Program-made: the position numbers and the translations under genes
Shown here: positions 1 through 64,000 of the stretch, piece by piece
Layout: each line of letters begins with the position of its first letter
Position numbering within the stretch: the first letter of the stretch is position 1
Source of the DNA: Mytilus edulis
Lineage: Eukaryota
Assembly (NCBI RefSeq): GCF_963676685.1
Contig: NC_092352.1
Coordinates: 40,362,001 to 40,426,000 of the forward strand
Direction of reading: 5' to 3'
Length of the DNA stretch: 64,000 bases
The notes under the pieces: model-generated
The model's input: only the letters and a program-made list of their open reading frames with translations
The model's database searches: none
Told to the model about the DNA's origin: nothing

Positions 1-1505
1 TTAAACACAAGGTTTATGACCACAAAAGGAAGGTTGGGAGTTGAGGTCTGAACAGTTTATGAATTAAGGGCCAAAAAGGGGCCCAAGTAAGCATTATTCT
101 TGATTTTTCGCACCATAACTTTAGTGTAAGTAAATAGAAATCTATGAAATTTAAACACAAGGTTTATGATCACTAAAGGAAGGTTGGGATTGATTTTGGG
201 AGTTTTGGTTCCAACAGTTTAGGAATAAGGGGCCCAAAGGGTCCAAAATTGAACTTTGTTTGATTTCATCAAAAATTAAATAATTGGGGTTCTTTGAAAT
301 GCCGAATCTAACTGTGTATGTAGATTCTTAATTTTTGGTCCCGTTTTCAAATTGGTCTACATTAAGGTCCAAAGGGTCCAAAATTAAACTTAGTTTGATT
401 TTAACAAAATTTGAAACCTTGTGGTTCTTTGATATGCTGAATCTAAAAATGTACTTAGATTTTTTATTATTGGCCCAGTTTTCAAGTTGGTCCAAATCGG
501 GGTCCAAAATTAAACTTTGTTTGATTTCATCAAAAATTGAATAATTGGGGTTCTTTGATATGCCGAATCTAACTGTGTATGTAGATTCTTAATTTTTGGT
601 CCCGTTTTCAAATTGGTCTACATTAAAGTCCAAAGGGTCCAAAATTAAACTAAGTTTGATTTTAACAAAAATTGAATTCTTGGGCTTTTTTGATATGCTG
701 AATCTAAACATGTACTTAGATTTTTGATTATGGGGCCCAGTTTTCAAGTTGGTTCAAATCAGAATCCAAAATTATTATATTAAGTATTGTGCAATAGCAA
801 GAAATTTTCAATTGCACAGTATTGTGCAATAGCAAGAAATCTTCAATTGCACTGTATTGTGCAATAGCAAATATTTTCAATTGCACAGTATTGCGCAATA
901 GCAAGAAATATCTAATTGCACAATATTGTGCAATAGCAAGAAATTTTCAATTGATTGGAGTTATCTTTCTTTGTCCAGAATAGTAGTTGAATCAACTTAA
1001 ATCATTGTTTTATACAATAAACAATGTGTATTCACTTTTACTACCAACTGATAAATTAAAACAATCTTTACCATTCAGTGATAACAAGCACCTTTTGTTA
1101 CATTTTAATATTTTATGATGTATTTAAATGAGTAGTTATTGTTGCAAACTCCATTAGAAATTTGAATTGAGATCAGTTTTGGAAAAAGTGAAAGGGGGAT
1201 GTGAAAAAAAAATGGGGGGGGGGGGGGTAAATTTTTCTCATTTCAGATTTCATAAATAAAAAGAAAATGTCTTCAAACATTTGTTTGAGAGGATTAATAT
1301 TCAACAGCATAGTGAATTGCTCAAAGGCAAACAAAATATTTTAAGTTCATTAGACCACATTCATTCTGTGTCCGAAACCTATGCTGTGTCAACTATTTAA
1401 TCACAATCCAAATTTAGAGCTGAATGTTGTGTCCATACTTGCCCCAACCGTTCAGGGCTCAACCGCTGCGGTCGTATAAAGCTGCGCCCTGCGGAGCATC
1501 TGGTT
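1..1505 (+). mobile_element. Helentron/HINE-like non-autonomous element with internal tandem repeats (5' part outside window)
   Basis: Internal ~130-bp subunits arranged as a ~260-bp dimer (about 239-770). A ~34-bp tandem array follows. The element ends in a GC-rich stretch plus CTGGTT (gctgcgccctgcggagcatctggtt, ~1481-1505). Related decayed sequence lies at ~15420-15960. Family assignment is from architecture only. Confidence 0.55.
783..952 (+). repeat. Minisatellite, ~34-bp unit (agtattgtgcaatagcaagaaattttcaattgcac), about 5 copies
   Basis: Directly visible tandem copies. Confidence 0.9.
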
Positions 1506-2821
1506 CAATTTCAAAATTCATTTCTTATATCTTGAAAACTATGTTGTTATAAGGACATATATTTTAAACTCAATAATGTTTAAGCAATGCATGGTGTAAA
1601 AAAGCATTATGACAGAATTCTGCAATGAATTACTTATCTAAGTAATTTTCCTTTTTTTTTTGCGTTTTGGGATATCAAAAAAAAATCAATTAGAATTTCA
1701 AAAAGGTCAATTTGTCTGCAATTTGATTGACTCTTTATAGGATATATTGTTTTTGGTCTTTAAAGATGGCCTCAGCCAGATTTAGCATAACGTTTGAAAA
1801 ATTTTAATTTCCTCCTTCGCCGAAATTGATTTGGACTTTCAAACGTGCACAAGAATTCTGATCGGCAAGACACGATATACAAAACGTTTAACCAAAACGG
1901 AGAATCTTCATATAGAAATTGTCATCAACCATCGTTCATCGATATTGTCCCTCATTTTCATTCGGTCTTTTATGTTTATTATTCCAATTTGATATTATTT
2001 CCGTAATCAACACTGATATGTTCCTTCTAAAAATTGGTAGGCTGAACTGCCATTTCCGGATTCTGCACAGGCACTTTTACTTATTTACCTTAATAGAACA
2101 TTAAGGTATATAGTGATTTTTTTTTATCAGAAAAAGTGCTTGTGGGATTCTGCCTTACAAATCATAGTTGCGCAGTGACCCCTAACGTAGTTATTAACCA
2201 GTTGTTTTGGTTTGGAAAATTGACGATAAATACCCTGCAACAAAAACAGCACTAAAATAAACCGAAACAAAGTGGCTATACCATTATGATGATGATATTT
2301 CTAAGCATTGTCCATGCAGTTAAATGCAAAAAAGTAGAGCTGGTACCAAGTATGCTTTTTAGATTTGTTTCACATTTAGTTTGTATAATAGTATATTGTA
2401 TATTTCACTCCCATATAATTTGAACGAATTTTCATTTACTTTTTATCTTTTTATCTTTTTGTTGTTTTGATTTGTGTTATTACATCACTTTACTTTTTTG
2501 TTCAAAGTCAGATGTTGCAAAAGGAATGTCAAATTGGAATCTTAAAGTAACTTGTGAGATACATCTATCCGTTATCGTTTTTATAAGACCATTATTCAAT
2601 CCAATTTTTACCATGTAATATCGATTACGTGCGTGTTAAATTGCGACCATATGAGTCAAAAACGAATAAAATGTGTTCGTGTTTGGCAATGATTTATTCA
2701 TATCGTGCACATTCAAAAGATAACTAATCTCCATTTACATACATGTGATTAATTTATGGGTATGGGAACTATTGAAAATTAGTGCCGGTATTTGCAGAAC
2801 TATTACAAATAAGATGTGATA

Positions 2822-3125
2822 CAAAATTAAGAACGGAAATGGGGAATATGTCACAGAGACAACAACCCGACAAAGAGCAGATAATAATCGATGAGGCAAC
2901 TCGATCTCAACAAGGGACCAAATGACACAGAAATCAACAGCTATAAGAACCGTACGACCTTCAACAATGAGCAACGCCCATACTGCATAGTCACGACTAA
3001 AAAAGACCCCGAAGTCGCAAATGCAAAACTATTCAAACGAGAAAACTAACGGCCTAATTAATGTACAAAAAATGAACGAAAAACAAATATGTAACACACC
3101 CTCTGAATGACATGCTCCTGTCTTG
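2822..3125 (+). repeat. Dispersed repeat, composite of two abundant families (A: aatggaaatggggaatgtgtcaaagagacaacaacc; B: ataagaagatgtggtatga.tgccaatgagacaactctcca)
   Basis: Family A recurs at ~10005-10190, 17712-17993 and 56079-56780. Family B recurs at ~4656-4845, 15960-16230, 22173-22372(-), 35905-36170(-), 52914-53182(-), 58965-59360 and 60095-60280(-). Confidence 0.8.
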
Positions 3126-4269
3126 AGGTAGGCATTTGCGTGCTTTATTTATTTTTATAATCTGTTTATTGTGCTTACACGGTACGATTTAATCGGCGAT
3201 TAACCAAACGAAATCCGATTTTAGCGTTCGCACTATGGGAATTTTTTTTATCGAAACGACATGATAGGTAAAGAATCGGATAGAACATTGTATTGTGTGC
3301 GCCCACCTAAGAATATACTTAAGTACATGATTGACCTGTACTTTTCTAACTGGTTTCAAGTGTCAGTTTTTAACGAGAAATAAACTTCAATCGTATTTCT
3401 TAACAGGACAAAAAGCCAAGGAATAATGGAAAACTGGTTTTTTTTTCCTTCTTTAAAAAAACGTAAGAAAATATAAGAAATAATATTATTGCAGGTGTGC
3501 TATTATATTGTCATGAAGAATGCGAAAATTAGTAACCAACAACAGTTGGTTCGATGACTATGAATGCAGCTGTTTTCCAGCTCCATTCTAATATAACACT
3601 TCCTGTATTCGTCGACTCGTGTCAGAGAACGTATAACCATCAGGTTGGATACAACTCCAAAGCAGTTCCTTGTTATATGCCACCTCGATAGAAAACAATA
3701 ACTAACGAGGGATACAAAACGTTCTTATTTGTAAGATAGACGAAAAATTGTATTCGGGAAATCAGTGTCTCCATTTCAAACTTGTCAAGTTCGAAAATTC
3801 CGTCCAGTTTTTATTATTATTTCGGAACCGAGTTTGGAAAATGATTATGGATTTTGACACAGATTCGCTCTTTCCTTTTACAAATTTTAAAATTTACGGA
3901 TTCCCAACCCTTCCCATTCGCCTTTGAAAACTTTGCTGAAAATCCTAGGTCAACAGCTAATTGCCGTAATTTAGGTTCATTCATTAACAATTTCAAGTGA
4001 TATTTTCTTAGTCGTTAACATTTCACTTAACATACTATAATTGACTTAAAATTAATGTGACCTGATAATTGATAAGTAAATTTTAACGCACACATAATCA
4101 CGTGTATCGTAAATAGCAGATAACAACTATGCAAGTTAGCCTGCAGGTCTTTCATCGTGTATTTTATTTTAATGAAATATCGCCCTAGTCCCATATAACC
4201 ATCATGTACTAGCCTGCCCATGTTAAACGGTTTCAACCTAACCACGTTGCATGATCAACTTATTGACAT

Positions 4270-4670
4270 GCTACATCTTCTTATGGCTATTATGATACAA
4301 TGATGATAGTATGACATATTTCTTGTCGAAAACTAAAATCACAACGAGTGAGGTAGCTAGAAAAAACATGTAAAGGAATATTAATTAAATGGCTGGTGTT
4401 TTCTGTGGTACTATCCAATATTTTTTGGAAATCATTTGATCTTTTTGCATGACGGCGAATTCATATTATCACTATTTAAATTGAAAACTTTAGAAAGCCT
4501 GTCATATAGTATCTTCATCTGCATGCTGGAGAAGTACAGAACAGAGCATTAATTGATATAGTTGACATTTTTTATCTAGCTACCTCACTTGTGGTGATTC
4601 TAGTTTTTGACCAGAGATATATTATACTATCATCATTGTATCTGACATGATAACTATAAGAAGAAGTGGT
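4270..4670. repeat. Inverted repeat with ~100-bp arms (4270-4372 and 4564-4670)
   Basis: gatacaatgatgatagtat...gtgaggtagctaga on the left is mirrored by tctagctacctcac...atactatcatcattgtatc on the right. Roughly 80% identity by eye, ~190-bp spacer. Confidence 0.75.
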
Positions 4671-6397
4671 ATGAGTGCCAATGATCATGACAACTCTCCA
4701 TCCAAATCATAATTGGAAAAAGTAATCCATTATAATTATGTCAATGTGCAGCCTTTAACACTGAGCCTAACTTGGTTAACACCGAGCAGCAAGCTACAAA
4801 AGGCCCCAAAATGACTAGTGTACTTTAATTCAAACAGGAAAAGTCATAAGTCTGGTTTGACTCACCAAAATCCCACATATTTCAAACAGAATACTAGTAA
4901 TTAAAATAAAACCGAAATTTTGGTCTTTGAAATACACTCAGCTATTGTGCATCAACATTATATATAGAATTTCCTCCCATCATAAAAATATTAAAGAAAG
5001 AAAAAATATGTTAGAGTTATCTTTCGTACTACATAAGCCGATTTTTAAAAAAATGCGTTTGTAGAAAACCTGATTGCCATGGATAACGAATTCCGGTAAA
5101 GATAATCTAAGAAGATGTCATAAGATAAAACGAAACATGTCCCCTAGACCTGTATAACAATATAAACATTCCACTTTATTGACCCTCAGGTTATTTATAA
5201 CAGAACATATGATTATGATTGGCGACTACAATGATTTTAAAATGTTCTTTTGGCTATACCAATAATTTGAACAATAGTGTCACGTTTTCGTTATAAATCA
5301 TAATTGTTTGCCTCTTTACTTACCAAAAATGACACATACTTAGTAAATTTGTATGGGGGTTATGATACCACATTGACACCCCCCCCCCCCCCCCTCCCCC
5401 AAAGAAAGAATAATCTAAAGAGACAGCAGGCCAAAAACATTTGAGTGTAACAACTTAAATAATTGTTCGTTTTAAATTTATTATTATAGTAGTATATGTT
5501 TGTAAATAACAAATTTAAGTTGAAACACAATATCGTTCTTGACTTGCGCATTATAATTTGGCATTAGATACTTGTGTATTGGCTGTCTTATCCTTTGAAT
5601 ATACATGATGAATGTGTGAAATTCTGGTCCTTACGCACTCCTCCAAGTTCATTTCATAACCTAAAGGCTAAATGGCGGGCAGATACGGGTTTAAACTTAA
5701 TGAGCTGCGTCGGATAGAATCGACCTCATGCAAGTGCATATATACATGTATATGCATAAGACTTTTTAATGTCATACTTTGGAATATTCAAATACCAAAT
5801 AAAATAAAGATGTTTTTTGTGCTGTATATGTTATAGGGTTCTTAACATAAACAAATCTGATGTGTGCACCATTGCTTCTGGAGTTTAAAACTGCTTTACG
5901 AGAAGGATATTCAATTCAATTCAATTTAAATTTTTTACTTAAAGTTCATATTCAATAAAAGTACATAGGTAACGGATTTGAAAAAGGGGGAGGTGTTAAA
6001 AAAAATGTCATATCCCAAAGTACCTATGGAAAATAACAGAAGATACAAAATCGAAAGAAGTATCATAAAAAAAATAATAATGAAGTTAAAATATATTTGT
6101 TTTATATTTCTTAAGAGACTTTACAATTGTTTTAGAGAGATCCATGTCTCTGGTCTTACCAAGGATTTATACAAATTCTTCATGTCTCTGATATAATTTC
6201 GTGAATCTTATTATTATATATATATTAGTATGTGGTCAGATTATAATTAAATATTGAGTACGACACTTGAATGATGTTCAAAATTACAATTCTGAATTAT
6301 TGATATAACTGTTTCCCCTGCAGCATCAATACATAGATTCGTCCAAATAAAATATTTTATGCAAATTAAGAGCACTTCAAGCAACGTAACTGTGTTA

Positions 6398-6545
6398 ATC
6401 CCGCCCACATGATGTCATTTTACTTTCGGAAGTTTAAAATAAGATGTTTGATAATGATAAAGTCCGAACAAACATAAAGAGGGCACTACGTCGCGCCTTA
6501 AAGAATTCATATAAAAATGAAAATGCCGGCTCCATCATCAGATAA
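6398..6545 (+). promoter_or_regulatory. Putative core promoter of alpha-tubulin A
   Basis: TATAAAAA at 6510-6517, TCAG Inr-like sequence ~25 nt downstream, GC-box-like cccgccc near 6400. About 110 nt upstream of the ATG-only first coding exon. Confidence 0.5.
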
Positions 6546-6627
6546 ATCCTGTGGACTCATTACTGTTCGGTCAGGCTTTACACATTTTTACGTTTTTCCA
6601 CCTTAGTCAAAGTTTAGATCAACCAAA

Positions 6628-9789
<3,162 letters not shown>

Positions 9790-10499
9790 CTTAACTTCTT
9801 GCCAAATAATCAAAAACAATCATAAGATATTAAAAAAATGTGCAATGTTATCTGTGCAATTAAGATTTTTATGAAGAAAAAAATATTCTGAGAATGATTA
9901 TTAGTTTCTTTTTTAAATGCATTTAACATATTAAAATCCTGTGAAAGAGCAGATCTTTTAGTCCATAGAAGAAGCTTGAAGGTTATTCAGCATACCCTGA
10001 TTTGAATAAAATTGAGAATGGAAATGGGGAATGTGTCAAAGAGACAACAACCTGACCATAGAAAAAACAACAGCAGAAGATCACTAACAGGTCTTCAATG
10101 TAGCGAGAAATTCCTGCACCCGGAGGCGTCCTTCAGCTGGCCCCTAAACAAATATATACTAGTTCAGTGTTAATGAACGCCATACTAATATATGGGTACA
10201 AGATGTTGTACATAAACAAGCAAACTATCCTGTATTCCATCCAAGTAAGAAATTGTAAAAGTACAGCCAATGAGACGACTTTAAGGCCTTCAACAATGAG
10301 AAAAATAAAGCGCAAGCTATATAAGGCTAAAGCTCCTTAAATCACAAAATTCATACTTATTAAAAGGGCAAATATCGAGCAGATTTCTACAACTTGAAAG
10401 GAAAACCAGTAGTGGTTAGGTACTGGATGGTAGGAAATGGAAACAAATTATTTGCCCTTCACTTTAATTAATAAACCCACTCCTGAAATTTGTTGTATA

Positions 10500-11742
10500 T
10501 TGCAATTTTGAAATAATTAAAGTGCCTTCTAATCGAGTATTTGTATGCCTTGCTTATTACCACAATATACAGATCAAGTCTGAATTTTAGTAGTGTCTCT
10601 CTAACCATTCTAGAGTTATGTCCCTTTATGAATTGAAAAAATTGCAAAAAAAAATGTTTCTGTTCTCAAGCTCAAGTTTGCCTCAACCAAATGTTATAAA
10701 ATTTATACACAATGCTTATAAGCACAAAACACAGTTCAAGTTTGAATTTTGGTTGTAACTTTTAGTCTTTAACCATTCTAGAGTTGTGCCTCTTTGAGAA
10801 TGGAAAAATTGCAACTATTGGAAATAAGTGAACTATATTTGATGTATGGAATGAATTCAAGACAGTCTGGCAGGTATAGTCTGATCTTGACCTTATTTTT
10901 ATTGATCAGTGGCAAGTTTGTTGTACCCCATCTGTAGAGGATGGCCGCATTTAGTTACCTTTATACGTCTGTACGTTCTAAAGATGGTTTACGTTCTTTT
11001 GTTTGCCTCAACCAAATGTTATGAAACTTGTACACAAGGCACTGATCAAGTTTGATTATTTGTTCAATTCTAGAATTGTACACCTTTATAAATTGAAAAA
11101 TTGCTATCTTTAGTTTGCCTTAATCCTTAAACGTTACACAAAACACGGATCAAATTTTAAATTTGGTAGTTGTAGAGTTATGCCCCTTCAAAAATGGAAA
11201 TATTTTTTTTTGTTTCTTTCACAAAACTTTTGACTACCAAATATTGCGAACTAGATACACTGTACTAATGATATTACCACAAAACTCTGAGAAAGTACAA
11301 ATTTTGGTAGTGCCAACTGCCTCAACAAAATTTTATGAAACCTATTTATACACAATGCTAATTACCACAACGTCACTTTAACCGTTCTAGAGTTATGCCC
11401 TTTATAAATAGAAAAAATAGCCAAATTTTTAGTTCCGTTCTCCACTGACTAAGTTTGCCTCAACCAAATATTATCAAATTTGTACACTGCTTATTTCCAC
11501 AGTTTGAATTTTGGTGGGGTCACTTTAAACCATTGTCAAGTTCTGCCCTTTATAAACGAAAAAATTGCCAATTTGTAGTTTCCGTTCTCTAACGTAATTT
11601 GCCTCAACCAAATGCTGATTTCCGCAACAACCAGAAGTACAAATTTGGATAGCGTCACTTATTTTTCTTGAGTTATGTCCCTTTATAATGTATGCAAACG
11701 GGGCATCATCTGTGTCCATAGGGAAACATTCCCCGTTTATTT
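10500..11742 (+). mobile_element. HINE/Helentron-like element(s) with degenerate ~160-bp tandem core
   Basis: Repeated units (tttgcctcaaccaaatgttat.aaa...tttgaattttgg...tctagagttatg.cccttt). A head-like ttgtacccc...gtctgtacg occurs at ~10920 and a short terminal inverted motif near 11700-11740. The same family starts again at 63737. Confidence 0.65.
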
Positions 11743-12603
11743 TAGTTTTTTGCAGACTTCCCGTTTTTTGAATTTTCCGTGTAAAGTTTGCCTTCCAAGA
11801 AAATATGAGGAATAGATAAACTATATTTTGTGTACTAGTGTTGAATGAGTGTAAGATGTCCATGGATTTCATGTTTGGGTTATATGACATTGATCTCATT
11901 TTATAAGATCATGTTAAGTTTATGAGATACTTATATAGATTTATATTAAGGACTAGTAACAAAATCAATGGTCACTAAAGATGGACAATTTAAAAAAAAA
12001 GATAAGAAAATTTTCGTGAAAAACTTTCAGATTGCAAGTAGTGCTTGTGACAGTTGTTAGACGGATTACAATCCAGCGATGGCTTAAACAATTTGAATAA
12101 AGCTTAATGTAGACCTGGATGCTTCATACCATTTGTTCCCATATCTTGTATGTCGATCTGTCATATAAAGGTTCTCGCGACTCTGTAATAGTACCATGTA
12201 ACTATTTTTTGTTTATTTGTTCCTTGCAATATCTACGTGTCTGTCCGACTGGGTTCACCTGACCTTTATCTCATTTCAAGTTTTCGTGGTCACTGAGTTG
12301 CTATCTTGGAAACCATAAGCGATAGGTCACCAATATATGCTGTATAGACTAATTGTAAAGAAAACATATCCCAACTAACCGGTTTCATCTTTTTCATGGT
12401 TTAAGATTATTATAAGTAAACCTTTGTTGTTTCAATGCTAAAAATGGAAAAGTTCTGCTTGATAGATGATTAATGCATGCAATGTAGCAATGATTTCCTT
12501 TAAACAAGTTTCTCTAATTCTATGGAAATATATCCCTTTTGGTTTAGAAAGACAGAAAAATGGTCTTTTAATCATTAGAGAAACAGATAATTACATAGTA
12601 ACG

Positions 12604-12712
12604 CGTGGATTATCGGATTTATCCAATCCCGATAGTTAAATTATAAATTTTAAAGTCCTCGCCCAGGCTCGGATAACTATCTCGATTGGATAAATCCGAT
12701 GATCCACTTGTA
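12604..12712. mobile_element. Small foldback/MITE
   Basis: gtggattatcggatttatccaatcccgatagtt is mirrored by aactatctcgattggataaatccgatgatccac. Confidence 0.7.
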
Positions 12713-13413
12713 TCAATTTAATAATCAATATTTATAAAGCAAGACAGAGACATATATATATACATAATCAACTGGTCTAAACATCAACCCAACAATAGAT
12801 CTGTAAATTTGCTTTCGCAAATTTTTTGTTCTTCCCTCGCCGGGATTCGAACCCATGCTACTGAGATATCGTGACACCAAATCGCCTGCACTGTAGCCGC
12901 CCCGCTAGACCACACGACCACCTGGGCTTCACAATAATAAAGTTGTCGGTGGTCGTGTGTTACCTTTCCTCGTCAGTTTTAACTGTAGCCGTCCCGCTAG
13001 ACCACACGACCACCTGGGCTTCAGAATAATAAAGCTTTCGGTGGTCGTGTGTTCCCTTTCCTCGTCAGTTTTAATCTAGCGTCGTACTACAGTACATGAT
13101 ATATAAGGCATGGAGATGATATTGTTACAGATCAGCTCAATTATATATAGTAAAGGATCCTACAAATTAATGCAAGATACAGTCACAGAAAATAATTATA
13201 TACTGACTCAGACGTACAAATATATATATAGGCGATCCGATGGATACATCTGTTGTAGAGTTGTCACTGACTCAGACGTACTTATAAATATAATTATTTT
13301 CTGTGACTGTATATTACATTAATTTGTAGGATCCTTTACTATAGATAATTTAGCTGATCTGTAACAATAACATCTTCATGCCTTATATATCATGTACTGT
13401 AGTACGCCGCTAG

Positions 13414-13464
13414 ATTAAAACTGACGAGGAAAGGTAACACACGACCAGCGAAAGCTCTTTTAAT
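13414..13464 (+). ncRNA. Putative minimal type I hammerhead ribozyme
   Basis: attaaaa-CTGACGA-g...c-GAAA-gc-TC-ttttaat. Stem I is perfectly complementary (13414-13420 with 13458-13464), the core boxes are intact, and stem III is a palindromic AGCT mini-stem (dimer-type). Stem II is weak. Two further copies lie on the minus strand within ~12930-13077. Confidence 0.55.
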
Positions 13465-13468
13465 GAGA

Positions 13469-13563
13469 GCCCAGGTGGTCGTGTGGTCTAGCGGGACGGC
13501 TGCAGTGCAGGCGATTTGGTGTCGCGATATCACAGTAGCATGGGTTCGAATCCCGGCGAGGGA
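13469..13563 (+). ncRNA. tRNA-derived Pol III promoter segment (not a functional tRNA)
   Basis: A-box-like TGGTCGTGTGG and perfect B box GGTTCGAATCC at 13543-13553. Cloverleaf stems do not close. Inverted copy at ~12834-12928. Confidence 0.7.
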
Positions 13564-14467
13564 AGAACCAAAAATTTGCGAAAGCAAATTTACAGATCTA
13601 ACATTGTTGGGTTGATGTTTAGACGAGTTGTATATATACATGTGTATATCTGTCTCTGAGCAAGATATTGGTTGGTAACAAATATAAATATGGACCACTG
13701 AATTCAAATACAATGTAAACAATAAACACTAGCACATCATAGAGTGAGTCTTATTTTGAAAATTTTGAAAGAAAATCTCTGTATTAAAGTCCGTGGAAAT
13801 ACGCGTTTTCCTGTGCAAAGCAAGTTGCCTTTGTCATGGAATAGAAGTTTAGTAAACATTAACTTGAAAGAAGTCTGCTGGAAAACTATTTTAACAGTAT
13901 TTTTTCATGACGCATTGCAGGGTAAGTGTATGTAAAATATGTGTTCCTAAAGGAACAGATATAGCATTGTTTCTAAGTTTCCAAAAGAACTTCTGTTAAG
14001 AAGAAGACGCATCTACCGACAGGTGACAAGAATAATTATAAAATTGATTGGCAGTAACATATTTAAATTAGAGTTATCTCGCTTTAATCACAGTTTACCA
14101 AATGTTCAAACGGGAATAAAATTAGTCTCCAAGATACGATTTAGTATTCACAATTAAATGATACTCGAAACACAATAAATAATTCAGTTATATCTCCACA
14201 TACTAAAATGTGGAAACGTTCAACGCTTTTCCAACATAATTAAATCACAAGAAGCATTCAATATATATATGTAGTGTACGTAATAACATTTTTAAGAAAA
14301 GACTAGTTTCAAAAATCAAGCCTTTTATTTGTTTTTCTGTGTGTACAGTCATATTTGATGCATTTCATGCGAAAAAAACTTCAAACTTTAAGCATTGTCT
14401 GCGTTTCCAAAGATTAATCTAATTTCTGAACCTTCAAAGTACATGTATTGTCTATTTTCTTTTAATA

Positions 14468-14649
14468 TGTAACCGGAGAGCACGAATTTCATTACAAAAT
14501 TGCTTGTCTCCACCGGGACTCGAACCCGGTACCTCTGTGTTACAAGGCAGCGCGCTAACCGACTGAGCTAAAGAAGTACTTCCTTAGCTCAATCGCTTAC
14601 GGCTGACTAAGTATCTACTAAGTTTTCTAAGGGAAGCAATCCCGTCACA
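14468..14649 (-). mobile_element. Solo LTR (182 bp) containing a tRNA-derived Pol III promoter
   Basis: TGTAAC...GTCACA termini with 4-bp TSD AATA (14464-14467 and 14650-14653). Minus strand carries TAGCTCAGTCGG (A box), a TGT anticodon-like loop and a CCGGG-TTCGAGT-CCCGG T-arm. Confidence 0.75.
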
Positions 14650-15370
14650 AATATATTGGAGATTTATCCGTTAACTTAAAAAAAAAAAACACCCCACACA
14701 TCTCCACTCAATTATGAAAACTGTAAGGAAAAAAGAGAAACTTTACATATACGTTGCGCACGAGGTGGTACCAATTCCATTTTGCTATAGATTAGCATAA
14801 AAAATAAATACGTAGACTGGTCAGTTCGATAAAAAATACAGTGATTTCTGATTGAATTCATCACATTAGACTTGAAATTAAAGAAAAAAAAAGAACCGAA
14901 ATTTAAAATACCATGAATTATAACACTGAATTATCCCATTTTTAAACAAAAACGTAATGTCCAACGTTTCATTTTGTGTGCAAAAGATCAGAGTTCCGTT
15001 TCGTTCCTACGGTATTTTTTCTCCGATCATTGTAAAACTTCTCAAACACTGCTATTGTTAAAGTTATTCGCGTGTTAAAGCAAAATCAATATCACTGAAA
15101 CCGTAATCTGGAAAATGTTATTTTTGTAAATGGTGGATAAAAAAACTTAACACTAAGATTAATTAATCAGTGAAACAAGACCTACAAAAATCTGAAAATG
15201 ACGAAAAATAACAGTCAAATTCTTACTAGTAAGAGTTATTGCCCATAAATTACAATTGTGTACTACTTCAAATACGTCCGCCAAATATGTGCGGCCGTAT
15301 AATGGTATGGCGATGTCGTCCGGTCACGGTCGTCGTCTGAAGCATTTTGGTTTCTAGGCAATAGCTTAGG

Positions 15371-15407
15371 CAGAGACATATAATACAAATTGTATTATAT
15401 GTCTCTG
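15371..15407. mobile_element. 37-bp palindrome with 7-bp TSD (candidate P-element excision footprint)
   Basis: GCTTAGG|cagagacatataatacaa-a-ttgtattatatgtctctg|GCTTAGG, with perfect 18-bp arms. Confidence 0.8.
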
Positions 15408-17618
15408 GCTTAGGTATAAGTGCCGGTATGGATCTCTATGAAAGTGTACCAAATGGTTCTATAAAACAATAGGAAGGTTGGGATTAATTTTTGGGGTTAA
15501 TGTTCTATCTGTTTAGGGATGACTGGCCAAAATAAAGCAGTTTCTTGTTTCAGGACAATAACTTGGGTATAAGTGTATTGATCTATACAGAATTGAAGCA
15601 CAAGGTTCCATACATCAAATGAATGGTTGCGATCATGATTTTGGGTGTTATGACCCACACCGTCTTGGGTGCAAGGGCAAAAACAATGATTTTCTAGTTT
15701 CAAAACAATCACTTGAGTATAAGTCTGTGGATATTTATGAATATGTCATGACCATAAGGTTTCATACTTGAAAAATAATGTGATTGATTTTGGAGTTTTG
15801 GCCTGCTTTTAAACTAGTTCTCATTGCGGGGTCCAAATGGTTCGAAAGTAAACTTTGTTTGATCTCTTAATAAAAACAACATAAATGATTTGGATTCTTT
15901 GATATTTATGCTAGATCAAACTGTGTATTAAGAATTTAATTTTTTGGTCCCCATTTCATATGTGGTACGAGTGCCAATGAGACAACTCTCCATACAAGTC
16001 ACAATTTGTAAAAGTAAACCATTTTGATACATGTATTAGACCGTTTGTTTTCTCGTATGAATTGATTTTTATTTGTCATTTAATGGCCTTTTATAGCTGA
16101 CTATGCGGTATATGAGCTTTGCTTATTAATGAAGGTCATATCGTGACCTAAAGTTGTTATAATTACTGTGTCATTTGGTCTCTTGTAAAAGTTGTCTTAT
16201 TGGCAATCATATCACATCTTCTTCTTTATACATAAATCCAGTGGGCCCGAGAAAAGTTATTTCGTAGTGCATTTCTTTTGGACAATAAATTCATATCAAA
16301 AAAATTCGCACCTAGAAAAGCTAGTCTACCAGCTCTAACACAAAATATGGTAAATTCTGTGTTAAGGCGGTTTAAAATTCAGTTTGACAGCTTCAGACAT
16401 TCTTATTTTGATCTTTTGTAACTGGGCCAAATGACTACTAAGCATAAAGATTCAGCACCCATTTTTTTTACATGCAATTTTATCCCCTTACTTAATATTT
16501 CATGCATAAATATCAAGATGTACATTGGGAAAATGTATGAAAAAAATTTGCAAGTTATACACTGTTTACATGCACTAGAGACTATAATTCCTAATACCGC
16601 AGCCCCACTAGGCCACGATCACGATCTGTGAAAAAATACAAATTTTGATGATCGTAGTACGATCGTGTAGATCGCAGTGACGTCGCGCAAGATACTGGTG
16701 ACAATTTGAAGGTGATTCGAGAAAAATCGGCGAAAAGGCTAACTGTCCGTTTAGGACGCAACAATTTGCAGAATCGCTAAATAATTTTCGTTACCCAATC
16801 TAATGGCAACAAAATATCTGTTTTTCATGATATTTTTTTCACGAATAGGTTTCGATTTGAAGCGCTAAATTTTATGAAATAGGCAATTTTGCCGTGTAAT
16901 GCGTAACATTGAACATTGAGATCTCCAAACATTTTTGAGAATGAAATATGGATTGAGTAGCCAAAGGTAGTTCTCATTTGGAAGGAATTAAGAACCATAT
17001 GTAAAGTTTTGAATTACATAATTTTACTTACATATATGACGTCATACATGTAGAAAAATGACGTCATAGCAACTTTTTGATCTTGTAATGGTGACAAATA
17101 ATCTAGACTCCAACTGCAAACTTTGAAGATCAAATTCATATACTGAAGGTAATTTTAAAAGGATATCGTTTATATTTATAATTTATAAATTACAAACATT
17201 TCTGTTTAAATTGGTACCAAACTTTTTGAGTTTACTTGTTTTAAAAAAAAACTATTGAAAAAATTTAAAATCAGAAAAAATGTCCCGTATCATCTGAAAT
17301 CCAAACAAATATTCCATTTTGACGATTTCGGGATCTACGATGTATCGCGATTAAATCAGAAGAAAAATACTGATACAGATTTCAAAAATTACAACAAATA
17401 CTGAACATGATAATATAAATACTGGCTGTTTTTATATTTTATCCTTTTCGCAAATAAAGAAAAGAAAAATCAGAAAAAATGTCCAATGAGACAAAAAACG
17501 TCGAAAAATAATGAAACGTCATATTTCACACAGAGTCAATACGCAAAAGAAATTATAAGAAGAACTTGTAAAGAATCGATCTCCAAACATGAAACGATAT
17601 GGGCATGTTTTTGCCTTA

Positions 17619-18177
17619 GGGAGCTTCCATTTGATTTTTAAGGGGGGGGGGGGGGGGGCTAGAATGAAATTTGAAAAAGAGGGAGGACAGGGGTTTTGAG
17701 TGTAAAAAAAATGAATAAGAATGGAAACGGGGAATATGTCAAAGAGATAACAACCCGACCAAAACGTAGAAAACAGCTCAAGGCCACCAATGGGTCTTCA
17801 ACTTGCGAGAAATCCCGCACCCAGGGGAGGTCTTGAGTAGGCCCCGAAATCCTAATGTATACTAGATCAAGAAAATGGACGCCACTCTTCACTTCGAAAC
17901 ACAGAGATGAACTAAAAGTAAAAAAATATAAAAGACTAACAAAAGCTATAGGTACCTGACTTAGGACAGGCGCGAACTGCGGTGGGGTTAAAAGGGCAGG
18001 ATGAGCAGTTGGCAAACAAACCCAGGATAAACTTGTAAAAAAAGGCAGGACCAAATATAGTGAAAATAAAAAGGCAGGACCGAGATAACAACTAAAAAAA
18101 ATGCCGGACAAAATTTTTCATCCTAGCACCCCCCCCCCCCCCCCCCCCCCCCCCATTAAAATCAAATGGTTGCTCCC
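17619..18177. mobile_element. PIF/Harbinger-type MITE with poly-G/poly-C subterminal tracts
   Basis: TIRs gggagcttccatttgatttt...(G)n-ctag and ctagca-(C)n...aaaatcaaatggttgctccc. TTA TSD at 17616-17618 and 18178-18180. Contains a family-A repeat at ~17712-17993. Confidence 0.85.
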
Positions 18178-18503
18178 TTAATGAAATAAAAATATTATTC
18201 TATATTAAAATTCGTAAAAAATGATTTGACTTTAGGAAGTTCTGGAACAATCTAAAAGAAGAGTTACCATATTAGATAATTTTCGTAGACAAAACAAGAG
18301 GCACCAATCCCTTCAAACAACCGAAATGATCTCTGGTGTTTCAGGAGAATGATTAGTTCCAAAAAAATAAAACACGAGACAAAAAAGACTCATATTTAAT
18401 TATTGAATGTATTTATAAACCAACAATCAATTAAAATAATCGGACTTAAAAAAATCAGACCAAAATTTTGTGTACATTCAAATATAAATATGCTTTCAGA
18501 AAT

Positions 18504-21158
18504 ATGAATAACAGAAAAAAAAGTAAACTTTCGGCTAAGGAAATACTTATTAGGAACAGAGAACGAAAAAGGCTTCAGAAAAATGAAACGAGTAGAAAAT
18601 CTTATGGAAAGTTGTACAAGAATAAAGAGAGCGAGACAAAAACATATAGTCAAACGATTAATGCAAGAAAAAAGAGAGAACAAAGGGAGAAATCTAAGAA
18701 AATAAATGAAAGAAAACTGAAAAATAAAATGAATGTCCGTAAACACAGAGGTAAAAAAAATGTAGAACTTTCATCAATGTCACTTGTTGTACCAGAAGGT
18801 TCAAATGTTTTCAAAAACAGAATGGAAAAGGCCAGAGCCCTAAGAAAATTTAAAGAAGGTTTACCAAAATCTCCATCTAAACGATGCGCAGTTATATCGA
18901 CTTATTTGGCCCGCAGATCCCCTCGATCGCCAACAATAGCTAATCTGAAACATTCAGTTTCGCCAGTTGAAATGGCCGTCGTTGCAGATATTCAAGAAAT
19001 AATAAAATCTACAAAATTAAAGCGATCTAAGAATGCACGTTCGGTAATGAATTCTGTTACTGCATCAATCAGCGGGGAAAATTTAGCAAACTCGAGAGGT
19101 AAAATTAAACTGTGTAAAAATTTAGGTTTGCCAGCAAGAAGGGTTGCTGGAGGCCAGCGTATTAGGTCTAGAATTCTTAAAAGTGAATCGTCTGCATGGG
19201 CTCTTACGCAACAGAAAACAAGAAAAGATTCCATTTCAGAAGAAACAAAGAAAACAGTTTATAACTTTTGGCTCTCTGATGGCATATCACACCCGACCGG
19301 CAACAAATCCGATATCAAAAGAGAACGATTGGGACCAAACTTATATACTTCGCATATGACACACGTGCTGGAAAAAACACAAACTGATGCGTATTTAGAT
19401 TTTGTCGCCAAATATCCGGAAATTAAAATTGGACAAAGAGCATTTGAGAAACTTCGACCGTTTTTCGTAAGACCTGCATCTGAAAAAGATAGAAATACAT
19501 GCTGTTGTAGATATCACGTGGAAGCAAACCTTGTTTTCAAAGCATGTATGAAGTTCAGAAAATCGTGTGACAGGGAAACCGATTCGCAAGAAAGTGACTA
19601 TCCCGTATTTGAGAAAATGTCAGACCTTATACATATTACGCTATGTCCAAAAGTAAATGGATTTTATAGAAAAAATTGTCTTGACCGAAAATGTAGCCTT
19701 TGCGGCGTTGGTAATTTCAAACTTTCACCCAACGAATCACAGTCGTCTTCAACTGTTGAATGGCAAAAATATGAATATATAACTGAAAAATCGAAGGGTA
19801 AAAATGTAAGGCGCCGACTGACCCTGATAAAAAAGAAAACTAGCGTAAACGAAATGTTTCTCAATTTAAAAAAGCTTCTCGAAACTTTCCCCGCTCACCA
19901 GCACCGATCAAACTGGCAAAGCAATCAACTTAAAAGTCTTGTTCAGAACTTGCCAGTCAATCATTGCATATGCATCCACGATTATTCGGAAAATTATCGC
20001 TGTGTCGAGAAAGAAGAAATCCAATCCAATTACTTCCAAAGAACTGAATGCAGCATTCATGTAACCGTCATGCACCGACACGCCATTTTAGAATACGATG
20101 GTATAGACAGTACAGAAGAATTTCCGGAAATAATTACGGAACATTTTTTCGTAATTTCCCCGGACCTGCAACATGATAATGATTTTACAAAATATGTCCA
20201 AAAGAAAGTTAAGGAATATTTAGATTCAATATCATACACAGTTGATCATATGCATGAATTCACAGACGGTTGTTCTAGCCAATATAAATCGCGGCACTGT
20301 TTAGGAAGTTTATCTACTGCCATCCCTGATTTGGGATATAAAACATTCCATAGAAATTTCTTTGAAACAAGCCATGCAAAAGGGCCTCAAGATGCCGCGG
20401 GGGGATTTATAAAAAGACAGGCGGACATATCTGTTCTACGTGGCAATACAGTGATTCAGAATGCGAAGGATTTATTTACGTTCTGCGAAAGTAGCCTTAA
20501 AAAGCCAAGAAGTGCATTATTTAAAAGAAGGGTATTTCGATATGTGGACTCAATTGATAGACACAATTCCAAAATATTTAAGCCGATCCAGCAAAATAGA
20601 CAAATACATCATGTTTTTACTAGTACATGTAATGAAATCATTGTTTCCGATCTCTCTTGTTACACGTGCGATCAATGCATTTTGGGGAATTATCTTAACT
20701 GTTTAAATGTAGAAAATACCGGGGTAAAGAAAACTATTAAGCCACGCGAAATAACACAAACTTCTAACGAAGAAGAAGTAGCACAAGACACTGACATTCT
20801 TTCAGAAGACATATCAGATTTGGTATCCATAAACTCTGTTGTGGCTGTCAAAACCGACGATGATAACTTTGACTATTATTTAATGAAAATTTCCAAAGGT
20901 TCACACGTATTGAATTCAGCAGAGAGTGACAGCTGGGGTGCTACATATCCCCCTGGATTCGAGGTTTTCCGGGGTCATTATTATGACAAAATCAGTGACA
21001 ATGATCCGTTAAAATATAAACTTTTAAAGACAAAGACTGCTTTGGTACCGACGAAATCTCTGCTATACATACTTGCTGATGTAGATGCCTCTTATCGTAT
21101 AACTATTTCAGAGGACACCCATCTAGACATTCTTTCTGTATTGGACAATTTGGATTGA
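18504..21158 (+). CDS. Putative DDD/E transposase, Sola-like (884 aa from first ATG; the ORF track starts it at a TTG at 18468)
   Basis: Uninterrupted ORF inside the TIRs. Basic N-terminus, Cys clusters (TCCCRYH, CLDRKCSLC, SCYTCDQC), and RNase H-like catalytic motifs IHDYSENY, FTDGCSSQYK and FFETSHAKGPQDAAGG. Superfamily call is from motif recognition only. An upstream exon via tttcag at ~18499 is possible. Confidence 0.8.
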   Translation: MNNRKKSKLSAKEILIRNRERKRLQKNETSRKSYGKLYKNKESETKTYSQTINARKKREQREKSKKINERKLKNKMNVRKHRGKKNVELSSMSLVVPEGSNVFKNRMEKARALRKFKEGLPKSPSKRCAVISTYLARRSPRSPTIANLKHSVSPVEMAVVADIQEIIKSTKLKRSKNARSVMNSVTASISGENLANSRGKIKLCKNLGLPARRVAGGQRIRSRILKSESSAWALTQQKTRKDSISEETKKTVYNFWLSDGISHPTGNKSDIKRERLGPNLYTSHMTHVLEKTQTDAYLDFVAKYPEIKIGQRAFEKLRPFFVRPASEKDRNTCCCRYHVEANLVFKACMKFRKSCDRETDSQESDYPVFEKMSDLIHITLCPKVNGFYRKNCLDRKCSLCGVGNFKLSPNESQSSSTVEWQKYEYITEKSKGKNVRRRLTLIKKKTSVNEMFLNLKKLLETFPAHQHRSNWQSNQLKSLVQNLPVNHCICIHDYSENYRCVEKEEIQSNYFQRTECSIHVTVMHRHAILEYDGIDSTEEFPEIITEHFFVISPDLQHDNDFTKYVQKKVKEYLDSISYTVDHMHEFTDGCSSQYKSRHCLGSLSTAIPDLGYKTFHRNFFETSHAKGPQDAAGGFIKRQADISVLRGNTVIQNAKDLFTFCESSLKKPRSALFKRRVFRYVDSIDRHNSKIFKPIQQNRQIHHVFTSTCNEIIVSDLSCYTCDQCILGNYLNCLNVENTGVKKTIKPREITQTSNEEEVAQDTDILSEDISDLVSINSVVAVKTDDDNFDYYLMKISKGSHVLNSAESDSWGATYPPGFEVFRGHYYDKISDNDPLKYKLLKTKTALVPTKSLLYILADVDASYRITISEDTHLDILSVLDNLD

Positions 21159-21274
21159 AATAAGAATTAAATTATAAAACATCATGCACTGTTGTTTAGC
21201 CACTCATAAAATATTTTAGTAGACCTTTCCGATTCAAATGAAATGATTCAACGTGGCTCTGCTTATAATTAAAA

Positions 21275-21456
21275 AATATAATATATATATATATATATAT
21301 ATATAAGTACGTCTGAGTCAGTGACAACCCTACAACAGATGTATCCATCGGATCGCCATCAATGATGGTGATACATGGCTGTGTACATAATGTATATACA
21401 ACTCGTCTAAACATAATGTTTAGACGAGTTGTATATATATATATATATATATATAC
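21275..21456 (-). mobile_element. Short fragment of the hammerhead/tRNA-like unit embedded in (TA)n
   Basis: 21303-21357 is the reverse complement of 13231-13285, and 21399-21414 is the reverse complement of 13615-13630. A 16-bp inverted copy follows, with (TA)n on both sides. Confidence 0.85.
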
Positions 21457-23384
21457 ATTTTTCGTTAAATAAAATATACATGAATATCTTTACTGAAAAA
21501 AAATATTCCCATGAAAAAAAACCTGAATGAATCAATGCTTACACATTAGAAATCACATTAGAAAAACGTTACGTAAAAAACAAGAAAATAAGACGGCTTT
21601 TTGCTATATTTCCGACGTTACGTTATTATCACCAGTATTTTGCGCGACGTCAGACTTAAGGTCGTATCACGGTCGTGGTGAGGTCTTCAAGATCGTGATG
21701 AGCGTGGCCAACTTTGAACATGTTCAAAACAATCGTGGTGCGGTCGTGGCGAAATCAGGTCGCAGTAGAACCGTAGTGAGAGCGCAATAAGATCGTAGAA
21801 AGATCGCAAAGGTCGCTGTACCATCGTAGCGAGAGCGTAGCGAAAGCGTGATTCTATTCGGAGAAACTGCTCTACGAGCTCACAGCGACGTTATTACGAC
21901 CTCACTACGACTATCACGTTCTCACCGCGACCCAACTGCGCTTCCACTACGACTATACCACGCTGTTCACGACCAAAGTACGATTCTAGCACGCCCTTGC
22001 CGTCCTCATCACGCTCTTCTTACGACCTGACTACGTTCATACTACGACCAATATTCTTATTGTCATTTTCACATAAAATATATTAAATCTCTCCAGGTTT
22101 TGTTTGTCTTTATGTAATTGGGACCTCTTGTCCATTTTCTCTAACGACTCAACCATGCTTCTCGTTTTCATATAGATAAGACCGTTGGTTTTCCCGTTTG
22201 AATGGTTTTACACTAGTAATTTTGGGGGCCCTTTATATCTTAATGTTCGGTGTGAACCAATGCTCCGTGTTGTAGGCCGTACCTTGGCCTATAATGGTTT
22301 ACTTTTAAAAGTTATTACTTGGGTGGAGAGTTGTCTCATTGGCACTCATACCACATCTTCCTATATCTATTGACACATCTGTGTCATCTCTCGGCTACCG
22401 TTCACTAAAATATCGTCATTTCAGCTTTATGGACCAGCAATAGGTTGTAAATTAGGTTGGATTGGTCGGTCCGAAATTTCTACTTGATCAGGATTCGTTA
22501 CTATCAGAGCTCCCTCTGCCTCTACATCAACCCCCACCACCACACCCACGTGTTCTAGTAGATTTTGGTGACATAACTATTGTTTCCGAGAAATCTACGT
22601 ATTAATCAGAAATAGAAGGAATGGAACTGTATTAGTATGGAACACGATGTTGACGTTATTGCTGAGAGCGTAGTAAGATCGCGGTATGAACATGGTAAAT
22701 AAATAAAAAATAAATAAATAATCTTTATTTCAAGAGGAGAATCGTGGTAAGCACGTGCTATAATCGCAGTAGAAGCGTGGTAAGATCATGTTGCAATCGG
22801 ATAACTCGTGGTATGGTCGTAGTGAGAACGTGATGAGCGTGGAAAGATCTTGATAAGCGTAGTGAGGTCGCAGAATAAGCGCGGTGAGAACATGGTATAA
22901 TCGTAGCGGGATCGTTGTAGAAGCGTAATGAGGACGTAGTAGCATCGTGAAAGCAATGAAAATTTACATTTTCCTGCCGCTCATACCGCGACAGCACCAC
23001 GATCTGAATTTATTTTTAGATCGCGGTGAGCGTGGTGCAATCGTGGTCTAGTGGGACTGGGGCTTAAATCAAATGACGATAACTGTAGACTCGGACCAGT
23101 TTGGCAAGACAGGCTCGTCCGGACCTCTACAGCATCGTTCATGGTGAAGATAAGTCCAGAAATATGATCAACCGCACCAAAATAAAATCGACGTATATTT
23201 TTTTCTCCATCTAATCACATATATTTCGGCTTTATAATATTTCTTAATTTATCTTTAATTCAACATATTGGTCTTTTGTTTTGGGGATGTACAAGTACCC
23301 GGTCACATCCACTCTGTGATTTTGTTACATGTATTTATATGTGTATCAATTAATCTGATGAGTTAAGGCTTTTTAAACTGATTT

Positions 23385-24900
23385 TTTTTATACCCATTGG
23401 GCCAACCATTTAGGGTGTAGGGGTCGAATAGTAAGATATACATGCATGTTCCTTTGACCTGTACTTCATTTTCATGAGTCAATGTTAAGATTTGTTGCTA
23501 AATTTGTTTCCCAGACACAATCAACTATATATTTGTGTACAATGATTGTAAACTTGTACTTGTTCGACTCATGCAGGGTGCAACTGACATTGGTTCAATT
23601 TTCATTTGATTCTTGCTATTGTTAAGTGGGTGTGATACTTGTACTAAAACAAGTTCATGATCAGTGAAGCAACCGAGACATTTCATTGAGTGCACTGTTT
23701 ATACTTCATTTTATTTCATTGCATTTAAAAGGTTAAATCAGATGATCCACTGATAGTTCTTTGGTTTTTCCTCCCAAAAGTTGAGCTAATATCGTCGGAT
23801 GTAACTGAACCTGCACTTTGTGGTTTCAAATGCCAACATAAAGCATATTAGATAAAGGAATGGAATGAACTCTTTTCATTTTTAACGTTTAATCAATTTT
23901 CATATTTATGTTTCTTTTGTCTTATCGCAGTCACAGAATGCGACACACGGGCATTCTAATCTGACAACGACGAAGTTGGTGTACACTATAATGTTTTTTT
24001 TTTCTATTTATTTTTTATAAATGTCTATTGTTCTTGTACCTCTTTTTCGGTGTTGATCGACTGCTTAAAACTATATATTTTTTGTCGCATTCGCATTAAT
24101 TTTTCAATTGTTTTGAGCTTATTTAGTAAATTTATATTTATGGTATACGTCACCCTTACAAAGTTTTATTGTCCGTCAGCCAGAGTTTACCTGACCTCGG
24201 CCTCGTTTCATTGATAAGTGATGAAGTTTAGGTGTTCGTGGTTTGATCTGTTTCTCCGATACTATAAGCAATTATATGTCAGCTATATTTGGTACAAGGA
24301 ATAATTGTCAAGTATACAAGTCTATCTGACAGGTTTCATCCGACCTCGACCTGATTTTCATTAGACTATGTGAAGTGTTTGTATTTTAGTCCGTTACTCG
24401 GACACTATAAGTAATGTGTCAACTAAATTTGGTACATGGAATTATTGCAAGGTGTACACGTCGGTCTTGCAGGTTTCATATAACCCTTACCTTATTTCCA
24501 AAATTAATTGATCAATAAAAAAAAATAGTGGCTTAAAATTTGTTGTTTCTTAGATATTAGAAGCAATGGGTCAACTATATTGATGTATAACATGATTGTA
24601 TGGTGTGTGTTCATTTTTGTTTGGAAGGTTTCATCGTACGTTGACCGGATTTTCTAAGTTCATATGGTAATGCTAAGTTTTTGTGGTTTTTTTTCAGTTG
24701 CTCAGATATACTACAATTAATTAATTGCATGTCATGCATGCGGTGATGCCGTCGGTATATATAGAGTTGCTTATGCGAGTCTTGTAGGGTTCCTTTGACC
24801 GTGTGCTCATTTTAATGGTCCATTGTTCAATTTTAAACAAACAATGTTTAGTTTATGTGATGCATTTAGTTAAAACTTCATCTTCTATTATAAAACTTCC
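23385..24900 (+). repeat. Degenerate satellite-like/HINE units (gacct.gacct.attttca...caactatatttgg motifs)
   Basis: Recurring ~120-160-bp units. Similar units occur on the opposite strand at ~36750-37700 and at ~11860-12420. Confidence 0.55.
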
Positions 24901-25656
24901 AACAAAAATTCGAAACATTCCAGCGTTTCCACTCTAGTGAATTTGGAAAAAATAGAGTATGGGTGGTTCCTTCACATCTGCTTATTCATATGGTTAGATT
25001 TTTAAAATAGGTTTTTAAACACTTTATAAAACTAATCAAAGTTACTGCTTTGTTAAAAAGAGGGACGAAAGATACCAAAGGGACAGTCAAACTCATAAAT
25101 CTAAAACAAACTGACAACGCCAAGGCTAAAAATGAAAAGACAATTGTTTATACCAAGGATTGTGATTTCAAAGATGATTCTACTTTAAATCATCCTCGCT
25201 CTACATGGGTTGATTTGTTGTGGTTTTCTTAACATCCAGTGGCAAATATATATTTCATGCATGTTTTGTGCCGTTATATTTTCGTTCGAATATTGCTTAG
25301 GAATTTCAGCTCCTATAATATTGATTGATATTATGCTCGAGACTCTTGTACAACTCTGTTTTGTGTGGTTATATTTTGGCACCGTTCAAATAAATGCAAA
25401 TACCTTCTTATCGTATTGCACCCAAAGTATGTTTTGTTGTAACTCGTTTTAAGGGAGTAATATACAAGAAATTGACAACAATATAACTTTAGGTATTTCT
25501 ATTCTTTTTTACTTGATAATTTGGTTTCTTCTTTGGTGTTAAGATATATAAAATAAACATTCCACTCCTGAAATTTGTTTTAAAAAGTTCCTGAGACAAT
25601 ATTTAACAATAACCAAAAGGCGACTTTCTGTCATATCTAAGTTTTTAAGAAAATGT

Positions 25657-28575
<2,919 letters not shown>

Positions 28576-28729
28576 GATTACTTGTTGATATGTAGAAGGT
28601 TAAGATTTTTTTAGAAAAAAGTCTCACGTCTGACTTGTAACGAGTCTGATTGTGAGTATAATTTCTGTGCTTGTGACGTTGAATGTTAGATCAAAAGGTT
28701 TTGTAGAAAGTGTAACAATTTCCCAGCTC

Positions 28730-28782
28730 TTTGATTGGTTAAAGTCTTCACAAGCTGGTACACGAAGCGATTTGATTGGTCA
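28730..28782 (-). promoter_or_regulatory. Tandem CCAAT boxes upstream of alpha-tubulin B
   Basis: CCAAT on the minus strand at 28734-28738 and 28775-28779, 160-200 nt upstream of the ATG exon. Confidence 0.45.
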
Positions 28783-31184
28783 TCACATTATTTTTATTAA
28801 AACAAATTTACAGGTAACTTCAAAACACGCGGTTTCTTCGCAACTTTGTTTCTACCTGTTTGAATTGAAATACAAAGCGTCATCTTTTAAAAATAAATAT
28901 TTTACTTTCGTTAAAAATTTATCGCATTTTAAAACCAAAAATTTAAAAGTGTAAGTTTAATATTCCGTCAAATTCAATGAATCGTTTCAGGTGGTGTGCT
29001 GAACCTTACATATATCAAATGAGTACATAATAGATCTGTGTGGTTATGAGACGACGGTAGTCAAATTACCAACTATTTGTGAGTAAGAAAGAAAAGGCAC
29101 TTTTGTTCGGGGAAAATCCAATATGAGGACACCTAACGCTGACATGGAAAGGGCGAAAATAAATGTATTTAATCCAAGTCAAATCATGTTATTTTTGTAT
29201 TGCCATTAAAATTCTAGGTTTTTGACAATGAATAAAATAAAATAACACTGATTGAAGTTGAACATTTATCCATAGGTCAATACCAAAAGGTCTCCGAACC
29301 AGGCTCGGTTGCTTTAATTTGACTGTGATAAGTGAGGTTACGGTTTGATACATCATAAAATCAAAATTTTAAGATATCTTGTGTACATTATTTTATATCC
29401 TTTACATAGATCTTTCGATTTTGTAATGTCATGGAACTCAAATAAAATTCAATCAGTTTGTTTATTCCATTAATGGTATTGTATTGTTCCAAAACTTGAC
29501 TAGCTGTATATGTATACATGCTTGGACTGCCCCCCTTTTTTTAATATAAAGCATCAAACAGGGTACGGGCATAGAAACTCACTCAGTTCGGTGGCATAAG
29601 TTATGTTAGATAATCATATGTAACGACGAATGGGACCGAAATTCACTTTATACTTGTATTTTTGTACTACCCAATATGATTTTAGGCATCCGATATATAT
29701 ATATATATATATATCTAACGTTTGAGCCAAAAACTAGAAGTCGTATTATTATATTTAAAACAACGATTTATACATAATCATTTAACAGTCAAATGCCAAA
29801 TCTCTGCATTGAAAGTTTTAATGTCGGACAAATGTCACTTTCAAATGAAAGTAGATAACCAGAAAAGAAAGATAAAAGACAAGTGGGAAAGCTGGACATG
29901 CAACAGAGGGGACGATAGAAGAAAGGAGAAAACTCCATCCTTTTCTCATTATAAATGGATTGCTTCCTTTTTGCTTTATATATTTTTTCTCTTGGTTATT
30001 TTCATGTTATAGAACGACCACTCCTTATTTCCGGAAAGTTTAGCTAGGAAGTAGTGACCAATCTAGCATTATCAACAACTAAATTAAAAGATTGTCCTTT
30101 TTTCTCACTGAATGATATTGAAAGAGTATAATAAAATTTAGAAGAGTAGCAATACTTGACATAAGAAGTAAAAATTTCATCTTGATCCGCCTTAAGTGCA
30201 TATGATCTCACTGAATAATTTAAATGAGAGACATGTCTAAGCAACAAGAAACAAACAAGAAATTTGATCCTTAACAAGATAAAAGATTTAAAATTTGTCA
30301 ATAACTCAATGAGATCAATAGTCTATATTCATAGATGTAACCTTATTAACATAGGTTTAAAGAGGTGTTGAAATTTAAATGATGAGATTAAACGACACAT
30401 CGCTGATTAAAATATTTCCATTTGTTATGTATTTTTGGGGATGTTTGTATACAAAAAAGTGTCGACAAAACAGTTTATCTAGTTAAACCCGGACCCTAGG
30501 CTTGAATTGATCCAAAATAATCAGGCATCTATATAGTTTAACTGATAATTCAAAATCGTTGAACATCTTAGTTATCTGATCACGAATAGGAATTAACGTG
30601 TAAAAAGAATAAATCAGCATAAAGTATAACAAACTTATGAGATCATATTTTGAAGAAAAAATATTTCCCATGAAGTTTTAAAATTAAAGTTTAAATGTAA
30701 TGACATTCGCACCGAAGTGTTTATTATTTGTATACCAATTATCATCGTTACCAAGGACAACTCTTTTCGATATACATTATAAAAAAACCTCCACGACTTT
30801 TTGAAATGCCTATTTCTCTTGATAAAGTTCTACCTGTCAAAATTAATACGTTTAAAGCCATGAAGCAGTATGCATGGACCCTACATCCATATCTATTTTT
30901 AAATTCTCCTGTAACTAACAACACCAGAGTTTATCTGTTTACATATCAACGTTGAAACTGAGTTTATGGCTTTTATTTTACTCCGTGTTGAAGGTCGCAC
31001 TGAGACGAAGAGCAACAATAAAAGTGACCCTCTTTTACTTTGATGTCTTGTAAAGTGCATGTAGGGACTTTGTGTAATAAAAGGATAGCCAATCCATATA
31101 CTAGTATCCTTTTCTACAAGAGATGGTCAGTACTATATATTTTATGTTTTCAACCTCGACATAGTCGAAAAAGCGAGACTATGG

Positions 31185-32422
31185 CAGCGTTGAACTAGCC
31201 TCTTTTGATAGTGAGGCAAAATTTATTTGCCGAGCGTAGCGAGGCGAAAATGTTTTGGAGAAGCTTTGAGAAAAATAACGCAAAATCGTGCATTCTGAGC
31301 GTTTCCCAGGCTCTCCTTGCATTGAAACGGCTTAATTAATTTTTGTTTTTTTTTTTGCTATTTATTTTCGACAATATTCTGGTCCCAAAGCAAAAACATA
31401 GATTCACTGTAATTTAAGACTTTAAGGTTCTAGATACAACATTAAAAGACCGATATGTAGGATAAAGCAAAAATTGTAATTCTCATAATTATTAATACCG
31501 GATCTGTCTATCTGTTCTTGTTTTGTATTGTGCTTAGACTTTGTTTTTTTAAAACTAGATTTAAATATAGTGACAGTGCAGTATTATACTTTTTAGCGGC
31601 CCCTTTTTAGTACTAGTTCACACTAGGGACAATCCTTCACCTTGTTTTACGGTATTAATGATTCTCTCAAAGTATTGTTGAAGACCCTCCAGCAATTATC
31701 AAGATGAAGAACAGGAACAAAAACTTTGACTATTGATCATTTGTAATTTTTTATGCATTGACTTTGTGTGCGATTAGGTCCTCTGAAAGTGTTTTTCTCA
31801 ACACGACTTAATGCAAGTTTAACCCTTCAATGTAAAAGGACATATATGGCACTACCTTGTGATTGTTTTTTTTTCAAATTATTTGATACCGGGTAATAGG
31901 TGACCTTACTTTAATTTAAACCATGTCAGCTATCTAGTTTTATTTACAAAAAAACTGTTTTATATTCTTTGATATCAATTATCCATGCAGAAAGGACCAT
32001 TTTTTTGTGTCCAGTAGCATCGTACATTCTTAAAATATTTTCTCGCACAATGTCTGGACATCGGTGGACATGCAACATTGCAAAACCACGTTTACAAATG
32101 AAAATCAACACTCAGACTATAGTCATAAAGTAGGACAATAAATGAACAAAAGACAAACCTGGGACACAGAAGTACAAACAATTGACCATCAACTCTGAAA
32201 ACTATAAAAGGAAAATAGAAACATGGAAAAACAAAAAACATGCAGGGGCGACACCAAAGAGTGAAGAGAAGTTGTGTCTTGAAAGACACTTTCCGTGAAA
32301 AAAACAATTTGATATGAAGACAATCTTTTGTTTCAGTTTTTTTTTGGAGGGGGGGGGGGGCAGGGGGAATTTCTAACATGAGGCATTTGCCTCATTTGCC
32401 TCAATGTATATTTACGGCCCTG
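31185..32422. mobile_element. Possible non-autonomous TIR element (CAG...CTG)
   Basis: Flanked by direct TATGG (31180-31184 and 32423-32427). Both ends carry tgaggcaaa motifs in inverted orientation, but the terminal match is degenerate. Confidence 0.4.
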
Positions 32423-33957
32423 TATGGCGTACTGTTTACAGCGGCGTTAACAATAATATATCAGGGGAATCATTGGTGGTATTTCAATGATATGTGGTAT
32501 GCAGTTATACAGGTTTCTCCTTCCCATGAAGATTATTTGCCCCCACCTCAGTATTTGACTGCTAATATTGAATCTGAAACTCACCAAAGCTGTGTTATTA
32601 TGTGCATATATGCCGACTTACTTGCTTAAAAGTTTAAGATTTGGTACTAATTGTTGACCCTTGACATTTGGGATGCAGTTGTATTATCTTTTCATCGAAA
32701 CATTTACTAACATGGAAATGGAATGGTCCAAGCCTTTTGAAACGATTCGTTACTTTTGTATATATTATATGTTTAAAGCCTAAATGGTTTAGGTCAGTTA
32801 AATGGAATCACTTAGGATAAGTCAATGGTATTTTGAAAAGTATTTATAAATGTTAAAAGGAACATGTGTGTGTATATTTGTTTTGACATTTGTCACATGA
32901 CTATTATATAAGGTCTACTCTATAGTTGAGTATTTCGACAGTACTGTCCAGGCGAGCTACATCCCACATATATAGTGTTTTTGTTTGTTTGAGTAGACGA
33001 CAGACAACATAATAGGGTTGAAAAATCATTGGCACTTCTCAATTCAATGGAGATTGTTTGACCCCTGCCACTTTAGTCACCCTTGCCACTGTACTGAGTC
33101 ATGGTTCATCGAAAGTGAACGTTTTTCAAATAGTTTACATGTTAACAAAGTTTTGCCATTTTTTTTTATCAACATTTGCATTATCATGACTTTCGAATTC
33201 ATTTTTTACTGCATTACTACATGTTTTGCAGCTTTTGCACATTCCAACAGTTTCATATTTTATCCTTGTATGACACATTTGTCACTCGGTTGATACAACA
33301 GGCCCTTATGGAAATATTAAAGTATGTGTATTATTACGATTAAATAATAATAATAAAATAAAATTCTCTTTCAGGTAAATGATATCATGATGGTCTCATA
33401 CAACGTTCACTTTCTTTTATAAATGTAACACCACATTTTGAGTTGAAATCGATAGTATTTATGAAATATTTACAATATTTACACGTATAAATCGATTATA
33501 TATATATGTATGACATTAAACATGGAGTTGCCAAGGGAAGGGACGTGTTGGGTTTAAACAATGTGGGTTTTATTTACTAAACCATACATTATCTAACAAC
33601 AAACAATTCCCTGTATGTTTAAAATCTACATACGCCTTGACATCAAAGTAAACATCGAGGAAAGTTATTAAAAAATGGGAGCATGTTTCAACTAGAAATT
33701 TTCAGAAATTCGCACAACACATAAACTCGGCCTAATGGCAATCCAAAATTTAGCCATTTTCAAAGTTGAAAATCAAATTAACTGATTGATTTGTTTTTTT
33801 AAATATTCAATGGCATATAGCTTATGAATGCGCAGGACAAACACAAAGAAAAAGCAAAGAACAAATGGAAGTTTTTAACGACCTTGACTGGCTGTATAGC
33901 CCTTGTACGGTCGGTATTGTATAAGCAAAGATAATTACCCCTTATCATGTATTGCAT

Positions 33958-34128
33958 CAGGAGTCGGTTTCACACAAAAAACTATCGGCTAAGATTGATC
34001 GTAAATCATGAACAATTCAGTGTACTAACGATTAATCTTAGTCGTAAGTTTTTTTTGTGAAACCGACAATTCAATGTACTTACGATCAATCTTAGTCGTA
34101 AGTTTTTGTTTTGTGAAACCGACTCCAG
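33958..34128. mobile_element. MITE with duplicated right arm
   Basis: ggagtcggtttcaca...aaaaact at left and agtttt...tgtgaaaccgactcc at right. The right-arm segment is present twice. Confidence 0.75.
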
Positions 34129-35651
34129 TTTATCTGCATAAATTTAATTATAGTTTGTCAAGCTCAAATTATGGAAAAGGCTTATAATATTCTGTCATAT
34201 TGAATCATCTTAGTATATACACTGCATGATACAAGAGGCACAAATGCATAAAAACAGACAGTATTGAAGGCCTTAGTGTGACTTTTAGATGAAGAACAGC
34301 ATTGAAAGAGCACTTTTTTGCTTGATTTTTGCTTTGCATATGCTGGTTTTGTGCCATGGATTGATACCTTATATAAGTAATGTTTTCATATTAGCTATAT
34401 AGTGCAGAAATAGGAGAAGTGAAAAGAAATGAAAAATATTTCTGACATCGGATTTGTTTTAAAATTTCGCCGAAGACTTTAGACGAAATAGAAATCTAGC
34501 TAAACATGCACATATACATGCACATCCTAGTTTGATCTCTTAACTTAAGGGTAGAAAATTGAAAGTCATTTATCATTTTTACAACTACTTTCTCTTATAT
34601 TACTATAGTATTTCTCTAACTAGTAAACAATTGCCAATACGTTATTTAATCGCTTGCCAACTATTATGTATGTATACCATGAACAAAAGATTGTTTATGT
34701 ATGAAGTTAACGAGAAAATTATTGGTAAATATTTGTGTACCTTTCAAAATGTTTAGTTACGAAATTGGATTGTGTGTTCCCTTAATGAAAAGATGTTTAA
34801 ATAAGATAAAAACTGATTTTGAATATTTCAAATATATTTATGTTCAAGATTTCAATAAGGGTAGTTACTAATCCGGTAATTGCTTGATTTTATGAAAGAA
34901 AATTTATAACTTTTACATACACAACACATGGTTCTTTTGAATTACAAGTGAAAACGAGGTACGAAAATAATTAAAATTCTTTAAAAATCAAATCTATTGA
35001 AAAATATATTAAGTCACGTATGACTTTCACTCCCTCTTTATTACTGTTTCAAATTCAAATATCAATGATCAAAGTAATTCACAACTTTTTAAAATAGATA
35101 TATACCATGCAAGCTTCTCTCAACAAGTTGAAACAAGAAGGCACGCACACACCGAAATATCTCACCTTCGTTACTGATCATGATTTGATTTATAATTGAG
35201 ATTTATTTCTCACTAAAAGTGTCACATATATAAATAAAGGCAACCGTAGTATACCGCTGTTCGAAAGTCATAATTCGATTGAGAGAAAAAATATCCGGGT
35301 TACAAACTAAAACTGAGGTAAACACATCAACTATAAGAGGAAAACAACGACAACAGAAACACTGAAGTGCAACAAAAAACCAAAACGACAATGCCACACA
35401 TAGAAACGAACTATAAGATAACAACTGCCATTTTCCCGACTTGGTACAGGACATTTTAAGAAGAAAATGGTGGGTTGGACCTGGTTTTGCGGCTAGCCAA
35501 ACCTCGCGCTTTTATGGCAATGTCAAATATAATACAACATTACATGACAGGTCTGCAGTTCAAATAAATGCAAGAACATTGAGGTCAGAGAAATACACAA
35601 ATAAACATGACAATAGGACATTTCGACTCATGCTTATAGTTATCAAAGGTA

Positions 35652-36720
35652 CTAGAACACACCCGCGAAATCGCGGGCATTCAGAGCGTAGTTTAAAGTA
35701 TCAGTATGTAAAGTGTTGTTGGAAGAATTTTGTTAAATACAGAATGACTGGAGAATTTCAGCAAAAGTATAAGTCATAGGTTATTGGGGACAGGGAAATG
35801 TTTTTTTTACCCTCCACCTTTATTTCCAAAGTTCCCAATTTTTGGTTTTCTATTAATTTCAATATGAACATACATTTAGTATGTTATGAACATTTATTTA
35901 AGTAAGGAGCCTGTAATTCAGTGGTTGTCGTTTGTTTATGTGTTACATATTTGTTTTTCGTTCATTTTTTGTACATAAATAAGGCCGCTAGTTTTCTCGT
36001 TTGCATTGTTTTACATTGTCATTTCGGGGCCTTTTGAAGCTGAGTATGCGGTATGGGCTTTGCTCTTTGTTGAAGGCCGTACGGTAACCTATAATTGTTA
36101 ATTTCTGTGTCATTTTGGTCTCTTGTTGAGAGTTGTCTCAACATGGCAATCATACCACATCTTCTTTTTTTTTTGTAATCAATGAATTTTGTAAAAGATT
36201 TAATGACTGGAGAATTTCAGAAAAAGTATCAAAAGTTCACATGAATAATTTTAGCGCTTATCTGTATATTATGAACATTCATTACTACATACATAAAGCG
36301 TATTTACTTTCAATTCTAAGTTTACTAATCGATCCATGGTGATCATTGATATAGTATACAGACCCTCTCTATTTAATAAACTCTGTGACTGCCGTGGATA
36401 GTAAACTTGAAAATTATAGCAGATAAAATTCTGAAAATACACTTTATTCGTAGTATATGTATGTTCAAAGTATACAGAAAAACGCAAACCGGAAGTCTAA
36501 TCTGACTTAAAATTTCGTACAATGACGGGACAATACCCGGATGCTTTTTTTCTCGTTTTTCTCCTAAAATAACTCAATCTGAATAATCATATGAATGGAT
36601 GACAAATGCGACTATGCACTGTACCTATAGGACACAGACGCGTGTTGATTAATTTATTGTGGAAAGAAGAGAAGCGACACCAAAAATGAGGTCTTCTCGT
36701 TTAATAGTATAAAAGAAAGA
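35652..36720 (-). mobile_element. Non-autonomous Helitron
   Basis: On the minus strand it starts TC and ends CTAG (35655-35652), with a subterminal hairpin cccgcga-aa-tcgcggg (35662-35677). Inserted between A and T with no TSD. Contains a family-B repeat. Confidence 0.8.
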
Positions 36721-39310
36721 TACCAGGCTTAACGTTATGAACGATCCATGTAAATGATGTCAAGGTCAGACGAACCCTAGGACTACCGGTTGGACCTGTA
36801 TACATATACTCTTCTCTAATTCTGTACACCAAGTATAGTAAACTTATTGTTTATAGTTTGGTAGAAGCAGAAAATACTTGATATTTACCAACAAACCATT
36901 AAAATGAAGTCATGGTCAGATTAATCATGCCAGACAGACATGCACACTACAATACAATTTTAAAAACCAAAATACTTGGTCAGTTGCTTATAGTAACTGA
37001 GAAAGGGACCAAAGTCACCAAACCATGAACAATTGACTTTGACCCAGGATCAATGAATAAGAGGTCAAGGTATCCTGAACACGTGACCTGCAAGAAGGAC
37101 CTTTTCACCATTTAATCATTTCATACACCAAACATGTTTGACAATTTGCATATGGTTTATTAGATGCAAATTTGGCCAAAATTTAAAACTACTAGATCAC
37201 TGATCATTGAAACGAAATCAAGGTCAGATGAACCATATCTGACTGACATGTGTCTACCTTTAAGGGATCCATTACCACTGGTCTCAACTGAAGTAACGAT
37301 CATCCCAATATGGTGGACACAAATTTAGAGAAATTTTAGAAGGCCGATTCCTCCACTTTAACAGCTTATTTTCAGATTTGTATTATGTCAAGAAACATCT
37401 TTATAAGAGGCATTTTCATTGAAGGTTTTTTCCCAAAAGGTTGGAAAAGCAACAAGAAGCTTAAGAATATGCCATAAACATATTTATAAAGACTTCTTTT
37501 AAACTGAGTTTGACTGTGCGTATTGCTGTGTGTCATTGTTTAATCTACATTGACTAGAGGTATAAGGGGTCTCTTTTACACTTTCCACATATCAATTCTC
37601 AATTTTCTTTATCAATCATTTACAAAAACTCTCTAGTTTTAATTCAGTCAGTTAACCATGAAAATGAGGTCAAGGACAATGGACAAATGGGAACATCGTT
37701 GCATAACGTATCTGCATACACGGTATGAAGCACCCAGGCTTTTTATCTTCTAAAATTAAAAGTTTTAAACGTAAAATTAACACAGCAGGCAGCCGGAGAA
37801 ACATCTGTCACATTCAGGCGAGACAAAAAAAAAAGGAATCAACATTGGTGTCAAAGGAACAGTGCCGATATTTTTGCAGTTCGTTTCCTTGTAAGTTACT
37901 TCACGGTATTCAAGGATGAGGATAGATGTTCATACTGTATACAAGTTCTAGCATATAGAAACCTTAACATTAGTTGTCACAATTGTTATTAAACGAACAT
38001 GTGTCGGTGTAATCAATAAACTACATGTAAAACTAGTGAAGTGTACCACATATTATATTAGTCATTCCCATGAGGACAAAAAACTATAATCTATATCAAC
38101 TTAAATAATAATGAAATTTTAAACAGCAACTATGCCTAGAATGAGATATGATGAAGCCGTTTAAAAATAAGAATTTGTCTCATAAACAAGCATTCTATAT
38201 CTAGCTGACAAATAACAAGAGAAGATAACTCAAACACAGCAGCTGACACAAACTTCGGATATAAGTAGATTTAGTGAATGTTAACAAGATGAACAAATGT
38301 CATAAATTACAAGGACAAAAGTAATATATGAATCTTTACAGTTTATACTCTGTAACGGTAATCGAAATTTCCACATTACAAGCTCAATTTAGATGCAACA
38401 CAAATATATATAGCTTTACTTATTGTGTAATTTGTCTGCCTATCAGATTGTATTAAGGGCAACAGGAGGACGGTCGATTTACAGCATCAATATTGTATGT
38501 GTCGTATAGTTCAAGTCCCTCCATTGTGATTGACAGAACAATACTGTAGCTGGCGTCCTATTTTCTCTTACCTAATGCCTTTTCCCTTTTATTTTGAAAA
38601 AATCATAAACGGTCTAAAGTATATCAACTGCCAAAAAACACATAAGCAATCTGTAGATACAGTTATATTCTAAAAGAAGAACTTAATATTCTGCCTGTAT
38701 AGCCTGTTGTTCTGTTTATAGTTAATGATATTCATACTGGTAAAAGTTTCAAACTAGACCCTAACGAATGTTTTGGCGACGTTTTTAGCAGGTAGATTTT
38801 TTTTTCTATTTCTTCCATGATTGATAATGTTTGCTTCCACAACGGCAAGTGTTTCATGAATACTCATGAAAAGAAACTATTAACAAGTATGCAGACGGTA
38901 CGATCAGCTAGGTGTAACACATATGAACTATATATGGACAATGCCCCCCTCCTTTGTCTGCTCTGCCATATGCATAAGTACAGTTCCACATATTTTAGAT
39001 TTGACAAAAAGTGATGCTGGCATAAAACTTGAAGTTGTTACCCTGTCTGTAAGACACAAATGGTGTCACGCGCCTGACCATAGGAAGTTATAAATTTAAC
39101 ACTATGTATTATGATGTAACTGTAGGAGGAGATAACCGGACAAACCATTATTTCTTTAGGCAGCTTGTACCGAAAAAAATGTCCAACTACTAGTACCTTT
39201 TCAGAATATTTGAAAAAAGAAATCAAAATCCTGTGGCCATGAACACCTCCATAACTGTAGTAGGAGATAGCTGGACAAAGCATGATCTCTTCATGCAGCT
39301 ACTACCAAAG

Positions 39311-39556
39311 AAATCAAAATCCTGTGGCCATGAACACCTCCATAACTGTAGTAAATCAAAATCCTGTGGTCATGAACACCTTCATAACTGTAGTAAATCA
39401 AAATCCTGTGGCCATGAACACCTCCATAACTGTAGTAAATCAAAATCCTGTGGTCATGAACACCTCCATAACTGTAGTAAATCAAAATCCTGTGGCCATG
39501 AACACCTCCATAACTGTAGTAAATCAAAATCCTGTGGTCATGAACACCTTCATTAT
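39311..39556 (+). repeat. Minisatellite, 42-bp unit (aaatcaaaatcctgtgg[c/t]catgaacacct[c/t]cataactgtagt), about 6 copies
   Basis: Directly visible, with one additional copy at ~39219-39261. Lies in a HINE-like element (~39050-39660). Confidence 0.92.
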
Positions 39557-42346
39557 GTGTATGAACAACCTACAACACATTAAAGTTGTACCTTCAAAAC
39601 TGTAGGAGATAGCCAGACAAACAATGTACCCTAAATATGAAGGACAGGGGTGAATTAATATGCTCCCCGTCCCTGACATTGAGGAAACTTGGAATGTAAG
39701 AGGAAGTTGCAAACATTTTGCCTTGCTACAGGCAATCTACTAATCCCTGAAAAAGCTTTTGCAAGTGTGACCCTTTCTAAACGATGCATGGAATTGAATG
39801 TCCCCATTTTGACTGAACTTGGCTGCAAATGTAAGCATCCCATAGCCATACACAGACCCTAATTTCACAAGGGTTTTACATTTGGTCGGAAAAATACCAT
39901 AGCAACAATATTTCCATACCCTAACCTCCTTTGTTTTTGCTTAATGAAAACAATGCTAGAAGAAGTCCAATAATATGACAGAGTAAAGTGATTTTTTTTC
40001 AGACAAGGTGAGAGAACAGGACATCACTTTCTTGTTGACATTATTCAATTATCAATATCTTATGTTTGGCTTCTCCATAATTTTGTTCTGTTATAAGGTT
40101 CCAGAGATGTGTGATGTGTGCATGAAACTCTAATCATTTGGGTTTATACTACAGCTGAGTGGCAAAATTGCATATGCTAAAGAATTACTCAGGTAACTAA
40201 TCAGTATGTTTATCCAATGCTGTCAACTGACCAGTTGCTGCAACAAACTAAATGCTCTTATACAGGCAAATATGGAGTAGCTGATCAATGCTGTAGCAAA
40301 CTTAATTCTCTTACTAACGAATACCAAGAAGCTATTCATATTGGCAGTAAATATATATCACAAGTATACAATATTATAAATTTTATTCTTTTGATACAAA
40401 AATATTAAATCTCCACAAAATATAACATAAATGAGAATTCTTGAACACACATAAATGCCCACAATCATACAAAAATAAATGTATTTTTCATCCATGCTTT
40501 CAATGGGACTGATTCAGTATAAATAAATCTAATGCGGGAATTTGAAAACAATTAAAGTGGGGGGTCTATAATGACTGGAATTTGACACCTAAATTTGGTA
40601 TGTAAAAAATAACCTTAAATTTTTTGTAAGACTATTTAACCTTCAAAATCCTATACTTCCCCAGTATGCAAATTTCAGGTAAATACTCTCCCCCCTCCTA
40701 TAAATTAACTATCCTCCAATAATGTAGTGATCAAATTAAACAATGACTTACTGTAGTCATATTTCAGCAATAAACCAAACATCCAACTTTACTAAATAAA
40801 TAAGTGAATTTTAACATGTGAAAAACTCTCATACAATAATATACATAACTTGATAACAAAAACACTTTCTAAGACATACTCATAAGAAAACAGAACAAAC
40901 AGTTAATATATATACTATAACAATAGGTACATAACAGAAAACAGATAACAGAAAGAAATCTTAGATTTAATAAAGATTTCTAAACCGGTTAAAAATGCAG
41001 ATCTCAATAGGAAAAGTTTTCTTACAAGTTTCATCAGTATTTAAAATACAAGTCTTTTTGGAGTCTTTTTTACATATTTTCCACTAAACATGCACAAGTG
41101 TAGCAAAAATACACATATATAATGCTGAATTTATAAAAGAAAATGAAGCAAACCACAAAAATGCCAGCGATTGACAACATTTCAATTAAAGAATGAAATT
41201 CACATATATTTTAATTCAGCCATGGAAAAGTCAAGATTAGAAAGTCATGAAAGTCGGGAACTGGCACAGTTATATAAAAAAAATATAAAATGCATAAAAG
41301 TCATGTATAAATATAAATTATCAACAAAAATATGATAAGTTATGAAAATGATGAAATATTGATTCATGATTAGATGTGATAGACATGGAATGACCATTTA
41401 AAGTTTGACTAACATTTATTACCCATTTTAATATCATATTGATATGTCTGAGACGGAATCATTTTAGCTATAAAATAAAATAGCATTGCACATAATAATA
41501 TGGCTTTCTTCAAACCAATGTCACATCTCTCCCCCTGACCAGAAATATTTGTCCCCAAATAAATCTGCAAATGAAGAGTGTAATGCTTCAAAAAAAGCAA
41601 ACAATTTGGTTTTTCAAATAATGTTTAAACACATTGTAATGAGAATCATATGAATGTTAACTTTTATCCAATTATCATGCATGACTTTTCAGACAAACTT
41701 AAATACAGACATCTCACATTGAGGCATATTATCATGTCAACCATACATTTCTGTCATAAAGACAATTCATACGATAAATAATCTATCAGAACAGTTATTA
41801 CATGAACAATTATGCTTTTAAAAATTTTAATTCAAAATGTTTAGGAAACATCTATTTGACAAATGTAATAATAGTGTTTTCATTTTTTTTAAGATAGGGT
41901 TCCTCTGAGAAACATCCTCATGCATGCAATATTTGATAAAATCGTTGAAATAACAAATTTATATTAAAATCTATCCCATGACATCGCCAAAGTAGTTTTC
42001 TTTGGTTTATTTCAAATGAGACTATAAATTAGTCAACTTATTCTTTTCTTAATAGTCATGATAGTGGGATAAACCAAAAATGAATTATTTTGAATTTGGA
42101 AGGAAAGATAAATATTTATGCTGAGCTGAAATCTATATCTGCCAAACAGATGTTTCCTAATTATTTGAGATATTTCATAATCATACTTTCTCAGTTATCA
42201 AATTTAAATAGAAACATTCCATTCATTCAGTCATTCAATTTAGTGTGGATATGACCACATAAAAATACACCCTGCAACTTGGTTGCCATGACAGTGTTAT
42301 TTGGCAGTATCGGTAGCACATTACTGTATTGTCAATATCACAACAA

Positions 42347-45300
42347 TCACTGATTGTGTTGGCGTAGATTGTGGTGTAGCACTAGAGCACAACAACTCCC
42401 TCCCTGTCGTCTTTTTCGACTACCTCTTAAAGTCATGTGACTTGTAGCACTTTTACGTTTGTCAGAGTATTTTGATGGAGAGAATTCAAAGTCTGAATCA
42501 CTTGTAGAGTCAGCACATAATGAAGGTAGATGTTCAAGTTTACACAAAGATGATGATTTTGGTATGACGGATGACGTGGACGGACAATCTTCTAGGGTCG
42601 AGGACATTGGCGAAGACGCCAATCCTGAGGTCAAATCTTTATCACAGGAGTAACCAGGAGTAACTAATGAAAATCCTGATGCAAGAGGTGATGTGTTCAT
42701 AAATGAGATATTCAAGGTCATTGTTTTGACATTTTTACTGGCAGATGTTGGTTGGATAACAGACTCTTCCTCTGAGCATGAGGAAGCATCAAATCCTTCA
42801 TCAAGCTTGCTGCAATCACTGAATTCTGAAAAAAAACCACAAAACTTATTTAAACTATATAATCTTAATAAACACTGTAGTCAATTCAATAATCACTATT
42901 TCACGATATACTTAGATCTCAACTTGTTTACTTAACAGTTTTCTTCCTATTTTAGCATGGAATTTTGTATGTATTGGTTTATTAATAGTAGTGTCAGACA
43001 TGTGTTCTTAAATTTAAATACAGTTGTTGATTCGGATGCTTCAATGGTTTATCCCTCATTTTATTTACAAATCGATCTTTTTTATGAAATTGCTTTACAA
43101 AAAAATCCATTTGCTCCATCATGATTGTAAGTCTCTCACTGAATCCAAATGTAAAAATATTACATGTAGAAGCAATACCTTGAAATACATTCTATAAAGA
43201 TGCCTTTATTAATGTTTGAACCCTAATATTTTATAATTTCTTACCTTCTTCCTCTATAAAAGACTCATCTGCATCTTCTTTGTCACCATCATAACCAGAC
43301 AAAACAGAATCATGTGGTCGAACTCCTTCCATTGTCAAACTATTAAAAGTTCTTCTTTCTCTCATACGGGAATATGGTCTGCAATAGAAAGATAAAAAAT
43401 TAAGCCACATGTTTTAAACTTTCAAACTGAATCAAATTTCTAAAATGGTCTTCATTCTCATTTTTTTTAGCATTTTAAGTGCATTGAGGTTTTTTAACTT
43501 CAAAATCCTCTGTACTTTTACATTTTATGAAAATAAAATGTTTTATATACAAATTTTTAATGTAATTTTCAAATTTTTGTTATAATTTTGATGACATTCA
43601 AGATCTAATTATATTTTTCCTTTTGTTTTTTTATTTCATTTTGAGGATTTTTGTAAACTTGTATCTTATTTTTACTTACTTGTCATATTTCCTTTTCTTC
43701 CTGGAGGGAGATAAGATGAGCTCATCGTCATTCTTGAACTTGACACGCACATCACATCCCTGAAGTATGTGTTCTGTCACACCTAACATTATGCACAATT
43801 CTTCATAACTCATTATCTGAAATACACAAAAAAACATTAGAATCAAGGAGAGATATCATAATTATTTACTTCTACAAATTATACTTTTAAATGACATAAT
43901 GGAGATAACTTATATTTAAATTTGCTACTTCTAGCATTTATAATATATTCATTTTCAAATGATTTATGTATGAATTTATTAGCAAATATTGTTTTTGTAT
44001 GTTTTAGAAAACATTTTTCATGAATGCTATTGTTGAAGCTCATTTGATAAAGTGAAATGTAATTTACTTCATTTGACAAACTGTGTATACCAATGTGTTG
44101 TCTTTGTCTTGTAAAACGTACCTATATTTATTCTGTGTAACCCGTAGTACATTATAAACTAACACATGATAGTCAAGTCTTACCTGTATTTCACTGACTT
44201 TGTAGAACTTTTCTTCAGCATATCTAAGTTTAACAGACTGTAGTTTGACATCTCTATGATCCACAACTGATCCTTCCAAAAAGCTGAAATTGTAACAAAA
44301 TGAGCATATCAATGACTTTTCTCCATCTTCAACTAACATAATGTTATAGTTACACAGACAATGCTTTCAAAGCATAACGTTTTGATTTCATTATTAAATT
44401 CAAGTACAATATATTTGTGGATTCAAAAGTTTTAAACACAAAATATTTTTTGAAAAAAATTGACAATCTTCTAGAAAAAACATAAACAAAAATTAAAGTT
44501 CTGATAGCAAAAATAAAACTTACCACTTTTCATGAAGATGGAATGCACATCTACTTATATCTTCTATCTTATATCCTGTAAATAAACTCATCTTTGATGG
44601 CCAAGCATTTTCTGAAAATAAATAAATAATAAACTTTTTATAACAGTATAAGGGAGATAACTCTAAAATAAATTGCAACTTTTCAGATCTCTGTCTTAAA
44701 TACTAATAAAATTAATAGATGTTTTCCCTTCCTCACACTCATTTCTTCAAATTTCGATTTATTTATATTTGAAAAAAAAATGTCTTAGGATTAACAAACA
44801 AAGTATTTATGAATCATAAGCATCTTGTTAATACATACCATGCTTCATTAAGACACGAGCTAACAACACACAACTTGCAGCAATCTCTGCAGGGCTATAT
44901 TGTCCCATCTCAGCCTGAAGAAGGCAAAGTTCACAGATGTATTCAGCTAAGTAACATGACTTCTTATCCAGATCACAGAGTATACAGAATATCTCAACTA
45001 AATCAATGCTAGTGATTGTCCTAATGTTGCCCTTCAAGGTAGCAGCTATCTCGCCCATCATTCTGACAATATCTTCATATTTGTATGTACTGTCTGTCAG
45101 CCATGCTGCCTCTCTAATTGTGATAATGTCTTTGCCTAAATATCTGAAAAAATAAATTTAAACATTAATTTCATATATCAATGGGGTTTTCTATTTTGTG
45201 ACCTTAAATTATTGAAACCATAAAAAAATACATCATTTTCAATTCATGTTTGTTTTATTTCAATTTTAACTTGTTCAATTAGAAAGTCAATTAACCAACT

Positions 45301-48300
45301 TCTATTGAAGGTTTATATATTATCATCAGCAACATCAAAGACGTCAAAATGTATGGTTACCTTCCTTAGAACGACACAAAAAACAACATTTTTATGTTCT
45401 ATGCATTGACTTAAAAAATATTACTCACCTTGAACAAAGAAGCATAGCAGCAACACCTAATAATTGCAGTTTGGATCGAGATGTTTTGTGAACTTTTAAA
45501 AATCTATCCACCATACTAACGGCTACATGGAGTGTATGACTAGAGAAATCTTTCATCCCTGCTACTTCTACTAACCAGTCAACAAGAATGTATCTGAAAT
45601 AATTGAAAGAAAAAAAAAACACGTTAATAGGGAATTTATACATGAATATTATATTTCAATGTGAAAATCAAGTTCTAGGATAAATATATTATATTTCTAA
45701 TATTGTTGTTTTGATACGCTAATTTAAAATTACATTAAAGATAAATACAGTTTAAATGATACTATGATGTGATGATGTAGTATTTTTTTTTTTTTTTTTT
45801 TATTCATACAGTGTTGGATGCTTTAATTTCATGAATTTACAGACCATACACCAAGCAATTATAATCACATTTAAAAACAAGAATAACCAAATTTCCTGAA
45901 TTATTATTCTTACCTCATAGATTGTGTTAATTCCTGTGAGGTTTGAAAGCAGTCTTGTGTGTTTGTTGGTGATGTTGTCTGTACCAAATCTTTTACAAAG
46001 ATAGCTGCCTGGTGTTGAGATAAACCTCCATATTTCCCATGTGCGTAGAATTTACAGAGAGTCAGTTTAGCTTCAAGATAGCCTAAAGAAGTCAAATCCC
46101 TCAGTTCTCGTATACTTGTTAATTCTGTTCCTTTGTCCATTACCTATGAATTAAAATCAAGATAGATAAAAATCATCATAGAAAAATAATAAATAAAAAA
46201 GTATGCATTCTTTTTAAAACTTTTGAAAAGAGATAATAAATCATTAACTCAAAATCAAGTTCATGGGATTTTCATTCTGATCATTTACAGTTTTTTCATT
46301 TTTTTTAATGAAATATATTTCAGCATAAATATCATTTTACAATTCAATTGACGGACTGTAAGAAGTAATGTTCATTTTGATTTCTCTAAGTCTTTGTTTG
46401 TATTTACCATTTTATCATATTTCTGTTGCCAGAACATAAATGCTGCCACGCCTGATCCAAGTTCAGCGCCATCCTTCAGATACTGGAATATCTCTGTTTT
46501 ATCTTCTGATTCCAGTAACATTAATGTCCTAGCTACACATACATGGATATTTTTGTCTTTTGTCTGAAATAATCAATATTCAATGTTAAAGGTTATTGAT
46601 TCAATTGTGTCATTTGATTTATATTCAAAAGGCACATTCAGTGCTGATAAAATAAATGTTTTACAACAATAATTTTGTAGAAAGATACTACCTCATTGAC
46701 AATTATCGTAAATCAACATTCATTCATATTTGACTTATTTCCCCTTTTGTGTCATTAACTCAAGAAAAATAAAATGCAAAAAATCAGATTTTCCAAAATT
46801 AAAGCAAGCTGATTATATGTTTAAAATGTCCATCATACTTTTCCCCATACTTAAAAATGGTTTGAAAGGTGTTTCACAATAATTAAACCTTATGTCATGA
46901 AACTGTAAACATCTCAGACCATTGTCATGAAAATTTCAGTTAATCCTCTGGTCAATTTTGGTCGCAAGATTTTTTTTTAGTAATGCGCTGCTGGTATTAT
47001 CATTCCTTACCGTTTTAATAAAATCTTTCATGTATTTGAAGACACATTCTTTGCAGCAAGCACCATTAACAGACCATGGCGGTCGTATAAACAGCCATGT
47101 AAAAGGATCTGTGTTTGGACTTAGTCCTTCAATTCTACAAAATATATCTGCTGCCTTCTCTCCATTGTTGATGGTCTTCTTTCCTTCCAAATCGGTAGGT
47201 ACTGAAACAAAAAATTAAATCATATATAATTAAGCTTTCAAAGTATTATTTCATTATCTTTTACTATTAGCACACAAAAAAATTAATTTGTTTTCTTGAT
47301 TTGGAATTGTTTCAGAAACCAGAACAGACCGGTATGGTATTTTTGGTCAGAGGAAATAGATGAGGCAAAACTAAAAATTATGTGTTGATTGTCTTTAACC
47401 TAAACTATAATATTTATTTATTTAGTTTTTCAAACCCTATGTGCATATTTCTTAATTATAGCTTGTACATAAAAACAGCTCTACCATATTGCTTTTCTTT
47501 TTTAATCTAATCATGAATTGTTTGTTTAATTGATTTAAGTTACATTTTCTTTTCATCTGTTCATTTTCTTTTGTCAAAACTCTGTTTGTTATAACAAAAA
47601 AATATAAATGAACCTGCTATTTTACGTCATACATTGTACAAGTTTTTGTCAGAAGAAATTAACACCTTTATATATAAAATCAACAAAGGGAAGACAAATT
47701 TACATGTTCATTTCACACCCCATGTCCTGCGTAAACAAAAAGGACAAATATATAAATAACTTTGTGATAAAAAGGTCTACTTACATCCTTCATTATAGAG
47801 GTAGGCAATGGCCATTTTGATCAATGCTTCAAGATTTCCCAAATCTCCAGCTCTGAAAAAGAAACGAGGGTTTAATATATATACAGTGAATCACTACAGC
47901 ATAATAATTTTAATAGAATAAAACTAAATTATGAACTTGAAACATCAAAATTTCTTTCTATTAATCTATGTTACATATATCTTGAAATGTGTATTCATAT
48001 GCATACTCTGTCATTTCAACCAGAGTATAGGGGAATGAAACAACATCATCATGTGTAGGTGTAAAAATAACTCATTGCATTGCAAGTCTTCATCATGACA
48101 GTTGCTGATGCAGTGTTTGTACTCAAATTATAAACTAGTTCAATGATACTTACTTCTCAAAATGTGGAATGTTTTTCAGTGACGGCCATTCATCTTGAAA
48201 ACTTGTGGAATTCCAGATCACAGAACTGTTTTCTATTAAATCTTTAAAGTATGGGTGAACCTGGGGAAAGAAAACACTAGTTATTTCAGAACTACTTAAA

Positions 48301-48958
48301 TTGTTATTATTTGTTTTATGTGAATTAATACATAAATATTGAGTCAATGTAAGCAAAATTCTATGCATTCTTACAAAATGATATGAAATTGAAAAATAAA
48401 TAATAAAAATATTTTGAAAATTTAAACTAACTCTTAACTAACTAAAGTTTTGTGACATGTATCTGAGATGAAGCAGACTATTTGTTGTTGTACATAAAAT
48501 TAAATCACAATATTATAAAAATATACTTTACTTACAGCTCTCAAATTAAGAACATCTCTGATGTGTAATCCTTTAATAATATACAGCAAAAGTTCTTCAG
48601 GTAAATTCCATATTGTCATCTGACTCCGTGTTCTTGGACGAAGATGCATGTGGACTGGGATAAATGTGTTTGGAGACTTTTGAAATTTGCTGAGTGCATT
48701 TAGAACTGTAAAAAAATAATGAGCATACATGTAAATTGGTTACAACGGGAAATATGCATGCATGTAATTTAAGTATTAAGTGATTTTGCTGTAAAAAATA
48801 AACATTCATAGAATTCTAAAACTTTAAAATTTAATTTTAGCACTTGAATTACAAATGTACAGTAAACATTTGATGCATTTTCATAATTTTACAATGTTGC
48901 TATATTTTGATTATGAATTATAAAAGTACTTACGAATTTTTACAAACATGGTTTTCAT
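42347..48958 (-). CDS. CCNF: Cyclin F (FBXO1), ~784 aa, 14 coding exons
   Basis: GT-AG exons in continuous phase: 48958-48934, 48705-48536, 48260-48154, 47852-47785, 47201-47011, 46563-46408, 46143-45914, 45593-45429, 45143-44839, 44611-44524, 44283-44184, 43816-43680, 43378-43245 and 42825-42347 (2355 nt). F-box (IWNLPEELLLYI...), GNLEALIKMAIAYLYNEG, WLFIRPPWS, cyclin box MRYILVDWLVEVA, TIREAAWLTD, and a Ser/acidic PEST tail. The first exon is the least certain. Confidence 0.93.
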
Positions 48959-48979
48959 ATAAGGAATGTCAGTTATGAT

Positions 48980-49185
48980 AAAGTTCAAATAAGATCCACA
49001 TCAAGTATAAGTTATGCAAAATTATCATGAATGTTGAAAGTTTATTTTTGTCATTGAAACATCGATACCGTGAACCTACCATTTATTTTTAGTAACAAGC
49101 AGGGTGTCCCCGCTTTTGATTGGTTGTCAATGTAAACAAGCCGGCACTTGCAAAGGTCGATAACCAATGAGCGATTTGAAAATAA
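48980..49185 (-). promoter_or_regulatory. Candidate G2/M-type promoter of CCNF
   Basis: CCAAT boxes at 49119-49123 (-) and 49164-49168 (+), forkhead-like TGTAAACA at 49131-49138, CHR-like TTTGAA at 49175-49180 and on the minus strand near 48984-48989. Confidence 0.45.
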
Positions 49186-52100
49186 ACGTGTTTCAATGAC
49201 ACTAATGAATGCTATTCATAATTTATTTAGCACAAGTCTGAACATATTCATCGTCGTATACACCTGTTATCAACTAATAATTAGATAGGTAAAAGTGTTT
49301 GATACATGTGATAACAAGAAATCAATAAAACAATAAAATTGTTCGATGAATATCAAACATGTTTATCATTTTGTCTTCGACAGTTCGACTGGACTGGAGC
49401 CAGTGGATGTCAGTTCACAAGTTTTCGTCACTTAACATTCTATATTCTTGCAAATGGCACGTCAAGTATGTTACAATGACCGTCAATCACTTTGTTTACC
49501 ATTTAAATTTACGATAAGCCTACTCAAATTTGGATCACAAGCTGGACCCTTCCTGCATTTGACTGCTTGATGAGTAAACAGAATGCACTCGTCTTTGATG
49601 GACTATTGTGATTACTTAAATCTTTATATATCATTATATGGATACGAAGAAACATTTTCATTACCCGAAAAAAATGGATTTTATTATTTTTATCGTGAAA
49701 GTTGTAGAGTTCAAATGTTATGATGCATTTTCAGTAACATCGTTTATAACAAAATTAATTTTTGAAACACGCCTTGAAGAAACCGTTATTGAATAGCACA
49801 TTTAACTCTTCTTTTCCAAAAAGATCTATTTTCTTATGTTGTTATTACTTTCCATTGACAAACTTTCAAAAATTTAAACCGCCCATAATATTTGCCCTGT
49901 TATGACCTTTCACTTTCTTTTCTTTAATTTTTATAAATGGCATTTTTTATTGAACATGTAACTTACCTTTCATTACTCTGAATTGCTATAAATTTCATAA
50001 ATTTAGGCATAAATACGTTATCCAAAAGTTTAAACTCCGAAAAAGTGATGCACCCTATCTTGTCAAAATTAAACACCAACAATCCGAATATACTCGACGC
50101 TGATTGGTCAAAATTGTTACACTCGTTTACAAACGAGAGGAAATGGGCTTTCCCCGCCTTTGTGATGTTCATTCAAATATTTAAAAATTGGACACGTGTG
50201 TACACAACAGCATCCTCATCGCATACAGTCGAATTAAATCTTTTTATTGCAATTTACTCATAATTTGTTCTAAGAATTTAATTCTTTATATGAAAAATGT
50301 ATATTGACATTGAAATCCCTGATGGTGATAAAGAAAAGATGCTTTATTATTTTTTTAAATAGGTCACAATCGGGAATCAGATAATTTTTAAACTACAATT
50401 TAAGGGGGGTCATTTAAAAAAAGAAGAGAATTTAGACATTAACAATTATTTACTTGTTGTTGAGAATCAAAGAAAATTCGTAATGGGCTACATCAAGTTA
50501 GAAGATATCTGATATTTATGTGAAAATGAAATTATTATCTTTATAACGTCATATATATATTTTTAATATTGAAATAAAAATTCGTTTGTTATTTTCATCG
50601 TTGAATTTAAAATATAAGGACGCAGATTTAGACATATGTTATTGGTGGCAAGTTAACGGAAGATATACTGGTCAGTCCAAGGATTTTCAGTCTTAACGGA
50701 ACATATGTAACTGTCCATAATTACATAATATGTCAGCAGATTTCATTTGTGTGAAACGTGTATAAATCCGTCTTTCCCTTAGGGTCAGTTCAATAACTGT
50801 AATTCTATATTGTAAATGTATGATCAAATAATGTTTTAACAGCAATCAACGACTGCCTTCGGGTAGCGGCAAAAATAAATGTGTCAAACCAAACACTTAC
50901 GATTGGAAAATAAATTACCCATGTTTGTCTTCTATTTGTGATCTGATTCTGATGTTAAGATCTTTGAAATATGATGAAAATAATTTTAAAATTTAATATA
51001 TATATAAGGAATAAGATGTATTGAATATAGTACTTGAATCATCATCAAATTGAGTGAATTGGGTTCAGGACTATGTTGGTCTACTTCAAAGGAAAAGATT
51101 AATTGGTGATTACGGCCATACTGTGCCGTGTCTGATCCTGTCGTGGACACTGCAGAGATTTTCACACTACATCAGTGTAATTAATTGATTTGTTGACCAT
51201 TGGCCAGGTTAATTATATCAATATGTGCATGCAGTGAGATCAGTTAGTTCATTAATTTGATGATCAGTTTAATAGTAATTGCATTAATGAAATTGAACGT
51301 TGAAGTTCTTTTGTTTTCACTAGCTGTTAAAATTCAATTTATTTTGTTCAAAAATTTAGATCTCTTTGTGCATATCGTCAATTGAAACTATAATTTTGAC
51401 AATACGTAACTATATTTATTGGCGTCCAAGATTTATAAAAATGGTTAATGCAACACTTATCTTCACGAATTTTACAATAATTTGGTCATTTCACACTATT
51501 TCGCAATAGACTGTCCTTGGACTGTCATACTAATATAATGGTCACATATTTAGCACATCTCCGAAAAAACATATTATATAGCTGAGTATGTAATAAAGAA
51601 TATAATAAACCAATATGTCAGTTTAGTTGTTAATTATCACAATTAACATCATCACCATTTATTGAGTTTATCAGACTTGTTAATTGCATTCGACTCATGA
51701 TGATGACACGCGTGCCATTGTAATTTGATTATTATAATATCAAAGATTAAATTTGGTCAAGGATCACTCGACAATAAAAGATACAGCAATACAAACAAAT
51801 ATAGTATAAAACAGACATTAGAAAGTGGGTTATAAAAATGCCTTACTAAAAGTTTTTATAAACAATAAAAAAAAATATATATAAAAAAAATTTACAGCAA
51901 TTTTTCGTCACATGTTTTTTTTTTACGGATTTGTTGTTTTAACACATCATAATGACACTGACATACATAATCATAATTTAAAGTAATAATATTTATAATC
52001 ACTTTAAAAATAAAACCATGTCAAAATGATTATCATGGATTAAATGATAAGAACAAGGACATACCCTTAAGATAAACTATCAATCATTGACTATGTTCTT

Positions 52101-53462
52101 CACAGTTTAAATAGTCACTATCAATTTAATGACATGTAAGATATGAAGAAAAGGGGTTGTAACGGTACAACTAACAACAATATCCTTGTTGTCTTTTGAA
52201 AGCTTCAAAATATTAAATTAAAGAATACATCGATGATCGTCTTGCAATGGCGAGTTATCTCGGACAAACCAAGACACTGCTTTAAGTCAAGACAACGCTT
52301 AATTGTAATCGGTATACTAAATAGGTTTAAACAATACACTTTTAAAAACCGATTACTTATATATATCAGATCGAGAACATCTTATAGTAATGTGACATAG
52401 ATATGAACCCCGCTTTGTACATAACCGACATGGCGACCATGACTCTGTGTTTAACGTGCTATAAGTAACTATAGGTGAAGTTCACAGGAAGACATCTTAT
52501 TACTCTGCCCAGACACACAGTTCTGACCCTGCGATCAGACACGTCTTTGCTCTTAGTGCCGTCTGTGCTTAGGGGAGTAGCAGCAGATATCCACAATTTT
52601 CAAGTCTATAACTTTAACCGTCCGGAATTAAATTACGACCGTTTGCATAGGAAAGTAGCAGGCTTCCAGGAGACAAACATGGTGGGTTAAAGAAAAAAGA
52701 GACAAGGCATAAATGAGATAAAATATTACAGTTAATATTTTTTAGTTGATAATATAACTTTACTTAAACTAGTACACTTCATTTTAAAAATTTCGGAAAG
52801 AAGAAGCAGTATGTTTTTTATTTGCATTTTTTGTTTGTAAAATGCATAACGTCTAGAACGAACGCCAGGCACTAAAGACGTGAGATGTATAAATACTGAA
52901 TAACCATTCAAAAGAAGGAGCCTGTAATTCAGTGATTGTCGTTTGTTGCTATGTTGCATATTTGTTTTTCGTTCATTTTTTGTACATTAATTAGGCCCTT
53001 AGTTTTCTCGTTTGAATTGTTTTTGTCATTTTTCATTGCTGGACCCTTTCTGAAATACTATGCGGTATAGGCTTTGCTCATTGTTCAAGGCCGTACAGTG
53101 ACCTGTAGTTGATAATTTCTGTGTCATTTGATCTTTTTGAATGAGTAGTCTCGTTGGCAATCATACCACATCTTCTTTTTCATAATAGCAAACGATATAA
53201 ATGTATTGTATTTTACATGTACGGTTTTTTATGAATTATTAGGTGTCTTCATTTTTAAGAACAATTATTAAATGCTTATAAGGAGTAAGCATGTTGTCAT
53301 GAAGTCACACATTTTAAAAACATTTAATTTTGTTCAAGTTACATGCGTATATTGGTTATTTGTGTTTGATTTAGAATTGACAGTATTTGTACCAAGAGCG
53401 ATAACTCTAATTTGTTCTTATGACTTGAACGCAGAGCACAGATAGATAAATGTCTACTTGAC

Positions 53463-53501
53463 CAAGGATTTGTATAGTATTGTTTACTATACAAATCCTT
53501 G
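53463..53501. mobile_element. 39-bp palindrome with 7-bp TSD (candidate P-element excision footprint)
   Basis: ACTTGAC|caaggatttgtatagta-ttgtt-tactatacaaatccttg|ACTTGAC, with perfect 17-bp arms. Confidence 0.8.
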
Positions 53502-53769
53502 ACTTGACTAATCGGTTGACTTCATTAGTTCAGAATTAAGGTCTTAGTATTAACAAAACTTATATCTACACATGGTTTTCATATGGTATATTCCATTCCT
53601 TGGATTTTTTTTCACTTATTTTATTCGAAGCAAGGAAATTATCTAAAGGCTTCTATATTATTTTACTGATACAGGAAAACAGGTGAACCTTCATTATTCA
53701 TAAGGATACTATTATAATGTTCCCTGTCTCAGCATTCTTACTTGCATATCACCACCACAGAAAAAAAGA

Positions 53770-54070
53770 CACGTTGAGAAACTGCGACGAGCTTACTGGA
53801 AATATATAGAGAGTATAGTAACAACACAACAGATCGATCACAAACTTTAAGGCACTAGCAAGGAGCATTTTTGAATCAACATAAAACAAGATACCGTGAC
53901 GTTTAAAGATATTATATGTCTCTGATCAAACAAAAGACCTGAAATTTGATAAAAACTTTATCAACACGCAGATAGATTTCAGCAAAGCATTTGATAAAGT
54001 GTTGAACACAGTCTATTAACACATGAATTTGGATCCAAAAGTTCCCAAGAGACAGAAAACAAGCTGTACT
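53770..54070 (+). pseudogene. Highly decayed non-LTR retrotransposon RT fragment
   Basis: atagatttcagcaaagcatttgataaagtg at ~53972-54001 translates to IDFSKAFDKV, a conserved LINE RT motif. No intact ORF. Confidence 0.55.
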
Positions 54071-54799
54071 CTATTGTAATGGAATTTGATGCGATTGTCA
54101 TAGAAGTGAGAGGTTTAGCTACTTTAAAACCAGGTTCAATCCACCATTTTCTACATAAGAAAATGCCTGTACCAAGTCAGGAATATGACAGTTGTTATCC
54201 ATTCGTTTGATGTAAAAGAGCTATTGATTTTGCCATTGATTTGGGACTTTCCTTTTTGAATTTTCAAGGAGTTCAGTATTTTTGTGTTTCTTCTTTTTGT
54301 GACAAAATAATTGATAAAAATCTCAAACTAGGTTGGACACTTTTATTAAACGTTGAGTGGTATCAATATCATTACTACAAATTATAGTTGGGTAGAGAGA
54401 TGAGAGAAAAGAACAATAAGCAGACCATGCTATATTACAAACATATCAACAAAATTTCAATATTTCAACACCTATTGTATTCTAGATTTTCCTGTTGCTG
54501 ATTCCAGCCTTTCTTCAATTGATTGTGAGTTTGCTTCCTCCTTTATTGTGCATGGTATAAGTCAATACGATAGCTAGAGTTTCACGCTACGATAATAGTT
54601 GTCACAATAGAACAGTGTGAGGATGTTTAAAGTGACAGGAACATCAACAAAGCCTGGAAAAATTTTTACACCTCTGAATTACAGTAAGGAGGTACAGCAT
54701 AAAAAAAGATACAGCATTTTATCAGTTGAACATTTTACCTGAAGGCCAGATCGTTAACCTAAAATTTCAACAAAAGCCACCTGAAATCGAGGATACAAC

Positions 54800-55680
54800 T
54801 ATACCGTGTGTGCAGGAACCGTGGACAGTTCCACCGCAAATTAACTTTCAGTCTGTTTTTTACCAACCAACTGGATCTGTATACCAATCAACAACCAGTT
54901 GACCGCCTGTTGTGTCGAGAACTTTACAGCCAACAAAAGTTGATCGATCGAAAATTCCGCACACCTTGCTGGTTAATTCAAAAGGACCAACAACAACTGG
55001 ACCAGCGCCACCATCTCTTTCAAATACTGGTACTCCGTTGGCAGTTAATACACTCCCGCTGCCTCCTTTACAGACACCGTCTCACCTTTCAGCCAAAGCT
55101 GTATCAACTACAACGACAGCAGTAACAGTTGGGACAGCAGCAGCAACAACCGTTCCAGCTACATCTACATCAGCAGTTTCGATAACATCTGCACCAACAG
55201 CAGCAGTCCCAACCATATCATCAGTAATTTCAGCAGGTTGGACAATAATACCTTCCCATGCTGAACATCTATCTTAAAGATTGAGAAATTTATAGGCGAC
55301 AATTCGCAAAATCCTGAAACATGTTGAAATGATTAAAAGCAATATTGTTCATGTTATGTCGTGGAATTGTCAAAACAAAAGACTGCCGAGTCATCCCCTT
55401 TCCATTTAGGACACCATGTCAGAATTAAGTATGTCACTTTTTAACTAATTTTGACGAATTGCATGATCTGTTTTCAAAGAAAGATTCAAAGAATAGCAAC
55501 GTTTGTTATATATATATATATATTTACACCTTACAATATTACAAATTCATCAAGAGGGACTTAATTTATCAAAGTTGTTAAAACTCATAGAAATATATCT
55601 GACCATATATTACTGAATGGGTTAAGGTCTGATTTTAAAACAATTGTCATGACAAAAGAACTCCAAAACATATAAAAGTT
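54800..55680 (+). pseudogene. Decayed Ty3/Gypsy gag remnant
   Basis: Thr/Ala/Pro-rich segment followed by gag-like pieces KIEKFIGDNSQNPET, IPFHLG and ILLNGLRSDFKTIVMTKE, broken by stops and frameshifts. Confidence 0.5.
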
Positions 55681-56789
55681 TATATATTGTCTTAATTAGC
55701 AACTGTTTTGTTTGTTCTGTCTTGTGGTAAATATTGTACATAATTGAGTATTTGACTGTCTTCTCTATATCTATGTATATGTTTTATTGAGAATAAAGAT
55801 ATATATATAGTTATAGCTTGTCGCAATTTTAACCAAAAGGACAGTGAACCAGCGAACATACATATCTTCATTTTGTCGAAGACAAGTGCCTGTTTACATA
55901 TGCTTTTTTAAATACCAATCATAAATGGACTTCACATTTTATTGTTTTGAAGTGACATTAAAAAAATAGAGACAAAGTATACACGAGGGATAGGGTCCTT
56001 AATTTCTGTATTCTCTATTTTTATGCCACTTTTCTCTATTCTTCTTTATATTTTTATCCCATTATTCTCTTCTTTTTTTGGAAATGGGGAATGTGTCAAA
56101 GAGATAACAACCAGACCAAAGAGCAAACAACAGCCGAAGGCCACCAATTGGTCTTCAATGCAGCGAAAAACTCCCGCAACCGGAGGCGTGCTTAAGCTGG
56201 AACCTAAATAAACTGGACCCTGCTGTTGTTTCAATCTTGTCTATTGTGCCGAAGTATCAATCAGCGGGTGGCCAGTTAAGAACCTACACAAAAATGTATA
56301 CTAGTTCAGTGATAATGGACGTCTAGTCTCATACTAAATTCCGAAATATACACAAGAAACTATAATATAAAAAATCATAAAAATCATAGATCATAGACTA
56401 ACAAAGGCCAAAGGCTCCTGACTTGGGTCAGGCGCAAAAATGCGGCGGGGTTAAACATGTTTTTGAGATTTCAACCCTCCTCTGTGACCTCTGGCCAATG
56501 TAGAAAAAAACAAACACACAACAACACGCACAGTACTTGAAAACTCAGCTCAAAAGAGGTCCGAGTCCGATGTCAGAATATATAACAAAAGAATCTAAAC
56601 AAAATGACAATGATACATAAATTAACAAAGGACTACTAGCAGTTACTGACATGCCAGCTCCAAACCTCAATTAAACTGATTGAAAGATTATGTCTTCGAC
56701 ATCATATGGATATCAAATACAACCCATCTCGTTAGAGGCATCATAACATATATGGGAGGAATATAACCCGTATCATGCCAACATTTGTC

Positions 56790-57940
56790 TATTGTCTAAA
56801 AGCAATTTCTCTTTCAACGGACTTATCATTTCTAATTATATTTCCAAATGCTTTGAGAATTTTCTAATGAATTTCTCCCTCTATAGGAATACGCCCTAAT
56901 AATAGTAAAGTTGCAGCTATTGTTGTACGTTTAGGAAAGTGCTGAATTTGCTTTAATAATTGTCTAAAGAATAATTCCATCTTTTTTATATCTGTATTTG
57001 AGAGCGATATGACATCTAAACCGTATAGAAGTCTAGGTATAACATATATTTGTATCAAGTGTACAGAAACTTTTGGATTGACTCTATTCAAACCGTGTAA
57101 CCCCGTACCCACGAGAGAGTATACAGTTTTCCTTGCAGTAGTAATACGCTTGTTCAATGCTATATATATACATGCTCCTAATTGATTTCTTTAAAAAGTT
57201 TGTAAAAGTGAATTATAAAAATCTTATAGGCTGTCCAGATATCGCGCGGCCTTGTCTTACACCTTGTTGTTCCTCTATTGAATTTGAAAGCAACCATTTA
57301 AATTTAATTTTTGATTTAAGATTTTCATACCATCTTTTAAAGATTAACCAATTGTCCCCGGTGTAACCAAACTTGTGCATTTCTCTCATCAGGCCAACGT
57401 ATGCCAAAGAATGTCAAAAGCTTTCCTTGCATCCATTAAAGCCACATATAGTGGTGATTTTGTCTTTATTGCTTGGATTATAAGTTCAGTTAAAATTAAA
57501 GCAGCAATAATAGGCATTTCTCCGGAGGTAAATACTTTTTGTAGTTTATTTTGGTTTTTAGCTACAGAGTTTTTATTTTGAAATAAATGAGCTTTCTCAA
57601 CAACTTTTCCTACTGTACATGTAATAGTTTTTTTCCGATATGAGTTCGGATCAATTTTTGGTTTTCCATCATAGGACAGGCTATCCAACCTTTCAATAAA
57701 GTTGAAATATGTAAATGTTTAAAAATAGCATTTACAAAAAGAGTCATTATAGTTATCATAATAGGTCCACCATATTTCAAATGTTCAGCTGCTATATTTT
57801 CTTCATCAGCAGATTTATTATTTTTCATTTCACTAAAATACTTTTCATTTCACTGACTTCTGTTACAGGTGAAATATTTTCTATCTTATTTTCAGTAAAA
57901 GTTTTTATTAATGTTTTATATCATTTTCAACTAGACTAAA
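56790..57940 (-). pseudogene. Decayed LINE ORF2 (reverse transcriptase) fragment
   Basis: Frameshifted minus-strand ORFs with IAAEHLKYGG, MDARKAFDILWH, QGVRQG and YVIPRLLYGL. Confidence 0.85.
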
Positions 57941-57949
57941 GTGTTCATA

Positions 57950-58030
57950 TTGACGTCTTATTATATAACACACAATGCTTTCCCGCCGAACTTGGTATTC
58001 GTGTAAACTTTTTGTTTATGGCGCTCCATT
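57950..58030 (+). promoter_or_regulatory. Possible promoter of the zinc-finger gene
   Basis: CRE-like TGACGTC (57951), E2F-like TTTCCCGCC (57979-57987) and YY1-like ATGGCG (58018-58023) clustered in AT-rich DNA. The link to the ZNF gene is inferred. Confidence 0.3.
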
Positions 58031-58312
58031 CAAAGGAGAGATTATTTGAAAAATAAGGAAAGGAAACGCAGTATCTGTCGTTTCTTTCTCATTTCAAAAC
58101 TGAACTGCTGGGTACCAATTTTTTTCCAGGTCTGGAAACTTGTTTAGGTCAGTGAGTTAAGCATTACATGAGTAGTTAGACACATGCCAGCATAGACAAC
58201 AAACCAACGTTAAAACGATAAAGCGAATGCAGGTACAGAAGACAAATAATACTTTTGGTTTTATTTAATTTTAAGGTGGACATGGTGGACGAACATTGCT
58301 GTAAATTTTACA

Positions 58313-58657
58313 CCACAGACACTTGTTTCTGTCAATGTGGGGGTTACTATCAACACCCGTACGAAAGTGATTTCGTACGGGTGTGGATAATAAACCCCAC
58401 ATTGACAGAAACAAATGCATGTGCTCACAACTGTAAGTGACAGGTTAAGGGGTGTAACTGTCATGTGACTGAGTGCCAGAGTGGACAGCACAGGCACTTG
58501 TTTCTATCTGAGACTACTATAACACAGTTTATAGTGTTATATAACACAGTTTATAGTGTTATATAACACAGTTTATAGTGTTATAGTAGTCTCAGTTTCT
58601 ATCCATGCATTGATATTGATAGTGGGTCTTCCCATGGATAGAAACGAGTGCCTGTGG
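58313..58657. mobile_element. Double-hairpin MITE
   Basis: Outer TIR ccacagacacttgtttct and agaaacgagtgcctgtgg. Near-perfect ~110-bp hairpin at 58313-58422 and a second hairpin at ~58489-58657 with the same terminal motif. Confidence 0.75.
58508..58595. mobile_element. 88-bp palindromic insertion with TSD, nested in the MITE (candidate excision footprint)
   Basis: TTTCTAT|ctgagactactataacac...gtgttatagtagtctcag|TTTCTAT with 18-bp arms and a centre amplified about 3x. Can also be read as a 9-bp TSD GTTTCTATC. Confidence 0.7.
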
Positions 58658-59632
58658 TAGACAGTTTCAAATGCAATTCAGGTGGGTTTTTTTAAATTTT
58701 TACACCAACTGCAGGAAACGGACAAAAATGCACATCGAAATCAAAATAAGATTTTATCTTTCCGAAACACAAAATGCAGTATGGCTAGTTGACAGTCGGA
58801 GGGTATAACTTTAAACTTAAATACATTGTAAAAGAAAAATAAACATGCAAATGTTATTTGTGGACTAAAATTTTAATTTATTGTAATAAATAATGATCAG
58901 AGCATGCAATGATGTACTGCCCAAGATTCCAAGTAATTCCCAAGTGTCTCATATATTAAGTTACATAGATATAAGAAGATGTGGTATGATTGCCGATGAG
59001 ACAACTCTCCATCCAAGTAACAATTTATTAAAAGTAAACCATTATAGGTCAAGGTACGGCCTTGTATGCCTGTATTAATTAATAAAAATATAAGCGCATA
59101 TGGTATGAGTGTCAATGAGACAACTCACCATTTAAGTCACAATTTGTAAAAGTAAAACAATATAGGTCAAAGTGTGGTATGCAACACAGAGCCTTAGCTC
59201 ACACCCAACAGCATGAACAGCAAGCTATAAAGGGCCCCACAAAATGAATAGTGAAAAACAATTCTAACATCAAAACCAGTCTATCCTATATCAAAAAAAC
59301 CTGAGAAACTGTAAACGCTTATGAACCACATCACAATTGACAACCACTGAACATCAGGTTAGGCTTTACCAAGAGTAGTTGTTTTTAGGTTCAGTCATTT
59401 TTGTTCCTTTGTCATGCTTGTTATTGATGAACCTTAACATTAAAAGATCTAAATGTCTAACTAAATAAAATAAAAAAATAAGTGTATTTTGATGAAACAC
59501 ACTTTTTTCTCATTACAAGGAAGAAGCAGCTAAACAAGCCACAGAAACACACACACATATCTATTGGAGTATTGGTCATCAGATTGTACTGAACTGGTTC
59601 AATTTTCATTTATACACTATTTCAGTGACTTA

Positions 59633-61002
59633 GGCCACACCAATTTGATTCCTTGTTCGACGGACCCGCCCGCACATATTTTTTTCAAAACAGATTTTTT
59701 TTTTTTAAATTCCCGCTTCCCGCATCCGGAAATGTAATCATGTCCATTTTCCGCACCGTGTTTTTGTATATGTTATAAAAAGATCTCAACATTTGTTTTT
59801 AAAATCACAGTCTAACCTTTATATAATGATTTTAAACATATAAGCACCCCTCTACACTGTAAATATCTGTGAGAATATTTGTTTCAGCATGAAACCAATG
59901 TATCCCAAGTGGGAGTGGTCTGATATAAATACATTGGTTTCTTTCCCCCCTTGTCTTATATTCCCTATCAAAAAATGTTCGTTGTTAAAATAAAGTACAA
60001 AGAACTTCAGAAGGATTTGCTTTCAACTGCAATTATATTGTATGCTGACGGCAATTCACGCTGCAGGTTTGTGCACCTGTCCTGATTGATTCAGGGGCCT
60101 GTTGTTCATCAGTTATCGTTTGTTGATGTTGTTCATTGGTATTTTCCCGTTTGGAAATATAAATTAGATTGTTGGTTTTCCTGTTCGAATTGTGTACACT
60201 AATAATTTTGGGGCCCCTTATAGCTTGCTGTTTGGTCTGGATCAAAGCCCTGTGTAAAAGGCCGTACTTTGACCTATTTTTGTTATTATCAGGTTGGGAA
60301 CAACCCTCCCTCAGACCAGGGATCATTTTATAGTTGTAGAAAAGAAAATAGAAAAACTAAGAATTTTTCACTCAAAAAGAGGAGAAATACATTATATTTT
60401 AAACAACTTCTCTAAATTGGGGTCCACTTTATTTTGATTGATATTAAACTGTTTAAAGTAAATGTGTTAACATGGCTAAAGTCCAGGAATATTATATTAC
60501 AAAGTTCTTGGACATGTTTTGACCATTTAATACCATATGAATATTACAGTTCTTTGGGAAAATATGAGCCCTTTTGTACTAAAAAGTGTTATACAAAAAA
60601 ATAAATATTATAACTTATATTGACCCCTTATAAAAGGGATATTTATAACATTAAGGGATTGTTCTGAACCTGATTATGACTTGGATGGAGAATTGTCTCA
60701 TTGTCAGTCACACATACATAGACCAGATTTAATTACTCAATTATTTCTTGTTGAACAGGGAAAAAATACTCCATAAATTAAAGAAATGTCAAAATACAAG
60801 TGATAAATCAAGTTTTAATATAGTCAAAACCAACTATTTTATGTTTACAAAAAAAAATTATAATCGCTCGCCTTTACTTTTTAAGCTTCGCCTCAAAAAT
60901 TTGCAAATTAAATATTTTTTTATTAAAATTTTCAAATCGCTCGCTCGCCCCAATTTTTGGAGTCCAAAAATCCGTAGAACAAGAAATTAAATTGGTGTGG
61001 CC
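59633..61002. mobile_element. Non-autonomous PIF/Harbinger-type element
   Basis: ~32-bp TIRs ggccacaccaatttgattccttgttcgacgga and tccgtagaacaagaaattaaattggtgtggcc. TTA TSD at 59630-59632 and 61003-61005. Confidence 0.88.
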
Positions 61003-61364
61003 TTATACTTCTATAAATAAGTCTCAGATTGTACCTGTCCAAATACAAATAAGAAATGAATTTAACATTCTTAAAAACAAAAGGGGGGGGGGGGACGAAA
61101 TGACCCTCATACAGAGAGGAATGTCACAGTAACATTTTCTCAGTTCTGATATAAAACAAATTATACAAGGTGCAATGTGTAATTAAAGAAAGGCAATTTA
61201 TAGCTGGAAATTTTTGTGTTCAGGAACCGGTTTCAGTTCATTCTTTTTTCTTTTGCAGTACTCATTGAAAGATGTTGACATAACTGTCTATCTTCATCAA
61301 CATATGAAAACTCCTTTAAATTTACACAAAGAATTTTTTATTACAGAAATTAAAGTGAGAAAAT

Positions 61365-63644
61365 ATGGACAAAGACCAGCACCATAACAGCTTAGAACCA
61401 GCAAAGGGAGAAAACAGCTTAGAACCAGCAAAGGGAGAAAACAGCTTAGAACCAGCAAACGGAGAACACAGCTTAGAACCAGCAAAGGGAGAAAACAGCT
61501 TAGAACCAGCAAACGGAGAAAACAGCTTAGAACCAGCAAACGGAGATAACAGCTTAGAACCAGCAAACGGAGAAAACAGCTTAGAACCAGCAAAGGGAGA
61601 AAACAGCTTAGAACCAGCAAACGGAGAAAACAGCTTAGAACCAGCAAACGGAGAAAACAGCTTAGAACCAGCAAAGGGAGAAAACAGCTTAGAATCAGCA
61701 AATAAAGAACAAGAATCTGAAGTTCCAGAAGAGGGTATTTCTCAGACTGACGTAACTTCTGATAAAAATACATCAATCATTTCTACACTGAAGCAAAAGG
61801 ACGGGAAATATCAATGTACAGTTTGCCAAAAGTTTTTTCTAAAACACACAATCAGACGGCATATAAAAAATTTCCATGCTGATGGTAAAACGCATGTTTG
61901 TAGAATTTGTCTGGCAGTTTTTAGTCAAAAGTATGATCTTATAATTCATACAAAAACAGCACATTCAAGACCTCCAAATTACAAATGCAATATTTGTGAC
62001 AAAACTTATATGCACAAGAATTCATTGATTAGACACAAGGAATGCCATTCTGATACAGAATTTCTCTGTAAAATTTGTAATAAAAACTTCAAATCAAGTG
62101 ATAGTCTTAAAAAGCATTGTTCTTCCCATGGAAAAGAGAAAAAATATATATGTAGCGTGTGTGGAAATAAATTCATGGAAAAACATTATTTAAAGATTCA
62201 TATGGCGTCCCATTCAAATGACAAACTTAGGGAATGCACAATATGTAATAGAAAATTTAGTACTATTGCTCAATGTAAAACCCACGAAGAAAAAGTGCAT
62301 GCTGGGAATATTACATTTACGTGTCCAGTCTGTAATAAATTTTATTTTGAATCTTATCAATTAAAAAACCACATGAAAAAACATTCTGTCGCTGAAAAGA
62401 AACCTGGTTATAAATGTGGCACTTGTGGCAAAAGTATAACAACTCGTTGGTCATTGAAAAAACATGAGTTAAGACATTTGGGAGTTGAAAAAATTCGATG
62501 TGATATATGTGACAAAGGTTTTAGTGATAATTATACATTAAAGAAACATAAAAAGTTGATACATACTCTCAACTTCGATTTTAAATGTCAAATTTGCGGC
62601 CAAGGCTTTGTCTGCAAAGAAAAGTATAAACACCATCAAGCAAGGCATCTCAAGATTAGAAAACATCAATGTAATTTCTGCAAGAGAAAGTTTTTGTTAG
62701 AGAGGAGTTGCATTAGTCATATGAAAATAAAACATCAGGATGAATATTTTGCTGGTAAAAAATCATCTCTTCATGAATGTGAATTTTGTGGGAAAAAATT
62801 CTTGTATTTAAAACTTAGAAATGAACACATCAAGCTTCACACTGGACATAGACCCCTTATTTGTCAATTTTGTAATAAATCATATAGAACACAACAGACT
62901 CTTGCACTTCATGAGAAAAGACATACAAATCCATTTGAGTGTGGAATATGCCATGCACAATTTATTCAAAAGCATTTGCTTTTAAAACATTTGAAAAAAC
63001 ATGAAGATACTACTACCAAAGACCATCAACGACAACAGAATATCAGTGTTAAAGAACAAACACAATTTGGTCATGATAATCTACTTAAAATTGAGGCCAA
63101 CAATTCTCATGATCCAATGTATATGGTACACTCAGAAGGAGCAGTGGATGAACAAAGTCAATTTGGAATGAATAGTAAACTGTCCAAAGAAAATCATACA
63201 TCAAAGGAATTAAGATGTAGTAACGATGTGTTACAAATTCAAGGTGGGATTCAACCATCATGTGAGACTCCACTAGCATTGTGGACTGAAGGTCTAAATA
63301 TAGAAGCAGTGAATGATGAGATAAAACCAGAAATCATAAACGAAATTAAGGAGGAAGTAAAAACAATTGAACCAGAGACAAACGATCATCAAATGAAAGA
63401 ACAAAGTACATTTCTTAATCATGGTCAAAGATCAGATACAGGATACTTAAGTACATGTAGTTCTGGGTTCCCTTTGAAAACAGAACACACTTTACAGCAG
63501 AATATAGTAAACCCATTAAATGGTAATGTTGTAACAATGACTAAACTTGGATCAGTGAAGGTGAATACTGAAGATCTTCAGAAAATACTCAATAGGGGAA
63601 ATATTTTGGATATCATAAAATCTCAGACACAAAATGATTTATAA
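61365..63644 (+). CDS. C2H2 zinc-finger protein (14 fingers) with N-terminal 9-aa tandem repeat
   Basis: 759-aa ORF with 14 CxxC...HxxxH/HxxxxH units from YQCTVC to FECGICH. Splice acceptor ttacag at 61345-61346 just upstream of the ATG, so upstream exons are likely. Confidence 0.92.
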   Translation: MDKDQHHNSLEPAKGENSLEPAKGENSLEPANGEHSLEPAKGENSLEPANGENSLEPANGDNSLEPANGENSLEPAKGENSLEPANGENSLEPANGENSLEPAKGENSLESANKEQESEVPEEGISQTDVTSDKNTSIISTLKQKDGKYQCTVCQKFFLKHTIRRHIKNFHADGKTHVCRICLAVFSQKYDLIIHTKTAHSRPPNYKCNICDKTYMHKNSLIRHKECHSDTEFLCKICNKNFKSSDSLKKHCSSHGKEKKYICSVCGNKFMEKHYLKIHMASHSNDKLRECTICNRKFSTIAQCKTHEEKVHAGNITFTCPVCNKFYFESYQLKNHMKKHSVAEKKPGYKCGTCGKSITTRWSLKKHELRHLGVEKIRCDICDKGFSDNYTLKKHKKLIHTLNFDFKCQICGQGFVCKEKYKHHQARHLKIRKHQCNFCKRKFLLERSCISHMKIKHQDEYFAGKKSSLHECEFCGKKFLYLKLRNEHIKLHTGHRPLICQFCNKSYRTQQTLALHEKRHTNPFECGICHAQFIQKHLLLKHLKKHEDTTTKDHQRQQNISVKEQTQFGHDNLLKIEANNSHDPMYMVHSEGAVDEQSQFGMNSKLSKENHTSKELRCSNDVLQIQGGIQPSCETPLALWTEGLNIEAVNDEIKPEIINEIKEEVKTIEPETNDHQMKEQSTFLNHGQRSDTGYLSTCSSGFPLKTEHTLQQNIVNPLNGNVVTMTKLGSVKVNTEDLQKILNRGNILDIIKSQTQNDL
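61386..61709 (+). repeat. Coding minisatellite, 27 bp x 12 (NSLEPA[K/N]GE)
   Basis: aacagcttagaaccagcaaa[g/c]ggagaa repeated in frame. Confidence 0.95.
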
Positions 63645-63736
63645 TGAATTACATATGCAAGAGTAAGTTTATTATTATCTATTTATTAAAGTTTGTATTT
63701 TTCTGATCTATTCTTTTATTTTTTAGTGGTAATATT

Positions 63737-64000
63737 TTTATACCCTGTCTGTATTGAAGGGGACATTAAGTTTTACCCTTGTATGTCTGTATGTACGTCC
63801 GTCTGTCCATACGTCTCAAAGTTTGTTTCTGCTCTGTAATTTTAGTTTTCCTCAACCAAATGTTATGAAACTTATATCACAAAATACAAATCAAGTTTGA
63901 ATTTTGGTGGTGTCAATTTAACAGTTCTAGAGTTATGCCCCTTTAAAAATTGCAATATTGGTAAATTTTTCTCTCTGTTCTCTTACTTTTAAACCAAATG
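63737..64000 (+). mobile_element. 5' end of a HINE/Helentron-like element (runs out of window)
   Basis: tttttataccc head, gtctgt/gtccgt microsatellite, then the same core unit as 10500-11742. Confidence 0.7.

Follow-up and report, generated by a model that had tools for sequence, protein, structure and literature searches.

A young, abundant tRNA-headed tandem repeat of Mytilus edulis whose hammerhead motif is likely a decaying relic

Does a short repeat of the mussel Mytilus edulis combine a self-cleaving hammerhead ribozyme with its own RNA polymerase III (Pol III) promoter? The question is raised by a locus on contig NC_092352.1 (assembly GCF_963676685.1), within a stretch of 64,000 nucleotides (positions 40,362,001 to 40,426,000 of the forward strand) that was analysed as a whole and is called the window here; coordinates without further label are window positions. 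A first-pass annotation had described a retrozyme-like unit of about 440 nt that would be transcribed from an internal tRNA-like promoter, processed by its own hammerhead and mobilised in trans.

Genomic arrays of the repeat show a period of 441 nt, which equals the 400 nt and the 41-nt linker from which a tandem monomer of about 440 nt had been proposed. In the window, a young copy of subfamily A lies at 13231–13636 on the plus strand and comprises unit positions 1–406; it is 5'-truncated and stops at the main 3' end in a TA run. An older copy of subfamily B (12769–13201, minus strand; unit positions 58–400) stands head-to-head with it and contains a 92-nt duplication (12890–12981/12982–13073, minus strand). 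The B copy has at its 5' end an inverted piece of unit positions 36–62 with a TA run (13202–13230, plus strand), and the A copy begins directly after this TA run. The fragment at 21303–21414, which had been thought to link the end of the unit to its start, indeed does so: it is a short junction-spanning insertion on the minus strand (21296–21414; positions 385–441 and 1–62) ending at the second 3' end in a TA run, with an inverted arm (21416–21437, plus strand; positions 385–406) followed by a TA run. A 902-codon open frame without a Pfam match (18450–21155, plus strand) stops just before this fragment.

The tRNA-like head occupies 13469–13563 (plus strand) beside the hammerhead motif, and both promoter boxes were located in it, the A box TGGTCGTGTGG at 13476–13486 and the B box GGTTCGAATCC at 13543–13553 (both plus strand). 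The head is not a tRNA gene. ARAGORN with default settings reported no tRNA and with relaxed settings a partial one, and the Rfam tRNA model gave no hit at gathering score in the whole window or at E ≤ 10 in 12700–13700. The head may resemble tRNA-Glu; scores against the Gly, Thr, Lys and Met genes retrieved singled out none of these as the tRNA of origin. Long tRNA gene arrays, Thr/Gly with a period of about 727 and Lys/Met, were observed elsewhere in the genome (G000:C7:89.82–89.85 Mb, C10:19.28–19.30 Mb). Pol III starts at internal boxes and is stopped by T-runs. A T-run at 13458–13461 (plus strand), after the predicted cut site and before the head, is a candidate Pol III terminator and forms the loop of the predicted rod described below. 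Given its place just before the tRNA-like head, unit-length RNA could be made by Pol III with no ribozyme involved. At least four T residues between GAAA and the A box were present in 48 of 57 copies; for family C the figure was 63 of 64 matches, which come from overlapping loci.

The minimal type I hammerhead-like motif is present where it had been reported, at 13414–13464 on the plus strand, with C3 at 13421, A9 at 13427, G12 at 13450 and a predicted cut after C13457, which is C17. Helix I (13414–13420/13458–13464) has 7 bp, a length peculiar to this copy and a few others; the core consists of CUGACGA (13421–13427) and GAAA (13450–13453), helix III is the palindrome AGCU, and helix II is weak, consisting of 1 bp and 3 bp with an internal loop between them. 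The motif is not a product of chance, because only 2 of 30,000 dinucleotide shuffles of the unit, scanned on both strands, yielded one as complete. The Rfam search that had been suggested as a check came back empty, with no hammerhead at gathering score in the whole window and none at E ≤ 10 in 12700–13700. A type III hammerhead from the same bases was ruled out by inspection, as no helix I hairpin is possible. Both hammerhead copies within the subfamily-B copy of the window have U17 and a broken helix I.

The repeat forms head-to-tail arrays on many contigs of the 1.37-Gb genome, as the genome search for tandem arrays was expected to reveal. At least 112 unit matches were obtained, mostly 97–99% alike (40 scored of 571 candidates), and a 17-base unit motif had 4,942 matches in the genome while its reversed control had none. 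Some arrays contain at least 20 units (C12/C1600). No open reading frame of 110 aa or more was found inside the A/B arrays of three loci (L093, L094, L096). The 441-nt family is a young, abundant, non-coding tandem repeat, of which no account was found in the literature searched (Repbase/Dfam and subscription journals lay outside the search). At least 90% of the sampled unit words were present in 20 listed sequencing runs with seven organism labels. Subfamily B is older and about 92% alike to the unit. A sister family, designated C, has a 475-nt unit whose shared part is colinear with the 441-nt unit at about 69%, forms young arrays and retains the A and B boxes at about 69% identity. One family C unit is fused in register, at the homologous position, to a unit of family A (L011:1387–1510; G000:C3 near 41,475,990), a joint expected from template switching or recombination between sister families. 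A putative 'family D' (L098) had no close copies, its best matches being 76–81%, and was reassigned to old decayed copies. Such very old decayed relatives of the unit occur in a control stretch (L119, G000:C1 near 50,007,700) and beside a family C array (L098).

The proposal that the hammerhead processes the RNA was not borne out by the other copies. The core together with A9, C17 and a 4-bp helix I was kept in 715 of 4,942 copies; U occupied position 9 in 67 among the first 100 listed copies, and a sample of 57 unselected copies comprised 36 with U9 and 6 with an intact hammerhead. A core conserved across copies, on which the first-pass annotation had staked its reading, is thus largely missing, and the conserved core per unit that is a retrozyme trait holds for the window copy alone and fails in the family. 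In a tree of 49 rows, an 18-row U9 clade was nested in the A9/C17 group (support 97/84), with the shortest branches in the youngest part of the clade; U9 was also present in four older rows. The U9 clade is derived and is the youngest lineage. Further departures were found: subfamily B has U17 and a helix I of 1 bp, array L017 carries G5A in all three units, and family C has CUUCCGU where the core would stand and no hammerhead core. The 3' strand of helix I was the most variable of 426 windows along the unit, with 15 forms at 40 sites. GAAA, the AGCU palindrome and G10.1–C11.1 were kept in most A/B copies, and both C17 and a helix I of 4 bp are found in the youngest lineage. Natural hammerheads with a helix II of 1–2 bp and some core changes exist, position 9 being unnamed in the available text of that account (PMC3088659). 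The literature searched contained no measured effect of A9U. Given the retained 3' half of the core, the C17 and 4-bp helix I of the youngest lineage and the short helix II known from natural hammerheads, some cleavage by dimers could still occur. Judged from the distribution of these changes, the hammerhead is likely a decaying relic whose full function is not required by the family.

A different pairing of the same bases appears to be conserved. The predicted rod (13393–13509, plus strand) pairs an upstream arm and the 3' half of the hammerhead with the 5' half of the head. Its fold has an energy of −59.5 kcal/mol for 13385–13520, with a z score of −3.6 for the inner part, and it buries C17 and the A box, C17 being paired with a probability of 1.0. 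Across 11 diverse rows, two of them from family C, the rod was 86.7% paired, 8 of 37 pairs were changed on both sides, and 0 of 500 shuffles reached as high a covariation; this rod model comes from the window copy, and relatedness among the rows is not taken into account in the shuffle controls. On the same rows the hammerhead helices were 73.8% paired (helix I, 60.6%), with a covariation matched by 61 of 500 shuffles. Across 59 A/B rows the rod was 94% paired, with two-sided changes in 5 of 39 pairs, including that of C17 itself; helix I was 60% paired with zero two-sided changes. On the modelled folds, the conserved feature is the rod, in which the motif is paired with the A box, instead of the hammerhead helices.

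To follow the transcripts, four RNA runs, which match the DNA by species label and not by individual, were mapped to one unit. Run X21 gave 4,715 of 8,710,588 records (541 per million) and run X22 gave 5,978 of 8,252,136 (724 per million), with more than 90% of the first mates on the minus strand in every bin. In most stranded libraries, a first mate on the minus strand indicates plus-strand RNA. The unit junction (441 to 1) was spanned by 601 reads in X21 and 828 in X22, every unit position was covered, including the junction and the hammerhead site, and 9% of the reads continued into unlike sequence. Read starts or ends did not pile up at any unit position in these two runs, the cut site included. 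The RNA of these two runs is abundant, one-stranded and shows no ends. Run X24 was different, with 35 per million on both strands and 66% of reads continuing into unlike sequence. Past position 406, depth on the main strand stayed at 0.73–0.74, compared with 0.31–0.45 on the opposite strand and in X24; the latter values are close to the share of genomic copies that continue past this position, 13 of 45 (21 of 59 by another count). Because the main-strand depth exceeds the share of such genomic copies, the RNA of this strand is a species of its own that spans the whole unit, with no ends visible. It is either a circle or a multimer, which short reads cannot separate, and probably a circle. Depth dipped by about a quarter to a half near the cut site and T-run, never to zero; the dip can be accounted for by the rod and by clipping at five variant bases, and real ends could be present in a minority of molecules. 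U9 was read in 1,412 of 1,609 reads in X21 and in 1,598 of 1,892 in X22 (84–88%). The main RNA haplotype, defined by nine sites, is that of the youngest U9 lineage; it matches dispersed short insertions (L157, L165, L173) and differs from the long C12 array. RNA editing was rejected as the source of A9U, the nine-site haplotype being present in these three genomic copies.

The same reads would be produced without any circle, if a few long arrays gave linear multimers or permuted monomers, which a Penelope reverse transcriptase (RT) copied as multimers or by jumping from end to end, the hammerhead being dead. Arrays long enough for this exist, and the T-run and the 3' strand of helix I differ among the units of 2 of 12 multi-copy loci, with a partial dip of depth at this spot. 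However, these two features are uniform in the other 10 of the 12 loci, and the main haplotype fits the dispersed short insertions and not the C12 array. A T7 run is expected to end Pol III transcription, and the one present in the main RNA lineage should stop read-through along an array. We consider such a linear origin distinctly unlikely.

A working retrozyme with an internal Pol III promoter would account for the RNA in another way: the hammerhead, also in its U9 form, would cut as a dimer while transcription is still short of the blocking arm, a host ligase would close the monomer, and the rod would then stop re-cutting. Consistent with this are a motif far above chance, the retention of GAAA, the palindrome and G10.1–C11.1 in most A/B copies, the appearance of C17 and the 4-bp helix I in younger lineages, and the exact unit sequence at the cut site of the endless RNA. 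Blocked hammerheads in circles are also described for some mussel and plant retrozymes in the available part of one report (PMC7229834). Against it stand A9U in most of the RNA and of the listed copies, U17 with a 1-bp helix I in subfamily B, G5A in the three units of L017, the extreme variability of the 3' strand of helix I, and a family C without a core. On this evidence a working retrozyme of this kind is unlikely, and we retain the reading of the hammerhead as a likely relic.

The manner of insertion was examined on 40 stretches at motif matches of contig C1, namely the first 38 listed and two later arrays. Of 55 3' ends, 35 fell at two sites, 26 near position 406 and 9 near position 60, both of which are internal TATA motifs, and the 55 5' ends were scattered over positions 5–410. 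At least five TA repeats followed 25 of 38 terminal copies, compared with 3 of 90 control TATATA sites. The arrays contain non-integer numbers of units, often with an inverted truncated arm, and the units within one array are near-identical. Divergence was 0.025 within and 0.047 between arrays, figures blurred by one mis-cut array (L013) and one array counted twice (L056/L112), and because of this blurring the uniformity of arrays is argued only from private shared variants. Near-identical units would also be left by satellite-like amplification at the DNA level, with the RNA arising by read-through; the fixed 3' ends, the targeting of TA, the scattered 5' ends, the inverted arms and the one-stranded RNA contradict this, and we regard it as very improbable.

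Elements encoding an RT with a C-terminal GIY-YIG domain were found in the fetched flanks of 8 of 83 sites and in 1 of 60 control tiles (p=0.051), a comparison biased toward the matches because these loci were the source of the three query proteins. At seven of these eight sites the element adjoins the array, with a TA run or TTATA between the two. The Penelope-like elements (PLEs) adjoining arrays belong to several families and have their own (TA)n ends and minimal hammerheads. No 3' tail common to the unit and the neighbouring PLEs was significant (best p 0.02 among 20 tests on 5 PLE ends); the unit shares only a short TYAGAC motif with two of the five. Because of the insertion footprint and the shared targets, the 441-nt family is likely mobilised by a Penelope-type enzyme. 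The part of the first-pass annotation that concerned mobilisation in trans is therefore supported by the footprint, and linkage to RT/GIY-YIG genes stays at the borderline value given above. Young PLEs were recorded at five loci (L095:3061–5950; L093:6473–9400; L094:7218–8530; L091; L092). [quoted passage not shown]

On balance, it is moderately probable that the locus belongs to a young tRNA-headed repeat whose RNA, probably circular or multimeric, is copied by a Penelope-type RT/GIY-YIG enzyme into (TA)n, the hammerhead being likely a relic. As the motifs suggest, Pol III would start at the head, read through the unit junction and stop at the next T-run, giving a permuted unit-length RNA. 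This RNA is probably closed into a circle at or beside the T-run and cut site, perhaps by residual or trans cleavage and a host ligase or by joining of the Pol III ends. Its predicted fold into a rod would hide the cut site and the A box and protect the molecule. A PLE would then begin target-primed reverse transcription at TA repeats on one of the two internal TATA sites, and its presumed enzyme, copying round or along the template, would generate the uniform, non-integer arrays of the observed footprint.

More tentatively, the family may be a retrozyme lineage that trades its ribozyme for Pol III, the start at the head and the stop at the T-run defining a monomer that a host ligase closes there or that a minority of intact copies cuts in trans; we rate this rather unlikely. 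The ligation junction would then be the most variable spot of the unit and uniform within each rolling-circle array. The T-run is the most variable spot of the unit. The same hypervariability was not seen in family C, and because of this the placement of the junction at the T-run is weakened. If true, the trade would amount to a way of making abundant small circular RNAs without a ribozyme, from which Penelope enzymes make genomic copies.

The union of a SINE-like promoter with a hammerhead is not new in kind and has already been reported for the Sm-alpha repeat of schistosomes. The accessible description of Sm-alpha and Sj-alpha depicts SINE-like repeats whose tandem units each contain a type I hammerhead together with a Pol III promoter; a full transcript can arise from tandem copies alone, and the ribozyme cleaves in vitro (PMC6765202). 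The 441-nt family is likened to it by architecture and not by sequence, both having A/B boxes or a Pol III promoter beside a hammerhead in tandem, and both needing tandem copies for a full transcript. It differs in its core, which carries changes in most copies as well as in the main RNA and pairs with the A box, and in the Penelope-type insertion footprint, which was demonstrated for the 441-nt family, Sm-alpha being compared from its description.

Animal retrozymes are described, in the parts of the literature available, as short non-coding tandem repeats with a type I hammerhead and abundant structured circular RNA, for which a PLE is the proposed helper (PMC7229834), and they seem to lack promoters (PMC7761336). 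The 441-nt family shares with metazoan non-LTR retrozymes the short non-coding head-to-tail units, a hammerhead-derived motif and an abundant structured RNA, and differs in its length (441/475 nt compared with the published 170–400 nt), its A/B boxes and its degenerate core. The element had been equated with retrozymes reported in Mytilus. The non-LTR retrozyme family described for this genus has a size of 350–390 bp in the available text (PMC7229834), and the present genome contains a separate, canonical 356-nt family that fits this size, with 27,216 motif matches (control, 238), a period of about 355–368, a canonical hammerhead with helices of 6 and 4 bp, and no A/B box. Similarity of the 356-nt retrozyme to the 441-nt unit was not found, and the equation is rejected because of the size and this lack of similarity. 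An example of the 356-nt family was recorded at L148:1501–1910; two loop variants occur genome-wide, and the window contains none.

Non-autonomous PLEs and the Neptune/Naiad layout, as given in the portions of two reports at hand, show 5' truncation, partial tandems, an inverted 5'-truncated arm and (TA)n targets, and PLE hammerheads are minimal, with a palindromic helix III, an extra base after position 9 and a helix II of 6–8 bp (PMC8557442, PMC4209133). All of these traits except the helix II length recur in the 441-nt family, which departs from PLEs in its tRNA-like head, a far shorter helix II and the absence of significant 3' similarity to the five neighbouring ends. A classical tRNA-derived SINE start at the head is also absent: 2 of the 55 scattered 5' ends lie at position 238, and in many copies the sequence continues past the head into the unit before it. 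Helenus TRIMs, which are present in Mytilida, have tRNA-derived LTRs, two LTRs per element, a PBS, a PPT and 4-bp target duplications according to the text available (PMC10886601). The 441-nt family resembles them in having tRNA-derived Pol III boxes inside the repeated unit of a non-autonomous retroelement, and differs in lacking a fixed 5' end and in targeting TA runs.

Two questions are open in animal retrozymes, namely at which point their transcription begins and whether they need the hammerhead or carry it as a passenger. One genome here holds a natural series of forms: intact (A9/C17), core-mutated and most active (U9), cut-site-mutated (subfamily B) and core-less (family C). All four have the same promoter boxes, T-run and rod, and the canonical 356-nt retrozyme is present alongside. 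With about 0.05–0.07% of the reads in two libraries, the RNA is a major unannotated RNA of the animal.

Other features of the window were recorded during the analysis. Inverted copies of tubulin genes, 93% alike, lie at 8461–9786, 25661–26798 and about 26800 (minus strand), and at 7502–7744/27505–27747, and further tubulin-like frames appeared in the open reading frame scan. A 27-nt tandem repeat, encoding a 9-residue repeat, is located at 61303–61783 inside a 761-codon open frame.

Follow-up and report, generated by a model that had tools for sequence, protein, structure and literature searches.

Short palindromes between 7-bp target-site duplications in the Mytilus edulis genome as probable P-superfamily excision scars with family-specific arm lengths

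The best-described system close to the elements considered here is the Drosophila P element, whose overhang is 17 bases long (PMC7776569). In the portions of that review available to us, the order and mechanism of P strand cleavage are given as not known, and the 17-base overhang is treated as a peculiarity of one enzyme. The same text describes a strand-transfer complex in which the non-transferred strand pairs again, through its 5' part, with the transferred strand, and gives no base numbers for it (PMC7776569). At Drosophila P donor sites, incomplete synthesis followed by end joining is among the junction classes described in the accessible part of a study of their repair (PMC2895639). Galileo and 1360 are other P-superfamily members in Drosophila (PMC4168063, PMC2775673, both available in part). 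Within the literature covered, which consisted of partial texts, nothing was found on natural P scars across a mollusc genome, on overhangs of a length other than 17 bases or on a tip-repeat rule.

The structures described here share much with Drosophila P. As far as the available texts go, the likeness extends to outer stubs of the terminal inverted repeat (TIR) lying between two copies of the target-site duplication (TSD), to blunt, short-microhomology and templated-insert joints together with one-sided products of aborted gap repair (PMC2895639), and to a homologous transposase with an RNase H and a GTP-binding domain (PMC7776569). Unlike in Drosophila, the TSD is 7 bp rather than 8, the stubs end family by family at 18-20 bases rather than at 17, the putative scars are natural and number in the thousands in an assembled genome, and the parent elements reach 8-15 kb and carry a second open reading frame (ORF). 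Galileo has mostly 7-bp TSDs with the palindromic consensus GTANTAC (PMC4168063), and a similar TSD bias is found here. However, its TIRs are described as long and internally repetitive (PMC4168063, PMC2775673), whereas those of the parents in families A-D and K measure 27-35 bp (32 bp in family A). Zebrafish Pdre2/THAP9 is, like the present case, a non-fly P-superfamily system excising its own element, although in the accessible text Pdre2 has a 13-bp TIR and an 8-bp TSD (PMC10983969).

The window, by which we mean the whole 64-kb stretch of DNA analysed, contains four such structures. All four had been claimed in the preliminary description, and all are present where it placed them and with the TSDs it gave. 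Their parts, in window positions, are as follows.

Site 1, 15364..15370, no strand assigned: left 7-bp TSD (GCTTAGG), direct repeat
Site 1, 15371..15407, no strand assigned: family A scar, 37 bp, 18 + 1 + 18, TSD GCTTAGG
Site 1, 15408..15414, no strand assigned: right 7-bp TSD (GCTTAGG), direct repeat
Site 2, 53456..53462, no strand assigned: left 7-bp TSD (ACTTGAC), direct repeat
Site 2, 53463..53501, no strand assigned: family B scar, 39 bp, 17 + 4-base filler + 18
Site 2, 53502..53508, no strand assigned: right 7-bp TSD (ACTTGAC), direct repeat
Site 3, 58501..58507, no strand assigned: left 7-bp TSD (TTTCTAT), within the left arm of a small host palindrome
Site 3, 58508..58595, no strand assigned: family C scar, 88 bp, 18-bp arms, TSD TTTCTAT
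Site 3, 58596..58602, no strand assigned: right 7-bp TSD (TTTCTAT), direct repeat
Site 3, 58633..58656, minus strand: opposite arm of the host palindrome, with one copy of the 7-mer only
Site 4, 12738..12744, no strand assigned: left 7-bp TSD (AGCAAGA), direct repeat
Site 4, 12745..12768, plus strand: left part of the A2 scar, 14 bases matching the A2 TIR, then TA-rich filler
Site 4, 12769..13630, no strand assigned: nested palindromic non-autonomous element, 862 bp, boundaries approximate
Site 4, 13631..13658, minus strand: right part of the A2 scar, matching the outer A2 TIR at 17/18 bases, followed by TG and a TA run
Site 4, 13659..13665, no strand assigned: right 7-bp TSD (AGCAAGA), direct repeat

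At site 1 both arms are the complete outer 18 bases of the family A parent TIR. At site 2 (palindrome arms of 17 bp, TSD ACTTGAC) both arms are trimmed, falling short of the 20-base maximum of family B, and the filler TTGT equals bases 8-11 of the family B TIR and was likely templated. The arms of site 3 keep 19-20 and 18 parent bases, and the joint between them is repeated as a 22-base tandem unit, likely the product of iterative templated synthesis. The opposite arm of the host palindrome at this site is an internal empty-site control. By its matches to the A2 TIR, site 4 is a scar of A2, a sister family of A, with a palindromic element nested inside: the whole span of 12745-13658 measures 914 bp with 8 exact terminal bases and TSD AGCAAGA, the 862-bp element sits within the TA run of the scar, and the right part resembles an uninterrupted 34-bp A2 scar at another locus (L101; TG, TA run).

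A scan of the window for arms of at least 10 bases, a 7-bp TSD and a length of at most 300 bp returned exactly sites 1-3, and the same scan on 30 Markov simulations returned no structure in 27 and one in 3. Across the genome (1.37 Gb), exact outer 17-mers occur 1,629 times for family A, 1,262 times for C and 1,824 times for B, against 1, 0 and 0 for the respective reversed-pattern controls. Chance palindromes are ruled out by the simulations and these controls.

A different 33-bp palindrome (16+1+16) lies in TA runs at window positions 21399-21431 and at L281:1049. It shares its ends with the 862-bp element nested at 12769-13630 and may be the scar of a TA-targeting family with an even-length TSD.

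Full-length elements of the kind anticipated by the preliminary description were found: parents measured in kilobases that share the termini of the short elements, have TIRs of 32-35 bp in the families of the window sites, are flanked by 7-bp TSDs and contain P-transposase sequence. The 7-bp TSDs flank the parents of A, A2, B, C, D and K as they do the short elements. The family B parent is 9,827 bp long and the family C parents are 11.5 kb and 15 kb; all have perfect 7-bp TSDs and transposase frames. Family D, with a 7,850-bp parent, was found via its transposase, and short D elements occur genome-wide. Perfect TSDs also flank an A element of 6,508 bp and two A2 elements, each about 5.9 kb long, all of which contain C-terminal transposase fragments. 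In the listed set of 18 two-ended A elements the TSD matches at 7/7 positions in 13, at 6/7 in 3 and is absent in 2. The preliminary description had assigned CA...TG ends to the superfamily, whose TIRs measure about 31 bp. Families A, A2, B, D and K do begin CA, but family C begins CT, so that all of them share the terminal C only.

Subfamily B2 has a 930-amino acid open transposase frame, which matches PF21787, PF21788 and PF21789 and whose sole match among PDB sequences is the Drosophila P transposase (6P5A, E 3.2e-15). When aligned to 6P5A, its residues D507, D615 and E866 fall in motifs matching the DDE triad, D615 and E866 in a stronger aligned stretch and D507 in a weak one, and residues matching the GTP-contact motifs are apparent in the frame. 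Identity to the B2 frame is 67% in B, 37% in C and 29% in D, and is 62-79% in the C-terminal fragments from A and A2, the only transposase remains found in those two families. A PF21787 profile search of the genome gave 47 matches. When the first set of two-ended A elements was searched by tblastn with 20 P transposases there was no match, and the link from A to a transposase came later, through a second ORF, of which the A copy is 34-38% identical to the B copy. This ORF, of 350-430 amino acids, is conserved in the families with 7-bp TSDs (L151:2911-3990, L193:467-1684, L194:2082-3134, L195:795-2093), and has 46 matches genome-wide; its sole Pfam match was to a weak C2H2 finger, in L195. By their TSDs, TIRs and transposase sequences, the parents of these families belong to the P superfamily.

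No THAP domain was matched in the long transposase frames, nor was one seen by eye in the upstream cysteine-rich frames; small exons could hide one. The transposase frame of family D (L194:6332-6721, minus strand) opens with a cysteine-rich CxxC...CxxCxxC stretch in which no THAP is recognisable. This N-terminus may resemble a RAG1-type N-terminal finger; a search of PDB sequences with it gave no meaningful match.

The genome also holds a separate P-type family of 8,154-bp elements with 606-bp TIRs and 8-bp TSDs (L203:2685-10838 and L202; G000:C6:89044984-89053137). With about 10 near-identical copies it looks recently active; L204 and L201 are relatives. Besides a P-type transposase frame (PF21787), these elements contain an ORF of about 1,090 amino acids that is convergent with it; in L204 this ORF has a PIF1 helicase and a PHD finger. 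A literature search for the combination of P transposase and PIF1 found nothing.

The short elements are 24 to 91 bp long and vary at their centres. Some are joined bluntly and some through 1-2 bases of microhomology; others have at the joint a short insert copied from the arms, at times reiterated, as in the 22-base unit of site 3. In one-sided products one end extends along the parent and the other stops at or below the cut-off (L292, L298, L276, L264, L270 and L257, and elements of C3, C10 and C13). As far as the available text allows comparison, these match the 'SDSA+EJ' class and the junction tables of Drosophila P (PMC2895639). The TSDs show a bias towards palindromes: of 168 strand-symmetrised reads of 84 TSDs, 104 have T at position 2 and A at position 6. 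For 11 of the 114 scars tested, the collected loci include an empty paralogous site where the TSD stands in exactly one copy, in addition to the internal one of site 3; a stricter pattern search among the same loci found no empty paralogs of the four window sites. The site 1 scar is present in contigs of three of the four other runs checked (X5, X15 and X16), and among the matches listed in the four runs there was no full or empty allele. The preliminary description had held that identical central spacers in many copies would speak against excision; among 117 elements, no insert-bearing core was shared between unrelated flanks. Its reading of the palindromes as scars of P-superfamily excision is backed by the parents with transposase, the varied spacers and the empty paralogous sites with a single TSD copy, and we consider it very likely that the short palindromes are P-type excision scars.

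Under this reading, each palindrome would consist of the two outer ends of a P-superfamily transposon joined head to head between the two 7-bp TSD copies. The transposase would make a staggered cut, with one strand severed flush at the 3' end and the other nicked 18-20 bases further in. Single-stranded tails would be left at the donor, 18 bases long in A, A2 and D, 19 bases in C and 20 bases in B. Host end joining would then seal the tails bluntly, through 1-2 bases of microhomology or with templated inserts, and some products would reflect one-sided gap repair that halted early. That the palindromes arose as donor-site scars in this way, by staggered P cleavage and end joining of tails of these lengths, is likely in our judgement.

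The depth of the cut was read from TSD-flanked short elements after paralogous flanks had been collapsed. Samples of ends were taken in consecutive genome order. In family A base 18 was retained in 26/36 and base 19 in 1/26, the sample for this family also including hand-chosen pairs with both ends intact, so that full-length arms are inflated in it. Family D retained base 18 in 12/12 and the next base in 1/12. In family C base 19 was retained in 31/42, base 20 in 10/31 and base 21 in 0/10, the base-20 G being mostly supplied by the partner arm. The edge is leaky in family B, where base 20 was retained in 20/25 and base 21 in 7/20. Simple joins give the same limits: the longest arm needed is 18 bases in A (11 joins) and D (5 joins) and 19 in C (19 joins, of which 5 fit either 19 bases without microhomology or 20 with one), and in B 20 bases suffice for 27 of 28 joins, a single outlier needing 23. 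The preliminary description had supposed that the 17-nt stagger of Drosophila operates in this lineage, which is not supported because the match of the arms to the parent runs for 18 bases in A and D, 19 in C and 20 in B before it breaks off. From these repair products we infer a long stagger in these families, and overhangs that are probably family-specific at 18 bases in A and D, 19 in C and 20 in B, rather than 17.

The bases that follow the cut-off offer a possible reason for its position. In A, B, C and D they repeat tip bases 3-8, the two sequences being GAGATT and GAGACA in A, GAGATT and GAGACT in C, AGGATT and AGGATT in B, and AGGAGA and AGGAGG in D. Among 10 registers, that of the cut-off is the best copy of tip bases 3-8 in C and B and tied for best in A and D, and 4-6 matching bases are permitted exactly at the cut-off in all four families. 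The change from GAGA to AGGA occurs at the tip and the inner copy together. Less certain than the cut depth itself is the proposal that the enzyme nicks just before the inner copy, which, once the cut is made, would base-pair with the transferred strand at its tip, in the manner of the Drosophila strand-transfer complex; the nick is taken to be set by the inner copy because re-pairing needs an inner copy of the tip. If so, overhang length would follow the TIR sequence and may differ between the two ends of one element (19 and 18 in family K), and would thus be an evolvable family trait. We consider this plausible, with somewhat better than even odds.

Cut-offs for families K, H1 and G were predicted in writing before the search. 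At one end of the family K parents the inner RGGAAT lies at base 20 (5 ends) and at the opposite end it lies at base 19 (4 ends), predicting cut-offs of 19 and 18. Among the 14 scar ends there are 9 with 19 bases followed by T, 1 with 18 followed by T (this one in an 18+2+19 scar), 1 with 20 and 3 that are trimmed; several of the 19-then-T ends can equally be read as 16+16 joins. The K prediction is largely borne out, with the qualifications that the inner copy begins with another base than predicted and that, under literal scoring, base 16 does equally well at the long end and base 15 does better in one copy of the short end. For H1 (predicted cut-off 16) there were 30 matches against 25 in the chance control, mostly the ends of about ten full elements; no two-sided scar was among the 30, and one one-sided case keeps 15 bases (L460). 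Family G yielded no parent among 15 matches to a 15-mer query, which spanned a joint. In all, the inner-repeat rule draws on about three independent lineages: A/A2/C, B/B2/D and K. Family G itself (7-bp TSD, ends CAGGGAC) was seen as scars only (L387, L071, L463-L477), among them one in which a G end appears to be joined with an end of family B.

The coincidence of the cut-off with a conserved inner motif could also arise if a protein on that motif, such as the helix-turn-helix (HTH) domain of the transposase or an IRBP-like host protein, blocked sister-templated repair synthesis or an exonuclease, so that the cut-off would mark the block and not a nick. In the accessible text, the HTH domain of the transposase contacts the TIR in its inner half, and IRBP18/Xrp1 take part in repair of the donor (PMC7776569); the one-sided repair products show in addition that templated synthesis happens. 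However, according to the available text, Drosophila forms the same junction classes without Rad51, at overhangs made by the enzyme (PMC2895639), and the inner motif here co-varies with the tip, which re-pairing explains and a simple roadblock does not. We regard such a block as improbable and continue to favour a nick.

Slightly less probable again is a fixed 17-base stagger as in Drosophila, with bases 18-20 supplied later by untemplated tailing or short templated repair. Base 18 is A in families A and D, A is the base most easily added without a template, and untemplated addition could supply it there; 17+17 joins do exist, and short gap-repair extensions occur (L090, L383). Yet most C ends keep C and then A, and most B ends keep A-G-A, which random tailing would not produce, and aborted synthesis should decay gradually and not halt at 18, 19 and 20 in step with the inner motif. 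Full-arm joins, moreover, are 18+18, 19+19, and 20+19 or 20+20. Family-specific staggered cleavage remains the reading that we adopt for the arms.

Distinct cores account for 20 of 25 in family A, 34 of 40 in C, 29 of 43 in B and 7 of 9 in D. Some cores recur among these 117 elements, with a 36-bp A core found 5 times, a 35-bp B core in 6 flank groups and a 29-bp B core 5 times, and the single repeated insert-bearing core lies in paralogous flanks. It is very unlikely, and the least probable of the readings considered, that the short elements are self-propagating micro-MITEs descended from a few short master copies moved in trans by P transposases, because, although recurrent cores at unrelated loci and the large excess of short elements over parents could be read in that way, every core recurring at unrelated loci is a simple join that repair can make repeatedly, no insert-bearing core is shared between unrelated flanks, the short elements are without the inner TIR that the transposase contacts, and their lengths are spread over the whole range given above.

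When the sample proportions are scaled up by the 17-mer counts, families A-C are estimated to hold roughly 2,400 short elements that are flanked by TSDs and have an intact 17-mer, about 0.1 per 64 kb. The preliminary description had called excision scars common on the basis of 4 in 64 kb; they do number in the thousands genome-wide, but that density overstates the genome average, and the window is well above average because three are found in it against the estimated 0.1. Only 109 of the 1,629 family A 17-mers run on into the next two bases of the parent. Ends lying in elements of at most 125 bp with a 7-bp TSD make up 37/61 of those sampled in A, 51/72 in C, 54/74 in B and 12/30 in D, the remainder being parents, decayed copies or one-sided elements. 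A de novo palindrome scan of 985,487 bases in 241 sequences, a set enriched for the scar families and from which palindromic TSDs were removed beforehand, found 61 short palindromes with 7-bp TSDs, 60 of them C-initial, against 0 with 6-bp, 2 with 8-bp and 4 with 9-bp TSDs.

Units containing scars have been amplified in tandem arrays at three loci (G000:C13:50613446-50618998, C1:104921152-104921331 and C2:8699917-8708206), with periods of about 58, 53 and 1,655 bp. Scars of one P family are also nested in scars of another (L027, L072, L252, L417:1787-1850), which suggests that AT-rich scars are favoured insertion targets.

If the scars report the depth of the cut, they would provide a natural series of 18-, 19- and 20-base overhangs and a testable sequence rule for the inner nick, and the genome holds long open transposase frames with which the nick rule could be tested. 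Should the inner-repeat rule be true, overhang length would be readable from genomic scars or predictable from the TIR alone. The scars would also constitute thousands of heritable end-joining outcomes at defined, non-complementary breaks, giving a record of DNA repair in an animal without genetic tools and a count of past excisions for each family.

Follow-up and report, generated by a model that had tools for sequence, protein, structure and literature searches.

Results

The window, by which we mean the whole 64,000-nucleotide stretch of Mytilus edulis DNA that was analyzed, harbors a 4973-bp element on the forward strand (positions 16679 to 21651) that we classify as an autonomous Sola2-type DNA transposon. 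It is bounded by 27-bp terminal inverted repeats (TIRs), of which the left one (16679 to 16705, forward strand) begins with 5′-GACGTC and the right one (21625 to 21651, reverse strand) differs from it by 2 mismatches. An open frame of 902 codons (18450 to 21158) contains an ATG at 18504, from which an intronless transposase of 884 amino acids (18504 to 21158, forward strand) is read. Among the genomic copies, 13 carry both exact ends, and 2 others lack 1 or 4 bases at the left end. An initial annotation of this DNA had described the TIRs, the uninterrupted transposase and an intact Sola-type element; all three observations held, the last one in view of the open DDD transposase and its Sola2 motifs. 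Two further repeats lie within the element. A nested TIR element (17619 to 18177), which is bounded by GGGAGC..GCTCCC and has a TTA duplication, is common to the full-length sister copies, and its ends resemble, by eye, the starts of Zator-labelled consensus sequences in the visible part of the PMC10294476 library. A short high-copy repeat flanked by two (TA)n tracts occupies positions 21281 to 21460; sister copies L034, L041 and L046 bear extra insertions inside this tract.

The transposon resides 84 bases inside another TIR element (16595 to 23064), which is non-coding, measures about 1.3 to 1.5 kb when uninterrupted and has 1177 candidate copies genome-wide. TAA on both sides of this host element (16592 to 16594 and 23065 to 23067) matches the 3-bp TWA duplication of PIF/Harbinger elements, so that the host is Harbinger-like by its target site duplication (TSD) only. 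Thirty host loci were fetched, one of which was the window itself and two of which lacked an anchor; a TAA or TTA left flank was present in most of 29 loci, and exact pairs were present in about half of the 14 loci with both ends. Use of the host family as a TSD control was rejected because the family is too old.

At the junctions of the transposon, the left flank reads ..GCAGT and the right flank AGACTT.., and an exact direct repeat of at least 2 bp is absent, as had been noted before. Symmetric termini that include the flanking T/A were considered and rejected, since the T/A lies outside the TIR and its position varies among 30 genomic ends. A 4-bp TSD obtained by shifting the termini inward is impossible, as it would require G=C.

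The 884-residue transposase matched no Pfam family above the cut-off and gave no match in a sequence-profile search of the PDB, and a Foldseek search of the PDB returned nothing at an E value of ≤0.001 and only weak RNase H-fold rows. A structure model was made for the 533 residues at its center (pLDDT 85.6), and model residues 238 to 444 are predicted to form an RNase H/integrase-like fold. The best rows of the fold comparison were integrases, Mos1, IstA and Argonaute (PIWI), tied at Z scores of 8.0 to 8.4 (root mean square deviation, 3.2 to 3.9; 141 to 173 aligned residues), a Z level that is common according to the tool. Three putative catalytic aspartates, each conserved in all 59 aligned relatives, were assigned on the forward strand: D493 in the motif DYSENY (19980 to 19982), D588 in FTDGCSSQYK (20265 to 20267) and D630 in FFETSHAKGPQDAAGG (20391 to 20393). 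Their Sola2 counterparts are DF(A/S)ENY, FSDG(A/C)xxQYK and FFATSHGKSACDGVGG, respectively. By-eye comparison with the Repbase Sola2 rows and the Sola2 HMM consensus found in the accessible parts of two supplements (PMC3627910 and PMC5751038) showed agreement at all three motifs. Within this material, the mussel element shares the DDD motifs DF(A/S)ENY, SDGxxxQYK and HGK...DG.GG with Sola2-2_HM, Sola2-5_HM, Sola2-5/6_AAe, Sola2-2_SP and the Dictyostelium DFa-2, and it is also alike in its transposase length (about 880 to 890 amino acids in that set), short TIRs and 5-kb size.

A second line of evidence came from a curated bivalve library (PMC10294476), in which the opening few hundred bases per entry were visible and 4 of 14 Sola2-named consensus sequences start with a near-identical TIR. 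These four families (Sola2_C.ariakensis_11, Sola2_B.platifrons_35, Sola2_M.edulis_39 and Sola2_T.granosa_17) are alike in the TIR start (GACGTCGCGCA.GATACTGGTG type), bivalve hosts and a size of 3 to 5 kb, whereas the sequence inside the TIR differs in the visible part; the headers and text at hand give no TSD length. Since the aspartate motifs carry the Sola2 signature and the TIR starts as in the curated bivalve entries, the element is, on these sequence grounds, of Sola2 type and of a terminal type already curated in bivalves. The signature motifs and the short (27-bp) TIRs of Sola2 are thus present, and the 4-bp TSD given for Sola and Sola2 in the portions consulted of PMC3627910 and PMC10741241 is absent; the element was therefore placed as a variant Sola2 sub-lineage and not as a canonical member. 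The parts of PMC4455052 and PMC5199201 that were available contain nothing on Sola2 TSD length.

A protein that is 99% identical to the transposase carries the label Mytilus edulis; other bivalves and cnidarians also have relatives. In a midpoint-rooted tree, whose rows include no named Sola2 reference and from which L351 was left out as too short, the elements and their animal relatives grouped in a single clade of 33 rows (support, 100/99), separate from six distant rows that are Sola2-like. One distant Sola2-like locus, L107, is near single-copy, so that an in-genome canonical Sola2 control was not available.

The TSD of the lineage was determined from other copies. The TIR pattern had 30 exact matches in the genome, compared to 0 for a reversed control. 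These ends form 13 pairs, which leaves 4 unpaired; for two of the 4, a partner exists that has lost 1 or 4 bases. Exact 3-bp repeats flanked 6 of the 13 pairs (0.92 expected by mis-pairing); among the remaining pairs, 2 showed exact 4-bp repeats and 5 showed triplets differing by one base. The paralogous empty sites of L032, L033 and L034 were exactly 3 bases shorter than the occupied ones. A second family (57 to 60% amino acid identity) displayed 3-bp repeats in 3 of 6 paired copies, to which L103 and L155 add one each. For a third, related family (4.2 kb, mostly non-coding), 75 loci were examined, of which 58 had a partner end in range, and 49 remained after removal of an altered end, a head-to-head pair, a member of another family and six duplicate instances of a single site. 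Exact 3-bp repeats were found in 32 of the 49 (3.12 expected), although L152, counted among these, is ambiguous. Pooling the element's own family with the 4.2-kb family gave exact 3-bp repeats at 38 of 62 sites and exact 4-bp repeats at 4 of 62 (0.66 expected). The 38 perfect sites showed a flank preference for R at −5 (30 sites), Y at −4 (31 sites), R at +1 (36 sites) and Y at +2 (35 sites). The claim in the initial annotation that insertion proceeds with no TSD thus does not apply to the family.

Relatives from other animals, located on metagenome contigs or contigs of metagenome-assembled genome bins, have GAC or GAT ends, and L342, L349 and L335 are flanked by 3-bp repeats. Most (about six) of the approximately 10 contigs with both ends lack an exact 3-bp repeat, and L294/L295 carry the 4-bp repeat ATAT; these are short-read contigs and possibly chimeric. 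For the irregular junctions of the element's own family, empty sites were sought in several ways. Paralog searches with the flanks of L037, L035 and L039 returned self or one weak match only and no empty site, and no empty allele appeared for the L031 flank, itself a repeat, in the reads of four runs. Some of the six irregular own-family junctions other than that of the window could be TSD-less or 4-bp.

The empty state of the window site was reconstructed from the host family. The matching position in the fetched host loci read mostly TCGCAGTAAGG, and a two-anchor search yielded CGCAGTAAG in 27 of 31 paralogous matches; the remaining four differ from it by a single base, and the AGAC form occurred in 0 of 31. 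In run X24, 435 raw reads skipped exactly 4979 bases, i.e., the element plus 6. The paralogous empty site and these reads together indicate that the insertion added AGACTT and was not blunt at T^A. This overturns the restored site CAGTAGAC that had been derived by simple removal of the element; the host motifs cited in its favor (21760 to 21769 and 22763 to 22773) do exist, but they belong to different units of the 11-bp subterminal repeats in the host and do not lie at the matching position. Among the reads aligned at the window locus, no orthologous empty allele was isolated, and the reads showed the host consensus. Contig depth over the ORF was low in runs X5 and X6, an observation given no weight because gaps in coverage are no proof. 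The likely target is the triplet AGT at 16676 to 16678 (forward strand), the undamaged left copy, in an empty host site CGC-AGT-AAG that agrees with the R-Y-NNN-R preference of the family. The right junction (21652 to 21657, forward strand) holds six bases that the empty host site lacks, instead of the three expected from a 3-bp duplication. AGACTT can be read as AG+ACT+T, that is, AGT with its own reverse complement inside, and this parse is not unique. The simplest reading, with the empty site taken from paralogous host copies, is an insertion at AGT with an irregular (scrambled) right side.

We next consider the age of the copies and the frequency of such irregularities. Divergence of the ORF from the column majority was 0.0 to 0.34% substitutions in 14 of 15 copies, the value of the 15th (L036) being inflated by a large insertion. 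The full 902-codon frame is found in the window copy and in L032, L033, L039, L040 and L046 (the left end of L046 was out of range). Because the full open frame is kept in five copies besides that of the window, the element was likely active recently, which is in line with the earlier suggestion of potential activity. Of the 13 own-family junctions, 7 were irregular, and drift alone would produce this number at 0.35% divergence with a probability of only about 3e-9. As a control we used a young KolobokP-like family from the same assembly (the label rests on the architecture described in the part of PMC9587614 consulted), in which, after 7 of 22 loci without a right end had been dropped, exact repeats were present in 15 of 15 copies (14 of 4 bp and 1 of 6 bp). 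Counting 14 of 15 control copies as exact, Fisher tests gave P = 0.011 against the element's own family (6/13) and P = 0.048 against the 4.2-kb family (32/49). Among the irregular junctions, 6 of 24 consisted of a filler base plus triplet (1.3 expected), and four of these six are the 4-bp repeats. Single mismatches (14 of 24, compared to 7.2 expected) and clipped ends were also seen. In the 4.2-kb family, irregular and perfect copies had diverged to similar degrees (1.97% and 2.01%, respectively). Given irregularity beyond drift and a clean control family, junction imprecision looks like a property of the lineage.

Discussion

Taken together, we favor, with a probability of roughly 85%, the view that the element is a young autonomous Sola2 transposon of a lineage leaving 3-bp TSDs and that the window copy likely inserted at AGT, its right junction having been made irregular during repair. 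By analogy with DDE/D transposases generally, the transposase, a DDD protein with an RNase H fold, would bind the 27-bp TIRs and excise the element. The ends would then be joined, with a stagger of 3 nt, to target sites of the loosely palindromic form RY-NNN-RY, the target preference being taken from sequence and the chemistry from the same analogy, and gap repair by the host would generate the 3-bp duplication that is seen in the sequence. In a third to half of the events, the outcome is a mismatched junction, one with filler bases or an apparent 4-bp repeat, or an end that is clipped. Error-prone repair, either at insertion or after one end has been re-cut, is the most likely source of this irregularity, and the element may be active at present.

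The initial annotation had proposed a distinct DDD/E lineage with blunt, duplication-free integration at T^A, comparable to Spy. The window junction without an exact direct repeat and the 7 of 13 own-family junctions without an exact 3-bp repeat would fit such a mechanism. However, blunt entry would imply an element-free host allele CAGTAGACTTAAGG, whereas the empty host site reads CGCAGTAAG in 27 of 31 cases with six bases added; exactly three bases were added at three sister sites, and a T^A preference is absent among the 30 ends. According to the portion of PMC4122938 consulted, Spy is PHIS-related and inserts at AAA^TTT, leaving the site (AAATTT) unmodified. Both are TIR elements with a DDE/D transposase, and at the window site the mussel element likewise lacks a flanking repeat; its family adds 3 bases, its protein has Sola2 motifs, and AAA^TTT occurs at 0 of 13 paired own-family sites. 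Both outcomes that the initial annotation had named as refuting its view, a regular TSD in other copies and a differing empty host site, were thus observed. Spy is the wrong comparison, and blunt integration is refuted for the family and extremely improbable as an overall account: the mussel element does not join Spy as a blunt integrator, and the window holds one of many irregular junctions in a Sola2 sub-lineage.

Two further explanations accept the 3-bp stagger and differ in the origin of the irregular junctions. They might stem from assembly or polishing errors or from ordinary later mutation of a plain 3-bp TSD, given that multi-copy, possibly heterozygous insertion junctions are hard to assemble, that L038 contains Ns and that no read was seen across the window junction. 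The exact repeats in all 15 control copies of the same assembly, the drift calculation and the equal divergence of irregular and perfect 4.2-kb copies argue against this account, which we consider improbable. Alternatively, the excised element might keep short donor-flank overhangs that are joined into the 3-nt gap, so that one side of the apparent TSD is donor sequence. Retention of donor-flank overhangs is a piggyBac-like behavior. L036 and L037, which share 4 derived substitutions, both have TTT as the right flank and unmatched left flanks; in the 4.2-kb family, 6 of 15 irregular copies share a same-side triplet with the copy nearest by p-distance (1.96 expected; P = 0.014), compared to 2 of 27 perfect copies (2.58 expected), and the excess of one-mismatch triplets (14/24) points in the same direction. 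On the other hand, neighbors defined by shared derived changes matched in only 2 of 14 cases (1.87 expected; P = 0.58), the own family gave 1 of 7 by p-distance (0.86 expected), and two of the six matches form one reciprocal pair. Donor carry-over alone also accounts neither for the six added bases at the window site nor for the clipping seen in L044 and L045. We thus rate it as conceivable and rather unlikely. Equally tentative is the broader idea of a Sola2 clade with GAC/GAT ends that is widespread among marine invertebrates and in which a 3-nt stagger and intrinsically imprecise joining that carries donor-flank bases would leave up to half of the insertions without a true TSD. If this were true, the intact, recently active mussel copy would constitute a ready substrate for studying Sola transposition chemistry.

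The family type itself is known, Sola2 being curated in bivalves, and the clade with 3-bp TSDs and sloppy junctions is the new part. Compared to Sola2 as reported in the source parts consulted, the mussel lineage has 3-bp instead of 4-bp TSDs, an RY-NNN-RY target and 35 to 54% irregular junctions. No report of a 3-bp-TSD Sola2 or of junction imprecision was found in the literature searched (titles, abstract starts and passages, a scope outside which the founding paper, Repbase and Dfam lie), and both features may already be on record. That very young copies so often have irregular junctions suggests an unusual step in cutting and joining or in repair, and calls of "no TSD" from a single locus are unsafe for this clade. 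TSD length serves the classification of DNA transposons, and with a 3-bp Sola2 clade, non-coding 3-bp-flanked bivalve elements can be wrongly assigned to Harbinger or Zator. For Zator, a 3-bp TSD was reportedly described by Bao et al. in 2009, a length that it has in common with the lineage of the mussel element. The two differ at their termini, as Zator-labelled ends begin with GGG in the visible part of the PMC10294476 library whereas the mussel element ends in GAC, and the mussel protein has Sola2-type motifs and matches no Pfam family.

Sola2 relatives and a possible deletion derivative

The 4.2-kb family (L141-L215) carries TIRs of the same type as the Sola2 element of the window. No frame of more than 140 codons was found in the ten copies checked, and a transposase match was absent across the family, with L164 as the sole exception. 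This family is an unusually long nonautonomous partner of Sola2. One copy is nested in another repeat; it was amplified 7 times, and the flanks are identical throughout.

The ends of the window element (16679-17656 and 21467-21651) were recovered as high-depth contigs in raw-read runs X5 and X6 (depths of 590 and 94, compared to 12 and 7 for a flank). This high-depth assembly of the ends suggests an abundant deletion derivative of the element in other individuals or species. TIR-bearing Sola2 relatives (L342-L354) were also present in bacterial MAGs (Sedimenticola and Pacebacteria), where they lie on short contigs; these contigs are likely animal host DNA that was binned into bacterial MAGs.

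Two loci on the minus strand of assembly G000 displayed distant Sola2-like frames. L108:1560-6330 (contig C6) comprises an 876-aa frame and a same-strand second frame of 736 aa, overlapped at its start, with a weak, below-cutoff match to an OTU-like protease (E = 7e-4). Element ends were not found for this locus, a possible two-gene Sola2 element. The near-single-copy frame of 1353 codons at L107:2078-6136 (C7) fuses a Sola2-like core to a long C-terminal coiled-coil repeat and is possibly domesticated or chimeric.

Control family and further insertions

A KolobokP-like family served as a control. Its 451-bp terminal unit, with GGTCCGAGA ends and a 4-bp TSD (460 exact matches), was present on its own, in a unit-internal-unit arrangement of 2198 bp, and tandemly repeated in long arrays with a period of 1747/3038. 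Occurrences included C1:32.60-32.67 Mb, C1:39.24-39.26 Mb, and C3:1.30-1.36 Mb of G000, as well as an insertion in L034, a sister copy of the window element. The family fits KolobokP as described in PMC9587614.

Near position 1580 of L049, one of the loci compared at the host insertion position, a different element was inserted after CGCAGTAA, one to three bases from the position used by the window copy. This second insertion at nearly the same position hints at a favored insertion spot in the host element.

Elsewhere, the window contains two tubulin frames and one C2H2 zinc-finger frame (8461-9789 [+], 25657-26808 [-], and 61359-63644 [+]) and, at 12742-13657, a foldback-like element of long nested inverted repeats (arms of 175 and 133 nt) with a 92-bp tandem pair.
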